A DNA stretch of 61,113 nucleotides, the filler included, from Candidatus Tectimicrobiota bacterium (GTDB lineage: Bacteria; JACPSX01), in NCBI GenBank assembly GCA_016193065.1. It is 6 parts of 6 records of this genome, joined end to end, with 100 filler letters (N's around TTAATTAATTAA, not from the genome) between each part and the next. Parts side by side here need not be neighbours in the genome. Positions count along the whole stretch, not along the records: positions 17,155 to 40,048 come from JACPSX010000255.1; 5 more parts are not named here. One strand, written 5' to 3'. This document shows, piece by piece, positions 1 through 61,113 of this stretch. The translations under genes were made by a program, and so were the position numbers. The notes beneath the pieces were generated by a model. It was not told the DNA's origin. It did no database searches and saw only the letters and a program-made list of their open reading frames with translations. Numbering within the stretch: the first letter of the stretch is position 1; every line of letters starts with the position of its first letter.

Positions 1-486
1 CTGGCCGGGATGCTGGAGGCCGAAGAGATCGACGCCCTGGTGATGGCCTTCATGCCCTCCGCCTTCATGCGCGGCGCACCTCATATCGGGCGGCTGTTCC
101 CGGACTACCGGAAAGAGGAGCAGGAGTACTTTCGCCAGACCCGGATTTTTCCCATCATGCACACGGTTGTTCTGCACAGGGAGTTCTACGACCAGAATCC
201 CTGGGTCGCCCAGAGCCTCTACAAGGCCTTTTGCCAGTCCATGCGCCTTTGCCAGGAGGTCCTTTACGACACCAACGCCCTGGCCTGCACCCTCCCGTGG
301 CTCATCGCCGAGATCGAGGAGACCCGGGATCTCATGGGGGAACACTTCTGGCCCTATGGAGTGGAGGCAAGCCGGCTCACTCTGGAAACATTGACCCAGT
401 ACAGTTACGAGCAGGGCCTGACCAGCCGCAAATGGGAGGTGGACAGCCTCTTTGCCCCGAACACCCTTAGCGAGTTTAAAACCTAG
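1..486 (+). CDS. 4,5-dihydroxyphthalate decarboxylase-like / ABC substrate-binding-fold protein, 5' partial
   Basis: Motifs 'RLFPDY..E..YF..T.IFPIMHTVV' and 'FWPYGVEA.R.TLE'; the frame runs off the window start. Confidence 0.7.
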   Translation: MAGMLEAEEIDALVMAFMPSAFMRGAPHIGRLFPDYRKEEQEYFRQTRIFPIMHTVVLHREFYDQNPWVAQSLYKAFCQSMRLCQEVLYDTNALACTLPWLIAEIEETRDLMGEHFWPYGVEASRLTLETLTQYSYEQGLTSRKWEVDSLFAPNTLSEFKT

Positions 487-1114
487 AGGGACGCGGACTT
501 CCTTGCGCCGGCGGGCAGGGCAAATCCTGGCCCGCCTCTACAAAGCGTATCCGCAAGCCCGCTGCTCTCTGCGCTTCACCAACCCGTTGGAGCTTCTGGT
601 CGCCACCATCCTCTCGGCGCAATGCACCGACGAGCGGGTTAACCAGATCACTCCCGCCCTCTTCCAACAATTCCCCGCGGCTCAGGATTACGCAAACGCC
701 CCGCGACCGGCTCTTGAAGAGGCCATCCGGCTGGCCGGACTCTACCGTCATAAGGCGCGCCACATCCAGGAGACCTGCGCCATCCTGGTGAACCGATTCC
801 AGGGACAGGTGCCCCGCACGATGGAAGAACTGCTGGAACTGCCCGGAGTGGGGCGCAAAACGGCCAACGTGATTCTGGGGAACGCCTTCGGGCTTTGCAG
901 CGGCGTTGCTGTAGACACCCACACCCGTCGAGTAGCCAACCGGCTCGGGCTTACGGCCTCCGACGATCCCCTCAAAATCGAGCAGGACATGATGGGCTTG
1001 CTCCCGCGAACGGAATGGACACAGATCACCCAATGCGCGGCCCGGGCTCCCCGCTGTTCCGGCTGCCCGCTCCTGGACCTCTGCCCCTACCCCCGGGGCC
1101 GCTCCCGGCGCTGA
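452..1114 (+). CDS. nth: Endonuclease III (HhH-GPD, 4Fe-4S); true start may be TTG at 503; apparent ~10-aa deletion before the Fe-S motif
   Basis: 'LLVATILSAQCTDERVN', 'LPGVGRKTANV', 'VDTH', C-x6-C-x2-C-x5-C. Confidence 0.88.
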   Translation: MPRTPLASLKPRGTRTSLRRRAGQILARLYKAYPQARCSLRFTNPLELLVATILSAQCTDERVNQITPALFQQFPAAQDYANAPRPALEEAIRLAGLYRHKARHIQETCAILVNRFQGQVPRTMEELLELPGVGRKTANVILGNAFGLCSGVAVDTHTRRVANRLGLTASDDPLKIEQDMMGLLPRTEWTQITQCAARAPRCSGCPLLDLCPYPRGRSRR

Positions 1115-1348
1115 CCCCGATCCGAAAATCCCTCTCGCTGCCCTGACGAGGAACACGGAAAAAGGCTACCGATTCGCTCCAGGCGCCCGACGCGCAACGG
1201 ATAGTTTCGGATCGGGGCTGACTCGATCTTCCAGAACCGGACTCCCTGGTCTTCCAAACTCCACCCGGGAAAAAAGGAGCTGGCAGAGGTCTCCCCCTTG
1301 ATTTCCCGGACTCCGTGCCGTTAAGTAATCACAGGGAGAAGAAAAACC

Positions 1349-2275
1349 GTGTTGCGCTCCGTGTTGCTCACCCTGGCCCCTCACGAAGGGGTGAAGCGGT
1401 TTCTGACCGAGGCGGTTCAAGTCCGCAGGGCCGTACAGCGCTTTGTGGCCGGGGAAACCCTCGCAGAAGCCCTCCCGGCCGTTATGGCCCTGAACCAACA
1501 GGGTCTCCCTGCCACCATGGACCACCTGGGGGAAAGCATGGTCGACCTCTGGGGAGCCCGCCGGGCCACGGAAGCCTACTTGGAGCTTCTGGACGTCATC
1601 TTCCGGAAACGGATTTCCTCCCACATCTCCGTGAAGCTCACTCAACTGGGCCTTGACATCGATACCGAGCTTTGCCTGGAAAACATGAGGCAGATCCTGG
1701 ACGAGGCGGCGAGGTGCCAGAACTTCGTGCGCATTGACATGGAGGGGTCCCGGTACACGGAAAGGACTCTCGATTTGTTCCACTACCTGCGTCGCTCCTA
1801 CAGCAACGTGGGGGTGGTCTTGCAGGCGTATCTTTACCGCACGGAGGTGGACCTCGAACGCCTCATCCCCTTGGGGGCCAATATCCGGCTGTGCAAAGGA
1901 GCTTATCAGGAAAGCGCCGAGATCGCCTACCCCAGGAAATCGGATGTGGATCGGAATTTCTTCAAGCTCCTGGAGATCCTCATGAGCCCCAGGGCCCAGC
2001 GGGCTGGAGTCTACGCGGCCATCGCCACCCACGATGAGAAGATCATCCAGCGAGCCCGCAGTATGGCAAACCGCATGGGGCGGGGCCTTCGCAACTTCGA
2101 ATTCCAAATGCTCTACGGCATCCGCCGGGATCTCCAGGTCCGGCTGGCCAGGGCCGGCTACCAGGTGCGGATCTACGTACCCTATGGCGGGGAATGGTAC
2201 CCGTACTTCCTGCGGCGGCTGGCCGAGCGCCCGGCAAACCTCGCTTTTTTCCTGAAAAACCTCTTCCGCGGCTAA
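1349..2275 (+). CDS. Monofunctional proline dehydrogenase
   Basis: 'RFVAGE', 'VRIDME', 'RLCKGAY', 'IATHD', 'FEFQMLYGIR', 'YVPYG..WYPYFLRRLAERPAN'. Confidence 0.93.
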   Translation: MLRSVLLTLAPHEGVKRFLTEAVQVRRAVQRFVAGETLAEALPAVMALNQQGLPATMDHLGESMVDLWGARRATEAYLELLDVIFRKRISSHISVKLTQLGLDIDTELCLENMRQILDEAARCQNFVRIDMEGSRYTERTLDLFHYLRRSYSNVGVVLQAYLYRTEVDLERLIPLGANIRLCKGAYQESAEIAYPRKSDVDRNFFKLLEILMSPRAQRAGVYAAIATHDEKIIQRARSMANRMGRGLRNFEFQMLYGIRRDLQVRLARAGYQVRIYVPYGGEWYPYFLRRLAERPANLAFFLKNLFRG

Positions 2276-2281
2276 CCCACC

Positions 2282-2444
2282 AGTACCGGGCCAAGAAACG
2301 AGCCGGGTACCCATCGGAGATGGGTGTAGGCGCGAGCCCCGAGCCGACTGAGGCGTACGTATAAAGTACGCCGCAAGGAGCGCGAGGGCGGGTACCCACC
2401 TTGTGGGTGGTACGAAGTTAGGCGAAGTTTATTGGCCCGGTACT
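2282..2444. repeat. MITE/REPIN-like element with terminal inverted repeats
   Basis: AGTACCGGGCCAAGAAAC (2282) vs GTTTATTGGCCCGGTACT (ends 2444), 17/18 inverted match, between convergent genes. Confidence 0.7.
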
Positions 2445-3222
2445 AGCCCAGGAAGAAGCCACCCCCATTTATGTGGATCGTCTGGCCGGTGACATATCGG
2501 CTCATTTCTCCCAGCAGAAACAGGCAGGGACCCACCAGATCCTCGGGAACCCCGATCCGCCCCATGGGGATCGTCTTCTCGCGGTTTCGCACCTCGGCGG
2601 CGAATTCCTCCTCCGTGGCATCTCTGCGCAGGAGGGCGGTGTCGATGGGCCCCGGAGCCACAGCATTGACCCGGATCCCGTCGGCAGCCACCTCCATGGC
2701 CAGTGACTTCGTGAAACCCACAATGCCCGCTTTGGCAGCCGCATAATGGGCGGCATTTTTCGCCCCTTTCGCTCCAAGCCCGGAGGAGAAATTCACGATG
2801 CTCCCCGCCTTCTGGGACTTCATGGGCCTCAGAGCTTCTCGGCAGCACAGGAAAGTCCCCATCAGATGGACCTCGATCATGCGCTTCCAGTCCGCCATGC
2901 TGAGTTCAGCCACAGGCGTATAGCGTAAAAAGCCGGCGGCGTTGACGAGCATGTCCAGGCGGCCGCAACGGGAGACGATGTCGGCAATTGCCGCGGCTAC
3001 TCCAGACTCCTGCGAGACATCGACCCGATAGGCCATGCAGCGCCCCCCTTGGGCTTGAATCTCTGCTGCGACTCGCTCAGTCCCGACCTGATCCAGGTCC
3101 GCCAGGGCCACGGCCGCACCCTGCCGGGCCAGCTCCAAGACCACGGCGCGCCCGATTCCCGCGGCGCTTCCTGTCACCAAAGCCACTTTGCCCGCAAATT
3201 CCACCGTTTCCTCCTTTCCCAC
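2443..3222 (-). CDS. Short-chain dehydrogenase/reductase (FabG-like)
   Basis: [28 protein letters not shown], '[12 protein letters not shown]'. Confidence 0.92.
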
Positions 3223-3400
3223 CAGAACCGGTTTCCAGATAGCCGCTGATGTTACTTCCCTTCGGCTGCCGGAGTCAACGGAACCTCAAATTCCCTTGAC
3301 TCCCTTCGGACTCATTGCGTATCATTCTTCTATTGCAGTCGTTTCTGCGGCTTCTTGCTTTTGTTTGCCGACCGCGGCAAGCCCCGAGAAAGCGCACCCA

Positions 3401-4525
3401 ATGTCAGCAAAGAGCCCTTTCCTGAAAGGAAAACCGATCCGGCCGGAGCCCGTGGCGGCCGGGATCTCCGCCGCCGATCTAGTGGACGGAACCTTCCTCG
3501 CCTACAACGCGGCCAGGCTGCGGGAAGGGTGCCGTCTCTTCGTGGAGAAAATGCTGGAGGACGGTGTCACCGTCGGGATGAGCCTCACCGGCGCCCTGAC
3601 TCCGGCGGGTCTGGGGCGTTCCTGCCTGCTGCCCTTCATGAAAATGGGGTTCGTGGACTGGATCGTGAGCACGGGAGCCAACCTTTACCACGACACCCAC
3701 TTCAGCCTCGGATTGAATCTTCACCAGGGGACTCCGTTTCTGGACGACCGCCAGCTCCGCAAGGAACAGGTGATCCGCATTTATGACATCCTTTTTGAAT
3801 ATGACGTTTTGCTATCCACGGACGTCTTCTACCGGCAGGTCGCTTCTCTGCCTGAATTCCAGAAGGCCATGGGGACGGCGGAGTTCCACTACCGGGTGGG
3901 AAAATACGTGGGCGAGAGGGAGCAGGCTCTGGGGTACGAGGGGGGCAGCATCCTGTCCGTGGCTCATGAGTATGAGATCCCCATCTTTACTTCCTCTCCG
4001 GGGGACAGCTCGATCGGCATGAACATCGCAGCCTTGGCCCTGGAAGGGAATCGCCTCCAAATCGATCCGAACGTGGATGTAAACCAGACCGCGGCCATCG
4101 TTTGGAAGGCCAGGAGCAACGGCAAGGGCAGCGGCCTATTCATCCTGGGAGGGGGGTCCCCGAAAAACTTCGTTCTGCAAACGGAACCCCACATTCAGGA
4201 AATCCTCGGAATCGCTGACTCGGGGCACGACTACTTCCTGCAAATTACCGATGCCCGCCCCGACACGGGGGGACTTTCCGGAGCCACCCCAAGCGAAGCA
4301 GTCAGTTGGGGGAAAGTAGACCCGGACAAGCTGCCCGACGCCGTGGTCACTTACGTGGACTCCACCATTGCTCTCCCCCTGATTACGGCCTACGCTGTTT
4401 CCCGGCGCCGGCCCCGTGAGCCGAAGAGACTTTACCGTCATTTGGAGCAGTGGACCGCGGACCTGCGCCAGAGCTATCTGGCTTCCAAAAATTCCGGCGG
4501 CAAGGGAGTTTCAACCAAATCTTGA
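3401..4525 (+). CDS. Deoxyhypusine synthase-like protein (homospermidine synthase / SpeY type)
   Basis: 'STGANLYHD', 'GGGSPKNF', '[18 protein letters not shown]', 'DSTIALP'. Confidence 0.9.
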
Positions 4526-4535
4526 GGAAGTTCCC

Positions 4536-5918
4536 ATGAGTCAGGAAGCGCTCGCTCGACAACCCAACCGCTCCTCCGGAGACGCCCCGACTTACAGGGC
4601 CTGGTTTCAATGCATCGCAGGCTGCCCGGGCACCTACGAACTCAATGAGATTATCTACCAGTGCCCCAAGTGCGGCAATCTCCTGGAAGTCGCCCATGAC
4701 TTGGATCTTCTGCGCCAGAACTCCCCCGGCCAGTGGATGGCCCTCTTTGACATGCGCTACCGGGGGACCGAGTGGCCTTATGGCAGTTCCGTTTGGGGCA
4801 AAAAAGAAATGGTCTGCCCCAACGTGGACAACCGCAACATTGTTTCCACCTACGAGGGCGGCAGCAATCTTTTCTGGGCCGAGCGTCTGGGGCGCGAGAT
4901 CGGCCTGGAAGATCTCTGGATGAAGCTTTGCGGAAACAGTCACACCGGCTCATTCAAAGACCTGGGAATGACGGTCCTGGTCTCCATGGTGAAGCAGATG
5001 ATCTCGGAAGGCGTGCCCATCCAGGCCGTGGCTTGTGCGTCAACGGGGGATACCTCGGCTTCCCTGGCGGCTTATTGCGCCGCGGCGGGAATTCAGGCCA
5101 TTGTTTTTCTCCCCCGCCACAAGGTCTCCGTCCCGCAATTGATCCAGCCGCTGGCCCACGGCGCCCTAACGTTATCCCTGGACACGGATTTCGATGGCTG
5201 CATGAAGCTTGTGCAGGAGATCTGCGCCAAGAACAACATATACCTGGCCAATTCCATGAACTCCCTGCGCCTGGAAGGGCAAAAGACCATCAGCATTGAA
5301 TTGGTCCAACAATTCGACTGGGACATTCCCGACGTCGTCATTGTTCCCGGAGGAAACCTGGGAAATATCAGTGCCATCGGGCGAGGTTTCCTCCTGTTGC
5401 GGAATCTGGGGATTATCTCCCGGCTCCCCCGCCTGGTATGTGCTCAGGCCGAACGGGCCAACCCGCTCTACCGCAGCTACCTCACGGGATTTCGGAAATA
5501 CAAACCCATTAAAGCGAAAAAGACCCTGGCCAGCGCCATTCAGATCGGCAATCCGGTGAGCGTCCAGAAGGCCATTAAAGTTCTGAAAGAATTTGACGGG
5601 ATTGTCGAGCAGGCAACCGAGGAGGAGTTGGCCAACAGTGCAGCCCACGCGGACCGCACTGGACTCTACAATTGTCCACACACCGGAGTGGCCCTGGCTG
5701 TCCTTTCCAAGCTGGTGAAAAGAGGGGTGATTGGTCCCCGGGATCGCGTGGTGGTCATTTCAACGGCGCACGGTCTCAAATTCGCCGACTTCCAGCTGCG
5801 CTACCATTCTCGCCGCCTGCGGGGGATCGAGTCCCGCCACTCCAATCTGCCCGTTGAACTACCTGCCCGGGCCGACCGGATCATGGAAACTATCGTGCGC
5901 CGTCTGGAAAAACCTTAG
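4536..5918 (+). CDS. thrC: Threonine synthase
   Basis: '[10 protein letters not shown]' PLP lysine, '[14 protein letters not shown]', 'PGGNLGN', 'STAHGLKF'. Confidence 0.93.
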
Positions 5919-7104
5919 GGGATCCTGTCTTTCTTCCCGGCAGAGGAATCCTTCGTTTCCCCTTCCGGATCTTCGTGGCTTATGGGCTCCAGTTCCGACT
6001 GGACCGGATAACCTCCTGCCAGATATTGGGGACCGGGTGACTCTTGGGGGGGAGGCTCATCTTCATAGGTGATTTCCACCTTTTCTTCCCCACTCTGGGC
6101 CACTCTTCGCCTGCCCATCCAGAACAACAACCCATGCTTGCGCCTTTGTGGAAACGTGTAGGCTTCGGCCTCATCATCGGAAAACGGTCCGGCACTCTCG
6201 GCCTGGTCCACCGGAACGGACTCTTTCGAAACCTCTATCACCTCCGTTGCCTGGGGCTTCGGAGAGTCGGGCAGCGCCAAAGGTGGAGTCTCTGAAAGGG
6301 GGGGAAAAAGAGGCTCTTGGCCCGCAGGGGGCTCAAGGAGCGAGATTTTCGGTTCCTCTCGGGCCTGCAAGGGTGCAAATAGCGGGGCCTCCTGTATCTC
6401 CTGGGACCCCGGGTACCCCGGGTGCCCTGTGGGCGTAGCTTGTTCTCGCCGGCGCCGGCGCCCGCGACGGCTTCGCCTCCTCTGGCCGGGCTCCCGGGGC
6501 TCTGCAGGTTCCAGATAGCCTCTAGGCGCGGGCTGCGGGGCGCTCTCCGGGGTCTGCACCTGCGCGGGAACCCCCTCACGAGCCGGGCTTTCCTCCTGAG
6601 AAATTTCCCTGCGCACGAATTCCATTTCGACTTGGTGGGGCATGAGCCCCTCTTTGCCGAGCACATGAATTTCCAAGCGGGAGTCCTTCTCCAGGCTATG
6701 AAGATCCTCCCGCTTCTGGTTCAGAAGATAGGTAGCCACGTCTTGGGGGAGAGCAACCCGCACCTCCTCCAGCGCGCCGTCCTGGGCGCCCGCCTGGATG
6801 CGCCGCAAAACCGATAGGGCTTGGGACTCGATTGTCTTTACCAAACCGTTTCCCGTGCAGAAGGGGCATACTCTGTAGCTCCCTTCCTGCAGAGCAGGCT
6901 TAATGCGCTGGCGCGACAACTCCAGCATGCCGAACCGCGAGATCCGCCCGACCTGTACCCGGGCCTTGTCCTTGCGCAGGGCATTGCGCAGGGTTCGTTC
7001 GACCTCTTGCTGGTGCTTGCGGTCCTTCATGTCGATAAAATCGATGACGATGAGCCCTCCCAGGTCTCGCAGGCGAAGCTGGCGGGAAATCTCATTAGCC
7101 GCCT
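5915..7104 (-). CDS. rne: Ribonuclease E/G family, C-terminal part (5' end cut by contig gap)
   Basis: '[15 protein letters not shown]', '[13 protein letters not shown]', CPFC Zn-link, disordered Arg-rich tail. Confidence 0.9.
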
Positions 7105-7204
7105 NNNNNNNNNNNNNNNNNNNNNNNNNNNNNNNNNNNNNNNNNNNNTTAATTAATTAANNNNNNNNNNNNNNNNNNNNNNNNNNNNNNNNNNNNNNNN
7201 NNNN
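7105..7204. other. Artificial contig linker (N run with TTAATTAATTAA)
   Basis: 100-nt spacer with six-frame stop linker. Confidence 0.99.
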
Positions 7205-8512
7205 GAGGTTAAAAACCATCGCCAGATGATGGAATCGGTCAGTTGCTGGTATCGACGCGTCTCCGCTTTCGAGGAAATCCCGGGAGCGATCCAGAGTGCT
7301 TTCACTTATCTTTACACCAGTAGGCCGGGTCCTGCGGTCTTAGAGATTCCTTATGACTTTCTGACGGCCCGCGGGGAGTGTAAGATTCCTGCGCTCCCGA
7401 CCCGTTCGCGAGTCGCCCCGGATTCGAAGCAACTGGAGAGAGCAGTCAATCTTATAAAGAGCGCCCGGTTCCCCCTAATCTTTGCGGGTGGTGGGGTCGT
7501 TCATAGCGGTGCTTCTTCACAGGTCCGGGAACTTAGCGAGCGCCTGCGGATTCCGGTGGTGACCAGTTTGCAGGGAAGAGGGGCACTCCCCGAAGACCAC
7601 CCGCTCTCCCTGGGTTGTACGAACGGGGTGAATCCTTTCCGGGGAAGCCCGACGAAGGGGCCGTTTTACGAGCGGTTCTTACGCAAAGCAGACGTTCTGC
7701 TCAGCGTGGGAACCCAGTACGATCAAACGACCAGCGATGGCTGGAGCTTTCCCGTTCCTCCCGGTCATATTCAAATTGATCTTGATCCGGGCCAGATTGG
7801 CAAAAATTTCCCCGTCTCCGAGGGAATCGTGGGGGATGCAGCGCAAGTCCTGCAGGGGATTTTGGGTAACTTGGGAGATGTACGGGCTTCAGTTCGCCCC
7901 GAGCTGGAAGAGGAAATTGCGGCCGTCAAGAGAGAAGTCCAAGTCCTTTTGCGGCGGCGCAGCACCGCCGAGCTCAGGGTACTCTCCGAGATCCGGCAAG
8001 TGCTCCCCAGGGAGGCGATTCTCTCCAACGACATGACCCAGATCACTTACTGGGCTGGTCGTTACTTCCCCGTTTACGAGCCTCGAACTTTCTTTTTCCC
8101 TTACGGCTCCACCACGCTGGGCGGCGGAATGCCCGCCGCCATCGGCGCGAAAGTGGCCTGCCCGGACCGCCCGGTCGTTGCCCTGTGCGGGGATGGAGGG
8201 TTTCTTTTTACCTGCCAGGAACTTGCCACCCTGGCCCAACGGAAGTTGCCGTTGGTGGTCGTGGTGTTTAATGACAACTGCTACGGGGTTCTCAGGGAGT
8301 TTCAGGAGGAGCGCTACGGCCGGATCACGGAGGTGGACCTGGTGAATCCCGACTTTGTCAAATTGGCCGAAGCTTTCGGAATCAAGGGAGTGAGAGTCGA
8401 GAAGCTGGGAGATCTCTCCCAGGCCTTGGCGGAAGCTCTCGACTTGGGCGAGCCGGTGCTCATCGAGGCTCCCGCTGCGGGCTTTACGGCTCCCTGGTTG
8501 TCGATTCAGTAA
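7205..8512 (+). CDS. TPP-dependent acetolactate synthase-like enzyme, 5' partial
   Basis: 'RPGPAVLEIPYD', 'IQIDLDP', TPP motif 'GDGGFLF...NDNCYG', 'NPDFVKLAEAFG'. Confidence 0.88.
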   Translation, partial: EVKNHRQMMESVSCWYRRVSAFEEIPGAIQSAFTYLYTSRPGPAVLEIPYDFLTARGECKIPALPTRSRVAPDSKQLERAVNLIKSARFPLIFAGGGVVHSGASSQVRELSERLRIPVVTSLQGRGALPEDHPLSLGCTNGVNPFRGSPTKGPFYERFLRKADVLLSVGTQYDQTTSDGWSFPVPPGHIQIDLDPGQIGKNFPVSEGIVGDAAQVLQGILGNLGDVRASVRPELEEEIAAVKREVQVLLRRRSTAELRVLSEIRQVLPREAILSNDMTQITYWAGRYFPVYEPRTFFFPYGSTTLGGGMPAAIGAKVACPDRPVVALCGDGGFLFTCQELATLAQRKLPLVVVVFNDNCYGVLREFQEERYGRITEVDLVNPDFVKLAEAFGIKGVRVEKLGDLSQALAEALDLGEPVLIEAPAAGFTAPWLSIQ

Positions 8513-8518
8513 GAACCG

Positions 8519-9355
8519 TTAACCCACTTCGAAGACCACTTCCAGTTCCACCGCCGACCCGGCCGGAAGCTCATTGACACCCACTGCAATGCGCGCGTGC
8601 TTGCCCTGATCCTGGAGAAGCTCCACGAAGAGGTCTGAGGCTCCGTTGACCACGGACGGCTGACCTGAGAAGCCTTCGGCGCTACGGACAAACCCGGCAA
8701 CTCGAACGACCCGGCGAATCTTCCCCAGGTCGCCCACAGCCTGCTTGGCGGCGCTCAGACTGCTCAGCGCGCAGAGACGGGCGGCCTGATAGCCTTCCTC
8801 GGGAGTCAGGTCAGCGCCGATCTTGCCCGTGTATTTCAACTGCCCTTGAATCCGGGGGATTTGTCCCGAGATGAAGAGAAGGCCCTGAGAAAGGAGCGCG
8901 GGGAGATAGTTGCCCACAGGTTTGGACGGTTCGGGGAGTTCCAGACCCAGGGCCTTCAGCCGTTCTTCTACGGGAGATCCCTTGGAGAACCGCTCCTTCA
9001 AGATGATGACCCGCTCGTGGGTTCCTTCTCCGATCTTCTCCTTTTCGTTGTAGGCTTCCACCGCCAAGGACAGGCGGCGGCCCGAGATAGCGGTGAGAGT
9101 AGACTTGGCGGTGACCTTCATGCCGACGGGGGTGGCGGCCAGGTGACTGACGTTGACCTTGACCCCCACGGACCCCTCCCCGGGTTCCAGGTAAGAAGCC
9201 AGCAACCGGTTGGAGGCCTGCTCCATGAGTCCGATCATGGATGGGGTGGAGAACAGGGAGGTTGCTGTGGGCCCCAGGTGGGTAATCCCCATCTCGGGGG
9301 TGGTCGTGACCGTGACTTCCGCTGAGATTCCAGGGACAAAGCCTTCCTTGACCAA
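8519..9355 (-). CDS. Fusion of FlK-type hotdog thioesterase and RidA/YjgF (Rid1-type) domain
   Basis: N-half 'STPSMIGLME', 'VSHLAATPVG', 'GEGTHER'; C-half 'LFISGQIP', 'VNGASDL', 'GKHARIAVGV.ELP'; TTG start after GAGGAGG. Confidence 0.85.
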   Translation of the reverse strand: MVKEGFVPGISAEVTVTTTPEMGITHLGPTATSLFSTPSMIGLMEQASNRLLASYLEPGEGSVGVKVNVSHLAATPVGMKVTAKSTLTAISGRRLSLAVEAYNEKEKIGEGTHERVIILKERFSKGSPVEERLKALGLELPEPSKPVGNYLPALLSQGLLFISGQIPRIQGQLKYTGKIGADLTPEEGYQAARLCALSSLSAAKQAVGDLGKIRRVVRVAGFVRSAEGFSGQPSVVNGASDLFVELLQDQGKHARIAVGVNELPAGSAVELEVVFEVG

Positions 9356-9371
9356 GGGATTCCTCCTCAGA

Positions 9372-9812
9372 TTACTTGAGTTTATAGCCGCCGCCCGTGT
9401 TGCTGACCAGCTCAATGACGTTCCCATCCGGATCTTCCAGGTAGAGGTAGTGGTCCAGATCCTCCTTGTGGGTATCGGGCCCCTTCAGGATCTTGACCCC
9501 ATTTTCCTTGAGGAAAACTGCAGCCCGGTCCACGTCTTCCGGTGTGGCCAGACGGAAGGCGACGTGATTCATTCCGGCGGTTTTGCGGTAGTCGGGCGAG
9601 ACCTTGTGGGGGACCTTGTACAGGGCAATGTCATGGTAGGCAAGCTGGCGCTCGTCCTCTCGATACTCCCCGTAGTTCATCCAAACGATCTGCCCTTCGG
9701 CCCTCGCCGATACTTTGAGTCCCAGAAGTTCGGTGTAGAATTTTTCCGACTTCTCAAGGTCCGTCACATTGATGTTCACGTGAGCCAGGCCCGTGATCCG
9801 AATTGCCATCAT
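9372..9812 (-). CDS. VOC/glyoxalase family protein
   Basis: 'LAHVNINVTDLEKSEKFY', 'MNHVAF', 'YLEDPDGNVIEL'. Confidence 0.9.
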   Translation of the reverse strand: MMAIRITGLAHVNINVTDLEKSEKFYTELLGLKVSARAEGQIVWMNYGEYREDERQLAYHDIALYKVPHKVSPDYRKTAGMNHVAFRLATPEDVDRAAVFLKENGVKILKGPDTHKEDLDHYLYLEDPDGNVIELVSNTGGGYKLK

Positions 9813-10238
9813 TCCCCTCCTTATAAGTGTCCTAAATAACAGAGGCTTTGCGGGATTCGCAAGATTTCTTAGTGTAGCGGAATTCCCCCTGGAAGACAAC
9901 TCTATGCCAGACTGGCCGACAGGATCCGTCCATTCTGGCGGAAGATGCCTTCCAAGCTCGCGCCTGCCCGCGCCGGGCTGGATTCCCTGCGGTCCTCCTC
10001 AGGGGTTGAGATAACCGATTTGGTTTTCCAGGGTTACGCCCAGAGAGGTGGGGTGAGAAAAGATCCCCTTGCTTCCGGGTGCAGCCGGACAGGAGAGATT
10101 TTTCCATTGATTTTTCGTCTGTTATCAGACGATAATAATGCAGATAGATTATAGAGAAAGGCGGACGGAAGGTCAAAGGGGAGGGGGTGTTTGCCTCCAA
10201 TACTCCTTCCCACTCCGTTCCAGGAGCAAAGCTGAGTT

Positions 10239-12491
10239 ATGGCCGAAGTAGTCAAAGACAGAAAATCAGCCTTTGTGAGCACGGTAAAAAAGGACGAAGG
10301 GGGAATCCCCGGCGCCAAGCTCGGTGATCTCCTGATGCGCGAAGGTCTGATTACCAAGAGCCAGATTGAGGAAGCCACCCAATATCAGAAAAAACATGGA
10401 GGCCGGATCGGCTCCATCCTCCTCCTTCTGGGCTACATCGACGAAGACACCGTCCCCACGGTCTTGAGCCGCAGCCACGGCTATCCTGTCATTGACATGA
10501 GCCAGCAAAAAATAGAGGACCGCGTTCTGGCTCTGGTCCCGTACAGCATGGCGAAAGAGTACTTCCTGTTCCCGATCAGCAGCGCGAACAACGTCCTGCA
10601 AGTGGCCATGGCTGACCCTACAGACAGCAGTACCGTGGAAGAAGTTCAAATGAAGGTCCGGCTCAGCGTGAAAGCCGGGGTGTGCGCGGAAAAGCAGATC
10701 CTGGAAGCCTACAAGAAATACTACCAGGTCAGTGACGAAGAGATCGCCGGCTTCACTCCCAAAGTTGAAGAAATGGAAGAGGCCGTCAGCATCGACACCA
10801 TTGATGACTTTGGCAGCCTGGTGTCGGAAGCGGCGGATACTTTCACCGTCGTCGATGAATCCGCCGCTGGGAAGATGGAGGGGGATCAGTACTCGGCCAG
10901 CGATGCCCCCATTGTGAAGCTGGTCAACGGGATCCTGATCCGGGCCATCAAGGAAGGGGCCAGCGATATCCACATTGAGCCGTTTGAAACGGCCTTCTAC
11001 GTCCGCTATCGGAAGGACGGGGAGCTCCACAAGGCGATGAACCTCCCCTTGCAGATTAAGAACGCGATGACTTCGCGCATCAAGATTATGTCCAATCTGA
11101 ATATCTCCGAGCGCCGGGTCCCTCAGGACGGCCGGATCAAAATGACCTTGGGCAAGGGCAAGGCCGTCGACTTCCGGGTTTCCACCCTGCCCACGTTGTT
11201 CGGGGAATCGATCGTCATCCGGATCCTCGACAAGTCCAACCTGAACGTGGACCTCACCAAACTCGGGTTTACCAAGGCAGGCTTCGAAAGATTTCAAAAG
11301 ACCATTACCCGGCCCTACGGACTGATCCTGGTGACCGGCCCCACGGGGAGCGGGAAGACGACGACACTGTATTCAGCCCTCCACGCCCTGAACCGGGTGG
11401 ATACGAAGCTTCTGACTGCGGAAGATCCCGTGGAATTTAACTTCCGGGGAATTAACCAGGTGCTGATCCGAGAGGATATCGGGCTCACGTTTGCCGCGGC
11501 CTTGCGCTCGTTCCTCCGGCAAGATCCGGACGTCATCATGGTCGGTGAGATCCGCGACATTGAAACGGGGGAAATTGCCATCAAGGCGGCCATGACTGGG
11601 CACATGGTGCTCAGCACCTTGCACACCAACGACTGCGCCTCGACGATCGGGCGCCTGATTGACATGGGCATCCCCGGGTACATGGTGGCATCTGCCGTCA
11701 GCATGGTTCTGGCCCAGAGGCTGCTGCGCCGCATCTGCACCAAATGCAAGATGCCCGTCACCAAGATCAGCGCGGCTCTTCTCAAGGAAGCAGGCTTCTC
11801 GCCGAACGAGTTTTCCCAACTGCGGCTCTACACGGGGAAAGGCTGCCCGGAGTGCAGCAACGGTTACAAGGGACGGGTTGCCCTCTATGAGATCATGGAA
11901 GTGACGGAGAACGTTAAACAGGCGATCACATCCGCTGTTCCCGAAAGCCAGCTCCGCAAGATCGCCATGAAAGACGGGATGCTGACCCTGCGCCAGGAAG
12001 GACTGCAGAAGGTCCGGGAAGGAATCACGACTCTCGAAGAGGTCATGGCCAAGACGGTCAAGGAAAAGGAGATGCTTCCCGCTTACCTGCTGAATCCGGA
12101 TGAGCAGGTCTTCGAGGACGGCGATCTAATCATTAAAGAAGGGAACACGGACAAGAACTTCTACAAACTCATCCAGGGCTGTCTCGTGGTTACCAAAAAC
12201 GGGATTGTGGTGGGAGAGATCAGCCAGCCCGGGGAATACTTCGGAGAGATGAGCGCCCTCACCAACGAGCCCCGCACGGCAACCATCCGCTCCAAGGGCA
12301 AGAGCATCGTCAAGCTCTTCCCCGGAGATAAGCTGGCCGAGGTACTGGAGAAGTACCCGGAGATTGCCACCCACATCGTGACCACCCTGGCCAAGCGCCT
12401 CAATGAAGCCAACAACCGCATCCTGGCCGGCCAAAACGGTGGGGACAGGGGCCTGGAAGCGCTGGAGCAGAAGGCCGCCGCCCTCTCTTAA
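10239..12491 (+). CDS. pilB: Type IV-A pilus assembly ATPase PilB with N-terminal MshEN-like and C-terminal cyclic-nucleotide-binding domains
   Basis: 'ASDIHIEP', Walker A GPTGSGKT, 'LRQDPDVIMVGEIRD', Cys4 Zn motif; tail 'IIKEG...GEYFGEMSAL..EPRTATI'. Confidence 0.92.
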   Translation: MAEVVKDRKSAFVSTVKKDEGGIPGAKLGDLLMREGLITKSQIEEATQYQKKHGGRIGSILLLLGYIDEDTVPTVLSRSHGYPVIDMSQQKIEDRVLALVPYSMAKEYFLFPISSANNVLQVAMADPTDSSTVEEVQMKVRLSVKAGVCAEKQILEAYKKYYQVSDEEIAGFTPKVEEMEEAVSIDTIDDFGSLVSEAADTFTVVDESAAGKMEGDQYSASDAPIVKLVNGILIRAIKEGASDIHIEPFETAFYVRYRKDGELHKAMNLPLQIKNAMTSRIKIMSNLNISERRVPQDGRIKMTLGKGKAVDFRVSTLPTLFGESIVIRILDKSNLNVDLTKLGFTKAGFERFQKTITRPYGLILVTGPTGSGKTTTLYSALHALNRVDTKLLTAEDPVEFNFRGINQVLIREDIGLTFAAALRSFLRQDPDVIMVGEIRDIETGEIAIKAAMTGHMVLSTLHTNDCASTIGRLIDMGIPGYMVASAVSMVLAQRLLRRICTKCKMPVTKISAALLKEAGFSPNEFSQLRLYTGKGCPECSNGYKGRVALYEIMEVTENVKQAITSAVPESQLRKIAMKDGMLTLRQEGLQKVREGITTLEEVMAKTVKEKEMLPAYLLNPDEQVFEDGDLIIKEGNTDKNFYKLIQGCLVVTKNGIVVGEISQPGEYFGEMSALTNEPRTATIRSKGKSIVKLFPGDKLAEVLEKYPEIATHIVTTLAKRLNEANNRILAGQNGGDRGLEALEQKAAALS

Positions 12492-12497
12492 ATATCC

Positions 12498-13847
12498 TTA
12501 CGATCTTTTCTCCATCAACACCTTCTGAATCTTGACAACGACTTGGGCTACCTCCTGGGCTGTGCCTCCCAGCACCCGCACCATGGCCTCTTTGCCGAAA
12601 TCCCCCCGGTCCCAGATGATCTCCGGGACCTTGCCAAGTGTGTCGATTCCTCTTTGAACTCCCCACTCCAGTGAGGCCCCTTCTCTTTCCTTGAGCGCGG
12701 CGGGTTCCTCCTGGCGGTCGAAGGGCACGACGGAGAGCCCCAGCTTCTGGCAGGCCTCGACGATGTCCGGAGAATAGCGGATGTTCATGGCGGCTCTCAT
12801 CTCGGGGTCGTGCCTCATGGCCGTCAGGATGATGCGGGCGATATGGCGGGAGCCCCCGAAAGCGGGGGGACTCAGGCGCCGGAAGGTGTCCTCCCAGCGG
12901 ATCAGGCGGCCCGGGAAAGCAGCCACCTCCTCGGGGGAAATAGCTCTGGGCAAGGCCATCCCCAGATTCGATTGAACCTCGGGGATCAGGCCTCCGATCC
13001 GGGACTGTTCCAGGAGCTTGACGGCCTGCTCCAGGTTCTCCATGACCTCCCAGCGGTCCCGATAACTGTAGAGATCGAAGAGGTGATGGGTGGGGCCGAT
13101 CCCCTTGCCCACGGGGAAGGCGCTGCGGATGGCTCCGGCGGTGAATTCCTTGGCTCTCCGTACGGACTGCGCGAGGTCCAGACCCCGGGCCAGGAATGCG
13201 GCAATGGCCGCCGAGAACGTGCAGCCCGTCCCATGGGTGTTTTTGCTGGGGATTCGGTCCCCCCGAAAATGGATGATGCGGTTGCCGTCGAAATAAATGT
13301 CGATGGCCTCTCCTTCCAGGTGTCCCCCTTTCACCACCACCGCGCAGCCACTGCCCTCGTGGATGCTCCGGGCTGCTGCTTCCATGTCCGCGATTGTGGC
13401 CACCTTCCGGTTGGCGAGGATCTCGGTTTCCGGCAGGTTCGGGGTGATGATCGTAGCCAGAGGAAGGAGCAGCCGGATCAGGGTCTCCCGGGCCTCGGGT
13501 TGCAGGAGAGGGTCGCCGCTTTTGGCCGCCATGACGGGGTCCACGACCAGGCACTTCAGTCGGTACTGCCTAATCTTTGCGGCGACGGCCTCGATGATCT
13601 TGCGGTTGGAAAGCATCCCCGTCTTGAGGGCGGCCACGTCCAGGTCGCTCAAGACCGAGTCGAGCTGCAAGGCCACGAAGGGGGCCGGTAGATCCTGGAC
13701 CCCCTGGACTCCCTGGGTGTTCTGGGCCGTCACCGAAGTAATCACGCTGGTTCCGTAGACCCCGAGGGCGGCAAAGGTCTTCAAGTCCGCCTGGATTCCG
13801 GCTCCTCCTCCGGAGTCCGATCCTGCGATGGTCAGAGCGATCTTCAT
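12498..13847 (-). CDS. thiD: Bifunctional HMP/HMP-P kinase fused to ThiN-type thiamine-phosphate synthase (ThiDN)
   Basis: '[18 protein letters not shown]', '[10 protein letters not shown]'; C-terminal 'LIPEVQSN', 'FGGSRHIAR', 'GKEAMVRV'. Confidence 0.92.
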
Positions 13848-13894
13848 GGATTTCCCTCGATCTTGAGCGGTTGCTGTGTTTGCGGCCTCCCGGG

Positions 13895-14914
13895 TCATTG
13901 GGAGACCGTGGGGAGAAGGGAGTTCGTGAACATCTTCTCCACGGGGGTCTTTTTCTCGATCAGTTTGTATTTGAGCATCCAGTTCTGCAGGCGATCCCAT
14001 TTTTCGGCGCCCTGCAGACCCAGGGGATCCTCAGTCGGCTTCATCAGGGGCACGGCCACTTCCGTGCCGCGCTGGACAATCTCCTTTTGCAGATCGCGGT
14101 TGGCCTTCAGGAGAATCGCCGCGGAGCCAGCCGGGTCCTTGAACAGGTCTTCGGTCCCTTTGCGAACCGCCTTCAGGAAACTGCGCAGCACCTCTCCGTT
14201 TCGCGCTACAAACCGCTCGTTCGTGATGATGACGAGTTCATAGTAATCAGGGATGCCGTAGTCCTGGATTTTCATGATGTTGACTTCCTGCCCCTTGAGA
14301 GCTGCTTCAACGGCCTCCCAGGTAATGTAGGCGCCCACTACGGCGTCCACGCGCTTGCTCAAGAGCCCCTGAGTCAAATTGAAACCCAGGTTCACCACTT
14401 GAAAATCCTTGCTGCTGAACCCGTAGTCGGCGGCCAGGGAGGCCAAAATCGCCTGGTCCTGTGGAATCATGGGAGAGCCAATCTTCTTGCCGATCAGATC
14501 CCTGGGCTCCCGGATGTTGGCCTCCTTGAAGGAGAGGATCACGTTCAACGGGTGCTGAAAGAGAGGCCAGATGGAAACCACCGGGATGCCCTTGGAGCGG
14601 GCCAGGATGACCTCCATGGGATAGCTGATCCCCAGGTCCAGCTTCCCCGTGCCCACCAGTTTGACGGGATCCGTGGTCCCCGAGGGGGTGCGGAACTGGA
14701 CGCGAAGCCCCTCGCGCTCGAAGTAACCCCTCTCTTTGGCCGTGTATAGCGCCAGGTGGGAGACATTCGGGAACCAGTCCAGAAGGACGTTGAGGGGGCG
14801 CAGCTTGGGAGCCCCCAGGACCCCGCCCGGGAATCCGGCCAGGATTCCAACCACGAGGACCAGGGTCACCTGCCATGCCCGCGTGCTCGTGCGCAGCCCG
14901 GTTGCCATGCTCAT
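13895..14914 (-). CDS. ABC substrate-binding protein, NMT1/THI5-like (ThiY-like)
   Basis: 'LDWFPN.SH', 'PDYYELVI', signal peptide, TPP-regulated operon. Confidence 0.88.
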   Translation of the reverse strand: MSMATGLRTSTRAWQVTLVLVVGILAGFPGGVLGAPKLRPLNVLLDWFPNVSHLALYTAKERGYFEREGLRVQFRTPSGTTDPVKLVGTGKLDLGISYPMEVILARSKGIPVVSIWPLFQHPLNVILSFKEANIREPRDLIGKKIGSPMIPQDQAILASLAADYGFSSKDFQVVNLGFNLTQGLLSKRVDAVVGAYITWEAVEAALKGQEVNIMKIQDYGIPDYYELVIITNERFVARNGEVLRSFLKAVRKGTEDLFKDPAGSAAILLKANRDLQKEIVQRGTEVAVPLMKPTEDPLGLQGAEKWDRLQNWMLKYKLIEKKTPVEKMFTNSLLPTVSQ

Positions 14915-14937
14915 AGGAACCTCCCCGGCAAGCCGTC

Positions 14938-15777
14938 TCAGAGACCGCCTGCAAATTTCCACTTCAGCGAGAGCCTTTCCATGCCCGCCACCAGGGCAAA
15001 AAGCACGATGCCCAGAACAGACAGAACCAAGATAGAAGCAAACATCAGGTCTGTCTGCAACTGGGCATTGGCGACAATCATCAGATAGCCTATTCCTTCC
15101 TGCGCGCCAACCCATTCCCCGATCACGGCGCCGATGACGCTGTAGGTGATCCCCACTTTGGTTCCCGAAAACAGATAGGGGAGCGCGGAGGGGACCCGCA
15201 CCTTGAAGAAGAGCTGAGCCGGTGTGGCGAGCATGGTTCTCAGCAGATTGATCAAATCCCGGTCCGCGGAGCGCAGGCCGTCCACGGCGTTGACCGTGAT
15301 GGGGAAAAAGACGATAAGGGCCGTGACAATGATCTTGGGAAGCATTCCGTAGCCGAACCAGACCACGAGCAGGGGCGCAATGGCAATCACGGGGATGGTC
15401 TGGGAAGCAATGATCAGAGGGTAGAAAGCCCGCTCTACAGTGGTCGAGAAGGCGATGGCGGCCGCCAGCAGGATTCCCGAGGCAAAGCCGAGCCCAAATC
15501 CCAAAAGAGTCTCCGCGAGCGTAGTCTCAAGATGGGGCAGAATCGTTCCCCAAGACTCCAGCAGCGTTTTCAAGATCCGCAGGGGAGAGGGGAGAATGTA
15601 GGGGTCCACGCGGCCCAAGCTGACGATCCCTTGCCACAGGATCAAGAACCCCAGGATGACAAGTGCCGGGGGGAGGTAGCGCGCCAGGCGCCGGGCCGGG
15701 GGGATGCGCGAGGCGGATGGATAGATCCTCTCTGCCCCTGCGGCGCGTAAGACGGGTGAGGCCAGGGGACCTGTCAT
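14938..15777 (-). CDS. ABC permease (ThiX/SsuC type)
   Basis: 'QTIPVIAIAPL', 'FFPI', 'AVIGEWVGA..GIG'. Confidence 0.9.
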   Translation of the reverse strand: MTGPLASPVLRAAGAERIYPSASRIPPARRLARYLPPALVILGFLILWQGIVSLGRVDPYILPSPLRILKTLLESWGTILPHLETTLAETLLGFGLGFASGILLAAAIAFSTTVERAFYPLIIASQTIPVIAIAPLLVVWFGYGMLPKIIVTALIVFFPITVNAVDGLRSADRDLINLLRTMLATPAQLFFKVRVPSALPYLFSGTKVGITYSVIGAVIGEWVGAQEGIGYLMIVANAQLQTDLMFASILVLSVLGIVLFALVAGMERLSLKWKFAGGL

Positions 15778-16565
15778 GAGGCTTCTTCCTGAAAAGCCCG
15801 CACGCTCTCTTCCTGGATCATCTCCAGAAGCTCTCTCTTGAGAGACGTGAATTCGGGGAGAATTTCTGCCACCGGGGGCCGGGGTCTCGTCAAGGTCACG
15901 GTTTTTTCGAGCTTGACGCGGCCGGGCCTGGCGGTCATGACGTAAATCCGATCCGACAGCAGGATGGCTTCGTCCACGTCATGGGTCACGAACAAAATGG
16001 TCGATTTCCATTCTTGCCACAGGCCCAGGAGCCACTGCTGCATGAGAGAGCGGGTCATGGCATCCAGGGCTCCAAAAGGTTCATCGAGAAGCAGGATGTC
16101 CCGGTGCTGCAGGAAAGTCCGCAGAAGGGCCACGCGCTGCCTCATTCCGCCCGAGAGCATGGCGGGGTAGTAATCTCCAAAGCCCTGGAGCCCGAATTGG
16201 GGCAGGAGGGCCCGGGCTTCCGCCAGAGCCTTTTCCCGAGGCGTCCCGCCAATTTCCAGAGGGATGATGGCATTGCCGAGAACCGTGCGCCAGGGTAGAA
16301 GCAGATCGCGCTGCAGCATGTAGCCAAAGAGCCCGGAGACCCCTTGCACGGGAGTTCCGTCGCAACGGATGGTCCCGCTGGTCGGAGGGAGAAGGCCCAC
16401 CAGAATGTTGAAGAGGGAACTCTTGCCGCATCCGCTGGGCCCCAGGATGCTGACAAACTCCCGGGGGAACACAACCAGGTCCACTCCTTCCAGCACCGGA
16501 AAGGAGGCCCCGTTCACTCCGAACACTTTGCTGAGCCCTTCCACTTGCAATTTCGGCAGGCTCAT
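15774..16565 (-). CDS. ABC ATP-binding protein (ThiZ/SsuB type)
   Basis: GPSGCGKS, LSGGMRQR, LLDEPFGALD. Confidence 0.92.
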   Translation of the reverse strand: MSLPKLQVEGLSKVFGVNGASFPVLEGVDLVVFPREFVSILGPSGCGKSSLFNILVGLLPPTSGTIRCDGTPVQGVSGLFGYMLQRDLLLPWRTVLGNAIIPLEIGGTPREKALAEARALLPQFGLQGFGDYYPAMLSGGMRQRVALLRTFLQHRDILLLDEPFGALDAMTRSLMQQWLLGLWQEWKSTILFVTHDVDEAILLSDRIYVMTARPGRVKLEKTVTLTRPRPPVAEILPEFTSLKRELLEMIQEESVRAFQEEAS

Positions 16566-16574
16566 GAGCGCCTC

Positions 16575-16605
16575 AAAAAAAACGCATCCCGCGGCGGGGA
16601 TGCGT
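16575..16605 (-). terminator. Intrinsic terminator in the riboswitch expression platform
   Basis: ACGCATCCC/GGGATGCGT stem followed by a T8 run on the minus strand, between aptamer and start codon. Confidence 0.8.
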
Positions 16606-16627
16606 CACTTGTGGCTGGAAGGACCTT

Positions 16628-16725
16628 GGAACGATTCCCTACGCTGGCATTACCCAGATCAGGTTCTAGGGGTCACCCCGATGTGCAGGGTTTCTCAGCC
16701 GCAAGTGGCTCCCCCACTGGCTAGT
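16628..16725 (-). ncRNA. TPP riboswitch
   Basis: Minus strand GGGGAGCC...GGCTGAGA...ACCC..GAACCTGATCTGGGTAATGCCAGCGTAGGGA upstream of thiamine genes. Confidence 0.95.
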
Positions 16726-16730
16726 TGCAG

Positions 16731-16758
16731 AGTATGCCCTCCGACCGGGCAGTGTCAA
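16731..16758 (-). promoter_or_regulatory. Sigma70-type promoter of the thiamine operon
   Basis: TTGACA-N16-CATACT directly upstream of the aptamer. Confidence 0.6.
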
Positions 16759-17054
16759 GCCCCTTGCCCTAGTCCCCGCCAGCGCAGGCGCTCGTGACAG
16801 AACAGAGCCGCAGCTCCGCGAATGCTGGTGTGTTTGTCCAGGGAGGCAAAGTTGATGCGGGTGGCCTCAAAGGCTTCCCGGAAGGCGTAGCGGCGGGCCC
16901 ATTCCCGGATGGAATTGAGATACTTCCCCTTTCCTTCCAGGAGACCGCCCCCCAGGAGGATCATCTCCGGATTGAGGAAGTTGATGATGTTGCCCACCGC
17001 TGCCCCCAGGTGCTGAACGATTTCTCCGACGAGCTCCCGGCACAGGGGATCCCC
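16755..17054 (-). CDS. ROK family protein, C-terminal partial
   Basis: 'GNIINFLNPEMILLGGG', 'IRGAAAL'. Confidence 0.8.
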   Translation of the reverse strand, partial: GDPLCRELVGEIVQHLGAAVGNIINFLNPEMILLGGGLLEGKGKYLNSIREWARRYAFREAFEATRINFASLDKHTSIRGAAALFCHERLRWRGLGQGA

Positions 17055-17154
17055 NNNNNNNNNNNNNNNNNNNNNNNNNNNNNNNNNNNNNNNNNNNNTT
17101 AATTAATTAANNNNNNNNNNNNNNNNNNNNNNNNNNNNNNNNNNNNNNNNNNNN
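17055..17154. other. Artificial contig linker
   Basis: N run with TTAATTAATTAA. Confidence 0.99.
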
Positions 17155-18827
17155 GCCATGGCCACGGCCATGTGCGTGTACTCCACCCGGTCGTACCCTT
17201 CGATGCCGGTGGGATCGCTGCCCAGTTCCTTGAGCCTGTGATCGAGCAGGATCCGGGTACCGGCTCCCTTCTGGCGGTTTACGAACTTCAGCCCTTTCCT
17301 GCCCAGGTCCTTGAGACCTTCAATCCCCTTGGGGTTTCCCTTGGGGATGATGAGCCCCTGCTCTCTCAGGGCTAGGTGCACCACGGTCACCTCGACGCCT
17401 TTCAAGTAGCGCTCGATGTAGGGGAAGTTGTAGCGTCCGGTCTCCGTATCCAGCAGGTGAGAGCCGGCCAGGTGGGCCTCCCCGTTTTTGAGGGCCATGA
17501 GTCCCCCCAGGCTCCCCACGTTTGTGGAGGAGAGGCTGAGCTCCGGGTGTCGGCGGCGCAGCTCCGTGTAGAGGAGGTCGAGAGTCAGGTCGTGACTGCC
17601 GATGACCACCACGCTGTTTTCAATCTCCTCTTCCGAACGCAGAAGGTCGGCCTCGACGATCTCCCCCTGGTTGATCCCTTCGGAAAAGCGGGAGATCTTG
17701 ATGATCCCGTCCGCCTTTACCAGGGAAGTAATCACGGCGGCTCCCCGGCTCAGGGGAGAGGCGATGATCTTGTCTCCCACCTTGCCCAGCTTCACCCGCA
17801 CGTACTCGTCGTTGCCCAATCGGGAAGGAATATTGCGGGGTACCAGAACCTTGACTTTTTTCGGTGCGGGCATGGGGATGCCCAGAAACTTGTACATCAG
17901 AGGCCGCACGAACTCCTCGAAGGAAATAATGGCCGAGACGGGGTAGCCGGGGATGCCGAGCACGGGCTTGTCGCGGACGACGCCGATCACAGTGGGCTTA
18001 CCGGGCATGATGCTCACCCCGTGCACCAGGAGCTTGCCCAGATCGCCGATGACCCGGGCTGTAAAATCCTCGCGGCCCGCCGAGGAGCCCGCGTTGATAG
18101 TCACGATGTCGCAGGTCTCCAGGGCCTGGTTGAGAGCTCGGCAGAGGTCTTCGTAGCTGTCCTTGACGATGGGAAATCGGACTCCTTCCCCTTCCCACTG
18201 CTGCGCATATGCGCACAGGACCCGGGAATTAAATTCGATGATGTCCCCGCTCTTGAGCGGGATCCCGGGCTCCACGAGTTCATCCCCCGTGGGGATCACG
18301 GCCACCCGGGGGCGGCGGCGCACGGGCACACGGGTGATCCCGCCGGCCAAAAGGGCGCCCAGGTCGCAGGGACGGATCCGGTGGTTTTCGGGGAGGATGA
18401 GCTCCGTGACCACGATGTCCTCGCCAGCCACCCGGACGTAGTACCAGGGGGGGACGGAGGCGACAATCTCGATGGCCTCTTCTCCAATAGGCTGCACGTC
18501 TTCAATCTTGATGACGGCGTTCATGCCGGAGGGCAGAGGATCTCCGGTGTCCAGGGGCACGGCCTGTTCCGGGATCTGCAGGCGGACCGGCTCGCGCTCG
18601 CTGGCTGTATAGGTCTCCTCGGCACGCACGGCGTAGCCGTCCATGGCGCTGGCGTGAAAATGAGGCGAGGAGATCGGAGCGAAAATGGCCCTGGCGGTGA
18701 TGCGCCCCAGGGACTCCGCGACGTCCACTTCTTCCCAGGGCCGGGGGGAGGGGAAGTGAACCTCGGAGAACAGGAGGGTTCGCGCCTCCTCGAGAGGTTT
18801 CTTGTCCAGATAGACCTTGCGCTCCAT
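17155..18827 (-). CDS. moeA: MoeA fused to a PBP-like (molybdate/tungstate-binding) domain, 3' partial
   Basis: 'SAMDGYAV', 'GSSAGREDF', 'PGKPT', 'PGYPVS'; then 'GSHDL', 'GSLGGL', 'FVNRQKGAGTR'. Confidence 0.9.
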
Positions 18828-18950
18828 GAAAACTTCCCCCGCAATCCCGGTAGCGTTCCAACTGGATGTGCCCGATCTGAGCGAATTGACGGGCGGCAAA
18901 ATTATAAACCCTGCGAACCGGGAACGTAGCCCAAAATCGTTGGAACGGTA

Positions 18951-20183
18951 CTAGAAGAGGATCACTTCGACTTCCTGCCCTTCTCTGAGACCTTCCGAAT
19001 TCAGGTCGATCCGAATGTAACCATCGGCCTTTACCATCGTGGAGATCATGCTGGACTTCCCCAGTACCGGCTGTGCCACCCAACCTCCGTTGGACTTCTC
19101 GAGGGCGACCCGGATGTAGTCTTCACGCCCCTGGGCCGAGGCCACGTTTCGCGACAGGCGAGCGTGCAGCGTTCTTCGCCAGTTCCCCCCCTCGATCGGC
19201 AGCCCGGCCAAGTGGCGGATCAGAGATTTCCCAAAAACCTCGAAGACGATCATGGCCGACACGGGATGGCCCGGCAGCCCGATGACCGGCTTGCTTCCGA
19301 CCCGAGCCACGATCGTGGGCTTGCCCGGGCTGATGGAAATGCCATGGACGAGAACACCGGGTTCCCCCAGCGATTCGATGATCTCCACCGTGAAATCCTT
19401 GCGCCCGATCGAGCTGCCGCCCGAGATGAGGACAAGATCCGTGCGCTCCAGGGCATCGGTGACCACCTGGCGGATGGTTTCATAATCGTCGCGAACAATC
19501 CCGCGGTGATCGACGACCCCTCCGCACTCCTCGATCATGGCCCCGATGGAGTACTGGTTCAGGTTGCGGATCTGGCCGGGAGCAGGAACCTGTTCGGGAT
19601 CGACCAGCTCATCTCCCGTGGCGATCAGGGAGACCACAGGCTTGCGGTAGACCCGCAGGCGGGTAATCCCCAGCGCGGAGAGGGCGCCGATCTCCTGAGG
19701 CCGTATGAGCCTGCCGGCCTCCAGGATCACGTCGCCCCGGCGCACGTCTTCTCCCGCCCGCAGCACTCCGTCCCACGGCGCACAGGCGCGGGTCACCTCC
19801 AGCGTGCGGTCGTCCGGCAGGTTCGTATACTCTTCCATAACCACCGCGTCCGCGCCCGGAGGGAGCATCCCCCCCGTGGCGATCTTGATCGCCCGGCCCG
19901 CGCTGACGGGCTCGCGGGCTTCCTCCCCCATGGAGATTTCTCCGGTCATCTCCAGGTAAACGGGCACTCCATCCGAAGCTCCGAACGTGTCCTTGGCCAG
20001 GACCGCGTAGCCGTCCACGGTGGCTCGATGAAAGGGGGGGAGATTTTCCGGAGAGGTGACCGGTTCGGCCGTCACGCGCCCCAGCGCCGAGGATGTAGCC
20101 GTCTCTTCCTTTGATGCGGGTGGGAACTCCCGCAGGATTTCGAAAACTTCGCCGGGGGTTTTCACCTGAAAGAAAGGCTTCAT
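18951..20183 (-). CDS. moeA: Molybdopterin molybdotransferase
   Basis: 'ATVDGYAV', 'IATGGMLP.GADAVVM.E', 'SGGSSIG..DF', 'LPGHPVS'. Confidence 0.92.
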   Translation of the reverse strand: MKPFFQVKTPGEVFEILREFPPASKEETATSSALGRVTAEPVTSPENLPPFHRATVDGYAVLAKDTFGASDGVPVYLEMTGEISMGEEAREPVSAGRAIKIATGGMLPPGADAVVMEEYTNLPDDRTLEVTRACAPWDGVLRAGEDVRRGDVILEAGRLIRPQEIGALSALGITRLRVYRKPVVSLIATGDELVDPEQVPAPGQIRNLNQYSIGAMIEECGGVVDHRGIVRDDYETIRQVVTDALERTDLVLISGGSSIGRKDFTVEIIESLGEPGVLVHGISISPGKPTIVARVGSKPVIGLPGHPVSAMIVFEVFGKSLIRHLAGLPIEGGNWRRTLHARLSRNVASAQGREDYIRVALEKSNGGWVAQPVLGKSSMISTMVKADGYIRIDLNSEGLREGQEVEVILF

Positions 20184-20291
20184 CTCATGGTTCCATGCCG
20201 TTTGCTGGCGGGTGCTGTAAAAGACGATACGCCCTTACTCTAGGGCACCCCACCCCCCTTGTCAAGCAAAGGGGTCCCTGACGATGGGTTC

Positions 20292-21485
20292 TCAAGCATC
20301 GAGGAAGGCTTTCTCCGCGGTCTGCAGGCTTGCGCCCGGCTTTTCCAGACGCCCCTGGGCGCGCAGGATCTGTTCCAGTGCGGACAGCAGGGTGAGTACC
20401 GTGGCCAGAGTGGCGTTTTGCCCCATGAGGCCGATCCGCCACACCTTACCGCGCAAGGGGCCGAGCCCCGCGCCGATCTCGATGTTGTGATCCTCCAGCA
20501 GGCTTTGACGGGTTCTGGCCTCATCGAGACCGGAGGGGATTTTTACCGTTGTGAGACTCGGCAGCCGGTAGGGCGTGGGTACGTGAAGCTCAAACCCGAG
20601 GGCGGCGAGGCCGCTGTACAACGCCAGAGCGGCCCGGCGGTGGCGATCGAAGCGGGCTTCGAGTCCCTCTTCCAGGATCACGCGCAAGGCCTCCCGGAGG
20701 GCGTAGATGAGCAGCGTCGGCGGCGTGTGGTGGTAAACCCGCCCCCGGGACCAGTACTGCTCGATCAGCTTCAAATCCAGATACCAGACTCCGCAGGGGG
20801 ATTTCCGCGCCTTGATGGCCTCCAATGCACGATCGCTCAGGGTCAGGGGTGAGAGCCCCGGAGGGGCATTGAGGCATTTCTGGGTACCGCTGTAGCAGAG
20901 GTCAATGTGCCAGGAATCGACCTCCACGGCGGCTCCGCCGAGAGAGGTTACCGTATCGACGATAAAGAGGGCCTGATGTTCCCGGCACAACCGGCCGATT
21001 TCGGACAGGGGCTGCAATACTCCCGTCGAGGTTTCCCCATGGATCAGAGCCACCGCCTTGATGGGGCCGCGGGTCTTTAAAACCTCCTCGATCTGGGCAG
21101 GATCGATGGGAGAGCCCCACGCGGCTGCGATCTCGATCAATTCGCCCCCGTGGCGGCGGACAATCTCGGCCATTCTCTGCCCGAAGAGGCCGTTGACGCC
21201 AACGGCTACCCGGTCACCGGCCTCGACCATGTTGGCCAGGACTGCTTCCATACCGGCCGTCCCCGGGCCGGAGAGAGGGAAAGTCAGGCGATTCGCGGTG
21301 CGGAAGAGGGCCCGGAGAAGTTCCATGGTTTCGTCCAGGAGGGTGAGAAAGTAGGGGTCCAGGTATCCCAGGATGGGAGCGGACAGGGCCCGGACTACAC
21401 GGGGGTGAAGGTTGCTGGGCCCCGGCCCCAGCAATAACCGGACCGGCGGGCTGAATTCACCGAAGGACTTGGATTCTGTGGTCAT
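20292..21485 (-). CDS. Alanine-glyoxylate / serine-pyruvate aminotransferase (class V)
   Basis: 'LLGPGPS', 'HGETSTGV', 'DTVTSLGG', 'SGTQKCL..PPG', 'YHHTPP'. Confidence 0.92.
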   Translation of the reverse strand: MTTESKSFGEFSPPVRLLLGPGPSNLHPRVVRALSAPILGYLDPYFLTLLDETMELLRALFRTANRLTFPLSGPGTAGMEAVLANMVEAGDRVAVGVNGLFGQRMAEIVRRHGGELIEIAAAWGSPIDPAQIEEVLKTRGPIKAVALIHGETSTGVLQPLSEIGRLCREHQALFIVDTVTSLGGAAVEVDSWHIDLCYSGTQKCLNAPPGLSPLTLSDRALEAIKARKSPCGVWYLDLKLIEQYWSRGRVYHHTPPTLLIYALREALRVILEEGLEARFDRHRRAALALYSGLAALGFELHVPTPYRLPSLTTVKIPSGLDEARTRQSLLEDHNIEIGAGLGPLRGKVWRIGLMGQNATLATVLTLLSALEQILRAQGRLEKPGASLQTAEKAFLDA

Positions 21486-21572
21486 TTTCAGCTCGCCCTC
21501 CCTCCCACTTCCCTACACCTTTGCGGGGCATTAACGTCTAACCCAAACGCGCAAATACTTTTTCTTGATGCG

Positions 21573-21620
21573 CCCCTCACCCTTCCCCTCTCCCCTCAGG
21601 GAGAGGGATAGGGAGAGGGG
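21573..21620. repeat. REP-like polypyrimidine/polypurine palindrome
   Basis: CCCCTCACCCTTCCCCTCTCCC-CTCA-GGGAGAGGG..GGGAGAGGG; relatives at 32129, 49803 and 52033. Confidence 0.6.
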
Positions 21621-21708
21621 ATTCGAACGTATCAGGACTGAATGCGTTTGTATTGGTCCGGGTCCGGGCGCAGATGCAATGGTACAACAGAATCGGGAAA
21701 GGTGCGAT

Positions 21709-22995
21709 TTAGTTTTCCGTATAGATCACGAGCTTCTGTCCGAGCGAGAGATGCTTGCGGTTTCCCAGATTGTTCCACTCGCGGATCGAGTTTACGTAGA
21801 CCTTGTAACGGCTGGCGATGTCCCACAAGGTATCCCCCTTCTTGACCGTGTAATACACCTTGTTGCCGTCTCGGGCGATCTTCTCCTCGGTGACTTCCCG
21901 TTTATCCGGAGTCCAGGCCTTGAAGTTGGCGGCGAAGAAGGAAGTGCTCCCCTTGGGGATGTTGACCTTGTGGGTCCCCGGCGGGAGGGAGTCCTGGCTC
22001 AGCTCCGGGTTCAGTCTGCGGATCTCCCGGTAGTAGGAACCCGCGGCCTCGGCGATGACCCGGAGATGCAATTTCCGCTTTACGTTTACGGTCACCATGT
22101 CAAATTCCATGGGGGTGTAGAGCTCTTCCCGCGGCAGAGCGTAGCCGTAGCGGGCGGGATTGCTCAGGATCAGCTTGGCGGCAATGATTCGGAACACGTA
22201 GCGCTCGGTCTCGTTGGGCAGGGCGAGCTGGTAGTAATTGCTCACGTGCTGCTCTTCCATGGCCTTGCGGACTCTGGACTCCCCGGCGTTGTAGGAAGCC
22301 AAAGCCAGGGGCCAGTTGCGGAATTCCCGGTTCAGATCCGAGAGGTAGCTCACAGCCCCCTCTGTGGCTTTCTCCACATTGCGCCGTTCATCCTTCCAGT
22401 TGTTGCTCTCCATCTTGTAGCGCCGCCCCGTGGAGGTGATAAACTGCCAGACCCCCGAAGCTCCGGCCCAGGACTGGGCGCCGGTCTGTAGACCGCTCTC
22501 GGCCAGGGTCACGTACTTGAGGTCGTCGGGTAACCCCCGCTCCTTGAGCTTCTTTTCAATCATGGGGAAGTGGCGGCCGCTGCGCTTGAGCCAGAGGATG
22601 ATCTGGGGGGCATCTCCGACCATCAATAGGAATTCCCGCTCCAGGCGTTCCTTGACGTCCCATTTATCCAGGGGGACTGGCTGCCCGGCGAAGTCCACCT
22701 TGTCCGGCAACCGGTAGGTGCTTAGGATCGAGGAGCGGGGAGGAGTCTTGGTTCCATGCTCGAGGGCCTCCAGGTGCTTTTCAAGCTGTTGGTTTTCGCC
22801 CTGGAGGGTGCGGATTTGATCCTGGAGCTTGCGGATTTGCTCCAGGACGGGCTGTGCCTGGATCTGGGCCAGCGCAGCGCCGCCGGGACCGGGCATTTCC
22901 TGGGGGTTGGCAGCGACCGAAAAGACCAGGAGAGTGGATAGGGTTGTGACCGAGGCCCGGATTGAGCGGCTTGCAATACCTATTAAGAATCCCAT
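21709..22995 (-). CDS. Lytic transglycosylase (MltD-like) with LysM domain
   Basis: 'LAESG', 'ASGVWQF', 'ALASYNAG', 'LPNETERYV'; C-terminal 'YTVKKGDTLWDIA'. Confidence 0.9.
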   Translation of the reverse strand: MGFLIGIASRSIRASVTTLSTLLVFSVAANPQEMPGPGGAALAQIQAQPVLEQIRKLQDQIRTLQGENQQLEKHLEALEHGTKTPPRSSILSTYRLPDKVDFAGQPVPLDKWDVKERLEREFLLMVGDAPQIILWLKRSGRHFPMIEKKLKERGLPDDLKYVTLAESGLQTGAQSWAGASGVWQFITSTGRRYKMESNNWKDERRNVEKATEGAVSYLSDLNREFRNWPLALASYNAGESRVRKAMEEQHVSNYYQLALPNETERYVFRIIAAKLILSNPARYGYALPREELYTPMEFDMVTVNVKRKLHLRVIAEAAGSYYREIRRLNPELSQDSLPPGTHKVNIPKGSTSFFAANFKAWTPDKREVTEEKIARDGNKVYYTVKKGDTLWDIASRYKVYVNSIREWNNLGNRKHLSLGQKLVIYTEN

Positions 22996-23036
22996 TCGTA
23001 TCCCCCATGAGGCGATGAGGTTGCTCTTGTTGACTA

Positions 23037-24359
23037 TTACCTGATCGGCCGCTTCTGCAAAATCGTTGAGGAGATTCGCGGGTCCAGGGGCTCATTGCCG
23101 CGCAGTTTTTCGGCCTCCGCCACTTTCCGGATGGCCAGCATGTAGGCGGCCGTCCGCAGGGGAACTCGCTCTTTTCTCGCTACCTCCCGGACCTGAACGT
23201 AGGCCCTGACCATGATCTTTTCCAGCTCGCTGTTTACCTGGTTCTCCTCCCACTGGAACTGTTGCAGGTTTTGCACCCACTCGAAGTAGGAAACCGTGAC
23301 CCCCCCCGCATTGGTCAGGATGTCGGGAAGCACGTGGATCCCCCGGTCGTTGAGAATTTCGTCGGCGGAGGTCGTGGTGGGGCTGTTGGCCGCCTCCGCT
23401 ACGATCCGGGCCTTGATCCGGTCTGCGTTGAGCTTCGTGATGACCCCACCCAGGGCCGCGGGGACCAGGATATCGCACTTAAGCTCAAGGAGATCCTCGT
23501 TGCTGATTGCGTCCGCTTCCCGGTAGCCACCCACGCTGCCCTGCCGTTTGGCATGCTCGAGGACTTTGGACACATTGAGACCCTTAGCGGAGTAGATTCC
23601 TCCCTGGACGTCGCTGATGGCGAGGACCTTGGAGCCTGCTTCAGCGGCCAGCAGAGCCGTGTTTGAACCCACGTTTCCAAAGCCCTGGATGGCCATGGTG
23701 GCTCCCTTCAGGTCCAGCTTGAAATCGCGGGCCGCTTCCCGGATCACGAAGACGACCCCCCGCCCGGTGGCCTGCTCTCTCCCCTTTGACCCCCCCAGGT
23801 GCAGAGGTTTTCCCGTGACGATGCTTGGCGTATGGCCGTAGTGCGCTCCGTATTCATCCATGATCCAGGCCATGACCTGGGCGTTCGTGTTTAAATCCGG
23901 GGCGGGAATATCGCGGTACGGCCCCAGGACGATGCTGATGCGGGAAATGAACTTGCGGGTCAGACGCTCGAGTTCCAGGCTCGACATCTGGGTGGGGTCG
24001 CAGGTGACTCCCCCTTTGGCTCCGCCAAAGGGGATATCCACCAGGGCGGTCTTCCAGGTCATGAGGGAAGCCAGCGCCTTCACCTCGTCAAGGTCCACGT
24101 CCGGGTGGTAGCGGATTCCTCCTTTCTGAGGGCCACGGGCGCCATTGTGCTGCACCCGGTACCCCAGGAAGACCACCAGCCGGCCATCGTCCAGGCGCAC
24201 GGGAATCTGAACAGTCACCTCGCGAAACGGGGTTTTCAGGAGAACCCGCATGGATTCGTCGAGGTTCATTTTGTCTGCGGCAATGTCGAATTGATAGTTC
24301 GTGTTTTTAAATGAGCTGACCTTCCCGTGGGGCTTTTGACGGTTAGAGACTTTTACCAT
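23037..24359 (-). CDS. gdhA: Glu/Leu/Phe/Val dehydrogenase (glutamate dehydrogenase)
   Basis: 'KGGIRYHP', 'GGAKGG', 'ATGRGV', 'QGFGNVG', 'NAGGVTVSYFEWVQN'. Confidence 0.92.
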   Translation of the reverse strand: MVKVSNRQKPHGKVSSFKNTNYQFDIAADKMNLDESMRVLLKTPFREVTVQIPVRLDDGRLVVFLGYRVQHNGARGPQKGGIRYHPDVDLDEVKALASLMTWKTALVDIPFGGAKGGVTCDPTQMSSLELERLTRKFISRISIVLGPYRDIPAPDLNTNAQVMAWIMDEYGAHYGHTPSIVTGKPLHLGGSKGREQATGRGVVFVIREAARDFKLDLKGATMAIQGFGNVGSNTALLAAEAGSKVLAISDVQGGIYSAKGLNVSKVLEHAKRQGSVGGYREADAISNEDLLELKCDILVPAALGGVITKLNADRIKARIVAEAANSPTTTSADEILNDRGIHVLPDILTNAGGVTVSYFEWVQNLQQFQWEENQVNSELEKIMVRAYVQVREVARKERVPLRTAAYMLAIRKVAEAEKLRGNEPLDPRISSTILQKRPIR

Positions 24360-24444
24360 TGCTGGGCCTTTCGGCGGTGCGGGGAGGAAGGGAACCGGGA
24401 CCGGGATTTCTCCCTCGACTGTGGCTGGAGATGGCAGCAAACCT

Positions 24445-24666
24445 TTAGTGGCAGTTCGCACACCCTCCCGGGTTGCCGCAATGGCTGCAACCCTTCCCGG
24501 CAACGGAACTGTTGAACTTCCCTCCGCTCTGGAAGGCAAAGACGGAAAGCTTGCGTTCCAGGTCGTGGCCGCCGCAGCGTGGGCAGGAAACGGTGGCTCG
24601 GGAATTCATGACCAGGGTTTCAAAGTCATTCTCGCAGGCCGGGCAATGGAATTCGTAGATCGGCAC
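24445..24666 (-). CDS. FmdB family zinc-ribbon protein
   Basis: 'PIYEFHCPAC..FE', 'CPRCG', C-terminal C..C....C..C. Confidence 0.85.
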   Translation of the reverse strand: MPIYEFHCPACENDFETLVMNSRATVSCPRCGGHDLERKLSVFAFQSGGKFNSSVAGKGCSHCGNPGGCANCH

Positions 24667-24679
24667 GGCTTTGGATCCC

Positions 24680-25375
24680 CTATCGATTGGCACCCGCAGG
24701 GCGGGTACCCGGCACGGCGGTCTCTTTCAGGTTTTTGGAAAGCTTTTCCCAATCCGCCAGGAAGCGCTGCAGTCCCACGTCGGTGAGGGGGTGCTTCCAG
24801 AGCTGGGTCATCACGCTGTAGGGCATAGTGGCGATGTGGGCCCCCATCAGAGCGGCATCGAGAACGTGCACCGGGTTTCGGATCGAGGCCACGATGACTT
24901 CGGTTTCGATTCCGTAGTTGTCAAAGATCGTCAGGATTTCCTCGACCAGATCCATCCCTCTGTGGCTCACGTCATCCAGACGACCGACGAAAGGGCTCAC
25001 GTATGCGGCCCCCGCCTTGGCAGCCAGAAGGGCCTGGGTGGCGGAAAAGATCAGGGTGACGTTTACGGCAATCCCCTCTTGTTTTAAAAGGCGGGTGGCC
25101 TTGAGACCGTCCGGAGTCATGGGGACTTTGACCACGATGTTGGGGGCCACGGAGGCGAGCTCCCTGCCTTCCCGGACCATCTCTTCGGCCCGGGTGGCGA
25201 CGACCTCCGCATTGACCGGACCCTCGACGATGGAGCAAATCTCCCCGAGAACTTCGCGAAAATCCCGCCCCTCCTTGGAAACCAGGGTGGGGTTGGTTGT
25301 GACCCCATCCACCATCCCCAGGCTGTGGCCTTCCCGGATTTCGGTAATCGCCGCTGTATCTAGAAAAAACTTCAT
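24680..25375 (-). CDS. fsa: Transaldolase / fructose-6-phosphate aldolase (TalC/MipB)
   Basis: 'MKFFLDTA', 'GVTTNPTL', 'NIVVKVP', '[11 protein letters not shown]', 'HPLTD.G'. Confidence 0.92.
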
Positions 25376-25403
25376 TTGTTTATCCTCCCCGGAGCCTTCC
25401 AAC

Positions 25404-25682
25404 TCAATCCTTCTGGTTTTTCCCCTGGCGCTTGTAAGTCCGGACACATTCCTCGCTGCAAAAGTAGTGCTGGTCTCCTCGAATCCGCCTGCGAAGTGCA
25501 GTCCCCTTGGGGATATACACTTGACAGGCGGGATCAAGGACCAACTCGTCGGCCTGCGGGCCCTGCACCGCGGCTATCCTCTTCTTCCAACTGAACCAGA
25601 AACGAAGAATCCGATATAAGAGCCAAATCCCATAATAAGCCAGGATGGCCAGGAAAAAGAATAAAAAGAAGCGCAATACCAA
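25404..25682 (-). CDS. Small membrane protein with YHS/TRASH domain
   Basis: N-terminal TM helix; 'DPACQVYIP', 'HYFCSEEC'. Confidence 0.8.
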
Positions 25683-25704
25683 CTCCTAAGCGTCTGGAAA
25701 GTGG

Positions 25705-25776
25705 AGTATAACAGCGGGGGCGCCATTGTCAAGCCGCCGTTTTCCCGTTGACAGGCCGGCGGGTTCACGCTAGTAG
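25705..25776. promoter_or_regulatory. Back-to-back sigma70-type promoters
   Basis: Minus strand TTGACA-N16-TATACT with TG extension (25732-25705); plus strand TTGACA at 25748 with a weak -10 17 nt downstream. Confidence 0.5.
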
Positions 25777-25826
25777 TGATTCACTACCGGACCAGAAAAA
25801 AACCTCTTTCCACCCGGAGGTTCCCG

Positions 25827-26468
25827 ATGATTGTGCGGACCTTTGAAGTCGGCTCGGATCAAAACAACACCTATCTTTTGGCCTGCGAGAAGACTCGAAT
25901 TGGGGCCATTGTGGATCCGTATCTGGAAGTTCCCGGCATCCTCCAGGCGGCCCGGGATGAAAAGATACGGATTGAGTACGTCCTCCTCACTCACACCCAC
26001 CGCGATCATTGCCTGGGCGTCCCCGAGGTCGTGATGGCCACGGGAGCGACGGTTTACGTCCACGAAAAGGAGGCCGAAAGGGTCCCGGGGGAGGGGAAAC
26101 TCCTGACCCTGAAGCAAGGCAGCCGCGTGCAGGTTGGCGAGATCATCCTGGAGGTATTTCACACGCCGGGACATACGCCGGGCGGGGTCACGTATTACCA
26201 GCCGGACTCCGCAGGGGCCATCACCGGGGATGTCCTCTTTGTGGGCTATTGCGGCCGGGCCGACCTGCCCGGCAGTGACCCGAGAGCCCTGTGGCGAAGC
26301 CTGCAAGCCCTTGCAAAGCTTCCCGATCACACGGTCATTTACCCCGGCCATAATTACGGCAAGACCCCCGGTTCCACCGTGGGCTACGAAAAATCCTTCA
26401 ACCCGTACTACCAGTGCCGTACGGAGGAGGAGTTCGTTCAACTGCGCCTCTACGGCAAGGTCGAGTAA
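25827..26468 (+). CDS. MBL-fold metallo-hydrolase (glyoxalase II-like)
   Basis: 'THTHRDH', 'HTPGHT', 'TGDVLF...GR.DLP', 'YPGHNY'. Confidence 0.9.
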   Translation: MIVRTFEVGSDQNNTYLLACEKTRIGAIVDPYLEVPGILQAARDEKIRIEYVLLTHTHRDHCLGVPEVVMATGATVYVHEKEAERVPGEGKLLTLKQGSRVQVGEIILEVFHTPGHTPGGVTYYQPDSAGAITGDVLFVGYCGRADLPGSDPRALWRSLQALAKLPDHTVIYPGHNYGKTPGSTVGYEKSFNPYYQCRTEEEFVQLRLYGKVE

Positions 26469-26564
26469 GTCTCTTTTCCCCTCTGAGTCCATTTTTTTCC
26501 TGGTATGAAAATTGCTTAATGTGCCGATACGTCTCCTGTGCGGTGCTCTACCAGGGAGGTGGAA

Positions 26565-27557
26565 ATGGTCGAAGCGTCTATAGCCGGTATTCTCAGCGAG
26601 CGGGAAAAAGTTGACAGCATTGTTCGTGAAGTCAAGAAGATCATTCTTGGGCAAGATGAACTCATCGGCAAAATTCTCATAGCGCTTTTTGCCGGGGGGC
26701 ACGTGCTTCTGGAGGGAGTTCCCGGGCTGGCCAAAACCCTGCTGGTTTCCGCCATAGGCAAGACCATTGGCGGCACCTTCCGGCGCATCCAGATGGTGCC
26801 GGACATGATGCCCAGCGACATCGTGGGAACGTACATCTATGCCAGCGGGCGCTTTGAGGCGGAGAGGGGTCCCGTCATCGGGGCCCACGTCGTTCTGGTG
26901 GACGAGGTCAACCGGGCCCCCGCCAAGACCCAGGCGGCTCTCCTGCAGGCCATGCAGGAGCGCCAGGTCACGATCATGGGAAAGGAGACCTTCGAGCTTC
27001 AGGACCCCTTCATGGTCCTGGCCACCCAAAATCCCATCGAGCAGGAGGGGACCTATCCTCTCCCCGAGGCCCAGTTGGACCGCTTCCTCTTTAAGCTGCT
27101 CGTGGATTACCCGAGCCGGGAGGAAGAGATTCAGATCCTGGAAAATACCCACCTCGACCGGCGCAACCAGATCGAGGCGGTAGAGAATGTCATTACCCCC
27201 GAAGACATTGTGGCGCTGCGGGAAGAGATCCGCCGAATTGTACAGGTCGGCCGGCCGGCCCACGCTTACATGGTGGACCTGTGCCGGGCCACCCGGCACC
27301 CCGCGGATTACGGGCTCGGCGAATTGGGGGAGAAGATCCGCATTGGGGCCTCACCTCGGGGGATTCTGGCCCTGCGGGATGCCGCCAGGGTTTACGCCTT
27401 CATAAAGGGGAGGCGCCATGTCTACCCGGAAGACATCCAGGCCATTGCCAAGGAGGTCCTGCGCCACCGGATACTCCTGGAGTACACCGCCGAAATGGAG
27501 GGGATCAGAGCGGACGATGTGATTCAGATGATCCTCAGTGGAGTCAGCGTACCGTGA
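26565..27557 (+). CDS. moxR: MoxR family AAA+ ATPase
   Basis: 'HVLLEGVPGLAKT', 'DEVNRAPAKTQAALL', 'ATQNPIEQEGTYPLPEAQLDRF'. Confidence 0.94.
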   Translation: MVEASIAGILSEREKVDSIVREVKKIILGQDELIGKILIALFAGGHVLLEGVPGLAKTLLVSAIGKTIGGTFRRIQMVPDMMPSDIVGTYIYASGRFEAERGPVIGAHVVLVDEVNRAPAKTQAALLQAMQERQVTIMGKETFELQDPFMVLATQNPIEQEGTYPLPEAQLDRFLFKLLVDYPSREEEIQILENTHLDRRNQIEAVENVITPEDIVALREEIRRIVQVGRPAHAYMVDLCRATRHPADYGLGELGEKIRIGASPRGILALRDAARVYAFIKGRRHVYPEDIQAIAKEVLRHRILLEYTAEMEGIRADDVIQMILSGVSVP

Positions 27558-28432
27558 AAGAGATCTTGCAGCGGCTCAAGCAGGTCAACTACTTCATCAA
27601 CTGGTACTCGCTTTCGCTGCGGCCCGGGAAGTGGTTCAGCGTGTACCGGGGAGCCGGGATGGAGTTCGAGAAGATCAGCCGCTACGATTTCGGCGAGGAT
27701 CCGCGCTGGATCAACTGGAAGGCAACGGCCCGCTTCGGCGGCATGAGGACCTACAAGAACACGTATTTCGAGGAGCGCGAGCTCAGGCTCATGCTGCTGG
27801 TGGATTTGAGCGGCTCCATGGACTTCGGCAGCGGCCGGGCCAGCAAAAGGCGCCTGTCCGCCGAAGTCGCGGCCGTTCTGACCCATTCCGCTCTGCGCTT
27901 TGGGGATTCGATCGGCTGCATCGGCTACAGCTCCGGCATCGATGTGTACTGGCCTCCCGGCAAAAAGAGGGAATACATTTACCAAATTCCGAACAGCTTA
28001 CTCGCCGCCCGGTCTGCCACCCGCAGCGGTAGTGGCCTGTCCCTGGCAGTGGAGAGGCTGCCCAGGAAACGGGCCCTCGTCTTCATACTGTCGGATTTTT
28101 TCGATGATCCGCCTGTGCTCGGCAGAGCCCTGGAAGCGGCCCGCCGCCGCCACGATGTGGTCCCCATCATGCTCCGGGACCGCAGGGAGAGCGAGCTTCC
28201 CGCCCTGCGGGGGAGTTTTCGCCTGCGGGATCTGGAAGACGGCGGGGTGCAGCGGGTCTGGATTGGAGAGAAGAAAGCCCGGGCGTTTGCAGAATACGTG
28301 GAGGGGCAGGACAGGGAAGTGCAGGCTCTTTTTTCGCGGTACCGGTTGGACGGGCTGCGGCTGTGTCCCGATGAGGATTATATCCCGCCGCTGGCCCGCC
28401 TGTTCCTGAGCCGCCGCCGGAGGCGGGCATGA
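27554..28432 (+). CDS. DUF58 (MxaS-like) protein
   Basis: 'GMEF...Y..GED.R.INWKATAR', 'DLSGSM.FG', 'ILSDF'. Confidence 0.88.
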   Translation: MKEILQRLKQVNYFINWYSLSLRPGKWFSVYRGAGMEFEKISRYDFGEDPRWINWKATARFGGMRTYKNTYFEERELRLMLLVDLSGSMDFGSGRASKRRLSAEVAAVLTHSALRFGDSIGCIGYSSGIDVYWPPGKKREYIYQIPNSLLAARSATRSGSGLSLAVERLPRKRALVFILSDFFDDPPVLGRALEAARRRHDVVPIMLRDRRESELPALRGSFRLRDLEDGGVQRVWIGEKKARAFAEYVEGQDREVQALFSRYRLDGLRLCPDEDYIPPLARLFLSRRRRRA

Positions 28433-29571
28433 AATCAGCCCTGCGAGTTGCGGTCGAGATCTCCATCCTGGTCTTGCTTGCAAACACGGTTGTGACTTTC
28501 CCGGCGCAGCCGGCGGAAATCCCCCAGCCTCCTGCCGCGGGTGCACCCTCGGGAGAAGGGCCTGGAGACAGGGAACCTCCTCCGGGCGCTCCGGCCAAGG
28601 CCCCGGAGGCTCAGAGCGAATCCCCCGAAGAGAGGAGCGGCCCGTTCCCCATCCGGGTCCGCTACGAGGTGGAGCGGGACTTCGGATACCACATCGGAGA
28701 TGAAGTCCCCGTGGTTGTGGTCCTGACCATCGAACCGGGAACCATCGTGGATCTGGTGAAGCTGCCTGGAGTCGGTGACTTCCACGGCCCCTTTCAGGTG
28801 CGCCAGCTCAAGATCGAACCCGGCCAGGAAGGAAGGTTGAAGACCTACCGGATCCGGTACGTGGTCCAGTTATTCCGTCCTTCTCTGGCCGTCGATGAGG
28901 TGAAGTTTCCTCCCCTGGAAATCCTCTTTGCGCGCTCCCAGTCCCACCTTCCTCCGGGGGGATACCGTTACCGCAGTCTTCTCACCCCTCCCCAGGCTCT
29001 GCAGTTCTCCAGGACCGCTTCCTACTCGAGCACAATGCGCGGGATCAAGGGACCTCTGGAGGATCCCCGCCCGTTCATGACCTGGGGAGCTTTCGGACTG
29101 GGCCTGTTCTTGCTGGCCTTTGCCGGCGGGAACTTGGGGCTTGATGTTTACCGGCGCTGCCGGGACCGGAATCTGAACAAGGAACTTGCCCCGGTGGAGA
29201 GGGCCCTGGCCTCTTTCCGCGAGGCCCAGCACAAGTACCTGATCGAGGACGATAACGTCTCCCTCCTGTTCGCGGAGGTGAGCAGGGTCTTCCGTTCTTT
29301 CCTGTCGGAAGTGTATCCGGTCCACGCTCTGAACCAGACTCCGGAACAGATCCGCGCGTCCTTCTCAGACAATCCCCGGCAGGTGGAAATTTTCGACGTC
29401 CTCAAATGCTGCAACCAGATTCTCTACGAGGGCCACGAGCCTTCCGCCTTCGAGCGCGAGCAGATCATGAGCCGCCTGGGCACCCTGGTCGTCGATCTGA
29501 GCTGCGAGAACGGGGCCTCCGGCCGCAACGGGAAAACCAACCACGGGGACGGACACGATGCGCCTGGCTAG
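28429..29571 (+). CDS. MxaA/BatD-like membrane-anchored accessory protein
   Basis: Signal peptide, 'RDFGYHIGD', single TM helix, position in the MoxR-VWA operon. Confidence 0.6.
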   Translation: MKSALRVAVEISILVLLANTVVTFPAQPAEIPQPPAAGAPSGEGPGDREPPPGAPAKAPEAQSESPEERSGPFPIRVRYEVERDFGYHIGDEVPVVVVLTIEPGTIVDLVKLPGVGDFHGPFQVRQLKIEPGQEGRLKTYRIRYVVQLFRPSLAVDEVKFPPLEILFARSQSHLPPGGYRYRSLLTPPQALQFSRTASYSSTMRGIKGPLEDPRPFMTWGAFGLGLFLLAFAGGNLGLDVYRRCRDRNLNKELAPVERALASFREAQHKYLIEDDNVSLLFAEVSRVFRSFLSEVYPVHALNQTPEQIRASFSDNPRQVEIFDVLKCCNQILYEGHEPSAFEREQIMSRLGTLVVDLSCENGASGRNGKTNHGDGHDAPG

Positions 29572-30460
29572 TTTTTACCTTCTCGCAGTGGGTTTCCTGT
29601 TTTTCCTGTGGCGTTTTCCCAGGGCGCGGCAGGCCGTGGGATTTTCCCGTCTGGCGCTGTGGCGGGCAGTCTCCGGGTCCACCCCGTGGGCCCGGCTACC
29701 GGGTTTGCTGTTGGGTGCGGGCCTCTTGCTCTTTCTCCTGGCCCTGGCCCGCCCGCAATGGGGCCAGGTCGTCGAATCCGAGCGGCTCATGGCGCGGGAT
29801 ATCATTCTCGTTTTGGACCTCTCCTACAGTATGGATTTTCCCCTCTTGGGGGCAAAGGACGTGAAGAAGCTCGATCTGGCGAAACAGGCCGCCCTCGAAT
29901 TTCTCTCCCGCCGGAAGAAAGACCGGGTGGCCCTCATGGTCTTTGGCGATGAAGCGTACGGGGTGTGGCCGCTGACCACGGATATGGAAATCCTGAGCCG
30001 GGCCGTTTCCCGCCTGGGGGACCGGTATTACGGAGGCACAAACCTCGTCAAACCATTGCGGGAAGCGCTCGGACACTTCCAGGAGATGGGCAGGTCGCGG
30101 GAGAAAGTGCTGATCCTCCTCTCTGACGGCGATGCCCCCATTGCGGAAGGAGACCGGGTTTGGATCAGCCAGCGCATGAGAGAGCAGGGGATTCATTTCT
30201 ACCTTCTCGGAGTCCAGCTCAGCAATGCGGGGGACATCTTGAGCGTGGTTAATTCGGTGCAGGGCCGCTACCTGGACATTCAAAAGCCCGAGGAATTTTC
30301 CCGGGCCTTTGCCGAGATTGCGCGCCTGGAGCCTTCCCGGATCGCCGTGGCCCGCCGCCTCAAATACCGGGAAATTTACCCCACGGCGGTGCTGGCGGGG
30401 CTGGGCTTCTTCTCCGTTTTCCTGGTTTTGGAGAACACCGTTCTCTTGAGGGTGCCATGA
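29558..30460 (+). CDS. VWA domain protein (MxaC/BatA-like)
   Basis: 'LALARP', MIDAS 'DLSYSM', 'GGT', 'LLSDG'. Confidence 0.88.
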   Translation: MRLASFYLLAVGFLFFLWRFPRARQAVGFSRLALWRAVSGSTPWARLPGLLLGAGLLLFLLALARPQWGQVVESERLMARDIILVLDLSYSMDFPLLGAKDVKKLDLAKQAALEFLSRRKKDRVALMVFGDEAYGVWPLTTDMEILSRAVSRLGDRYYGGTNLVKPLREALGHFQEMGRSREKVLILLSDGDAPIAEGDRVWISQRMREQGIHFYLLGVQLSNAGDILSVVNSVQGRYLDIQKPEEFSRAFAEIARLEPSRIAVARRLKYREIYPTAVLAGLGFFSVFLVLENTVLLRVP

Positions 30461-31047
30461 TAACCGTTTCCTCTTTCTTTAATAAACGCTCCTGGCGCTG
30501 GGTGTGGCGGCTGGCCCTGATGCTGGTTGGAGCGGCGCTGATGGCCGGAGCTCTCTACCAGAAGTGGGGGTACAGTGATCTTCTCAGGGCCGGCAATGAG
30601 GCGGTGGGCTGGCGCCAATTCGACAGCCTCGCCTACGAGAAGGCCTCCGGTTACTTTTTGGCCGACCCCGACGTTGTGGCCTACAACATCGGGGTGAGGG
30701 CCTATGAGGCCAAGAGCTACAAGAAAGCCGCCGAATCTTTCCGCGATGTGGTCAATTCGACCAGTTCCCCCGAACTGAAACGGAGGTCTTATTATAACCT
30801 GGGAAACCTCTTGACCTTGATGAGTCAACCCCGGGAAGCGGTGGCCATGTATGAGGAGGCGCTGCGCCTGAACCCCGGAGATTGGGACGCAAAACACAAT
30901 CTGGAAAGGCTCTTCGTCTTCCACGCCGCCGAACTCGGCGAGGAAAAAAATTCTGTCCCCTTAAAGCAGGCCCCCGGCAGCCGCCAGCCCGGCAACGGCA
31001 ATCCGGGACAAGGGAGCGGGACCGGTACCCCCGATCCCGGGATCTAG
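30457..31047 (+). CDS. TPR protein (MxaK/BatC-like)
   Basis: 'YYNLGN', 'YEEALRLNPGDWDAKHNLE'. Confidence 0.85.
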   Translation: MITVSSFFNKRSWRWVWRLALMLVGAALMAGALYQKWGYSDLLRAGNEAVGWRQFDSLAYEKASGYFLADPDVVAYNIGVRAYEAKSYKKAAESFRDVVNSTSSPELKRRSYYNLGNLLTLMSQPREAVAMYEEALRLNPGDWDAKHNLERLFVFHAAELGEEKNSVPLKQAPGSRQPGNGNPGQGSGTGTPDPGI

Positions 31048-31089
31048 TTTCGTGTCTCCTCCCTCACGCCGGCCATTGGGGAGGTCAGG

Positions 31090-32082
31090 ATGATCCTGCC
31101 GTTCTACTTCAAGAATCCCGCCTTTCTCTGGCTGCTCCTGTCCCTGGTGCCGCTGACCGGCCTTCTCCTGCTGGGCCACAGGAGGCGATCGGAACTGCTG
31201 CGGCAATTCGGACGAACGGAGCTGTTGCGCGAGTTTTCCTATCTCTCTTCGGGCCGCTCCCGGTTTTTATCCGCAGCGATTCTCGGCGCGTTTTTTGTCC
31301 TGGTCGTGTTGGCTCTGGCCCGCCCCGTTTTGCCGGGCCAGCACGTGCGGGTGAAGGAGGGCATTTTGGATGCGGTCATCGTCCTGGACGTATCCAAAAG
31401 CATGGCGGCGGAAGACTATCCCAACTCCACCTCGAGACTGAAAAAAGCCAAAGAGGTGATCGAGAGCTTTCTGGAGATCTTGCAGGGCAATCGAGTCGGC
31501 CTGGTCACGTTTGCGCGGGAGGGATTTCCCCAGGCAGAGCTCACGGACGATTTTCTGGCTCTGAAGTTCGTGCTGAAATATTGGGTGGAGATTGAGTCAG
31601 CGCCCGGCGGCGGCACGGCATTCCGGCCGGCCATCAAGGAAGCGCTCCAGCTCTTTGATCAGAAGCCCCGGAACAAGCTTCTCGTCCTCCTGAGCGACGG
31701 TGGGGATGAAGCCCCGGAGACCCTAGAGCCCCTGCTGGCGGAAGTGCGGGCGAAAGGGATCAAGATCATCAGCCTGGGCCTTGGCCGGCCTGAGGGGAGC
31801 CCGATTCCTCTCTACGACGAGAAGGGACAGTTCAAGGACTGGATTCAATATCAGGGGAGCCTGGTTCTGACCCGTCTCAACGACTCCCCGTTGAAGAGCC
31901 TGGGCGAGGGCACGAGCGGGATCTATCGCCGGATCAGGACAGGCCTCGAGATCCGTCCTCTGTTCCGGGACCGGCGCGTCGTGGAGAGCAGGCTGATCGA
32001 GGGGGAAATGGAACTTTATCAGATTTTTCTAGGTCTTGGTCTCGCGCTCTTGTGGTGGAACCGCTTTTCCCTGGACCCGTAG
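31090..32082 (+). CDS. VWA domain protein (MxaL/BatB-like)
   Basis: 'LALARP', 'LDVSKSM.AED', 'SRL', 'LLSDG', 'G..EGSPIP'. Confidence 0.88.
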   Translation: MILPFYFKNPAFLWLLLSLVPLTGLLLLGHRRRSELLRQFGRTELLREFSYLSSGRSRFLSAAILGAFFVLVVLALARPVLPGQHVRVKEGILDAVIVLDVSKSMAAEDYPNSTSRLKKAKEVIESFLEILQGNRVGLVTFAREGFPQAELTDDFLALKFVLKYWVEIESAPGGGTAFRPAIKEALQLFDQKPRNKLLVLLSDGGDEAPETLEPLLAEVRAKGIKIISLGLGRPEGSPIPLYDEKGQFKDWIQYQGSLVLTRLNDSPLKSLGEGTSGIYRRIRTGLEIRPLFRDRRVVESRLIEGEMELYQIFLGLGLALLWWNRFSLDP

Positions 32083-32207
32083 TGCCCAACCTTTACCAGC
32101 GCCTCGAACAACTGTTGAACCCTTTAAAATCCCCTCTCCCCCGCGGGGGACAGGGACAAGGGGGGTGCTCCGTCTGTACACACCCTCTTTCTAACTCACC
32201 ACACTAG

Positions 32208-32380
32208 TCCCCTCGATACCCCGTCCCATCACGTGAAGCTGGGTCCCGGGGGCATCTAATCCCAACTGTCTGGGCGTGCCTTCTCATTCCCCCAAGGAGG
32301 TGAACCTGCCAAGTTCATTCAGAAACAACGTCCCTTCGCGCGCGGGAACATCACAAAGCTATTTTTAAGCCTGACCCTTT
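32208..32380 (-). repeat. RAYT-derived mini-element copy 1 (low-coordinate inverted end missing)
   Basis: Core AAGTTCATTCAGAAACAACGTCCC at 32311; degenerate transposase 5' codons; tail AAGCCTGACCC. Confidence 0.85.
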
Positions 32381-32427
32381 CTTTCTTTTGCTTTCTTGCT
32401 GGAGCCAGTTGTTAGAATCAGATATGG

Positions 32428-32652
32428 TCAAGACGCCTTTTCCAGACGCTCTGCGACCCAGACTTTGATAATGGCTTGGCGAGGCACACCCAAACGTTTA
32501 GCCTCTTTGTCCAATAAGTGAACCATCCACAGAGGAAAATCTACATTCACTCTCTTTTGCTCTTGCCCCGGCCTCCTTGCTTTTGACATATCAAGATATT
32601 TGGAAATATCCTCACCCTCGTCAAACTTCTTATCAAATTCACGCGCTTTCAT
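32428..32652 (-). CDS. CopG/BrnA-like RHH antitoxin
   Basis: 'MKAREFDKKFDEGEDI..YLD', 'RVNVDFP.WM...LD.EA.RLGV.RQ'. Confidence 0.85.
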   Translation of the reverse strand: MKAREFDKKFDEGEDISKYLDMSKARRPGQEQKRVNVDFPLWMVHLLDKEAKRLGVPRQAIIKVWVAERLEKAS

Positions 32653-32902
32653 ATATATCAACCTCCTCCTTTCGCGACCGCCTCACGGAAATAATTCTTA
32701 TCTTTTCCCCCCGATGCGTTACGACTCCTGACCAGTATCTTCCTTCGATCTTGCCGATTACTATGAATCGCGGTTCATCGCTGGTTTTCGCAGGAATCTC
32801 CATGAAATCAGGATCGTCCCAAAGCGCCTGGGCTTCATAGAAATCAATACCGTGTTTTGTCTTATTGGCTTGGCTTTTCTTAGGATCGAACTCAAATTCC
32901 AT
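32639..32902 (-). CDS. brnT: BrnT family toxin (DUF497)
   Basis: 'FEFDPKKS..N..KHGIDF', 'IRIISVRR'; own promoter TTGACT-N16-TATAGT just upstream. Confidence 0.9.
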   Translation of the reverse strand: MEFEFDPKKSQANKTKHGIDFYEAQALWDDPDFMEIPAKTSDEPRFIVIGKIEGRYWSGVVTHRGEKIRIISVRRSRKEEVDIYESA

Positions 32903-33106
32903 CGTATAATTACTATACCTTTTATATACCAGTAGTCAACCTGCTAAATTCTTTTCTAACATATTCAAGGATGGAGCAACACGGTTACGGATCGTAATGA
33001 CGGCAAAGGATCAGTCAGGCAGGTGGATGGAAAACGAGAAGGTCAGCGAAAAATAATCAGGTTCAGAGAGGCAGCACTACCGTGAAGCGGTTTCGTTCAA
33101 CGTGAA

Positions 33107-33436
33107 TTAGGCAGTAGCTTGCTGCTGCCTTTGTTTCCGCTGCTGAAGCCATCGCTCGAATGAGGCAGCATTTTCTGCGGACTTTTTGCCAAGCAACAAT
33201 CCCTCAACACCGATATCCTCGTCGGGATCAGGCCAATGGATCCCGTAGCCTGCGCCGTTGATCTGAAGATTGGCGCGCTCGGCTGGTGTGCCCTGGGCCA
33301 GACGTGGATGCCAGCCGATGGGAACAGAGATCGTGCGCCCGTCTTCGAGATCTACGGACAGGGAATTTTCTGTAACCATCACGCTCACAACTCTAGTCAG
33401 TGTGAGTGTAACCGCCGCAGAATGCATCCCATTCAT
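33107..33436 (-). CDS. DUF2442 family protein (putative antitoxin)
   Basis: 'LEDGRTISVP..W.PRL', 'GIHWPD.DEDI.VEGLL.G'. Confidence 0.85.
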   Translation of the reverse strand: MNGMHSAAVTLTLTRVVSVMVTENSLSVDLEDGRTISVPIGWHPRLAQGTPAERANLQINGAGYGIHWPDPDEDIGVEGLLLGKKSAENAASFERWLQQRKQRQQQATA

Positions 33437-33510
33437 TTCTCAGGACCTCCAGATTCTCACGGATAACGCGCTCAATGTCGCGCAACTCCTTGCGAGTATG
33501 GCGAGTTGAT
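33393..33510 (-). pseudogene. 3' remnant of a DUF4160 family gene
   Basis: 'RKELRDIERVIRENLEVLRNEWDAF' overlapping the DUF2442 start; 5' part replaced next to repeat copy 2. Confidence 0.65.
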
Positions 33511-33537
33511 AAAACAGCCTCCTTCTTGGAGAACGGG

Positions 33538-33680
33538 GCTGGGTCCCGGGGGCATCCAACATCGACTGTGTGGGCATGCCCTTTCATTACCCCACCCCAA
33601 GGAGGTGAACCTATCAAGTTCATTCAGAAACAACATCCCGTCGCGCTGCAAACATCGAAAAGCTATTGTGCAAGCCTGAC
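33538..33680 (-). repeat. RAYT-derived mini-element copy 2 (truncated)
   Basis: Core at 33616; GGGTCCCGGGGGCATCCAA...GGGCATGCCC; tail GCAAGCCTGAC. Confidence 0.85.
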
Positions 33681-33745
33681 TGTATGCCACTCCTCTTTGT
33701 AAACGCCAGCTAGACGCGTCCTTTTCCACTGTGGTCCAAGACAGT

Positions 33746-34032
33746 CTATTTGCCACTAGCCAAGATCGCGCTCAGGGCAGATTTGATCGCTTCAAGCGGT
33801 TCCTGCTTGAGAACGCCAACCTCTGCTACTATGAGAGCCGAATTTGCCGTGAACAGTTTTGACGGACGGACATAGCTCTCGATTCGCAGAGACCCAGACC
33901 GAAAGCTTTCGTCGGTCAAGCGAATCGCGTGAGGATCGCCGTACGGATTGCTGGTGATCTGACAGAGGATCCAGTCGTCACGTCCCGCCTCGGCGAGGAC
34001 AGGACTACCGCTCCCGCTGCAGATGGGACCAT
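33746..34032 (-). pseudogene. MazF/PemK family toxin, frameshifted by an internal deletion
   Basis: MVPSAAGAVVL, then a frame change to VLAEAGRDDWILCQITSNPY...SYVRPSKLFTA...; the family's FPFSD...RPA segment is absent. Confidence 0.8.
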
Positions 34033-34226
34033 GCAGCGTCCTCCTCGGGTCGGTTCCAGTCCTGCGCCAGTGCGGGTTCGCTCAGAAGGGACGACTCGTG
34101 GACACCAGCGTCGGCGGGATCATCGAGGATCATCACAAAGGCACGACGCGTGCCCAGCAGCTTGACCGACTCGAGGAGGCGAACGTTACCTTGCTCGTCA
34201 ACTACGGCTTCGATCGCTCTAACCAT
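34005..34226 (-). CDS. Putative antitoxin partner of the MazF-like toxin
   Basis: 'LLSEPALAQDWNRPEEDAAWSHL'; overlaps the toxin start. Confidence 0.75.
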   Translation of the reverse strand: MVRAIEAVVDEQGNVRLLESVKLLGTRRAFVMILDDPADAGVHESSLLSEPALAQDWNRPEEDAAWSHLQRER

Positions 34227-34272
34227 GAGGCGCCTCCTGACACATTATACCATAGCATGGTAAGCGCGAAGG

Positions 34273-34480
34273 AAAAGGGGGACGTTGTTGCCGGGTGCAC
34301 GACCTTCGTCCCCTCGATACCCTGTCCCATTACGTGATGCAGCGTCCCGGGGGCATTCAATCTCGACTGCCTGGGCATGCCCTCTCATTACTCCAAGGAC
34401 GTGGACCCGTCAAGTTCATTCAGAAACAACGTCCCCTCGCGCCCGGGAACATCAAAAAGCCATTTTGCAAGCCTGATCCT
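34273..34480 (-). repeat. RAYT-derived mini-element copy 3 (complete short form)
   Basis: GGGGACGTTGTT (34277)...AACAACGTCCCC (34436); minus frame from ATG 34378 reads MPRQSRLNAPGTLHHVMGQGIEGTKV; tail GCAAGCCTGATCC. Confidence 0.9.
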
Positions 34481-34565
34481 TTCCAGACCCTTTTCCTGGC
34501 ACTCAAAAACAGCTCGATAAATCTATCGCGGATTCTTACAATCAACTTTATAATTTGCAACCGAA

Positions 34566-35372
34566 ATGAAAAGGCGATCTTCCCTCACGGCCGGCCAGTT
34601 TATCGAAGAGCTCCTGGGGCAGGGACGCTACACGTTCGCCCGGGAGGAGGCAGAGCGACGCCTCGGAACGTCGCAGGCGGCCGCCTACATGACCCTGCAC
34701 CGCCTGGTCAAGGCGGGTCGCTTGGTCATGCCCCGGTCCGGGTTCTACGTCATCGTGGACCCGCAGCACCGCGCCGCCGGTACCTTGCCCCCGGAGTGGT
34801 TCATCCACGAGCTCGTGAAGGGCATGGGAAGGCCTTACTATGTCGGCCTGCTGTCGGCTGCCCAGATACACGGCGCGGCGCACCACCGCCCTCAGGAGTT
34901 CCAGGTTGTGATCCCGACGCGGACCATCCGGCCGATCCGCGTGGGGAACGTGCGGATCCGCTTCTTCGGCAAAGGGCCGTTCGACTGCTCCGAGACGGTC
35001 GAGGTCAAGACACCCACGGGCTTCCAGAAAGTGTCTACGCCCGAGACCACGGCCTGGGACTTGGTCCGCTATCCCAGAGCCGCCGGGGGCCTCGGGAATG
35101 TGGTCACGGTGCTCTCCGAACTGGAGGAGCACCTGGACGTGGCCAAACTCCGCAAAACGGTCAGGCGGCACGATGATCTCCTTGTGGCGCAACGACTGGG
35201 CTACCTGCTCGACCAGCTAAGCCGCAGGGACCTCACCAGGGGACTGGCTGACTGGGTCCAGAAGGAGGACGCCCCACTCCGTCCTCTAGATCCGGCCTTG
35301 CCCGTCGCGCGGGGCTCGGAGAGCCGGAAGTGGCACCTCGTGATCAACGCTGAGCTGGAGCCCGAGGCGTGA
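34566..35372 (+). CDS. abiEi: Type IV TA antitoxin, AbiEi family
   Basis: 'GRYTF', 'GFYVIV', 'YYVGLLSAA..HGAAH', 'VSTPETTA.DLV'. Confidence 0.85.
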   Translation: MKRRSSLTAGQFIEELLGQGRYTFAREEAERRLGTSQAAAYMTLHRLVKAGRLVMPRSGFYVIVDPQHRAAGTLPPEWFIHELVKGMGRPYYVGLLSAAQIHGAAHHRPQEFQVVIPTRTIRPIRVGNVRIRFFGKGPFDCSETVEVKTPTGFQKVSTPETTAWDLVRYPRAAGGLGNVVTVLSELEEHLDVAKLRKTVRRHDDLLVAQRLGYLLDQLSRRDLTRGLADWVQKEDAPLRPLDPALPVARGSESRKWHLVINAELEPEA

Positions 35373-35908
35373 TCCCCCAGGCCGCCATCACCCACTGGCG
35401 GAACGTGGCACCCTGGCCCCAGGATGCGCAGGTCGAGCAGGACCTTATCCTCTGCCGCGCCCTGATCGAGATCTTCCGGGACACAGATCTCTCCAGGCGC
35501 GTAATTCTCCGAGGCGGCACGGCCCTGTATAAGCTCTACGCGCCCGCCCCGCTGCGCTACTCCGATGACATTGACCTGGTCCAGCACGCACCCGAGCCCA
35601 TCGGATCCCTTTTAGACGGCCTCCGGTCACGGCTCGACCGGATCCTGGGGACTCCACGGCGGGAGAACAATCCCGATAACGTGACCCTGCGCTACCGCAT
35701 GGAGTCCGAAATCCCGCCGGTGGTGCCCCTGCGTCTCAAGATCGAGATCAACACCCGGGAGCACTTTGACGTGTACGGAGTGGTCGTGCGTCCCTTGGCT
35801 GTTCGGTCGCCCTGGTTCAATCTCGCCTCCCGCCCGTTCAATGATGATCTGCGGCTGTGTGAGCCCTTCCCCCCATTTCCCCAAAAGCAAGGGCATGTAG
35901 CCCGATAG
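35369..35908 (+). pseudogene. abiEii: AbiEii nucleotidyltransferase toxin, C-terminally truncated
   Basis: 'QVEQDL', 'RGGTAL.KL', 'RYSDDIDL', 'LKIEINTREH'; recognisable similarity stops at 'RSPWF' (~35818); no K..A...R...RD..D motif. Confidence 0.75.
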
Positions 35909-35933
35909 CGGCCAGTCCCTTCGTCGGTAGCGA

Positions 35934-35991
35934 ACAGGGGGAGGTTGTTTCCGGGTGGACGGCCTTCCTTCCCTCGATACCCCGTCACATC
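35934..35991 (-). repeat. RAYT-derived mini-element copy 4, first half
   Basis: GGGGGAGGTTGTTTCCGGGTGGAC...CCCTCGATACCCCGTCACATC. Confidence 0.8.
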
Positions 35992-36084
35992 AGTCAGAAG
36001 GAAGTGGAAGATTATCTCGGCATGCACTACTCGACGGTGAGTAAGCTTTTAGCAGTGCCAAGATCCAAGGACCTGACCCTATGA
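35992..36084 (+). pseudogene. 3' remnant (HTH) of a second Y1/RAYT-like transposase
   Basis: Reads SQKEVEDYLGMHYSTVSKLL..., ending across ACCTGACCC. Confidence 0.6.
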
Positions 36085-36480
36085 CTTCTATGACTTGCTG
36101 CTTCGGGTCCCTTTGGAAACCTTGACCGACCGGGAGCTCTGTGAGCTTGCTATTGCCGAAGCTGTTGACCTCACCGCTTGTGCCCGGGAGGAAATGCCAG
36201 GCATGTACGTAGTGCACGACAGAAGGGCGCTCGTGGCTAGGCTCCAAGAGCGCCGCGAGAAAGTGCGAGCTGCACGGTCAGATAGAAAGGCCACCATTGC
36301 TCTGTGGCTGTCACTTCTCAGCCTCGCTGCCGCCGTTGCGAACACCATGATCAACGTGTTTGCTCAAGTACCTCGCAGGCAAGTGAGGGATCCGGGTATA
36401 CCTTACTTAATTTGTTACCCTCCTTGCTTCCATCGGGCCTGGCTTCTGCCACCTCAGTGTCCGCTCTACGACCAGCTCCA

Positions 36481-36680
36481 GCATCCAATCTGGACTTTCT
36501 GGGCAAGGGCTCTCTTTACCCCCGAGGAAGTGAACCTTGGAAGTTCATTCAGAAACAACGTCCCCTATCGCTGGTGACGTCCCCTATGGCTGGCCCAGCG
36601 CATTGCCAGCGCGGGCAGGCCAGAGGCGAATCCATTCTCCAAGCAGCAAAAAGCAATTATGCAAGCCTTCTCTGACCCTT
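36481..36680 (-). repeat. RAYT-derived mini-element copy 4, second half
   Basis: GCATCCAATCTGGACTTTCTGGGCA; core at 36541; tail GCAAGCC..TCTGACCC. Confidence 0.8.
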
Positions 36681-36724
36681 CCCTGCTTCCTGCTGTGGGT
36701 TAGGCGCCTCCACCTTTTGACTGT

Positions 36725-37246
36725 TCATGGAAAGAACTTTGCAAACTCCTCGAGGTCTTTGGCGAATGTCGGATCGGCACGGCTTTTCCGTTTTGCGTCG
36801 ATAACCGAATAATGAAGTCGGAAGAACGTCCGCGCTTCGCTGCCAAAGAACGCCTTCGCGGTTGCTGCATCACAAATATCGCTGCGTACGCAAATTTGCA
36901 GAACGCCAAAAAAGTCGATGACGGCAAGGACGTCACTCGTCAGCTTCTCATTTTTTACAACAGTGCGAACAAAACTCACCCATTGATCTGTTCGTAACTT
37001 GGGATCATCAAGAAGCGCATCCATTCGTGCTTCGTATTTGAGCCAAGCGTTTGTTATTCGTTGCCAGCTGTCATATGTTGGTGGTTTATGGAACCTCTCG
37101 ACGAAGGACAGACTTTCCTTTACGCGGTCGGCTTTTTCTTTTTCCAAGTACTGGTATCCTGCAAATATTCCTCCAATGAGGGCCCCTATCACCGTAACAG
37201 CTATGCCAACTATTTCAGTGATGGTTTTCCATTCGTCAAGTTTCAT
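36725..37246 (-). CDS. Hypothetical protein with N-terminal TM helix (DUF4760-like)
   Basis: Lower-GC ORF, TM 'IVGIAVTVIGALIGGIFAG', 'IDFF..L..C'. Confidence 0.65.
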   Translation of the reverse strand: MKLDEWKTITEIVGIAVTVIGALIGGIFAGYQYLEKEKADRVKESLSFVERFHKPPTYDSWQRITNAWLKYEARMDALLDDPKLRTDQWVSFVRTVVKNEKLTSDVLAVIDFFGVLQICVRSDICDAATAKAFFGSEARTFFRLHYSVIDAKRKSRADPTFAKDLEEFAKFFP

Positions 37247-37254
37247 AGCATCCC

Positions 37255-37527
37255 CTATTTGCATCCTGGGAGATCGGGCTTCTTGAGACAGGGATCAGGT
37301 AGTTGTAGGACGTCCGGAGGCATTGGCTTATCCTTCGAGGGAAATTCCGGCTTCTCCTTTGAAGGAGGCTCCTTTCCCTTTTCGGGGAGTGCTTTCTCAG
37401 GAGCGCTTTTTCGGGGCGATTCGATTACAGGCCTGTCCTTGGAAGGCTTCTCCTGGGCATAGGAGGCCGTTGGGGTGACGATAAACATTCCAACCACACA
37501 AGCAAGAATAGCCAACCGCAGTTCCAT
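37255..37527 (-). CDS. Small secreted Pro/Lys/Glu-rich protein
   Basis: Signal peptide (ASYA), repeated (E)KPSK/PPSK units, terminal 'DPC..K..LPGC'. Confidence 0.6.
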   Translation of the reverse strand: MELRLAILACVVGMFIVTPTASYAQEKPSKDRPVIESPRKSAPEKALPEKGKEPPSKEKPEFPSKDKPMPPDVLQLPDPCLKKPDLPGCK

Positions 37528-37613
37528 TTCGTTGTCACCCCCGGGTTTCAGGTTTCCAGGTCCGACAGCAAGGAGGGCTCCTGGCAATCCATAAGTAAGC
37601 GCCTCACGGGACG

Positions 37614-37896
37614 AAAGGGGAACGTTGTTTCCGGGTGAACTGAAAGATATCGCTCAGGACCCAGAAGACCATCGGATCGAGCCGCCCGGACAACCGCGGA
37701 GGCCGTCACGCCTGGAAACCGAGCCACCTGTGCTCCAGGATACCCCATCTTGCCTAACTTCCCTCGATACTCCGTGCCATCACGCGATGCAGGGTCCCAA
37801 GGGCATCCCCAATCTCGACTGTCTGGGCATGTCCTCTCATTATCCCAAGGAGGTGAACCTATCAAGTTCATTCAGAAACAACGTCCCCTATCGCGC
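37614..37896 (-). mobile_element. RAYT-derived mini-element copy 5 (long form: internally deleted transposase)
   Basis: Both inverted ends present; N-terminal MPRQSRL...LHRVMARSIEG joined to C-terminal GKMGYPGAQVARFPGVTASAVVRAARS. Confidence 0.8.
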
Positions 37897-37904
37897 GCCG
37901 ACAA

Positions 37905-37984
37905 TTCAATTCCTTCCCCCCGGGTACCCTCTGGGTGCGGGGAAGGGCGGGATGGGGGTGTTCTTCCAAATCAGAGCGGAATCA
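37905..37984. repeat. Second local repeat (REP-like), copy A
   Basis: TCAATTCCTTCCCCC...GGATGGGGGTGTTCTTCCAA(A/G)TCAGAGCGGAAT, also at 39075-39167. Confidence 0.75.
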
Positions 37985-38085
37985 CTTCCAGAAACGATCT
38001 CGTTGCTATAGCGAAGAGTTTTTCGTCAACGGAGTTTTCTGCTCTTGACAGCCCGTGGCCTCATAGGTGGCTGGAGTGCCACCGC

Positions 38086-38319
38086 TTATGGCTTGGAGCG
38101 GCCTGGTAGTGCCGAGATCACGGAGCGCAGTAGGGTGTTGACGGACTCCGACGACTCGAAGACCTCTGCGACGTCCGGATCAAGAACAACCGCGATCGTC
38201 CCAGCTCCCATCTGAGCGGCAAAGCGGTTGGGTTTGGCCTTCGTGTAATCGAAGCGATATTCCCGACGCATCTCTTCGGAAAGAACCGGCGATTTCTTAC
38301 GAGCTGACGTTTTCTTCAT
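38086..38319 (-). CDS. Putative antitoxin partner of BrnT
   Basis: 'EMRREYRFDY.KAKPNRFA', 'VLDPDVAEVF.SSESVN..LR'. Confidence 0.8.
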   Translation of the reverse strand: MKKTSARKKSPVLSEEMRREYRFDYTKAKPNRFAAQMGAGTIAVVLDPDVAEVFESSESVNTLLRSVISALPGRSKP

Positions 38320-38584
38320 AGTCCTGGCGTTCCCTCCTTGTCGCTTTCCGTGCACTAAAGATGCGGATCGACGCTCCCCGAGCGGTGAAGCATACTAACA
38401 GCAGACGATGCTGCGTCGAATGTCCAATGATGATTTCGCGCTCTTCCTCACTTGAGTGATCCTCGTCGTCGAAGATGCGGGCGAGAGGATCCGAAAAGGC
38501 CGTGAGACCCTCTTCAAATGAGACGCCATGCTTCGCGAGGTTTGCGGCAGCCTTCTTTGGATCCCATTCGAAGCGTAAACTCAT
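38297..38584 (-). CDS. brnT: BrnT family toxin
   Basis: 'FEWDPKKA.ANL.KHGVSFEE', 'DHS.EEER', 'IRIFSARKAT'. Confidence 0.9.
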   Translation of the reverse strand: MSLRFEWDPKKAAANLAKHGVSFEEGLTAFSDPLARIFDDEDHSSEEEREIIIGHSTQHRLLLVCFTARGASIRIFSARKATRRERQDYEENVSS

Positions 38585-38923
38585 TGCCAGTTTGAAATCC
38601 TACCGCCTCTGTGAAAACTTTCAAGCTCTCCGAGCGGGACGGTTGAAGACACTCTATTGAGTATACTGGTCTGCATAGCACGGTTGCCGAAACTTCCCAC
38701 AACAGCCATGATTCTCTTGCCTTTCCAAGGAGTTGTCAAGGCATCTTACCCTTCGTCTCCTGCCGAAATACCCCACACGACGTGTAGCGGCTGCCCCTCG
38801 TGATCATGTTGTAGAACCAGAACACACGGTCCCTTCGAAATCATGCTCACTGAGACCCCTTCCCGAGCATCCCGCTTGGTAAACCCAGGTCGATCCCAAT
38901 AATCTTTAGGGAGCAGACCTCAT

Positions 38924-39061
38924 ATGAGATTTTACACCAAACAGCACCTACAATACTGCGGAATCCCTCTGCGCGCCCAGGCCGTGTACGTCTGCATCCC
39001 GGACCAGGAGGGCGAGATGGAGTTCCATAGAAACATGCCAGACAGCCGCAGTTTTGACTAG
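38924..39061 (+). pseudogene. IS110 family transposase 5' remnant
   Basis: MRFYTKQHLQYCGIPLRAQAVYVCIPDQEGEMEFHRNM resembles the family N-terminus (YCGIDLH...), with Pro at the catalytic Asp position; truncated. Confidence 0.75.
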
Positions 39062-39074
39062 GCTCGGAATCGGC

Positions 39075-39167
39075 TCAATTCCTTCCCCCTCGATGGGGGA
39101 AGGTGTGCAGACCGGAGTCAAGGGTAAGGGCAGGATGGGGGTGTTCTTCCAAGTCAGAGCGGAATTA
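39075..39167. repeat. Second local repeat (REP-like), copy B
   Basis: CCTTCCCCC-TCGAT-GGGGGAAGG hairpin plus the 3' extension shared with copy A. Confidence 0.75.
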
Positions 39168-39249
39168 CCCCCAGGATTGAGGTCGTCTTCGAGGCGAGGA
39201 GTTTTTCGTTCAGGGAGTTTTCTGCGTTTGAAAGCCGGAATCCTTGCGG

Positions 39250-39410
39250 AAAGGGGGACGTTGTTTCCGGGTGGACGACCTTCGTCCCCTCGATACCCTT
39301 TCCCATCACGTGATGCAGGGTCCCGAAGGCATCCAATCTTGACTTTCTGGGCATGCCCTCTCATTACCCCTAAGGAACGCAACCTGTCAAGTTCATTCAG
39401 AAATAACGGC
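39250..39410 (-). repeat. RAYT-derived mini-element copy 6
   Basis: GGGGGACGTTGTTTCCGGGTG at 39253, core at 39389; minus frame MPRKSRLDAFGTLHHVMGKGIEGTKV. Confidence 0.9.
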
Positions 39411-39574
39411 CTCTGTCCTTCCCGGGCTGTTGAGTTACACCCCTCCCCGGAGGGATACCCCTGCGCTTCACCACATCCGGTCGCCCGGATGCAGCGGGAG
39501 CCCGCTACATGGCTCTCTGGTGATTACCACGACCGGACTTCCACTGGTACGTTGTCAGTGCCTTTCAGGGCAAA
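39411..39574 (-). mobile_element. Probable group II intron 5' fragment (domain I start)
   Basis: Minus strand TTTGCCCTGAAAGGC...CCAGTGGAAGTCCGGTCGTGGTAATCACCAGAGAGCCATGTAGC resembles bacterial group II intron 5' ends; no RT ORF. Confidence 0.5.
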
Positions 39575-39585
39575 TGAATGCGTTG

Positions 39586-40048
39586 CTAGGTTGCCGGCCC
39601 ACTATCCACTAGCCTCCATATGGCTTCCGAGTCGACATTGAATGTGACTAGCAAGTCAAGAAGCTCCCGAATTCGCGAGTACACCCCGTTCTCCCTGGTC
39701 CTAAGCGGAAACCGAATAGGACGAACACCCAAGATTTCCAAATCACGATCGAATAGACTTCGGAACATCGCGTCTCGCTCAACCTCGTCGATCGATCGCG
39801 GCAAGAACGCAAAGTGCCTGTGCGACGACACTGGTCGCCCGAGTCGAAGAAAACGTCGGACGTTGGGATCGGTCATCGAGCTGCCGACGAACACGCACGT
39901 CGATTGGGACAGGTATCCAATCAAGATGACGTCGGGCCACGCGTAAGGCGTGCGGGAGTGTTGGAAGTAGTCATCTTCCCCAAGGACGAGCTGGGTCACA
40001 GGGCCACCACCAAGCCTGAGATAGCCGTGCGGGTGTACAACGGGTAGC
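39586..40048 (-). CDS. SIR2-like (SIR2_2) domain protein, 5' partial
   Basis: 'LPVVHPHGYL', 'LVLGEDDY', 'CVFVGSSMTDPNVRR'. Confidence 0.8.
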
Positions 40049-40148
40049 NNNNNNNNNNNNNNNNNNNNNNNNNNNNNNNNNNNNNNNNNNNNTTAATTAA
40101 TTAANNNNNNNNNNNNNNNNNNNNNNNNNNNNNNNNNNNNNNNNNNNN
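40049..40148. other. Artificial contig linker
   Basis: N run with TTAATTAATTAA. Confidence 0.99.
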
Positions 40149-40321
40149 TGATGCCGGGCTGGCTGAGCTTCTTCTTCAATGAGGGGCACCCGATGTGGGG
40201 GTACGGGAGCGAGAAGATTGTGACCGGGAAGGCGAGATGAGCGGGGTCCGGCCCGTCTCGCGCCGCGGCGGGTGGGCTCAGGCGGCCGGGCCGACGGCGG
40301 CAGCAAGGATCGGGCGATAGG

Positions 40322-41473
40322 ATGCTGTATCTCTGGCTTCTGGCAATCGTCCTATTGTTTCTCGTCTGGGAAAAACTCCTCCATGAGAGGCGTATCCGCG
40401 CCATCCGGATCCGCATCTTCGTGAACGGCACGAGAGGGAAGACCTCGGTTACGAGGATGATCGCCTCCGCTCTACGCGGGGCGGGAATTCGAACCGTGGC
40501 GAAGACGACGGGGGACCGACCGGTCTTCATCCATCCGGATGGGAGAGAGGAAATTCTCCGCCGCCGCGGGCCGGCCCGAATTCAGGAGCAAATCTCCTTC
40601 GTCGCCAAGGCGGCCGCGCTGGGGGCCGAGGCGATCGTAGTGGAGTGCATGGCCGTCGAGCCCCGCCTTCAGTTTGTTTCCGGAGCGAGGATCATCAAGC
40701 CCACCGTGGGTGTCATCACGAACGTCAGGGCGGATCATCTGGAGACGATGGGCGATACGCTGGACGACATTGCGGGGGCTCTCAGCCTGACGATTCCATC
40801 CGCGGGAAGTCTGGTCGTCGGCGATCCGTCCTATCTGGATTTTTTTAGAAGAAAGGCGGCAAAGAAGAACACGGTGCTGCGCTCCGCGTGGGCGGCTCCG
40901 CAGGGGTTGCACGGCGCCGATCCGGAGCTCCTTTTCCCGGAGAACGCCGCCGTGGCCAGAGAGGTATGTTCGCTCCTGAACGTGAATCTGTCCGGGGAAT
41001 CGGGTCCTGTAGGGAGGACGGGGGTGGTCAGGGTACCCGTGCGAGGGCGGAGGATCCATTTCGTCGACGCCTTCTCGGCGAACGATGTGCAATCGAGCGC
41101 GATCGCGCAGGAGGCGGTTCTAAGCCGGTACGACTGTCCTCGACCGTTCGTCGCTCTCCTGAACAACCGCGCGGACAGGCCGCTGAGGATGCGCTCGTTC
41201 GTGTCCTATCTGTCCGGTCAGGATGGGTACGAGTACATCGTCCTGGTTGGAGAGAGCCGCTGGTCGGCCCGGAGATTGTTGCGCCGGGAGGGAAGAAGAC
41301 AAAGGGTTCTGGTTCTCGGGACCCGGGATCCGGCCAAGCTCCTGGATGAAATTTGCCGCGCGATTTCCCAATCGGAGTTCACCCTTTTCGGATTGGGCAA
41401 TTTTCGGGGCGTGGGCGCCCGCCTGTCGGACCATCTTTACCGCGAATCGGAGGATCGGGGTGAATTATGTTGA
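40322..41473 (+). CDS. pgsB: Poly-gamma-glutamate synthase PgsB/CapB
   Basis: 'VNGTRGKTSVTR', 'AKTTG', 'VECMA', 'ITNVRADH', 'AFSAND..S', 'NNRADR'. Confidence 0.92.
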   Translation: MLYLWLLAIVLLFLVWEKLLHERRIRAIRIRIFVNGTRGKTSVTRMIASALRGAGIRTVAKTTGDRPVFIHPDGREEILRRRGPARIQEQISFVAKAAALGAEAIVVECMAVEPRLQFVSGARIIKPTVGVITNVRADHLETMGDTLDDIAGALSLTIPSAGSLVVGDPSYLDFFRRKAAKKNTVLRSAWAAPQGLHGADPELLFPENAAVAREVCSLLNVNLSGESGPVGRTGVVRVPVRGRRIHFVDAFSANDVQSSAIAQEAVLSRYDCPRPFVALLNNRADRPLRMRSFVSYLSGQDGYEYIVLVGESRWSARRLLRREGRRQRVLVLGTRDPAKLLDEICRAISQSEFTLFGLGNFRGVGARLSDHLYRESEDRGELC

Positions 41474-41907
41474 CTGAGTCAATCGCTATCGGGCTGGTCG
41501 TCGGCTTCCTCTTCTACGAGAGGATCGGATTTTCGCCGGGAGGCCTCGTTGTTCCGGGGTACGTTGCCCTTTTCCTGGATCGTCCCTTGGTGCTTTTCTG
41601 CGCTTTGGCGATCGCCTTTGTCGTCTATGGCGTGGTGCGCCTGCTCGCCGAAGTGACGATCACCTACAGCCGGCGGCGCTTTCTGCTGATGGTGATTGCC
41701 GGTTTTGGATTCCAGCGTGCTCTGGAGGCCCTGGTTTTTCCCGTCGTGCCTGCAAGCACGGAGATTCAGACGATCGGGTATATAATTCCCGGATTGATTG
41801 CGAACGACATGGACCGGCAGCGCGTCGTTCCCACGGTAGCTTCCCTCGTCATCGTGGCTGTGATCGTGCGTTTGATTCTGATCATTCTGGGTTACATGGG
41901 CCGATGA
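41467..41907 (+). CDS. pgsC: Poly-gamma-glutamate biosynthesis protein PgsC/CapC
   Basis: 'G.SPGGLVVPGY.AL', 'IGYIIPGLIAN'. Confidence 0.92.
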   Translation: MLTESIAIGLVVGFLFYERIGFSPGGLVVPGYVALFLDRPLVLFCALAIAFVVYGVVRLLAEVTITYSRRRFLLMVIAGFGFQRALEALVFPVVPASTEIQTIGYIIPGLIANDMDRQRVVPTVASLVIVAVIVRLILIILGYMGR

Positions 41908-42989
41908 ACTCCGATCGGATGAGGAAGATGCGAACTTCGCGGATTCTGCTCATTGCTCTTTGCGCCGTCGCCGTCCAGCTCGGGGTGGACGGCTCCAGGG
42001 CCTTCGTGCGTGATCCCGTCCTTGAAGACATGACGGCCGCCGCGAGACTTGCAAAACGCGCCATGGAGATCCTCAAAGAAGAAAGTGTGAAAAGGGGAAT
42101 TGCGATCGATCATGGAACGGACCCGAATGAAACCGGGCTTATCGGGGCGGAGTATTCGGATCTGACCACGACGCTGGGATCGCTTGAATCCAAGAGAACA
42201 TCAACAAATCCGAACTTCGCCGGGATCGTCGTGGAAATGCTTCACAGGGCTGGCGCAAAGCAAGGGGAGCAGGTCGCCGTAAGCCTTTCGGGGTCCTTTC
42301 CGGCCCTGAACGTAGCCGTATTTTCCGCGCTTCAGGTTTTGAAACTGCGACCGATTCTGATCAGTTCGGTGGGGGCCTCCGCATACGGGGCCAATGATCC
42401 AGAGTGGACATGGTTGGATATGGAAAGGAGTCTGAGAGAGAGGGAAGTGTTCCCATATGCTTCGAGAGCGGCATCGCTGGGGGGCATCGCCGAGGGCGGG
42501 GGCGGTTTGGGGGAGCACGGGATCCTGATGGGATTGGCCGCTATACACCGAAACGGGGTTCGGCATCTGGATGAGAGAGGGTCCGCGACCCTGGGAAACG
42601 ATATAAAAATCCATGTGTCGCTCTATGAGTCTGAACTGGGCAGGGAAAAACTGGCGGCGTTTATCAACGTCGGCGGCTCGTTGACGTCCCTGGGAGAATG
42701 CCGTGATGCCGGCTCCCTCCCCGTCGGTCTGGTGCTCAAGCTCCCCAGGTCGACATGTCCCGGGAGGGGGCTGATTTCGCAAATGGCCGAGAAGGGCGTA
42801 CCCGTAATCCACCTGCTGAACATCAGGCGCATCGCAACTCGCTACGGCCTGCCGGTTGATCCGATCCCCCTGCCTCCCGTTCCTGACGGGAAAGCGATGA
42901 GGCCGGGTAAGTATTCTCTTCCCGTTGTCCTGACTGGACTGGTCGTTTTGTTGGCGGCATTGTCCCTTGAATTCCGGAAAAAGGACTAA
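41904..42989 (+). CDS. pgsW: Poly-gamma-glutamate system protein (PgsW-like)
   Basis: 'DPNETGLIG', 'TTTLGSLESKRTSTNPNFA', 'SGSFPALN', 'SSVGAS.YGAN'. Confidence 0.85.
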   Translation: MNSDRMRKMRTSRILLIALCAVAVQLGVDGSRAFVRDPVLEDMTAAARLAKRAMEILKEESVKRGIAIDHGTDPNETGLIGAEYSDLTTTLGSLESKRTSTNPNFAGIVVEMLHRAGAKQGEQVAVSLSGSFPALNVAVFSALQVLKLRPILISSVGASAYGANDPEWTWLDMERSLREREVFPYASRAASLGGIAEGGGGLGEHGILMGLAAIHRNGVRHLDERGSATLGNDIKIHVSLYESELGREKLAAFINVGGSLTSLGECRDAGSLPVGLVLKLPRSTCPGRGLISQMAEKGVPVIHLLNIRRIATRYGLPVDPIPLPPVPDGKAMRPGKYSLPVVLTGLVVLLAALSLEFRKKD

Positions 42990-43076
42990 ACCTGTCACAA
43001 AAATGCCCGGTTTACCTCCTCCCTACACCCCTCAGGGGGGTATGGAGGAAGAGGGGAATTGTTGTTCGCCTTGCGA

Positions 43077-43122
43077 AATCCCCCCTTCCCCCCTTTTTAA
43101 AGGGGGGAACAGGGGGATTTTC
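43077..43122. repeat. REP-like palindrome (CCCCCTTT..AAAGGGGG family)
   Basis: AATCCCCC..CCCCCTTTTTAAAGGGGGG..AGGGGGATT; relative at 52071-52103. Confidence 0.65.
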
Positions 43123-43123
43123 T

Positions 43124-44284
43124 TCAGTACAGGAACATGGGCTTGTTGAGAACGCGGGTGACCTTGGGCTTGTAGTTCTCCACGTCGTACAACTCATCTA
43201 TGTCCACCCGCTTCACGCCCTGCGTCAGCGTCTCGATGGGCAGGGTCGTGTACTTTCCCTCCCTTAACGCGACCATCTTGCCGTAGTCCTTCTTCAGGGC
43301 CAGATCCGTGGCCAGATTCGCAAAGCTGATCGCCACCATACGGTCCAGAGCATCGGGCTCCCCGCTCCTCATCAAATAGGCCACTTTCTGATAGACCGTA
43401 CGGACGCCGAGGATTTCCTTGATGGCCTCTTCCGTCAGCGCGCCGATGCCGCCCAGCTTCCGATGCCCGTAGGCATCCTGCTGACCGTACTCGACGACGT
43501 TCCCCCCGATCATCTGTGCCCCCTCGGAAATGGTCATGATGGCGTAGTTGCTTGGATTCCTCTGTTTGTCCTCCCAGAGGAACCGGGCCAATTTGTCGGG
43601 ATCGAACGGCACCTCCGAGATAATCGCCCGGTCCACCCCGGCCAGATACGCGGAGATCAGGGACGTTTCACCGGAATTCCTGCCAAACAGTTCGACCACG
43701 GCGATGCGCTCGTGGGATCCGGCGACTGTGCGAAGCGCGGTGATGAAATCCACGCTGCGGGTCACCGCCGTCGAGAAGCCGATACAGTAGTCAGTACCGT
43801 ACACGTCGTTATCCATGGTCTTGGGGATGGCGATGATCGGGACTCCCTCCTTATGCAGGCGGAGAGAGTAACTCTGCGTATCATCGCCGCCGATGCTGAT
43901 CAGCACGTCCAGCTTCAGGTGCTCGATCACCTTCAAGACGTGAAGAGTGAAATTCACTGGTTCCTTCTCCTCGAGGAGACCGTGCTCCGGCATGCGCAGG
44001 TACGCGGGGATCTCTTTTTTTTCCACCGCTGCTGGGTTGGTCCGGGAGGTATGCAGGAATGTCCCTCCCGTGCGGTCCACCGTCCGGGTGTTCGCTTTGC
44101 TCAGCGGCAACGTCAGCTTTCTACTCTGCTCGGGCGCATCGATGTTGTACTCCAGCAGTCCCGCCCAGCCGCGTCGGATACCAATGATCTCAGCTCCTGC
44201 ATCCGTCGCATGATAGACAACCGCCTTAATACAAGCGTTTAAACCGGGGACATCCCCACCGCCGGTTAAGATTCCAATTCTCAT
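43124..44284 (-). CDS. pfkA: 6-phosphofructokinase (PfkA family, PPi-type signature)
   Basis: '[10 protein letters not shown]', 'GGTFLHTSR', 'GGDDT', 'PKTMDND', 'ELFGR'. Confidence 0.92.
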
Positions 44285-44658
44285 GGTGCTTTTACCTCCA
44301 AAGACCGAACTGCGACCGGGTTCCGCCCCGGCTTTCAAGTTGCATAGTAAAAAGGTACATCGCCTTTCCTTAATTGCCACATCTTTTAGTCCTGGTTTGA
44401 CCTTGAGCTCCTCAAACCTGGCTCGGTTGACCCAGGAAAATAAAGCAATCACATCATTTACGCTTTTCCATTTTCCGGAGTAATCTTTCCCTATCCAATA
44501 AACCAAAGGACACGTCCCGATCATGCCACCCTTGCGGTACGCTTCTCTTGCTTCCCGAAGAGGATTTCTATTCATTTTTTGCGATCCTGAAGAAGTGAGT
44601 CCGACCAGGCTTTAGGGCCTGTCGGCAAAATCTGTCTGCGCGAAAGGAGGTGAAAACC

Positions 44659-45285
44659 ATGAAGGAAAAAGACAACGACTCCTCCAAGAAATCGTCTTTG
44701 ATGACTCGCCGGACGTTCCTGAAAGGGGGAGCCCTCACAACGGCTGCCCTCTCCACCGGGGTGCTTGGGGCCGAGGTTGGTGAGGCCCACCTCGCTCTGG
44801 AAGACTATCCCTCGGCATTAAAAAGGGCCACGGTGACCCTGAAGGTGAACGGCCTGCGCCACCGCCTGGAGGTGGAACCCAGAACCACCCTGCTGGAAGT
44901 CCTCCGGGAAGAGCTCCAGCTCACGGGCACCAAAAAGGGGTGCGACCGGGGCCAGTGCGGCTCCTGCACGGTACTGCTCAATGGCCGCCCTGTCTACTCC
45001 TGTCTGTCTCTGGCCATTGAGGCGGTGGGCAAGGAGATTCTCACCATCGAGGGGATCTCGGACGGGGAGACGCTGCACCCCGTGCAGCGGGCCTTCGTCC
45101 AGGAGATGGGGCTGCAGTGCGGCTTTTGCAGTCCGGGGCAGATCCTGGCCACCGTGGCTCTCCTGGGCAAGAACCCCAGCCCCAGCGAGGCCCAGATCCG
45201 CCAGGCCCTGGCCGGGAATCTTTGCCGCTGCGGCGCTTACCCCATGATCTTCAAATCGGTGCAAACGGCAGCGCGCCTGCGCTAG
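44659..45285 (+). CDS. 2Fe-2S subunit of a xanthine oxidase-family enzyme with Tat signal (PaoA-like)
   Basis: 'TRRTFLK'; 'GTKKGCDRGQCGSC', 'QCGFC', 'NLCRCG'. Confidence 0.92.
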   Translation: MKEKDNDSSKKSSLMTRRTFLKGGALTTAALSTGVLGAEVGEAHLALEDYPSALKRATVTLKVNGLRHRLEVEPRTTLLEVLREELQLTGTKKGCDRGQCGSCTVLLNGRPVYSCLSLAIEAVGKEILTIEGISDGETLHPVQRAFVQEMGLQCGFCSPGQILATVALLGKNPSPSEAQIRQALAGNLCRCGAYPMIFKSVQTAARLR

Positions 45286-45303
45286 AGAAAGGGGGGAAAT
45301 CCC

Positions 45304-47499
45304 GTGGCCGAAACCTTTTCCATAATCGGAAAGCCTTTGCCACCTCACGACGGGGCGGACAGGGTCTGCGGAAGAGCGGAGTACACCGCCGACGTAAAGC
45401 TCCCCGGTCTCCTGTACGCCAAGATCCTGCGCAGCCCTTATCCTCACGCCAGGGTGACCAAGCTGGACACCCGCAAAGCAGCGGCTCTGCCCGGGGTCAA
45501 AGCCGTTCTGACCTTCAGAGACGTGGCCGCTGTTCCCGCCGGTCCTGCCCTGGGGAAGCAGAAAAGCGTGCTTGGCGAGACGGTCCGCTTTGTCGGGGAC
45601 GGCGTGGCTGCCGTAGCCGCCGTCCGGGAATCCATCGCCGAGGACGCTCTGCGGCTCATCGAGGTGGAGTATGAGCGCCTCCCCTTTGTCCTGGACCCCG
45701 AGGAAGCCCTGAAACCCGAAGCTCCCAAAATCTATCCCGAGGGGAACTTGCTCGGGGGGAAGCCGCTCGTCTTCAATCGGGGGGATGTCGAAAAAGGGTT
45801 TGCCGAGGCGGACCGGATCTTTGAAGAAACCTATACGACCCCCATTGGAGTCGGCAATGCCATGGAGCCCCGGGCCACGCTGGCTCGTTGGGAGAGGGGG
45901 AAACTGACCGTCTGGCTTTCCAGCCAGGCTCCTTTTGGGGCCAGAGCCTACCTGGCCTCAGCCCTCAAGATGCCCGAGAACCGCGTCCGCGTCATTTCCA
46001 CCTATGTAGGGGGAGGCTGGGGGACAAAGGCCGGTCCCCACGGAGACGAGGCGGTCTGTGCGTTGCTGGCCAAAAAGGCCGGCGCGCCGGTTCTTCTCAA
46101 CTTCACCCGAGAAGAGGAGATGCTGTGCGCCCACATCCGGTATGCCATGAAGATGACCTTCAAGGCCGGGATCAAGAGAGACGGCACACTGACGACCCTC
46201 TCCGTGAAGATGATCGGTAATCAGGGTGCTTACGCCTCCGCCTTTGGAGATCTGGGCACCCAGGCGACCCATCTCTACCAGATCCCGAACCTGCGGACGG
46301 AGCGCTACCGGGTGCACACGAACACTCCCAGTGCAGGACCTGTGCGAGGCGTGGGGGACCCCTATGAAACCTTTGCTCTGGAGCAGCTCGTGGACATGAT
46401 GGCCCACGAATTGGGCCTGGATCCGTTGCAGGTGCACCTGAAAAACATCGTCCGCACGGGTACCGACATCGATGGCTCCAAGGTTTCCAGTTCGGGGCTG
46501 GAGGAGTGCATCCGGAAAGGAGCTGAAAAAATCCGCTGGGAAAGCAGGGGAAAACCGGGAGCCGCTGCAGGAAGCAAGAAGCGGGGCCTGGGGATGGCCC
46601 TCACGGATCGCACGGGCGGAGTCGGACCCTCGTCGGCCGTGGTCAAGATCAACTTCGATGGCAGCGTGAACCTCCTGATGGGGGCTACCGACATCGGCAC
46701 GGGGAGCCGCACTTCCATCTGCCAGGTGGTGGCCGAGGTGCTCGGCGTGGATCTAAAGGATATCACGGTGACTTCCTCGGACACGGAGATGGTCCCCTTC
46801 TGCCCCGGCACCTTTGGGAGCCGCGTCATGCATACGGCCGGCAAAGCGGCTTATGAGGCGGCGCTGGAAGCCCGAAAGAAGCTGTTTGCCGCGGCGGCAT
46901 CTCAACTGAAGGCCCGGCTCGAGGAACTGGAAATCCGGGATCACGTGATCTCCGTTCTGGGAGCGCCGGACCGCAAGATTCCACTGAAGGAAGTGACCCA
47001 GAAAGCAGGTGTCATGTTCATCGGCAGTGCCAGCACCATGCAACCCGTGAGACCGCAGACGGCAAGGCAGTACGGCGCCCAGTTTGCGGAAGTGGAGGTG
47101 GACACGGAGACCGGTCAAGTGGCGGTCCTCCGGGTGGTGGCTGCTCACGATGTAGGAAGGGCCATCAACCCGCAAATCATCGACAATCAGATCGAAGGGG
47201 GAGTCATCCAGGGGATCGGGATGGCCTTTTCCGAGCGGCTCCTCTTCGACCGGGCGACGGGGATTCCCCTCAACGCCGATCTCCTCGACTTCAAGGTTCC
47301 CACGATGATGGAGCTCACGGTGATCGAACCGATCCTGGTGGAGGCGAACAACCCCTTGGGACCCTTTGGCGCCAAAGGGGTGGGAGAGGGGCCGGTCCAA
47401 ATTCCCATGGCTGCCATTGCCAATGCTTTCTTTAACGCTACTGGCCGCCGGATCAAGGAGCTCCCCATGACCCGCGGCATAGTGCTGGCAGCCCTCTAG
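45304..47499 (+). CDS. Molybdopterin-binding subunit, xanthine dehydrogenase/aldehyde oxidoreductase family
   Basis: 'LRSPYPHA', 'VGGGWGTK', 'DIGTGS', 'QIEGG..QG.G', 'AKGVGE'. Confidence 0.92.
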   Translation: MAETFSIIGKPLPPHDGADRVCGRAEYTADVKLPGLLYAKILRSPYPHARVTKLDTRKAAALPGVKAVLTFRDVAAVPAGPALGKQKSVLGETVRFVGDGVAAVAAVRESIAEDALRLIEVEYERLPFVLDPEEALKPEAPKIYPEGNLLGGKPLVFNRGDVEKGFAEADRIFEETYTTPIGVGNAMEPRATLARWERGKLTVWLSSQAPFGARAYLASALKMPENRVRVISTYVGGGWGTKAGPHGDEAVCALLAKKAGAPVLLNFTREEEMLCAHIRYAMKMTFKAGIKRDGTLTTLSVKMIGNQGAYASAFGDLGTQATHLYQIPNLRTERYRVHTNTPSAGPVRGVGDPYETFALEQLVDMMAHELGLDPLQVHLKNIVRTGTDIDGSKVSSSGLEECIRKGAEKIRWESRGKPGAAAGSKKRGLGMALTDRTGGVGPSSAVVKINFDGSVNLLMGATDIGTGSRTSICQVVAEVLGVDLKDITVTSSDTEMVPFCPGTFGSRVMHTAGKAAYEAALEARKKLFAAAASQLKARLEELEIRDHVISVLGAPDRKIPLKEVTQKAGVMFIGSASTMQPVRPQTARQYGAQFAEVEVDTETGQVAVLRVVAAHDVGRAINPQIIDNQIEGGVIQGIGMAFSERLLFDRATGIPLNADLLDFKVPTMMELTVIEPILVEANNPLGPFGAKGVGEGPVQIPMAAIANAFFNATGRRIKELPMTRGIVLAAL

Positions 47500-47519
47500 G
47501 CGGAAGGGAGGTGAGTGAG

Positions 47520-48494
47520 ATGAAGAGCTTTGCTTACGTTCCGGCGACTTCCACGAAAAGCGCCGTTGCCCTTCTGGGACGGGCGCGGGGAAAAGCGAGG
47601 GTCATGGCCGGGGGGACGGACCTCCTCGGGGAGATGAAGGATAACCTGATCAGCCCTGAACAGATTGTCGGCTTGAAGCCCGCAGCCGATCTGAACTATG
47701 TGAAGGCCGAGGCTTCCGGCCTGCGGATCGGGGCTCTGACTCCCTTGAGCGAGCTGGCCGAGCATAAGGTCGTGAGGGAACGGTACCCGATTCTCGTCCA
47801 GGCGGTCGAGCAGATTGCCACTCCACAACTGCGCAATATGGGGACCGTGGGGGGAAATCTCTGCCAGCGCCCCCGTTGCTGGTATTACCGGGGGGCCTCC
47901 TTTCCCTGCCTGAAGAAGGGGGGGGAGATTTGCTACGCCGTCAATGGGGAGAATCTCTACAACGCGATTCTGGAGGGGGGACCTTGTTACATCGTGCACC
48001 CTTCCGACTTGGCTTCTCCTCTCCAAGCCCTGGGTGCGAAGGTCAAGATGGCGGGCCCGAAAGGGGAGCGCACAGTTCCCCTGGAGAAGTTCTTCGTTCT
48101 TCCCCGGGTCAATGCGAAGAAGGAGAACATCCTGGGGCAGGAGGAGATTCTCACGGAGATTCAGGTGCCGGCCGTCCCCGCGACGATGCGCGGGACCTAC
48201 GTGAAATTCAAGGAGCGGGGGAGCTGGGATTTTGGCCTGGTCAGCGCCGCCGCCCTGCTGGATATTCGGGACGGAATCTGTCGGGAGGCGCGCATTGTCC
48301 TGGGAGCCGTGGCGCCCGTTCCGTACCGGGCCGCGCGGGCGGAGGAGGTCCTGAAAGGGAAACGGGTGGACGAGAGGCTTGCAGCTCAAGTCGCAGAAGT
48401 GGCGGTCATGGCTGCTCGTCCTATGTCCCAGAACGCATACAAGGTCAGACTGGCACAGGCTGCCGTGAAGAGGACGGTTCTGTCGCTGGCATAA
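47520..48494 (+). CDS. FAD-binding subunit with 4Fe-4S insert (PaoB-like)
   Basis: 'AGGTDL', 'QLRNMGTVGGNLCQRPRCWYYR...C.KKGG..C', 'HPSD'. Confidence 0.92.
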   Translation: MKSFAYVPATSTKSAVALLGRARGKARVMAGGTDLLGEMKDNLISPEQIVGLKPAADLNYVKAEASGLRIGALTPLSELAEHKVVRERYPILVQAVEQIATPQLRNMGTVGGNLCQRPRCWYYRGASFPCLKKGGEICYAVNGENLYNAILEGGPCYIVHPSDLASPLQALGAKVKMAGPKGERTVPLEKFFVLPRVNAKKENILGQEEILTEIQVPAVPATMRGTYVKFKERGSWDFGLVSAAALLDIRDGICREARIVLGAVAPVPYRAARAEEVLKGKRVDERLAAQVAEVAVMAARPMSQNAYKVRLAQAAVKRTVLSLA

Positions 48495-48590
48495 CTTAGG
48501 AGATAACCCTGATCCGAAGAAAAGGGCGCGTTTTGCACGTGTCATCGGCCCGCAGGGCCTGTCGCCGGGGCGCCTCCTCGATTCGCGCTA

Positions 48591-48717
48591 CGTCACCCTG
48601 ACGAGGGTCCCACTTTCGCGCGGCTCTACGGAGGCATCCCGGGTACCCGCCTGGCGGGTGTCACCCGCGGGTCCGCGCTCCTCCGATGAGGGGTTCGAAT
48701 TTCGGATCCGGGATGAC
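48591..48717. repeat. REP-like (CGTCA-type) intergenic element with nested hairpin
   Basis: GTCACCCTGA ... CCGGGATGAC imperfect inverted ends between convergent genes. Confidence 0.45.
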
Positions 48718-48760
48718 TTATTGAGGTAACCGGTACGGGAGACCCGGGGCAAGCCCTGCC

Positions 48761-49582
48761 CTAAGAAAACGCCACATCCAGCACCATCATGACCGTAAAT
48801 CCGGACATCAGGCCCATGGTGGCCAGATCGCCGTATCCGCTGCGCTGGGATTCGGGCACGACTTCCTCTACCACCACGAAGATCATGGCCCCTGCGGCAA
48901 ACGCCAGGGCATAGGGCAGGATCGGCCTGGCGAGGAGTACGGCGGCGGCTCCGAAAACGCCGGCTATGGGTTCCACCACGGCCGACAGCTGCCCGTACCA
49001 GAAGCTTTTCAAACGGGACACGCCCTCCCGGCGCAGGGGCATGGCCACCGCCATTCCTTCCGGGAAGTTTTGCAGGCCGATGCCGATGGCCAGCGCGATG
49101 GCGGCGGGCAGCGTGGCCGAAGAGAGACCCGCGGCGACCGCTCCGAAGGCAACGCCCACGGCCAGCCCCTCGGGGATGTTGTGCAAGGTGATGGCAAGGA
49201 TCAGCAAAGTCGTCCGGCGCCAGGAGGTCGAGATGCCTTCCGCCTCCTCCATGGGAAAGTTCAGATGGAGATGGGGCAGAATCTTGTCGATCAGTTGCAG
49301 GAAACCGCCTCCCAGGAGAAAACCTACGGCGGCGGGGAACCAGACCGGCAGACCCTGTCCTTCCGACATCTCGAGGGCCGGAGCCAGCAAAGACCAGTAG
49401 CTGGCGGCGATCATCACTCCCCCGGCGAAACCGAGCGTCACGTCCAGAATCTTCCGATTCATGTTCCTGGTGAAAAAGACTCCGGCGGCTCCGAGAGCCG
49501 TCAGCAGCCAGGTAAAGCACGTGGCCAGGAAGGCTTGCGTCACGGGAGAAAAAGACTGGAAGGCGGCATAGATGGTTTCCAT
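48761..49582 (-). CDS. ZIP family metal transporter (GufA/ZupT-like)
   Basis: 'GFAGGVM', 'LHNIPEG', 'LQNFPEG', 'FAAGAMIFVV'. Confidence 0.92.
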   Translation of the reverse strand: METIYAAFQSFSPVTQAFLATCFTWLLTALGAAGVFFTRNMNRKILDVTLGFAGGVMIAASYWSLLAPALEMSEGQGLPVWFPAAVGFLLGGGFLQLIDKILPHLHLNFPMEEAEGISTSWRRTTLLILAITLHNIPEGLAVGVAFGAVAAGLSSATLPAAIALAIGIGLQNFPEGMAVAMPLRREGVSRLKSFWYGQLSAVVEPIAGVFGAAAVLLARPILPYALAFAAGAMIFVVVEEVVPESQRSGYGDLATMGLMSGFTVMMVLDVAFS

Positions 49583-49802
49583 TGCTCATTCCTTTTTCAC
49601 GGCGGATGACCCGGCGACGAGGATTCGACTCCTTGCATGAAAGATTCCATGTGCGCCTCGCCTGCGCGACGGATCATTGTATAAGAAAAGGGATCTATTT
49701 CCTATCGCGTCGTTCCCCGGGCCACAAGCAGAAAATTCCCCATTGACTTTCTTCGCCCCCAGATGCAATCTCCTCACGAAGCAATTCCTATCTAAATTAT
49801 AA

Positions 49803-49888
49803 ATTCCCTCTCCGCACGCCCAGGGTACCCCGGGGGCCCTTTGGGCGTTGCCACCCGGGGTACCCGGGGAGAGGGCAGGGTGAGGGGG
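49803..49888. repeat. REP-like palindrome with nested GGGTACCC units
   Basis: TTCCCTCTCC ... GGGGAGAGGGCAGGGTGAGGGG flanking two GGGTACCC motifs. Confidence 0.6.
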
Positions 49889-49943
49889 CAGCACAGCGCG
49901 GCGTGCGTATCGCTGCAATGCGCGGTCGCGTGGAGTGGAGAAC

Positions 49944-50501
49944 ATGACGGGAAAGATCAGACGAGTGGTGACCGGACATGACCCGGCAGGCAAGGCCGTC
50001 GTCACGCGCGACGGCGCGGCAACCAACGTCAGGGTCCGGAAAGCGGCGGGCGGGCTGGTCTCGACGCTGATCTGGGCGACGGACGAAACACCGGCCGATA
50101 TTTCCGGAAGCGCCGACCGCGCCGCGCGCGAGAGCGGCGTGGCTCCGCCGGCCAGGGGATCGGTCTTTCGAATCGTGGATTTTCCCCCGACGGACGAATC
50201 GCTCCTGCAGGACCACGAAGCGGTCACGCGGGAGATGGGGCTCGGTCACGGCGGCGCGCCGGCGCGGCATCCCCTCATGCATCGCACGAGGAGCGTCGAC
50301 TACGCGATCGTGATGTCCGGCGAAATCGACATGCTGCTCGACGACTCCGAGGTCCACCTCCAGGCCGGCGACGTCGTGGTGCAGCAGGGGACGAACCATG
50401 CGTGGGTCAACCGCGGCAAGGAAAACTGCCGGATCGCCTTCGTGCTGATCGACGCCAGCGAACCAGCGGATACGGGGAAATCGGAAAAGCAGGGGGACTG
50501 A
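49944..50501 (+). CDS. Cupin domain protein
   Basis: 'RRVVTGHD..GKAV', 'MHRT.SVDY', 'GDVVVQQGTNHAW.N'. Confidence 0.88.
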   Translation: MTGKIRRVVTGHDPAGKAVVTRDGAATNVRVRKAAGGLVSTLIWATDETPADISGSADRAARESGVAPPARGSVFRIVDFPPTDESLLQDHEAVTREMGLGHGGAPARHPLMHRTRSVDYAIVMSGEIDMLLDDSEVHLQAGDVVVQQGTNHAWVNRGKENCRIAFVLIDASEPADTGKSEKQGD

Positions 50502-50524
50502 AAACACAGTGAAGGGAGAGGCAA

Positions 50525-51990
50525 GTGAGCACCCAGGATTGGCAACAACACGTTTCGCAGCCGCAATACTCGATGGTCGAGGAAAAAAACCGCTTCGTCG
50601 CCATGCGCGACGGCGTCCGCCTGGCCTGCGACATCTACCGGCCGGATGCCCCGGGCCGGAAATTCCCGGCGCTGCTGTCGACGTCTCTCTATGGCAAGGA
50701 CGTGCAGAAGGTCACCGACGAGCGGCGCCCCTTGAGCCCGCGCCACGGCAACGGGGGGCAGGAAGCGGGAGACACGCGCTTTTTCGTGAGCCGCGGTTAC
50801 GTCCATGTGGTCGCGGGCGCCCGCGGCGCCGGAGATTCCGAGGGTATCAGGGCGGGCTCTTCAATGAGGGGTTCTATCACCAGTGGTGGGGACACGTGAG
50901 CATCGGCACCATGCGGCCCCTCACGTTCAATTATTATTCCGAGGAGGAAATTCGCCGCCGCGTCGAGGCTTTGATGAAGACCCCGGAAATCCAGGACAGC
51001 CCCTTCCTTTATATCCATTTGAAGTATCCGGAAAAAAGCCCGCTGATCTTCGACTTCCTGATCGAGCCGAACGACGGTCCCTATTACTGGGAGCGCTCGG
51101 CCTACCGGAGGTTCGACCGCATCAAGATCCCGGTGCTGCTGATGGTGCGCTGGAGCGCCTGGGACATCCATCTTCCCGGCGCCTTCCAGGCGTGGGAGGG
51201 TCTCGACACCATCAAGAAGATGATCATCTTCGACTCTCTGGAAGCGACGGGCCCGAGACGCCCCTGGCGCGATCACCAGGACATCATCCTGCGCTGGTAC
51301 GACCACTGGCTCAAGGGCAACGACACGGGGATGATGGACGAGCCCCCGATCCGCATCCTGGTGAAGGGCACGAACGAGTGGCGCGACGAGCACGAATGGC
51401 CGCTCCAGCGCACGCAGTGGACCAGGTTCTGGCTCCAGCCCGGCGGCGGGCTTTCGACCACTCCGGGCGGCGAGGACAAACAGACGTTCACGAACGATCC
51501 CTTCCTTCTTCCGGGCAAGACCTCTCCCTGTGTGAAATTCTCCACACCCGCGCTGGACAGCGAGCTGGAAATCACCGGTCCGGCGGCTCTCTACCTATTC
51601 GCGTCGATCGACCGGCCGGAAGCGGCCTGGATCGTCAACGTCAAGGACCAGGCCCCGGACGGCAGCACGCGCATGGTCACCAAGGGCTGGCTGCGCGCCT
51701 CGCACCGCAAGCTCGATCCGTCCCGCTCCAAACCCTACAAGCCCTATCACCCGCACGACGAGAATGTGCCGGTGCCGGTGAACGAAGTCGTCGAATACGC
51801 GATCGAGCTGCGGGATATGTCCATGGTGTTCCAGAAAGGGCACCGTCTCGTTCTGGAGATCCGGGCGCAGGACGCGCTGGTCGAAGAGCCGATCTGGTAT
51901 CACCAGACGAGCGCGCTGGTGACGAACCACACCGTCCACTGCGGAGGCGCGCACGCGTCGTACCTGCTGCTGCCCGTGATCCCGAGGTAA
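50525..51990 (+). pseudogene. CocE/NonD family hydrolase with frameshifting internal deletion
   Basis: Frame 1 'MRDGVRLACDIYRP...RGAGDSEG' switches near 50845 to frame 2 'YWERS...RWYDHWLKG...GWLRASHR...LLLPVIP'; no GxSY nucleophile region. Confidence 0.8.
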
Positions 51991-52109
51991 TCGCCGCACC
52001 CTAGTGTCCTGAGTCAGAAATCCGCGCACGAAGTTCCCCTCTCCCCCAGCGGGCATAAGCGCTAACATAACCCCCCTTTGGAAAAGGGGGGGCAGGGGGG
52101 ATTTTGAGG

Positions 52110-52363
52110 ATTGACAGGGAGAAATTGACCAGTTACCTTCTTTCTCCTACGCATCCTGTCGGCCGTTCGAAAGCGAAGAAACACTTCTCTCCATTGCCCG
52201 GGCCAGCGCGGTGGGGTCAACTCGTTCCTCCGCATATGGGATGAAGTATGCAGTGGATGGAACAGTCCGTGCTCCGGCAGGAGCAGAGGTCTTTGTGTGA
52301 ACCGTGTGGGTCATCGAATCCGGAAAAACCCGCCCGCGGTTTGTCACCGCCTATCCTCGATAG
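52110..52363 (+). pseudogene. DUF6883-like toxin remnant
   Basis: IDREKLTSYLLSPTHPVGRSKA ... YGMKYAVDG ... V*TVWVI...PRFVTAYP: no start, internal deletion, in-frame TGA. Confidence 0.7.
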
Positions 52364-52383
52364 GCGCCCTGGAGGCTAGGAGT

Positions 52384-52611
52384 ATGCGAGCGCTCGATGC
52401 CGTGGTTCTGACACATGATATCCCCGAACATGGATTAAAGGAAGGTGACGTTGGGGCGGTCGTGCATCGTTACGAGGAACGGGACGCTTTCGAGGTGGAG
52501 TTTGTGACCGCCGAGGGGAAGACCGTGGCTGTTCTCACCCTGAAGGAATCCGACCTGCGGCTCATGGAAGGGGATGAGATACTCCACGTGCGGCAGATGG
52601 CCTCGGCCTGA
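52384..52611 (+). CDS. DUF4926 domain protein
   Basis: 'LD.VVLT.DIPEHGL..GDVGAVV', 'FEVEF....G.T.AV'. Confidence 0.88.
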   Translation: MRALDAVVLTHDIPEHGLKEGDVGAVVHRYEERDAFEVEFVTAEGKTVAVLTLKESDLRLMEGDEILHVRQMASA

Positions 52612-52885
52612 AACTCATACCGTCCGCCCGGTTTCCATAAGCATCCGAATTCCGCTGCCGCAAGACCAATCACGTTCACCTGGCCCTTCAGATGAGCGAG
52701 GTTCCTCTATCCCGCATGAAAAAGCTCTTGCAAGCCTGATCCCGTTTCCCGCGCGTCCCCGGCAGCACTCGCTTGAGCAACGTCGCGCCTTGTTCGCGGC
52801 TCCAGCTCCGTGGCACCTGCTGCTGCCCGTGATCCCGAGGTAGGCGCCGTGCCATAGTTTCCCGGCGGCCCGCCGCGAGGCTTGT

Positions 52886-53340
52886 TCACCGATCGAGCCG
52901 GCGGCGAACCTCGGCGATATAGTCGATCTGCGCTTCGATTGTGGTGAGGCCTTTTCTCATGGTGGGGAAGCAGGCATGCGTTCCCCCGAAATCCCGCCAG
53001 CGCTTCATGGTGTCGGCGGCTTCCGCGGGGGTGTTGGCCTCACGCGCGATGAGTTCGCGGCCGAAGTCCGCGGCCGACCGGCCGGCTTGGGACAGGTACT
53101 TTTCCACCCGTGTCCAGTCTTCCTGTGCCTTCTCCAGCGAGGCCGTAAAAATGAAGCCGTCTCCCAGTTTGGCGGCCCGCCGGAACGCCGGGTCCGTGAA
53201 GCCTCCGAACCATATGGGAATCATTCGGCGCGGGCGCGGGTTGATACAGGCGCGATCGATCCGGTCGAACTCGCCCTGGAAGGTGACCAGGGGTTCGCTC
53301 CAGAGCTGGCGCAGGAGGCCCACCTGCTCGCTCAGGCGTC
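52886..53340 (-). CDS. LLM-class flavin/F420-dependent oxidoreductase, 5' partial
   Basis: 'LRQLWSEPLVTFQGEF', 'IPIWFGG', 'RRAAKLGDG'. Confidence 0.85.
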
Positions 53341-53440
53341 NNNNNNNNNNNNNNNNNNNNNNNNNNNNNNNNNNNNNNNNNNNNTTAATTAATTAANNNN
53401 NNNNNNNNNNNNNNNNNNNNNNNNNNNNNNNNNNNNNNNN
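53341..53440. other. Artificial contig linker
   Basis: N run with TTAATTAATTAA. Confidence 0.99.
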
Positions 53441-53824
<384 letters not shown>

Positions 53825-53829
53825 CTCTC

Positions 53830-55107
53830 GTGTCTTTCGAGCTGAAAGTGGGATTGCGCTACCTGAGGGCCAAGCGCAAGAACCGGTTCATCTCTCTGAT
53901 CACCATCATCTCCATCACCGGGATCGCCGTGGGCGTCATGGCCCTCGTTGTGGTGATCTCGGTCATGACGGGTTTTGACGAGAACCTGCGCGACAAGATC
54001 GTCGGCACCCAATCCCACGTGATCGTCCAAAAGTTGGGCAACACGCCCATGCTGGAGTATGAACGGGTCATCGACCGGGTGCGCCGTCTCCCCCATGTGA
54101 AGGCGGCCTCCCCGTTCATCCTGAGCCAGGTCATGCTGACCTCCCGGAATTCCGTAGCCGGAGCCGTGGTGCGGGGGATCGATCCCGCCCGGGAAGGAGG
54201 GGCGGCCCCCCTGGCTCGCAACCTGAAAGAGGGCAGCCTGGACGGACTGAGAGAGCGGGCGGAAGGAGCGGCGGAGGAAGGGATCATCCTGGGCCGGGAG
54301 CTGGCCCGAAACCTTGGGGTTTCACTGGGAGACAAAATCTCCATGGTCTCGCCCCTGGGTGCCATGTCCCCGCTGGGCGTTGTCCCCCGGATCCGCAACT
54401 TTCAGGTGACTGGAATCTTCGATACGGGGATGTACGAATACGACAGCAGCCTGGCCTACATCTCCCTGCGCGCGGCCCAGGGGTTTTTCAACCTGGGGCT
54501 GGGAGTAAGCGGGGTCGAGGTGCGGCTGGACGACATTGATCTCTCCGATCAGGTGGCGGCCCGCATTCAAGACGATCTGGGCTTCCCCTTCCTGACCCTG
54601 GACTGGAAGCGCATGTACCGAAGCCTGTTCTCGGCCCTCAAGCTGGAGAAGATCACGATGTTCGTGATCCTGGTGCTCATCGTCCTGGTGGCGGCCTTCA
54701 ACATCGTGAGCACGCTGACCATGGTGGTCATGGAAAAGGGCAAGGACATAGCGATCCTCAAGGCGATGGGAGCCACCAACCGCAGCATCCTGTCCATTTT
54801 TATGATTGAAGGAGCCGCGGTGGGGGTGGTCGGTACGCTGGTTGGCTTCGGGGGCGGCCTGCTCATCGCCTCCTCTCTCAACGAGATCGTGATTTTCGTG
54901 CAGAACTCCCTGAACAGCCTCTTCCATCTCAACCTGGATCTTTTCCCCCGCAGCATTTACTTCCTGGACAAGTTCCCGGTGCGGATTATCCCCTTTGACG
55001 TCATGTTGATCGCCATCACTTCGGTGGTCATCAGCCTGCTGGCTACCGTGTATCCGGCCTGGCGGGCCTCCCGCCTGGACCCCGTGGAGGCTCTCCGCTA
55101 TGAATGA
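53830..55107 (+). CDS. Lipoprotein-releasing ABC permease LolC/E family
   Basis: 'RYLRAKR..FIS', 'SVMTGF', 'VAAFNIVSTL', 'YPAWRASRLDPVEALRYE'. Confidence 0.93.
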   Translation: MSFELKVGLRYLRAKRKNRFISLITIISITGIAVGVMALVVVISVMTGFDENLRDKIVGTQSHVIVQKLGNTPMLEYERVIDRVRRLPHVKAASPFILSQVMLTSRNSVAGAVVRGIDPAREGGAAPLARNLKEGSLDGLRERAEGAAEEGIILGRELARNLGVSLGDKISMVSPLGAMSPLGVVPRIRNFQVTGIFDTGMYEYDSSLAYISLRAAQGFFNLGLGVSGVEVRLDDIDLSDQVAARIQDDLGFPFLTLDWKRMYRSLFSALKLEKITMFVILVLIVLVAAFNIVSTLTMVVMEKGKDIAILKAMGATNRSILSIFMIEGAAVGVVGTLVGFGGGLLIASSLNEIVIFVQNSLNSLFHLNLDLFPRSIYFLDKFPVRIIPFDVMLIAITSVVISLLATVYPAWRASRLDPVEALRYE

Positions 55108-55834
55108 GCCGGTTCCTCTCATCTCCATCCGCCAGCTCCACAAGTCTTTCCCCGCGGGCTCCCAGGAGATCCATGTTCTGCGGGGGCTCGATCTGGAGGT
55201 CTATGCCGGGGAGATGCTGGGGATCGTGGGAGTCTCCGGTGTGGGCAAGAGCACCCTGCTGCAAATCCTCGGAGGATTGGAGAGCCCCACGAGCGGCGCA
55301 GTTACCTACGGGGAAGTCGATCTCTTCCGGCTCGGAAACGGCGCCAAGGCGGCCTTTCGCGACCGCAAGATCGGGTTCGTGTTTCAGTTTCACTACCTCC
55401 GGCCGGAGTTCACCGCTCTGGAGAATGTCATGATGCCCCTGCTCATCGGCCGGGAGCCGCCCGCCCTGGCTGCCGCCACGGCCCGCAAGCTTCTGGCAGA
55501 GGTCGGTCTGGAAGAGCGACTGGAGCACAAGCCGGCTGAACTCTCGGGAGGAGAGCAGCAAAGAGTGGCTATGGCTCGAGCTCTGGTCACGGATCCCGAT
55601 GTGGTGCTGGCCGACGAGCCCACAGGAAATCTGGACGGACCTACCGGGCGGGCCATCCACCATCTCCTTCGGGAAATCAACCGGCAAAGGGGGACCACGT
55701 TCGTGATTGTGACCCACAATGAGGAGCTGGCCGGCCTCATGGATCGGGTGGTTCGGCTCAGTGACGGACGGATCCAGGCAGTCCGGGGCCTCCCCGGCGC
55801 CGTCTCCACCCCCGTGGGTCAGGAAAAGTCTTGA
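55100..55834 (+). CDS. lolD: Lipoprotein-releasing ABC ATPase
   Basis: GVSGVGKS, 'GFVFQFHYL', LSGGEQQR, DEPTGNLD. Confidence 0.92.
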   Translation: MNEPVPLISIRQLHKSFPAGSQEIHVLRGLDLEVYAGEMLGIVGVSGVGKSTLLQILGGLESPTSGAVTYGEVDLFRLGNGAKAAFRDRKIGFVFQFHYLRPEFTALENVMMPLLIGREPPALAAATARKLLAEVGLEERLEHKPAELSGGEQQRVAMARALVTDPDVVLADEPTGNLDGPTGRAIHHLLREINRQRGTTFVIVTHNEELAGLMDRVVRLSDGRIQAVRGLPGAVSTPVGQEKS

Positions 55835-55887
55835 CAAACCAGAGGGATAGCGATAAAAAAAAAGAGCCTGTGCAAGGTCCTCAGCGA

Positions 55888-55896
55888 TGCTATAAT
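55888..55896 (+). promoter_or_regulatory. Extended -10 promoter element upstream of clpC
   Basis: TGCTATAAT ~45 nt upstream of the ATG. Confidence 0.5.
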
Positions 55897-55939
55897 CCCG
55901 AATTAGGAGATTGCAGCCGAGGTAGGGGGTAACTTCCTC

Positions 55940-56642
55940 ATGTTCAAGCGGTTCACGGAGAGGGCGAGAAAAGTCATCATCCTGGCTCGGGAGGAAGCCG
56001 AGCGCTATCAGCACGAGTATCTGGGAACGGAGCATATCCTGCTGGGAATTCTCAAGGATGGTGGCGGAATCGCCATCACGGTGATGCAAAAGCTCGGCGC
56101 CGATCTCAAACAGGTTCGGCTCGAGATCGAGAGACATCTTCCCAAAAGCCTCAATACCACCATTGTCGGGGATATCCCCTTTACCCCGAGAGCCAAGAAG
56201 GTCCTTGAATATGCTGTCGAGGAAGCCCGGCTCATGGGGCACAATTATATTGGGACCGAGCATCTGCTCCTTGGCCTCATCAAGGAGAAGGAGGGCGTTG
56301 CCTCCAAGGTGCTCAATAGCCTGGGTGTTCACCTCATTGAAGCAAGGGAGTTGACACTAAACTTGTTACAAGAACCAGTCTCCCAAACGAAGGAAAAAAC
56401 CAAGACCCCGGCCCTGGACGAGTTCGGTCGAGATTTAACGGAGCTGGCCTATCAGGGGAAACTGGATCCCGTCATCGGCCGGGAAACGGAAATCGAGCGG
56501 GTCATCCAGATCCTGAGCCGCCGCACCAAGAACAACCCGGTTCTCATTGGCGAGCCTGGAGTAGGCAAGACGGCCATCGTCGAGGGTCTCGCGCAAAGGA
56601 TCGTCAACAAAGAAGTCCCATCGATCCTCTATGACCGGCGTC
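55940..56642 (+). CDS. clpC: ATP-dependent Clp protease ATP-binding subunit, 3' partial
   Basis: '[12 protein letters not shown]', two Clp_N repeats, 'LDPVIGR', '[18 protein letters not shown]'. Confidence 0.93.
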
Positions 56643-56742
56643 NNNNNNNNNNNNNNNNNNNNNNNNNNNNNNNNNNNNNNNNNNNNTTAATTAATTAANN
56701 NNNNNNNNNNNNNNNNNNNNNNNNNNNNNNNNNNNNNNNNNN
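56643..56742. other. Artificial contig linker
   Basis: N run with TTAATTAATTAA. Confidence 0.99.
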
Positions 56743-56772
56743 CATTTTCCGGAGCACCGATGGAGGGACAAC

Positions 56773-58326
56773 ATGGGAACGACAGAGGTAAATGGACCCC
56801 CTCTCACGCGCCGCGAATTTCTCCGAGTGTCCGGACAGGCAGGGCTGGGGGCTGTGACCCTCACGGTCGCTGGCGGAGCCTTCCTTCCCGGCCCAAGCGG
56901 GGCACAGCGCCGGGGCTCGGCCGCGATCCGGGAGATTCACATTGAGACCCGAGAGGTAAACTGGGAACTGGCCCCGGGCAAGCGGATCAAGGCTATGGCT
57001 TACAACGGCCAGATTCCCGGACCGGAGCTTCGCCTGAAGGAAGGCGAGCGAGTCCGGATCAGCCTGAAGAACTCGCTTTCCGAGCCCACGACGATCCACT
57101 GGCACGGGGTCGATGTCCCGAATTCCATGGACGGGGTGCCGGGGATCACGCAGAAGCCGGTTCAGCCCGGGGAGACGTTTATCTACGAGTTCGAGGCCCG
57201 TCCCGCCGGAACCCGCTGGTACCACACCCACTTCCAGGGGCACAGGCAACTTGACCTGGGGCTGTACGCGCCCCTGATCATCGAGCCGGGCGAGCCTGAC
57301 CCATTCCCATTTGATCGCGAGTACACGCTGGTCATGGACGACTGGGCTACCGGGACTGGGACCACCGTGGCGAGAACTACCGAAGGGACGGCAGGCAGCC
57401 GCGCTGGCATGGGAGGGATGATGGGGATGATGCGCGGCATGATGGGCGGGAGCATGGGGCGGATGATGGAAGGCATGATGGGGCGCGGCGGCATGGGCAC
57501 AATGATGGGCGACGGCCAGCGCTCTGCTTACGACACGATGACCATTAACGGCAAAGCGTACCCAGCTACCAAGTCACTCAAAGTTCGCAAAGGAGAGCGG
57601 GTCCGCCTCCGCCTGATTAACGCTAGCGCTGATCACACCCACGTCATTCGCCTGGCCGGCCACCGCCTGCAAGTGACCCACACCGACGGCAATCCCCTGG
57701 TCCAGCCGCTCGAGGTGGATGCCGTGCCCATCGTCCCGAGCGAGCGCTACGACGTCCTCTTCGCGGCGGATCGACCGGGAGCCTGGTTCCTCTACTGCGT
57801 CGAGCCCGGTCATGCGGCAGCCGGCGAGCAGGTCCTGGTCGTCTATGAAGGGCGCGAGGACGCGAAGCCGGAAGCGCCGGTAGAAGGCATGGCGGGCCTT
57901 GACCTCTGGCATTACAGCCTGGGCCGGAGCCGCGACATCCTTCCAGCCGCCTCCGGGCAGGAGCGTGCGTACTACCTCGTCCTGAGCGGTGGGATGATGG
58001 GATCGGATGTCTGGACGATCAACGGCAAGCAGTACCCCAGAACCGACCCGCTCCGCCTCCGGAAGGGGGACCTTGCCCGGGTGCGCTTCGAGAACCACAG
58101 CATGGAGGCCCACCCAATGCACCTCCACGGCCAGTCCTTCAAGATTCTGGAGGTGAACGGCCAGCGCCTCGTAGCGCCGATCGCGAAGGACAGCGTGGAC
58201 GTTGAGGCCCACATGGGCTCTGTGGACATTGAGTTCACCGCTCACAACCCTGGAGACTGGTTCTTCCACTGCCACAAGCCCATGCACATGGAGGGCGGGA
58301 TGATCACGCTGGCGAAGATCACCTGA
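56773..58326 (+). CDS. Tat-exported multicopper oxidase with Met-rich insert
   Basis: 'TRREFL'; HWHG, WYHTH, HPMHLHG, HCHKPMHMEGGM; MMG repeats. Confidence 0.93.
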   Translation: MGTTEVNGPPLTRREFLRVSGQAGLGAVTLTVAGGAFLPGPSGAQRRGSAAIREIHIETREVNWELAPGKRIKAMAYNGQIPGPELRLKEGERVRISLKNSLSEPTTIHWHGVDVPNSMDGVPGITQKPVQPGETFIYEFEARPAGTRWYHTHFQGHRQLDLGLYAPLIIEPGEPDPFPFDREYTLVMDDWATGTGTTVARTTEGTAGSRAGMGGMMGMMRGMMGGSMGRMMEGMMGRGGMGTMMGDGQRSAYDTMTINGKAYPATKSLKVRKGERVRLRLINASADHTHVIRLAGHRLQVTHTDGNPLVQPLEVDAVPIVPSERYDVLFAADRPGAWFLYCVEPGHAAAGEQVLVVYEGREDAKPEAPVEGMAGLDLWHYSLGRSRDILPAASGQERAYYLVLSGGMMGSDVWTINGKQYPRTDPLRLRKGDLARVRFENHSMEAHPMHLHGQSFKILEVNGQRLVAPIAKDSVDVEAHMGSVDIEFTAHNPGDWFFHCHKPMHMEGGMITLAKIT

Positions 58327-58349
58327 GGGGCGCCCACAGGTGGCGGAGA

Positions 58350-59255
58350 TTGACGAAAAGATGGATCACACTGGTAGCCCTGGGATTGGCGGTTCTGGCA
58401 TGGCGAGCCGCTACCGCCCACAAGCTTCCGAACTTCCCCCAGGTTCGCTTGCAGAGCGCGGAAGTGGGGAGGGACGACTCTCTCCTCCGTCGGCTTACAG
58501 TCCAAGTGCGGGACCCAACCGGAAAGGAGCTGGTCTCAGGGGCGGAGGTGACGGTCTGGGCGCTCCACGCAACCTTCGGCTCCGGCCTCCGCGTGGAGGC
58601 GATCCAGCTTGCCCCGGCGAGAGACCCGGGAATCTATCAAGGGGAGATTCGCTTCCCTCGGGCGGGGCGGTGGGAGCTCACCATCGAGGTCATCGGTCGC
58701 TACGTCGGAGATGCCCACTTCGAACTGGATGTGACGGCCCCCTCAGTCTCCGACGAAGGACCGACGCAGGACAAGCCGGAGCTAGACTTCGACCTCCCGA
58801 CGATTCGTCACCTGGCCATGGAATGGGGGCACCTGATCGGATTCGCTCTGTGGCTCGTGGCCACAGCCGTAGGGCTGCTCAACCCGGTCAGGTACCGCTG
58901 GCTCGTCCTGATCGCGACATGGGCCGCGTTTACCATCCAGGGAGTGACGGGCCTCTACAAGATGGAGTACAGCACCCCATTTGCCACCCCGCTCCGCCTC
59001 TTCAATCTGAGTCAGATACCAGGGGTGTTCTTCGCCCGAGAATATATCTCCATCCTGGTCGTCAAACACGTCCTCATGCTGACGGCCATGGCAATCACCC
59101 TGGCGCTGACCCTCCGGGTGTGGCGGGCCAAGCCTGGCGAGAGAGTCCTGTTGTGGCGCGCACTCCTGGGAGTCAACTTGACCCTTGCCCTGGCCATCGC
59201 TGCCGCTGCAGCAGTGTTGGGCTTCTATCACGCTATCGTCCTGCACTTCTCATGA
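58350..59255 (+). CDS. YtkA/FixH-like periplasmic domain fused to a CopD-like 4-TM domain
   Basis: 'PGIYQGEIRFPRAGRWEL'; TM helices with 'WGHL', 'VKH', 'YH'. Confidence 0.55.
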   Translation: MTKRWITLVALGLAVLAWRAATAHKLPNFPQVRLQSAEVGRDDSLLRRLTVQVRDPTGKELVSGAEVTVWALHATFGSGLRVEAIQLAPARDPGIYQGEIRFPRAGRWELTIEVIGRYVGDAHFELDVTAPSVSDEGPTQDKPELDFDLPTIRHLAMEWGHLIGFALWLVATAVGLLNPVRYRWLVLIATWAAFTIQGVTGLYKMEYSTPFATPLRLFNLSQIPGVFFAREYISILVVKHVLMLTAMAITLALTLRVWRAKPGERVLLWRALLGVNLTLALAIAAAAAVLGFYHAIVLHFS

Positions 59256-59295
59256 CCTTGAGGATTTAACTGCCTAAGTATCGGAAGGGGGAATC

Positions 59296-60333
59296 GTGAC
59301 AACGACAGCGAACATGCCCCGACATTTGCGGAGAGTGCTCTGGGGGCTGGTGATTGTAGTCCTGCTCGGGGTTGGGGGGAAATTGTTCTGGATCAGAGCC
59401 ACACAAAAGACTCCTTGGCATCCCGCTGGAAGTGCATCCAGCACAGAGGCGCCGGAATTGCGACTGCATCTCCCCACCGTCGTGGACCTGACCCCCGGCG
59501 AGAACCGCATGGTGTTCGGGTTCACCGATAGGGGTGGCCGGTTACTCACCGATAAGGACATCACCGACGTGAGAATCGTGGTCTATGATCTCAGTGGCTC
59601 CAAGCCAAAAGCTATAGGGACCGTACAGCAGGTACAGTATCTCAGGCCCGGCTGGCGCGAGATCTCGAAAGCCACCTACTATCGGGACCCGAATGTCCTT
59701 ATGGATGGATTCTTTAAGGCCGTGGTCCCATTCCCTCGCGCGGGGCAGTGGGGGCTGGAGTTTGTGGTCCATCGACCCGCCAAGCTCCCCTTCTCCCAGC
59801 GCGTCTTCCCCAACGTGCTGAGCGAAAGTCTCACCCCACCGGTCGGTGCCGCTGCCCCCCGATCCAGGAATCCGACACTCAAAGAGGTCGGGGGCGACCT
59901 CTCCAAACTGGACTCGGATCCCCGGCTGAACGACGTGGAGATGCACCGCATGTCCATCGCCGAGGCCATCGCATCCGACCGTCCGGCGGTGGTCATCTTC
60001 TCAACTCCAGGCTTCTGCGAGAGCCGCATGTGCCTGCCCAACACCGAGATCGTCTACAGTCTATACCCCGAGTACGGGGACAAAGTGACGTTCATTCACG
60101 TGGAGATTTACAAAAACTACGAGAAGTACCAGGACCAAGTCTTGAGAGGAACACTGATAAGCGAACCGGGCGATCTGGCGCTGCGAGATGCCGTGGAGGA
60201 GTGGGGCCTGCAAAACGACCCCTACCTGTTCTTCATCGACCGGCAGGGCCGCATCTTCGCCAAGTTCTTTGGACCCGTGGCCCGGAGCGAGGTCGAGGAG
60301 ACTTTGCGCCGTCTTGTCTCTCGAAGAAAGTAG
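59296..60333 (+). CDS. Membrane-anchored thioredoxin-fold protein
   Basis: N-terminal TM; 'VVIFSTPGFCESRMC.P', 'FIHVEIY', 'EWGL..DP..FFID..G'. Confidence 0.7.
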   Translation: MTTTANMPRHLRRVLWGLVIVVLLGVGGKLFWIRATQKTPWHPAGSASSTEAPELRLHLPTVVDLTPGENRMVFGFTDRGGRLLTDKDITDVRIVVYDLSGSKPKAIGTVQQVQYLRPGWREISKATYYRDPNVLMDGFFKAVVPFPRAGQWGLEFVVHRPAKLPFSQRVFPNVLSESLTPPVGAAAPRSRNPTLKEVGGDLSKLDSDPRLNDVEMHRMSIAEAIASDRPAVVIFSTPGFCESRMCLPNTEIVYSLYPEYGDKVTFIHVEIYKNYEKYQDQVLRGTLISEPGDLALRDAVEEWGLQNDPYLFFIDRQGRIFAKFFGPVARSEVEETLRRLVSRRK

Positions 60334-60459
60334 CAAGGAACGGTGTGGGACTTGTCGCCGCGTTCGGCCAGTTCCTTAAAGGAGCTGGCAGGCATCGAGG
60401 AGGTTCAAGTGTTGATCGGGGGACCAGCACCTGAACACAGACAAGAGGAGGAAGTGAGC

Positions 60460-60577
60460 ATGGCCAAGGAAGCCGAGCGCTACGTTTGCGAAAAGTGCAA
60501 GCAGGAAACCATGATCGTCAAGGCAGGGGTACTGCATTCCGCAGTGCTGAGGCCACAAGATGAAGGTCAAGGCTTGA
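60460..60577 (+). pseudogene. Desulforedoxin-like small Fe/Zn protein, disrupted
   Basis: MAKEAERYVCEKCKQE..IVKAG, then a shifted frame YCIPQC*GHKMKVKA; GAGGAGG RBS upstream. Confidence 0.55.
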
Positions 60578-60599
60578 CCTTCTGAGCGGAGGAGGGCTC

Positions 60600-60938
60600 A
60601 TGAGTGCAAACCGGAAGAAGACTTTGGTGATCGTGGCGGGGGCGATCCGCAGCCTGATCACGCCAGATCAGGCCATCGCCCAGCCCCCATTTCAGCCGCC
60701 CATGGGCCCTTTCGGCCGGGGTGGATGGAACCCATGGGGCGGTGGGGGCACAATCGATTGGCTGACGTTGTTGGGCCTAATTGGGGCGGCAGTCTTCTTT
60801 GTTCTGTGGATCATGGAACGGCGGAAAGGAGGCCCGAAAGCGGGGAGCGATTCTGCCCTCGACATCCTGAAATCGCGGTATGCCCGGGGTGAAATAGACC
60901 GCAATGAGTTCGAAGAGAAGCGAAAAGATCTGATCTAA
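60600..60938 (+). CDS. SHOCT domain membrane protein
   Basis: TM helix, then 'ALDILKSRYARGEID..EFEE'. Confidence 0.85.
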   Translation: MSANRKKTLVIVAGAIRSLITPDQAIAQPPFQPPMGPFGRGGWNPWGGGGTIDWLTLLGLIGAAVFFVLWIMERRKGGPKAGSDSALDILKSRYARGEIDRNEFEEKRKDLI

Positions 60939-60953
60939 GAAAGGAGAAATGCA

Positions 60954-61113
60954 ATGACGAGGCGATACGCAATAGGGATGGTGTTGACTCTACTCCTCAG
61001 CGGGCTGGTGCTTGCAGCCGACTCGCCGGTCTCGGCCCAGATGGGTCCCGGGATGATGGGGCAGGGGTCCGAGCAGATGGGTGAGATCTCTCGGATCCTG
61101 TTGCAGATCTCCG
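60954..61113 (+). CDS. Secreted Met-rich protein, 3' partial
   Basis: AGGAG RBS, signal peptide, 'AQMGPGMMG'. Confidence 0.65.
   Translation, partial: MTRRYAIGMVLTLLLSGLVLAADSPVSAQMGPGMMGQGSEQMGEISRILLQIS

Follow-up and report, generated by a model that had tools for sequence, protein, structure and literature searches.

The interval 32208..40048 of the 61,113-nt stretch of DNA analysed here (the window) carries a repeat that punctuates a series of toxin–antitoxin (TA) and defence genes, and raises the question of whether the repeat is a joint that captures cargo, as the initial annotation had proposed in likening the array to an integron, or has passively settled there. The 15-mer AAGTTCATTCAGAAA, reported at six places, was recovered at all six in a scan of the window, always on the plus strand; allowing up to two mismatches still gave six matches, a number reached in 0 of 100 shuffles. 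Each lies inside a co-oriented repeat; on the minus strand of the repeat an inverted end is followed by a 52-nt leader and then by the initial ~13–30 codons of a Y1/HUH gene. The ~160-bp repeat with inverted ends that had been annotated is real but not uniform: both ends are present in c3, c4, c5 and c6, whereas c1 and c2 have only the GAAACAACGTCCC-side end, c4 is split and c5 is longer. Similarly, the minus-strand peptide MPRxSRLDAPGTLHHVMGxGIEG is intact in two of the six copies (c3 and c6) but degenerate in c1, c2, c4 and c5.

Two copies are full 159-bp mini-elements. Copy c3 (34278..34436, minus strand) retains the two inverted ends along with an undamaged 58-aa ORF starting MPRQSRLNAPGTLHHVMGQGIEG, which matches aa 1–26 of a full-length parent (tblastn, 77% identity, E 7e-7); c6 (39254..39412, minus strand) has a degenerate left end (AGGCCGTTATTTC) and adjoins a group II intron fragment. 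The 271-bp mini c5 (37618..37888, minus strand) also retains both ends, enclosing frameshifted N-terminal codons and ~30 C-terminal HTH codons (aa 295–323 of the parent, 72% identity by tblastn). In c4 (35938..36565, minus strand) the gene has TTG as its start codon and loses similarity beyond codon 10, and the interior is replaced or interrupted by ~490 bp of unrelated DNA (35993–36480), for which Pfam searches were negative. Copy c1 (32204..32342, minus strand; nhmmer E 8e-36), the final one ahead of a Bat/VWA operon, comprises the left end, the leader and ~30 degenerate codons with ACG as start codon; its orthologue, with 75 nt of flank, is held by the sister species (G001). Copy c2 (33537..33646, minus strand; nhmmer E 1e-23) consists of the left end, the leader and ~13 codons joined to a DUF4160-like remnant (a weak match, E 0.13, 12.9 bits), and this type of junction recurs in two copies on contig C73. 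By tblastn the window copies resemble the parent at its ends only, across aa 1–26 (68–77% identity) and additionally at its C terminus in c5. A second repeat, D8, is found in the window at 34443..34474 (minus strand), 32342–32372, 33646–33677 and 36637–36668, so placed that c1, c2 and c3 each have it 6–10 nt upstream of their left end, while for c4 the distance is 65 nt; genome-wide it has 13 copies, 8 of them without an adjacent Y1 mini.

Of the seven cargo modules of the array, six share their strand with the copies, and Pfam showed that most had been named correctly. They begin with a BrnT toxin and CopG/RHH antitoxin pair (32428..32902, minus strand; BrnT_toxin 94.0 bits, CopG_antitoxin 26.5 bits, below the cut-off of 28) and a DUF2442 protein (33107..33436, minus strand; 75.2 bits). 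A decayed MazF/PemK-like gene follows, with a small upstream ORF that has no Pfam hit (33746..34226, minus strand); its PemK_toxin match (22.7 bits, cut-off 23.1) is partial, spanning profile positions 37–109 only. AbiEi and AbiEii stand on the opposite strand (34566..35908, plus strand; AbiEi_1 122.7 bits, AbiEii 52.6 bits), the latter 3'-truncated (profile 6–127 of 238) and stopping 30 bases before the end of c4. Next come a DUF4760 membrane protein with a 110-aa ORF (36725..37587, minus strand; DUF4760 38.9 bits) and a second BrnT gene with a small downstream ORF (38086..38584, minus strand; BrnT 97.5 bits), which is bracketed by the 115-bp direct repeats D7 and D9 (37939–38053 and 39122–39236). 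Beyond c6, and cut off by it, is the 5' fragment of a group II intron (39415..39550, minus strand; Rfam RF02003 46.4 bits, gathering score 49, E 5e-8), followed by a SIR2-like gene (39586..40047, minus strand; SIR2_2 34.9 bits) that runs off the contig end, the array being interrupted at 40048 by a contig joint, as first described. A promoter scan placed promoter-like sites at the modules themselves, that of the BrnT/CopG pair at 32939–32912.

Full-length parents of the repeats were found in metagenomes and in Desulfobacteraceae MAGs. The search pattern GTTGTTTCTKAATRAAYTTGA matched 67 metagenome loci, 55 of which have the 17-nt end with at most three mismatches; a complete ORF of 321–330 aa, starting 52–53 nt past the motif, is present in six metagenome loci, and in four (L055, L078, L085 and L095) both ends delimit an element of 1,074 bp. 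The parent has terminal inverted repeats (TIRs) of 17–24 nt (GGGGACGTTGTTTCTGA...) around a 330-aa Y1_Tnp+HTH protein (Pfam Y1_Tnp 38.9–43.6 bits, cut-off 23; Bac_DnaA_C weak at 19.7–20.1 bits) whose sequence contains the motifs NHFH and YIHLNP. TIRtrons and their TIR-associated tyrosine transposases (TIRYTs) are the subject of Di Nocera et al. (2013, PMC3733652); according to that paper and Quentin et al. (2018, PMC6006769), TIRYT genes have TIRs with the motif GGGGWSAS, a HuH motif NH[YF]H, a Y motif Y[IV]HLNP and a C-terminal DnaA_C-like HTH, and the latter authors class them as TnpAY1 subclass 2.1. Bertels et al. (2017, PMC5581495) call the same group RAYT group 1. The features of the parent element fit this published TIRYT/TIRtron class, subclass 2.1, and the window repeats are derivatives of such elements. 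The initial annotation had it right that they come from a RAYT-related Y1/HUH element and are non-autonomous, but 'RAYT' is the less exact name.

Like TIRtrons, the parents place a single Y1/HUH gene between long TIRs starting GGGG[AT][CG], share the HuH and Y motifs and the Bac_DnaA_C-like C-terminal HTH, and combine low gene copy number with small families of TIR repeats that are single, dimeric or clustered. In contrast to TIRtrons, the window holds only gene-less derivatives, which retain the leader plus codons from either end of the gene and are packed in a co-oriented array amid TA/defence modules; the TIR fits six of the eight positions of GGGGWSAS (GGGGACGT), and at 330 aa the parent proteins exceed the subclass median of 238 aa. 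REPINs and RAYTs, reportedly treated by Bertels and Rainey in 2011, are similar in that non-autonomous pairs of inverted sequences are thought to be mobilised by the Y1 enzyme of a single-copy gene that they flank. The ends here, however, differ from the short, GTAG-tagged palindromic hairpins of REPs, the 12 copies are clustered rather than scattered genome-wide in their hundreds, and the NCBIfam REP_Tyr_transpos model gives 57.7–60.5 bits, below its cut-off of 80. Miniature elements derived from DDE transposases are comparable in size (157–271 bp), in their 17–24-nt inverted ends, in lacking a working gene and in arising by internal deletion of a longer element, with one deletion form at several sites; here, unlike there, the parent enzyme is Y1/HUH and no target-site duplication is evident. 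The window copies are internally deleted, non-autonomous TIRtron derivatives, worn-down miniatures of a known, little-studied kind of jumping gene.

Throughout the 2.9-Mb assembly, nhmmer (E ≤ 2e-5) found 12 copies, all within 16.8 kb on four contigs (0.6% of the genome) and co-oriented within each contig. The host is a groundwater bacterium, and its phylum has two genomes only in the collection. All 12 copies possess the left end, and in many the right side is cut short or replaced, a bias that would follow from one-ended, IS91/ISCR-like transposition, in which copying from the left end reads past a missing right end and takes along downstream DNA, here cargo in the same orientation. Yet rolling-circle transposition is not known for Y1 enzymes of this clade and is not claimed for them in the abstract and section 15 of PMC6006769, c3, c5 and c6 are complete with the cargo outside them, and the pattern fits the c2 unit only, which deletion explains equally; we hold this reading to be very improbable.

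The copies are old: pairwise identity among 13 of them is 73–91%, and for copies at orthologous positions in the two species it is 78% and 82%. The 159-bp form, with the same junction, recurs in c3, in c6, at C207:17894–18052 and in the sister species, with all flanks different, and three minis in which aa 1–37 are fused to aa 298–330 lie between unrelated flanks on contigs of one metagenome series. Since identical deletion forms occupy unrelated sites, we argue that the minis were mobilised in trans, in agreement with what had been proposed. A search of the assembly (86% complete) for an intact Y1_Tnp gene with the same inverted ends, which the initial annotation had envisaged, did not find the cognate transposase. 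The nearest gene (C158:3–725, 63% identical) is truncated by the start of its contig and contains an in-frame TAG, and 3 of the 14 bases of its end are different; the genome holds an intact TIRtron of another lineage on contig C67, with GGGGACAC ends.

We compared the array with the sister species (a 91%-complete MAG) and with contigs from a second study (runs X5 and X6). In the sister genome the C207 end of the genome analysed here, G000, (91% identity) and C292:2132 (85% identity) are connected by a complete element; in G000 this element is truncated. The X5/X6 contigs differ from the window by 0–0.5% over 37912–40048 and by 5–7% in the VWA gene and AbiEi, and this disparity hints at recent exchange of array segments. 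Segments of the array show 0–1 differences per 200–560 nt in a relative whose flanking core gene is 6–7% different, and the differences between lineages, including those in cargo, fall inside or at copies. Such observations, along with the clustering and shared orientation of all 12 copies, the strand of six of the seven modules and the intact TIRtron on C67, favour the view that the minis are working joints at which a trans-acting Y1 enzyme captures, excises or shuffles modules, forming an integron-like HUH platform. We nevertheless consider this unlikely. The X5/X6 contigs join 36087 to 37845 with three filler bases; missing from them are the DUF4760 module, part of c4 and part of c5, and this one firm deletion ends within the foreign insert of c4 and the leader of c5, not at the element ends where strain breakpoints had been expected; a second joint, from 34272 to 37613, reads equally well as a c5-type longer element at the place of c3. 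No unit of cargo plus element was seen to move. The missing second ends of c1 and c2, truncated cargo such as AbiEii beside c4, the DUF4160 remnant fused to c2, the 9–27% divergence of the copies and the failure to find the cognate enzyme in the assembly also speak against joints that capture cargo. Elsewhere the family shows no link to TA cargo: housekeeping genes make up most of its neighbours at 15 metagenome loci, and in a closed deltaproteobacterial MAG it is represented by one full element and one or two relics.

A decayed chromosomal integron array, or an integrase-less attC cluster (CALIN) with atypical or eroded sites that Y1 minis invaded secondarily, would explain the small, TA-rich, co-oriented, cassette-like modules between repeated structured sequence. 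The claim that a local tyrosine integrase is lacking calls for qualification: the genome has a true IntI (C77:1416–2633, on a 2.6-kb contig; 378 bits against TIGR02249, cut-off 265; 42.8% identical to IntI1) that could not be linked to the array, and a dead intI end (the last ~28 codons, C73:1162–1245) immediately follows the right end of a mini. At locus L084, similarly, a mini comes after an IntI 70% identical to that of C77. Other integrons are invaded by IS1111-attC elements and group IIC introns, and the array contains a group II intron fragment; isolated, canonical attC-like hairpins occur at C188:2140–2217, C131:6669–6759 and C7:5839–5931. Against these points, two home-made scans found no attC array at the locus, the 8-kb array giving two weak sites and one tiny site (background 161 sites in 2.9 Mb); in controls the first scan recovered 1 of 1 class-1 attC and at least five sites of a cyanobacterial integron, and the second, fold-based, 2 of 5 of the cyanobacterial-integron sites. 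The inverted ends read GTT...AAC on both strands, the reverse of the attC order AAC...GTT, the modules have promoter-like sites of their own and some are truncated, no contig-end overlap linked C77 to the array, and no IntI above cut-off was found in the 91%-complete sister MAG, which has the array repeats. We regard an integron origin as distinctly improbable.

Our analysis points, with some confidence, to a TA/defence island colonised by decayed non-autonomous TIRtron derivatives, which would be passive litter and not a dedicated capture system. Insertion at random followed by decay does not explain why all copies sit in 0.6% of the genome and share an orientation, or why six of the seven modules are on their strand; the only candidate accounts that we can name are local hopping, strand bias or selection, and the passive model allows recent segment exchange without predicting it. 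The interval would be the end of a variable island beside the Bat/VWA operon. A cognate 330-aa TIRYT with a C-terminal HTH, the product of the single TIR-flanked gene of a ~1.07-kb TIRtron, may once have moved the minis in trans; TnpA of IS608 and TnpAREP suggest, as analogues, that it would have acted on single-stranded DNA, and strand-specific insertion could have given them their common orientation. Today the copies would act mainly as direct repeats, 80–90% identical and spaced every 0.8–2.1 kb, that may promote deletion, duplication and exchange of the modules of the island through ordinary homologous or illegitimate recombination.

The initial annotation had read the array at 32208-40048, in which toxin-antitoxin (TA) and defence modules lie between repeat copies, as an integron analogue. 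Its starting observation, an identical 15-mer at 32311, 33616, 34412, 36541, 37864 and 39389, was borne out: all six occurrences lie on a single strand, and none of 100 shuffles equalled this number. Alignment of the six regions defined a repeat unit that opens on the minus strand with the left inverted end GGGGACGTTGTTTCTGA, continues through a 52-nt leader bearing a Shine-Dalgarno-like GAGAGG to an ATG and codons encoding MPRQSRLDAPGTLHHVMGRGIEG, and closes in complete copies with the right inverted end. The proposed repeat with inverted ends is therefore a real unit, but not a uniform one. Numbering the copies c1 to c6 along the window, c3 and c6 are complete (159 bp), c5 (271 bp) retains about 30 more codons from the 3′ end of a gene, c4 has both ends around an interior of about 490 bp of unrelated DNA, and in c1 and c2 the left end alone is present. 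Similarly, the N-terminal peptide is encoded as claimed, although the short ORF is undamaged in just two of the six copies. The arms, of 14-17 nt, lack self-complementarity. Special conservation of the left end was considered and rejected, mean column identity in its 21-nt block (0.93, versus 0.87 in the remaining leader and 0.91 in the codons) being too uniform to argue constraint.

Full-length relatives of the repeat, here termed parents, were recovered from metagenome contigs, where GTTGTTTCTKAATRAAYTTGA occurs at 67 loci, 55 of them with the 17-nt end at no more than three mismatches. Six loci have a complete ORF of 321-330 residues 52-53 nt past the motif, a seventh ORF being cut by the contig end, and at four loci the inverted end lies 9 nt past the ORF stop, giving a 1,074-bp element; 17-nt ends likewise make a 1,074-bp element in G002. 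Intact genes for proteins of 330-332 residues are present in L085 and at G002:1972652-1973641. The parent protein matches Y1_Tnp (38.9 bits at locus L085 and 43.6 bits at L055; cut-off 23), and the motifs NHFH and YIHLNP occur in all seven parent ORFs read, the six complete and the one contig-cut. Using tblastn, residues 1-26 of this protein were matched in c1, c3 and c6 (68-77% identity) and residues 295-323 in c5. Since the window copies keep only these terminal portions, the Y1_Tnp domain is absent and none can encode the enzyme; they are internally deleted derivatives ('minis') of the parent element.

RAYT-like genes with long terminal inverted repeats (TIRs) on either side have been named TIRYTs and their elements TIRtrons, which are described as having a GGGGWSAS motif in common and as forming moderately abundant repeat families, some of them occurring as dimers or in clusters (Di Nocera et al. 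2013, PMC3733652). In the classification of Quentin et al. (2018, PMC6006769), where HuH motifs are NHVH or NH[YF]H and Y motifs YIELNP or Y[IV]HLNP (their Table 1), the majority of TIRYTs fall in TnpAY1 subclass 2.1, with NH[YF]H, Y[IV]HLNP and a DnaA_C-like C-terminal helix-turn-helix (HTH). The same set is RAYT group 1 of Bertels et al. (2017, PMC5581495), described there as the most widespread group and the most IS-like bar an IS200-like one. The parents share the Y1_Tnp core, both motifs and the flanking TIRs of this class, and their end GGGGACGT fits GGGGWSAS at six of eight positions; for the C-terminal HTH (Bac_DnaA_C, HTH_23 or HTH_28-like in TIRYTs) there is a weak Bac_DnaA_C match (19.7-20.1 bits, E 7e-4 to 9e-4) below the cut-off of 31.5. 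The RAYT assignment of the initial annotation thus stands as far as a RAYT-like Y1/HUH protein goes, but the marks are those of a TIRYT and its TIRtron: the parents score 57.7 and 60.5 bits against NF047646, the NCBIfam model for REP-associated tyrosine transposases, below its cut-off of 80, and, unlike abundant, scattered extragenic REPs, the repeat has non-palindromic arms and 12 copies on four contigs. The presence of TIRs and the class 2 Y motif YIHLNP also set it apart from IS200/IS605 elements, which have subterminal hairpins, no TIRs and a Y---Q motif. The copies resemble MITEs in being short, non-coding, multi-copy, TIR-bearing and derived from an autonomous element, but differ in that no target-site duplication is seen at them.

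A Y1 gene with the same ends, for which a search of the genome had been proposed, exists at the metagenome loci and in G002, but the source-genome assembly (G000) contains no intact cognate gene. It does contain a TIRtron pseudogene at C158:3-740 with a variant end, GGGGACGTAGGTTC, differing at 3 of 14 bases; its coding part (C158:3-725) covers residues 89-329 at 63% identity to the parent, has an in-frame TAG and loses its start to the contig edge. A TIRtron of another lineage, at C67:71-827, has an intact 215-residue TIRYT gene between 23-nt flanking repeats that carry GGGGACAC, an eight-of-eight fit to the published consensus. No cognate gene was found in the sister species G001. In a closed deltaproteobacterial MAG a single intact element is accompanied by one or two relics, and the exact 27-nt end plus leader is present in a deltaproteobacterial MAG chromosome and in three Desulfobacteraceae MAGs (L119, L121-L123). 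As these are unrelated to the candidate phylum, the exact match indicates that the element family crosses phyla.

The genome-wide search that had been proposed, run with a profile built from three complete copies, detected, across the entire assembly (2.9 Mb, 294 contigs, 86% complete), 12 copies at E ≤ 2e-5: six on C233, which forms positions 17155-40048 of the window (six contigs with N spacers between them), three on C207, two on C73 and one on C292. A few isolated end fragments lie on the same four contigs, and neither copies nor fragments were detected on any other. Together the copy-bearing spans cover 16.8 kb (0.6% of the assembly), and orientation is uniform within each contig. By tblastn, one C207 copy matches parent residues 1-81 and the C73 copies match residues 265-329. 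Accessory genes also accompany the other stretches (PemK, alpha-amylase and DUF2204 on C207; DUF5615 and a HAD hydrolase on C292), and no suffix-prefix overlap of at least 20 nt links any of C77, C233, C207, C73 and C292. G001, a member of the same genus, carries three copies, all of them on a single 3-kb contig, and in the genome collection these two genomes make up both the order and the phylum; the public runs containing the stretch are groundwater metagenomes.

Several copies share a deletion junction at unrelated sites. The 159-bp form, with its single junction, occurs as c3, c6, C207:17894-18052 and in G001, all with different flanks, and three minis of one metagenome series fuse residues 1-37 to 298-330 at one point amid unrelated flanks (an integrase; a Phd/PIN pair; MgtE and enoyl-CoA hydratase). 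Because the same junction recurs at unrelated sites, the minis were mobile, if only in the past, and probably mobilised in trans; this simple sequence evidence, taken with the exact 27-nt conservation, suggests that TIRtrons were once active and crossed phyla. No target-site duplication was found at the flanks of 20 elements (17 metagenome, 3 from G000); a flank likeness, TAAAG / CTTT, was rejected as one, being an extension of the inverted repeat. The copies are old: pairwise identity among copies is 73-91%, and two G000/G001 positional orthologues are 78% and 82% identical, which makes the copies about the same age as the species split. The c2 junction is seen again in two C73 copies, and composite pieces were therefore duplicated. 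G001 also joins the C207 end (91% identity) to C292:2132-2856 (85%) through a complete element; in G000 that element is cut short, with other DNA after it.

Most of the cargo calls were confirmed by Pfam. BrnT (twice), DUF2442, AbiEi and DUF4760 score above cut-offs, as does SIR2_2, whose gene is cut by the contig end, but the PemK match is partial and slightly below its cut-off, and AbiEii, though above its own, covers only profile positions 6-127 of 238. The copies damage cargo: AbiEii ends 30 bases short of c4, and a weak DUF4160 remnant is joined to c2. Six of seven cargo modules are oriented as the repeat copies, and the region upstream of c1 contains an ordinary DUF58/VWA/BatA/TPR operon.

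Other features of these intervals were also recorded. The second BrnT module is flanked by a 115-bp direct repeat (37939-38053 and 39122-39236, 83-84% identical), related sequence being present on C292. The 5′ fragment of a group II intron (39415-39550, minus strand; RF02003, 46.4 bits, just below the gathering score) stops at c6, with a similar junction of intron and left end at another locus in metagenome run X1; Rfam gave no match at E ≤ 0.01 in seven other island stretches and 6 kb of C131 (61 kb in total). The 45-residue ORF at 38924-39061 was considered as IS110-like, a reading that receives no support from Pfam and was rejected.

An integron would also place TA cassettes in a row, and the genome does encode a true integron integrase, at C77:1416-2633 (L019; TIGR02249 378 bits, cut-off 265; 42.8% identical to IntI1). 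The 2.6-kb contig C77 sets IntI beside an alcohol dehydrogenase gene, with its 5′ side off the contig, and contig-end overlap gave no link to the array. The claim that a local integrase is missing holds for the 15 kb upstream of the array on C233, the far side being cut at 40048, but a true, unlinked IntI exists in the genome. Many short intI fragments, in most cases the C-terminal box that includes the catalytic Tyr, lie on C73, C49, C131, C188, C48, C98, C41 and C103; one (C73:1162-1245, L110) begins right after the right end of a mini, and at metagenome locus L084 a mini follows an IntI that shares 70% identity with that of C77. G001 has no IntI above cut-off. We scanned for attC sites with two home-made methods, one descriptor- and one fold-based, rather than IntegronFinder, and checked them on a class 1 and a cyanobacterial integron: both found the dfrA14 attC, and of the Kovacikia sites the descriptor scan detected at least five and the fold-based one two. 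(An initial filter on R-box pairs at 6/7 found nothing, missed the dfrA14 control too and was replaced.) In the 8-kb array the descriptor scan gave only two weak sites, against 161 in 2.9 Mb, and the fold-based scan only one 51-nt site; neither shows the attC array that would have explained the locus. Moreover, on either strand the repeat's inverted ends have the order GTT...AAC, opposite to that of attC. Given the few and weak attC sites, the reversed ends, the want of IntI in G001 and the unlinked C77, we do not classify the array as an integron. Well-formed, isolated attC-like hairpins (TAAC...GTTA, bulged L stem) at C188:2140-2217, C131:6669-6759 and C7:5839-5931, two of the three 30-95 nt past an ORF, suggest that other parts of the genome contain single integron cassettes or remnants.

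A second repeat family, D8, has 13 copies with the minus-strand core AGGCTTGCATAATTGCTTTTTGATGTT preceded by two to three direct GGGTCA repeats: 32342-32372, 33646-33677, 34443-34474 and 36637-36668 in the window, and others on C48, C116, C131, C188 (three copies), C199 and C292. It stands 6-10 nt before a Y1 left end in five copies, and precedes a GC-rich repeat in seven and a ribosome-binding site plus ATG in one. D8 was rejected as an attC 3′ arm, no common hairpin emerging on folding the 13 copies, and as a sigma-70 consensus promoter, which the promoter scan did not call. There is also a GC-rich palindrome at 32130-32165 (core CCCCCGCGGGGG); it looks like a REP-like family, since its sister-genome counterpart matches seven other G000 contigs (C116, C287, C85, C30, C149, C137 and C161).

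The comparison of genomes for breakpoints at repeat ends turned on two metagenome runs of a second study, X5 and X6, in whose contigs 36087 is joined to 37845 with three filler bases; the DUF4760 module is missing from them, as are c4's 5′ part and c5's 3′ part. Both ends of this firm deletion lie within copies, not at repeat ends, and are not homologous. A second joint, 34272 to 37613, is readable as a longer, c5-type element in the position of c3. Joints in runs X1 and X2 (32334 to 39464; 37709 or 37756 to 39277; 36668 to 38654) were rejected as variants of the array and read as other loci, because each has short sides (20-46 nt) and C73, among other places, carries paralogous copies. Across 37912-40048 the X5/X6 contigs differ from the window by 0-0.5% (0-1 differences per 200-560 nt), against 5-7% in the VWA gene and AbiEi, at a contig depth of 3-5. 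Two readings would account for this mosaic (window 31147-40048): array segments were recently exchanged, or the sample was mixed.

The initial annotation saw the copies as joints that capture or shuffle cargo. The evidence goes against active joints: the copies are old, they damage cargo, the deletion ends inside them are non-homologous, and neighbours in 15 metagenome loci are mainly housekeeping genes, with a few TA pairs. Most likely the copies now act as passive recombination substrates. We give a small chance to the alternative in which the minis are a working scaffold for exchange of TA/defence modules between lineages, the modules being inserted and removed at the copies by a Y1/HUH enzyme or by copy-guided host recombination; it is retained because of the confinement to a few stretches, the orientation that the copies share with each other and with six of seven modules, and the X5/X6 mosaic. 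Were it true, the array would be a single-strand-DNA counterpart of the integron in a barely sampled phylum, and the near-identical segments beside a 6-7% diverged core flank would be a trace of exchange.

In conclusion, the repeats make up a new set of mini TIRtron derivatives, unusually dense and unusually decayed, in a TA/defence island; of the two titles listed by a literature search for 'TIRYT', neither has TA arrays as its topic. For annotation, the result is a warning that TA modules and structured repeats in a regular array do not by themselves imply an integron or a novel capture system. Among the RAYT-like Y1 proteins, the TIRYTs form the largest branch and the one least understood. 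Whether they move DNA is left open in the passages cited here (PMC3733652, PMC6006769), and more work on them is called for in the latter; our data give a concrete pair of substrate and enzyme for a first biochemical test.

Follow-up and report, generated by a model that had tools for sequence, protein, structure and literature searches.

The window, the whole 61,113 nt stretch of DNA analysed, includes C233, a single contig of a 2.9 Mb metagenome-assembled genome (window positions 17155-40048). An island of small toxin-antitoxin and defence gene units follows a Bat/VWA operon in C233 and extends up to the contig end (32083-40048, minus strand). The cargo genes have their own promoters and lie mostly on the minus strand. 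The unit designated U1 (32428-32902, minus) includes a BrnT toxin gene (32639-32902; Pfam BrnT_toxin, E 6.9e-27) and a CopG-type antitoxin gene (32428-32661; CopG_antitoxin, E 1.1e-5, 26.5 bits, slightly below the cut-off of 28). A gene for a DUF2442 protein (33107-33436, minus, E 4.8e-21) has an upstream partner gene interrupted by repeat copy R2, and the 45 aa remnant of that partner (33396-33530) has no Pfam match. An AbiEi antitoxin gene (AbiEi_1, E 1.7e-35) and a truncated AbiEii toxin gene, which covers profile positions 6-127 of 238, are on the opposite strand (34566-35908, plus). Unit U6 (36725-37587, minus) contains a DUF4760 protein gene (36725-37264, E 1.2e-9) and a 110 aa ORF for which a Pfam search gave no family. 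A second BrnT toxin gene (38297-38584, E 5.5e-28) is accompanied by an 89 aa downstream partner with no Pfam match (together 38086-38584, minus), and the open frame of a SIR2_2-like gene (39586-40048, minus) continues upstream to the contig end, with the ORF at 39586-39999 (E 1.3e-6) covering profile positions 55-130 of 141. A suspected resemblance of 38924-39058 to an IS110-type N-terminus had no Pfam support. Rfam models matched the window only at a TPP riboswitch, which lies outside the island. No synteny was seen with the sister genome G001, in which the flank with the Bat operon has no DNA match.

Seven copies of a repeat, R, lie among these units, all in one orientation on the minus strand. 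R3 (34277-34436) is a complete 160 nt miniature composed of a left terminal inverted repeat (TIR), a leader, transposase codons 1-26 and a right TIR. R7 (39253-39412) is also complete, with a diverged left TIR, and both have 23 nt inverted repeats at their two ends. R1 (32207-32334) has no right inverted repeat, R2 (33498-33639) is a truncated variant, R4 (35937-35992) is a right-TIR fragment and R5 (36481-36565) a left-end fragment. R6 (37617-37888) is a longer derivative, also with a deletion, in which the first transposase codons are retained together with the final 35, which include the helix-turn-helix (HTH). A second family is represented by solo TIR-A ends at 32347-32377 (plus), ∼33647-33680 and ∼34448-34479, and by a longer C-terminal remnant at 36596-36678. 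A 30 aa C-terminal HTH remnant at 35992-36084 (plus), with a weak HTH_3 match (E 0.006), may by its resemblance come from a third TIRYT-like gene. The window contains only deletion derivatives and solo ends, and of the R transposase it retains codons 1-26 and the final 35.

The repeats between the cargo units derive from TIR-flanked Y1-HUH transposons (TIRtrons, encoding TIR-associated tyrosine transposases or TIRYTs), either as copies with internal deletions or as solo ends. The 26 aa N-terminus in R3 is identical at 20 of 26 positions (E 1e-13), and the C-terminus in R6 at 22 of 35 (E 5e-11), to a 330 aa protein of metagenome locus L074 that matches Y1_Tnp at 38.9 bits (cut-off 23). The L074 element is a full copy, in which the gene is flanked by the 23 nt inverted repeats of R. 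A second full-length relative, L017, likewise has Y1_Tnp, and a C-terminal match to Bac_DnaA_C among the full-length relatives (E 6.5e-4, 20.1 bits) is under the cut-off of 31.5. The R TIR (GGGGACGT...) fits 6 of the 8 positions in the GGGGWSAS motif published for TIRtrons, and some copies of the second-family TIR (GGGGTCAG...) fit all of them. No full-length transposase of either family was found in the genome, where the TIR-A-family tail copies are all fragments. Its only Y1_Tnp matches, on contigs C67 and C217, were rejected as the source of the repeats, being of other types with no sequence relation to them. As far as they are described in PMC3733652 and, as subclass 2.1 of TnpA-REP, in PMC6006769, TIRtrons likewise have a Y1-HUH transposase gene set between terminal inverted repeats, starting GGGG, and not between REP hairpins, and their ends form moderately abundant repeat families that are often clustered. 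The C-terminal HTH of their enzymes is of Bac_DnaA_C, HTH_23 or HTH_28 type, to which the match below the cut-off may correspond. They differ from the elements in the window, where only deletion derivatives and solo ends are present. Insertion sites resembling attC are not mentioned for TIRtrons in the available text of these papers, and the word integron is absent from that of PMC6006769.

The initial annotation had described the repeat as RAYT-type. Its origin from an HUH transposon was borne out, but the elements are TIR-bounded TIRYTs and not REP-type RAYTs. REP/RAYT systems and REPINs share related HUH Y1 enzymes and short non-autonomous repeat families, but REP palindromes are 20-40 nt with a GTAG/CGTC head, and here there are none, 23 nt terminal inverted repeats being found instead. 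The miniature copies also keep coding fragments, unlike REPs and REPINs, and complete copies fold near their shuffles (z -0.5 to -1.6). Nor is the repeat itself a long attC, since in its stem GTT is carried by the 5′ arm and AAC by the 3′ arm, opposite to their placement in attC. It also folds no better than its shuffles and encodes transposase fragments.

Core-like heptamers at the cargo boundaries had led to the earlier proposal that the cargo units are former integron cassettes, and all the motifs quoted for it are present in the sequence. U1 is bracketed by GTTAGAA (32954-32960, minus), an R′-like 5′ boundary upstream of the U1 promoter, and TTCTAAC (32411-32417, minus), an R″-like motif 10 nt past the CopG antitoxin stop, and the two are complementary at 7 of 7 positions. 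GTTAGAA occurs 69 times in the genome and three times in the window, in each case within 32189-32960. The third of these (TTCTAAC at 32189-32195, minus) is inside a repeated module, M, that is also found on contig C113 and reads differently in G001, so it does not count as an attC core in its own right. By our own estimate, a perfect GTTRRRY-type bracket would arise by chance at any of the ∼8 units with a probability of ∼0.002-0.005, and the chance expectation for brackets like that of U1 across the whole genome is a few tenths. Brackets of GTTNNNN with its complement surround 23 of 4478 gene units genome-wide versus 15 in a reversed-orientation control. The perfect bracket was found for only one of the ∼8 island units.

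The remaining ends fared less well, and while the U1 pair is above chance, those of U6 and SIR2 are at chance level. The U6 motifs, GTGAGGCGC (37599-37607, minus) and the R″-like GCGCCTAAC after the DUF4760 gene (36699-36707, minus), are complementary at 8 of 9 positions, with the mismatch falling within the conserved GTT, which reads GTG. This bracket is not beyond chance since, by our own calculation, ∼0.4 inverted repeats of 9 nt with at most one mismatch are expected per unit in two 60 nt flanks. The SIR2 end, ACCTAGC, has neither an AAC core nor a partner and is consequently not core-like. Past the TTCTAAC of U1 is AACTG-GCTCCAGC, and the L″-like box assigned there lacks a partner, the following DNA folding worse than its shuffles (z +2.06; z +1.05 for 32185-32420). 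No hairpin precedes GTTAGAA at 32960 (32950-33110, -7.6 kcal/mol, z +0.86), and each of the putative R″-L″ stretches in the island is unique in the genome. The reported proximity of the repeat to the quoted cores was confirmed, at 33, 20 and 9 nt from 32411, 36699 and 37607, respectively.

A hairpin scanner that recovered both known attC sites of a class 3 integron (2/2) detected no attC-like site in the island (C233 14800-22894 in contig coordinates), nor did it when only AAC/GTT was required. A rule-based scanner reported four sites in the island, none of them at a cargo boundary. A hairpin at 38024-38143 (CGTCAAC...GTTGACG) was rejected as an attC because it is branched, its start lies within the antitoxin gene, 53 nt in, and its z is -1.9. 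Nine attC-like sites, when aligned, gave no consensus structure, with only the AAC/GTT pairs invariant. Arrays beside the integrases of six distant genomes, which are on short contigs, showed no clear repeats and were unusable as positive controls.

Integron components are present elsewhere in the genome. An intact integron integrase gene is located at the edge of contig C77, and its product (TIGR02249, 377.9 bits versus a cut-off of 265) is 44% identical to IntI3. No contig-end overlap joining C233 to C77 was found. The hairpin scanner identified attC-like sites on contigs C7, C48, C73, C157, C188, C196 and C206. Units on C7, C48, C188, C206 and C73 have a GTTAG/GTTAT heptamer upstream and its exact complement directly past the stop, the same bracket signature as U1. 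The C188, C7 and C206 units are directly followed by a hairpin that starts at the core and ends with GTT (C188, -18.1 kcal/mol, z -2.4 and -3.1 on the two strands; C7, -21.9 kcal/mol; C206, z -7.8), and for the C48 unit the attC-like hairpin lies before it. In total, four hairpin-backed cassettes have matching heptamer brackets (C7, C188, C206 and C73). On C73, one cassette associated with an attC-like repeat termed family X has no upstream partner heptamer. Also on C73, the sequence past a stop codon reads AGATAAC-CTATAA-GGAATGAA, a homologue of the initial 22 nt of the family X repeat, and this stub is directly followed by the TIR-A plus R composite seen in the island. Counted from the end of its first core, 15 nt of the attC-like repeat remain before the composite interrupts it (22 nt including the heptamer). 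The window has no match to family X at ≤3 mismatches.

Given the integrase, the bracketed attC-like cassettes, the HUH-derived repeats and the interruption on C73, it is reasonable to read the BrnT/CopG unit as a cassette in which the attC has been replaced, whereas the proposal is not supported for the other two units, whose cores are at chance level, and the island lacks any attC-like hairpin. Little weight can be put on heptamer cores by themselves, and those of U1 took on meaning only from the intact cassettes of the same genome. We give about an even chance to the island being a decayed integron cassette array that was invaded by TIRtrons, with 32.1-40.0 kb corresponding to the promoter-distal end of an array or to a cluster lacking an integrase; the U1 cores would then mark the boundaries of a cassette. 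The repeats are nested TIRtron remnants, comprising 160 nt miniatures, one longer derivative and second-family solo ends. Nearly all non-coding DNA in a cassette array is attC, and hence insertions that survive there sit in attC. Insertion and later deletion could have removed the hairpin arms, which would leave the BrnT/CopG unit with just its two complementary 7 nt cores and the cassettes frozen in place.

Sedentary chromosomal integron arrays and CALINs (attC clusters without an integrase) resemble the island in consisting of small units that mostly share one orientation and contain many toxin-antitoxin genes driven by promoters of their own; the island also has an integrase elsewhere in the genome and, in U1, one unit with complementary R′/R″ cores. 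The island differs in that the integrase is on a separate contig and no attC hairpin is present, so the defining repeat of a cassette array is absent. The same absence fits an ordinary toxin-antitoxin and defence island with no integron history, in which TIRtron remnants piled up where intergenic DNA tolerates them and the pairing of heptamers is coincidental. Two of the three quoted cores being at chance level, the third GTTAGAA belonging to a repeat module, and the occurrence of R ends elsewhere beside all kinds of genes are also in line with such an origin; among 70 outer neighbour ORFs, 23 could be assigned to Pfam families, with housekeeping types frequent among these 23 and toxin-antitoxin or defence types numbering 8. 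We regard it as possible but unlikely, because U1 has a perfect bracket of the canonical form, the same signature also marks hairpin-bearing cassettes of this genome, an attC-like repeat is interrupted by the composite on C73, and the genome has an intact integrase.

If the decayed-array reading holds and TIRtrons erode attC, there would be a route from integron cassettes to fixed chromosomal genes, and cassette-like toxin-antitoxin islands invisible to attC-based tools such as IntegronFinder would be explained. HUH transposition and integron recombination both act on single-stranded DNA. A more speculative extension, which we consider improbable, is that TIRYT transposons of this lineage land preferentially in attC hairpins when these are extruded from the chromosomal integron, and that removal of the arms locks toxin-antitoxin and defence cassettes in place, in which case a conflict of two single-strand DNA systems would turn a mobile array into a fixed defence island.

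The initial annotation went further in supposing that HUH elements target or replace attC hairpins. The C73 composite is one such case, but targeting in general was not supported. Within this genome, YCTAAC is found within 60 nt of 4 of 15 TIR-A ends, at 20-54 nt, compared with 60 of 4570 ORF ends, in a test defined after the data were seen, and on one metagenome contig 190 nt separate a full TIRtron from an integrase gene with 70% identity. Specific recognition of, and insertion into, folded attC hairpins is nevertheless quite improbable. In other genomes GTTAGR is within 70 nt of just 1 of 68 distinct TIR-A ends, and in metagenomes within 70-75 nt of 1 of 86 R ends versus 2 on the control strand (GTTRRRY, 5 versus 3), and general attC targeting is thus unsupported. 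D-Ala-D-Ala ligase, OmpA and peptidase genes are among the neighbours of R ends, and cores in this genome lie anywhere between 15 and 54 nt from the TIR.

Mobile elements that do insert in the attC of cassettes include the IS1111-attC group, and both such elements and attC itself are said to rely on folded or single-stranded DNA. Group IIC-attC introns, as described in PMC3001079, are similarly found in cassette attC, but they are retro-elements and the IS1111-attC elements are DEDD transposons, both site-specific, whereas the elements here are Y1-HUH with no sign of a general attC preference or of a fixed insertion position. Another parallel is found in Halorhodospira halochloris, where, according to the relevant part of PMC7923331, the IS200/IS605 element ISHahl1, an HUH single-strand transposon, adjoins a toxin-antitoxin-rich CALIN. 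The action of both systems on single-stranded DNA is discussed there, and the authors float the idea that elements dependent on it cluster. ISHahl1 differs in being located beyond the last attC, in having hairpin ends and TnpB, and in not replacing attC sites.

Mobilisation of the genes between co-oriented miniature TIRtrons as composite single-strand transposons, with an HUH transposase taking the place of the integrase in a cassette-like system, is very improbable, for although the seven C233 copies are co-oriented and every complete copy has both ends, the majority are truncated, there is no full-length transposase to act on them and no cargo unit has a second copy elsewhere in the genome. 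TIRYT/TIRtron elements are almost unstudied, with the term present in 3 papers of the library searched, yet they are widespread. Metagenomes contain 102 stretches with an exact copy of one 22-mer of the R end, while a 21-mer of the second family recurs in 58 stretches that belong to genomes of many phyla.

The island at the end of contig C233 (32083-40048, minus strand) may be, with chances about evenly balanced, the end of a cassette array that decayed as TIRtron remnants invaded and eroded its attC sites, with cassette cores left only around the BrnT/CopG unit. The genome is a metagenome assembly of 294 contigs and 2.9 Mb (86% complete), and six of its contigs (C231, C232, C233, C235, C237 and C238) make up the 61-kb window, with N-linkers of the form N44-TTAATTAATTAA-N44 between them (7105-7204, 17055-17154, 40049-40148, 53341-53440 and 56643-56742). 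Because the contigs are joined by linkers, genes across a linker are not neighbours, and the Mur-ligase/CapC genes after 40149 are separated in this way from the island. The island forms the last 8 kb of C233, which spans 17155-40048 of the window; it lies downstream of a Bat/VWA operon that ends at 32082, and is composed of small units, namely the BrnT/CopG unit (32428-32902), DUF2442 (33107-33436), two small ORFs that belong to no family, AbiEi with a truncated AbiEii (34566-35908) on the strand opposite to the other units, DUF4760 with a 110-aa ORF (36725-37587), a second BrnT pair (38086-38584) and a SIR2_2-like gene with an open frame extending to the contig end. The AbiEii toxin gene (35369-35908) matches its profile over the first half only and ends ∼30 nt short of transposon fragment R4 (from 35937). 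A 45-aa tail (33396-33530), beside R2, is all that remains of the gene upstream of DUF2442.

R2 and R4 belong to a repeat family, R, with 7 sites on C233, 3 on C207, 3 on C73 and 1 on C292. A 22-mer from the conserved R end is identical in 102 metagenome stretches. In L074 and L017, two of these loci, a 330-aa gene sits between 23-nt terminal inverted repeats formed by it; the encoded protein scores 38.9 bits for Y1_Tnp (cut-off 23), and its C-terminus weakly resembles Bac_DnaA_C. The complete copies in the island (34277-34436 and 39253-39412), read on the minus strand, consist of the left repeat, a leader, ATG plus 26 codons and the right repeat, and 20 of the 26 residues match the 330-aa protein (E 1e-13). 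A longer copy (37617-37888) also retains the last 35 codons, with 22 of 35 residues matching (E 5e-11). As the R copies encode pieces of the Y1_Tnp protein between the same inverted repeats, they derive by deletion from an HUH transposon bounded by TIRs, and they fit the TIRtron/TIRYT class (Di Nocera et al. 2013, PMC3733652) and subclass 2.1 (Quentin et al. 2018, PMC6006769) as described in the text of both papers. Hence, the label RAYT-type/HUH assigned in the initial annotation is right in kind but these repeats are not REPs.

Many R copies lie beside tail A, the end of another such family. Tail A overlaps the transposase gene of its family at the C-terminus and is present in the genome in 15 copies, every one a fragment. 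A 21-mer from tail A was found in 58 genome stretches spanning many phyla, with hosts labelled Gamma-, Beta-, Alpha- and Deltaproteobacteria, Acidobacteriota, Clostridiaceae and Bacteroidota, and in several of these genomes short tandem pieces of the 21-mer come after it. Both transposon-end words (22-mer, L011-L110; 21-mer, L124-L181) are conserved without a single change between very distant hosts. A short remnant of a C-terminal HTH (35992-36084) may represent a third family, according to a weak HTH match and our own reading.

The initial annotation had taken the cargo for former integron cassettes with attC core-like ends, and the observation and its interpretation each stand in part. All of the motifs quoted are present in the window, and repeats are found 9-33 nt from the three positions where they had been reported. 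GTTAGAA precedes the promoter of the BrnT/CopG unit and TTCTAAC follows its stop by 10 nt, the two bracketing the unit as a canonical inverted pair with 7 of 7 positions complementary. GTTAGAA occurs 69 times in the genome and 3 times in the window, all inside 772 nt; the third copy (32189-32195) belongs to a repeated module that is also on C113 and differs in the sister genome. The bracket of DUF4760 is complementary at 8 of 9 positions, the mismatch breaking GTT, and the calculated expectation for a 9-mer pair as good between two 60-nt flanks is ∼0.4 per unit. The SIR2 end, proposed as a further core, has neither AAC nor a partner, and the L″-like box after TTCTAAC also lacks its partner. 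The DNA past TTCTAAC and past GCGCCTAAC is less stably folded than its shuffled versions (z +2.06 and +1.12), and no hairpin was found in the spacer preceding GTTAGAA at 32960 (z +0.86).

The main rival explanation, a toxin-antitoxin island that has no integron past and carries its heptamers by chance, appears rather unlikely. What counts against an integron origin is that the island contains no attC-like hairpin and that the putative R″-L″ stretches of the window have no second copy in the genome. A rule-based scanner, which detected the two attC of the class 3 integron control, reported 4 sites in the island, none at a cargo boundary. A thermodynamic scanner, which recovered 2 of 2 control attC and one further site, gave no site anywhere in the window at standard settings and, when AAC/GTT alone was required, a single one (12971-13041) outside the island, against a background of 31 in 1.05 Mb. 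Both scanners were made for this analysis and weak or atypical attC may therefore escape them. In 38024-38143, CGTCAAC and GTTGACG, complementary at 7 of 7 positions, flank the terminal part of the second antitoxin gene together with its terminator-like hairpin (-20.7 kcal/mol, z -1.9), in a branched structure that begins 53 nt within the gene and was rejected as an attC.

Elsewhere in the genome, C77 carries an intact integron integrase (377.9 bits, cut-off 265; 44% identity to IntI3), with the 5′ end of the gene at the contig edge. No linkage between C233 and this contig was found, which also counts against an integron origin of the island. Among 4478 gene units, 23 have GTTNNNN no more than 120 nt upstream, with its exact complement at most 45 nt past the stop, versus 15 in the reversed-orientation control, and five of these units (C7, C48, C73, C188 and C206) have GTTAG or GTTAT cores. 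In C188, C7 and C206, a hairpin opens at the downstream core and closes at GTT, with -18.1 kcal/mol, bulged bases and z -2.4 and -3.1 on the two strands in C188, -21.9 kcal/mol in C7 and z -7.8 in C206, and a hairpin of the same type lies upstream of the C48 unit. The genes in the five units are of accessory types (GIY-YIG, FRG, ankyrin), and these bracketed hairpin units are cassette-like with attC-like sites. The flanks of BrnT/CopG have the same signature, and this unit is absent from the census solely because a spurious ORF was chosen there. Short C-terminal fragments matching the integron-integrase model, under the cut-off (E 1e-6 to 1e-18), are present in C188 (103-252), C131 (7310-7486), C73 (1162-1245) and C48 (22097-22231), and these contigs also bear attC-like sites and tail-A ends.

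One attC-like site, on C73, is visibly cut by a transposon remnant. There, a 258-aa gene lies between GTTATCT and AGATAAC, past which CTATAA-GGAATGAA aligns to nucleotides 1-22 of family X, an attC-like repeat; the same tail-A and R composite as in the window comes directly after. Family X (C73 30-85, C206 3970-4035 and C131 4530-4585) has a perfect stem of 14 bp, and ∼30 nt past its final GTTCAAG are conserved, the same DNA at three places, which might represent the following cassette in repeated copies, or a different element that entered at the crossover point. One family-X unit is missing the upstream partner heptamer, a further point against the integron reading. C131 carries two GTTAGGC copies as direct repeats with a spacing of 1.28 kb (4579-4585 and 5860-5866; L187 180-186 and 1461-1467), a pair matched by 2 of 200 shuffles. 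The stop codon belonging to a 142-aa gene falls within one copy, an intact family-X hairpin starts at the other, and a tail-A transposase remnant lies between the two.

In a cassette array, the non-coding DNA consists almost entirely of attC, and any element that lands and persists there therefore interrupts one. Interruption without targeting is a simpler account than the proposal that HUH elements target or replace attC hairpins; targeting as the mechanism is not supported, and no general preference for attC was found. Within this genome there is an association, a YCTAAC core lying within 60 nt of 4 of the 15 tail-A ends versus 60 of 4570 ORF ends (nominal P ∼4e-5, in a test defined post hoc). 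In the wider samples, GTTAGR is within 70 nt of 1 of 68 distinct tail-A ends in other genomes, and near 1 of 86 distinct metagenome R ends versus 2 on the control strand (5 versus 3 for GTTRRRY). The outer neighbours are mixed, as 23 of 70 ORFs have a Pfam family, 8 being of toxin-antitoxin or defence types and the remainder including D-Ala-D-Ala ligase, OmpA, peptidase and dehydrogenase genes. In a single case, L069, a full TIRtron has its left end (1534-1555) ∼190 nt after the stop of an integron integrase gene (445-1341, plus strand) with 70% identity to that of this genome. In the library searched, no paper that mentions both REP-associated tyrosine transposases and integrons deals with this subject, judged from titles and abstracts.

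Further short modules of the island (37936-38069 and 39122-39236; 38654-38754; 37902-37967) also occur on many other contigs (C27, C48, C73, C126, C131, C137, C164, C187, C196, C277, C287, C291 and C292), some with promoter-like TTGACA boxes. A 45-aa ORF (38924-39058, plus strand) sits within a module repeated on C164, C196 and C292; we take it to resemble the N-terminus of an IS110-type transposase, a reading for which Pfam gave no support. The sole Rfam match in the window is a TPP riboswitch at 16619-16725 on the minus strand (RF00059, 70.5 bits).
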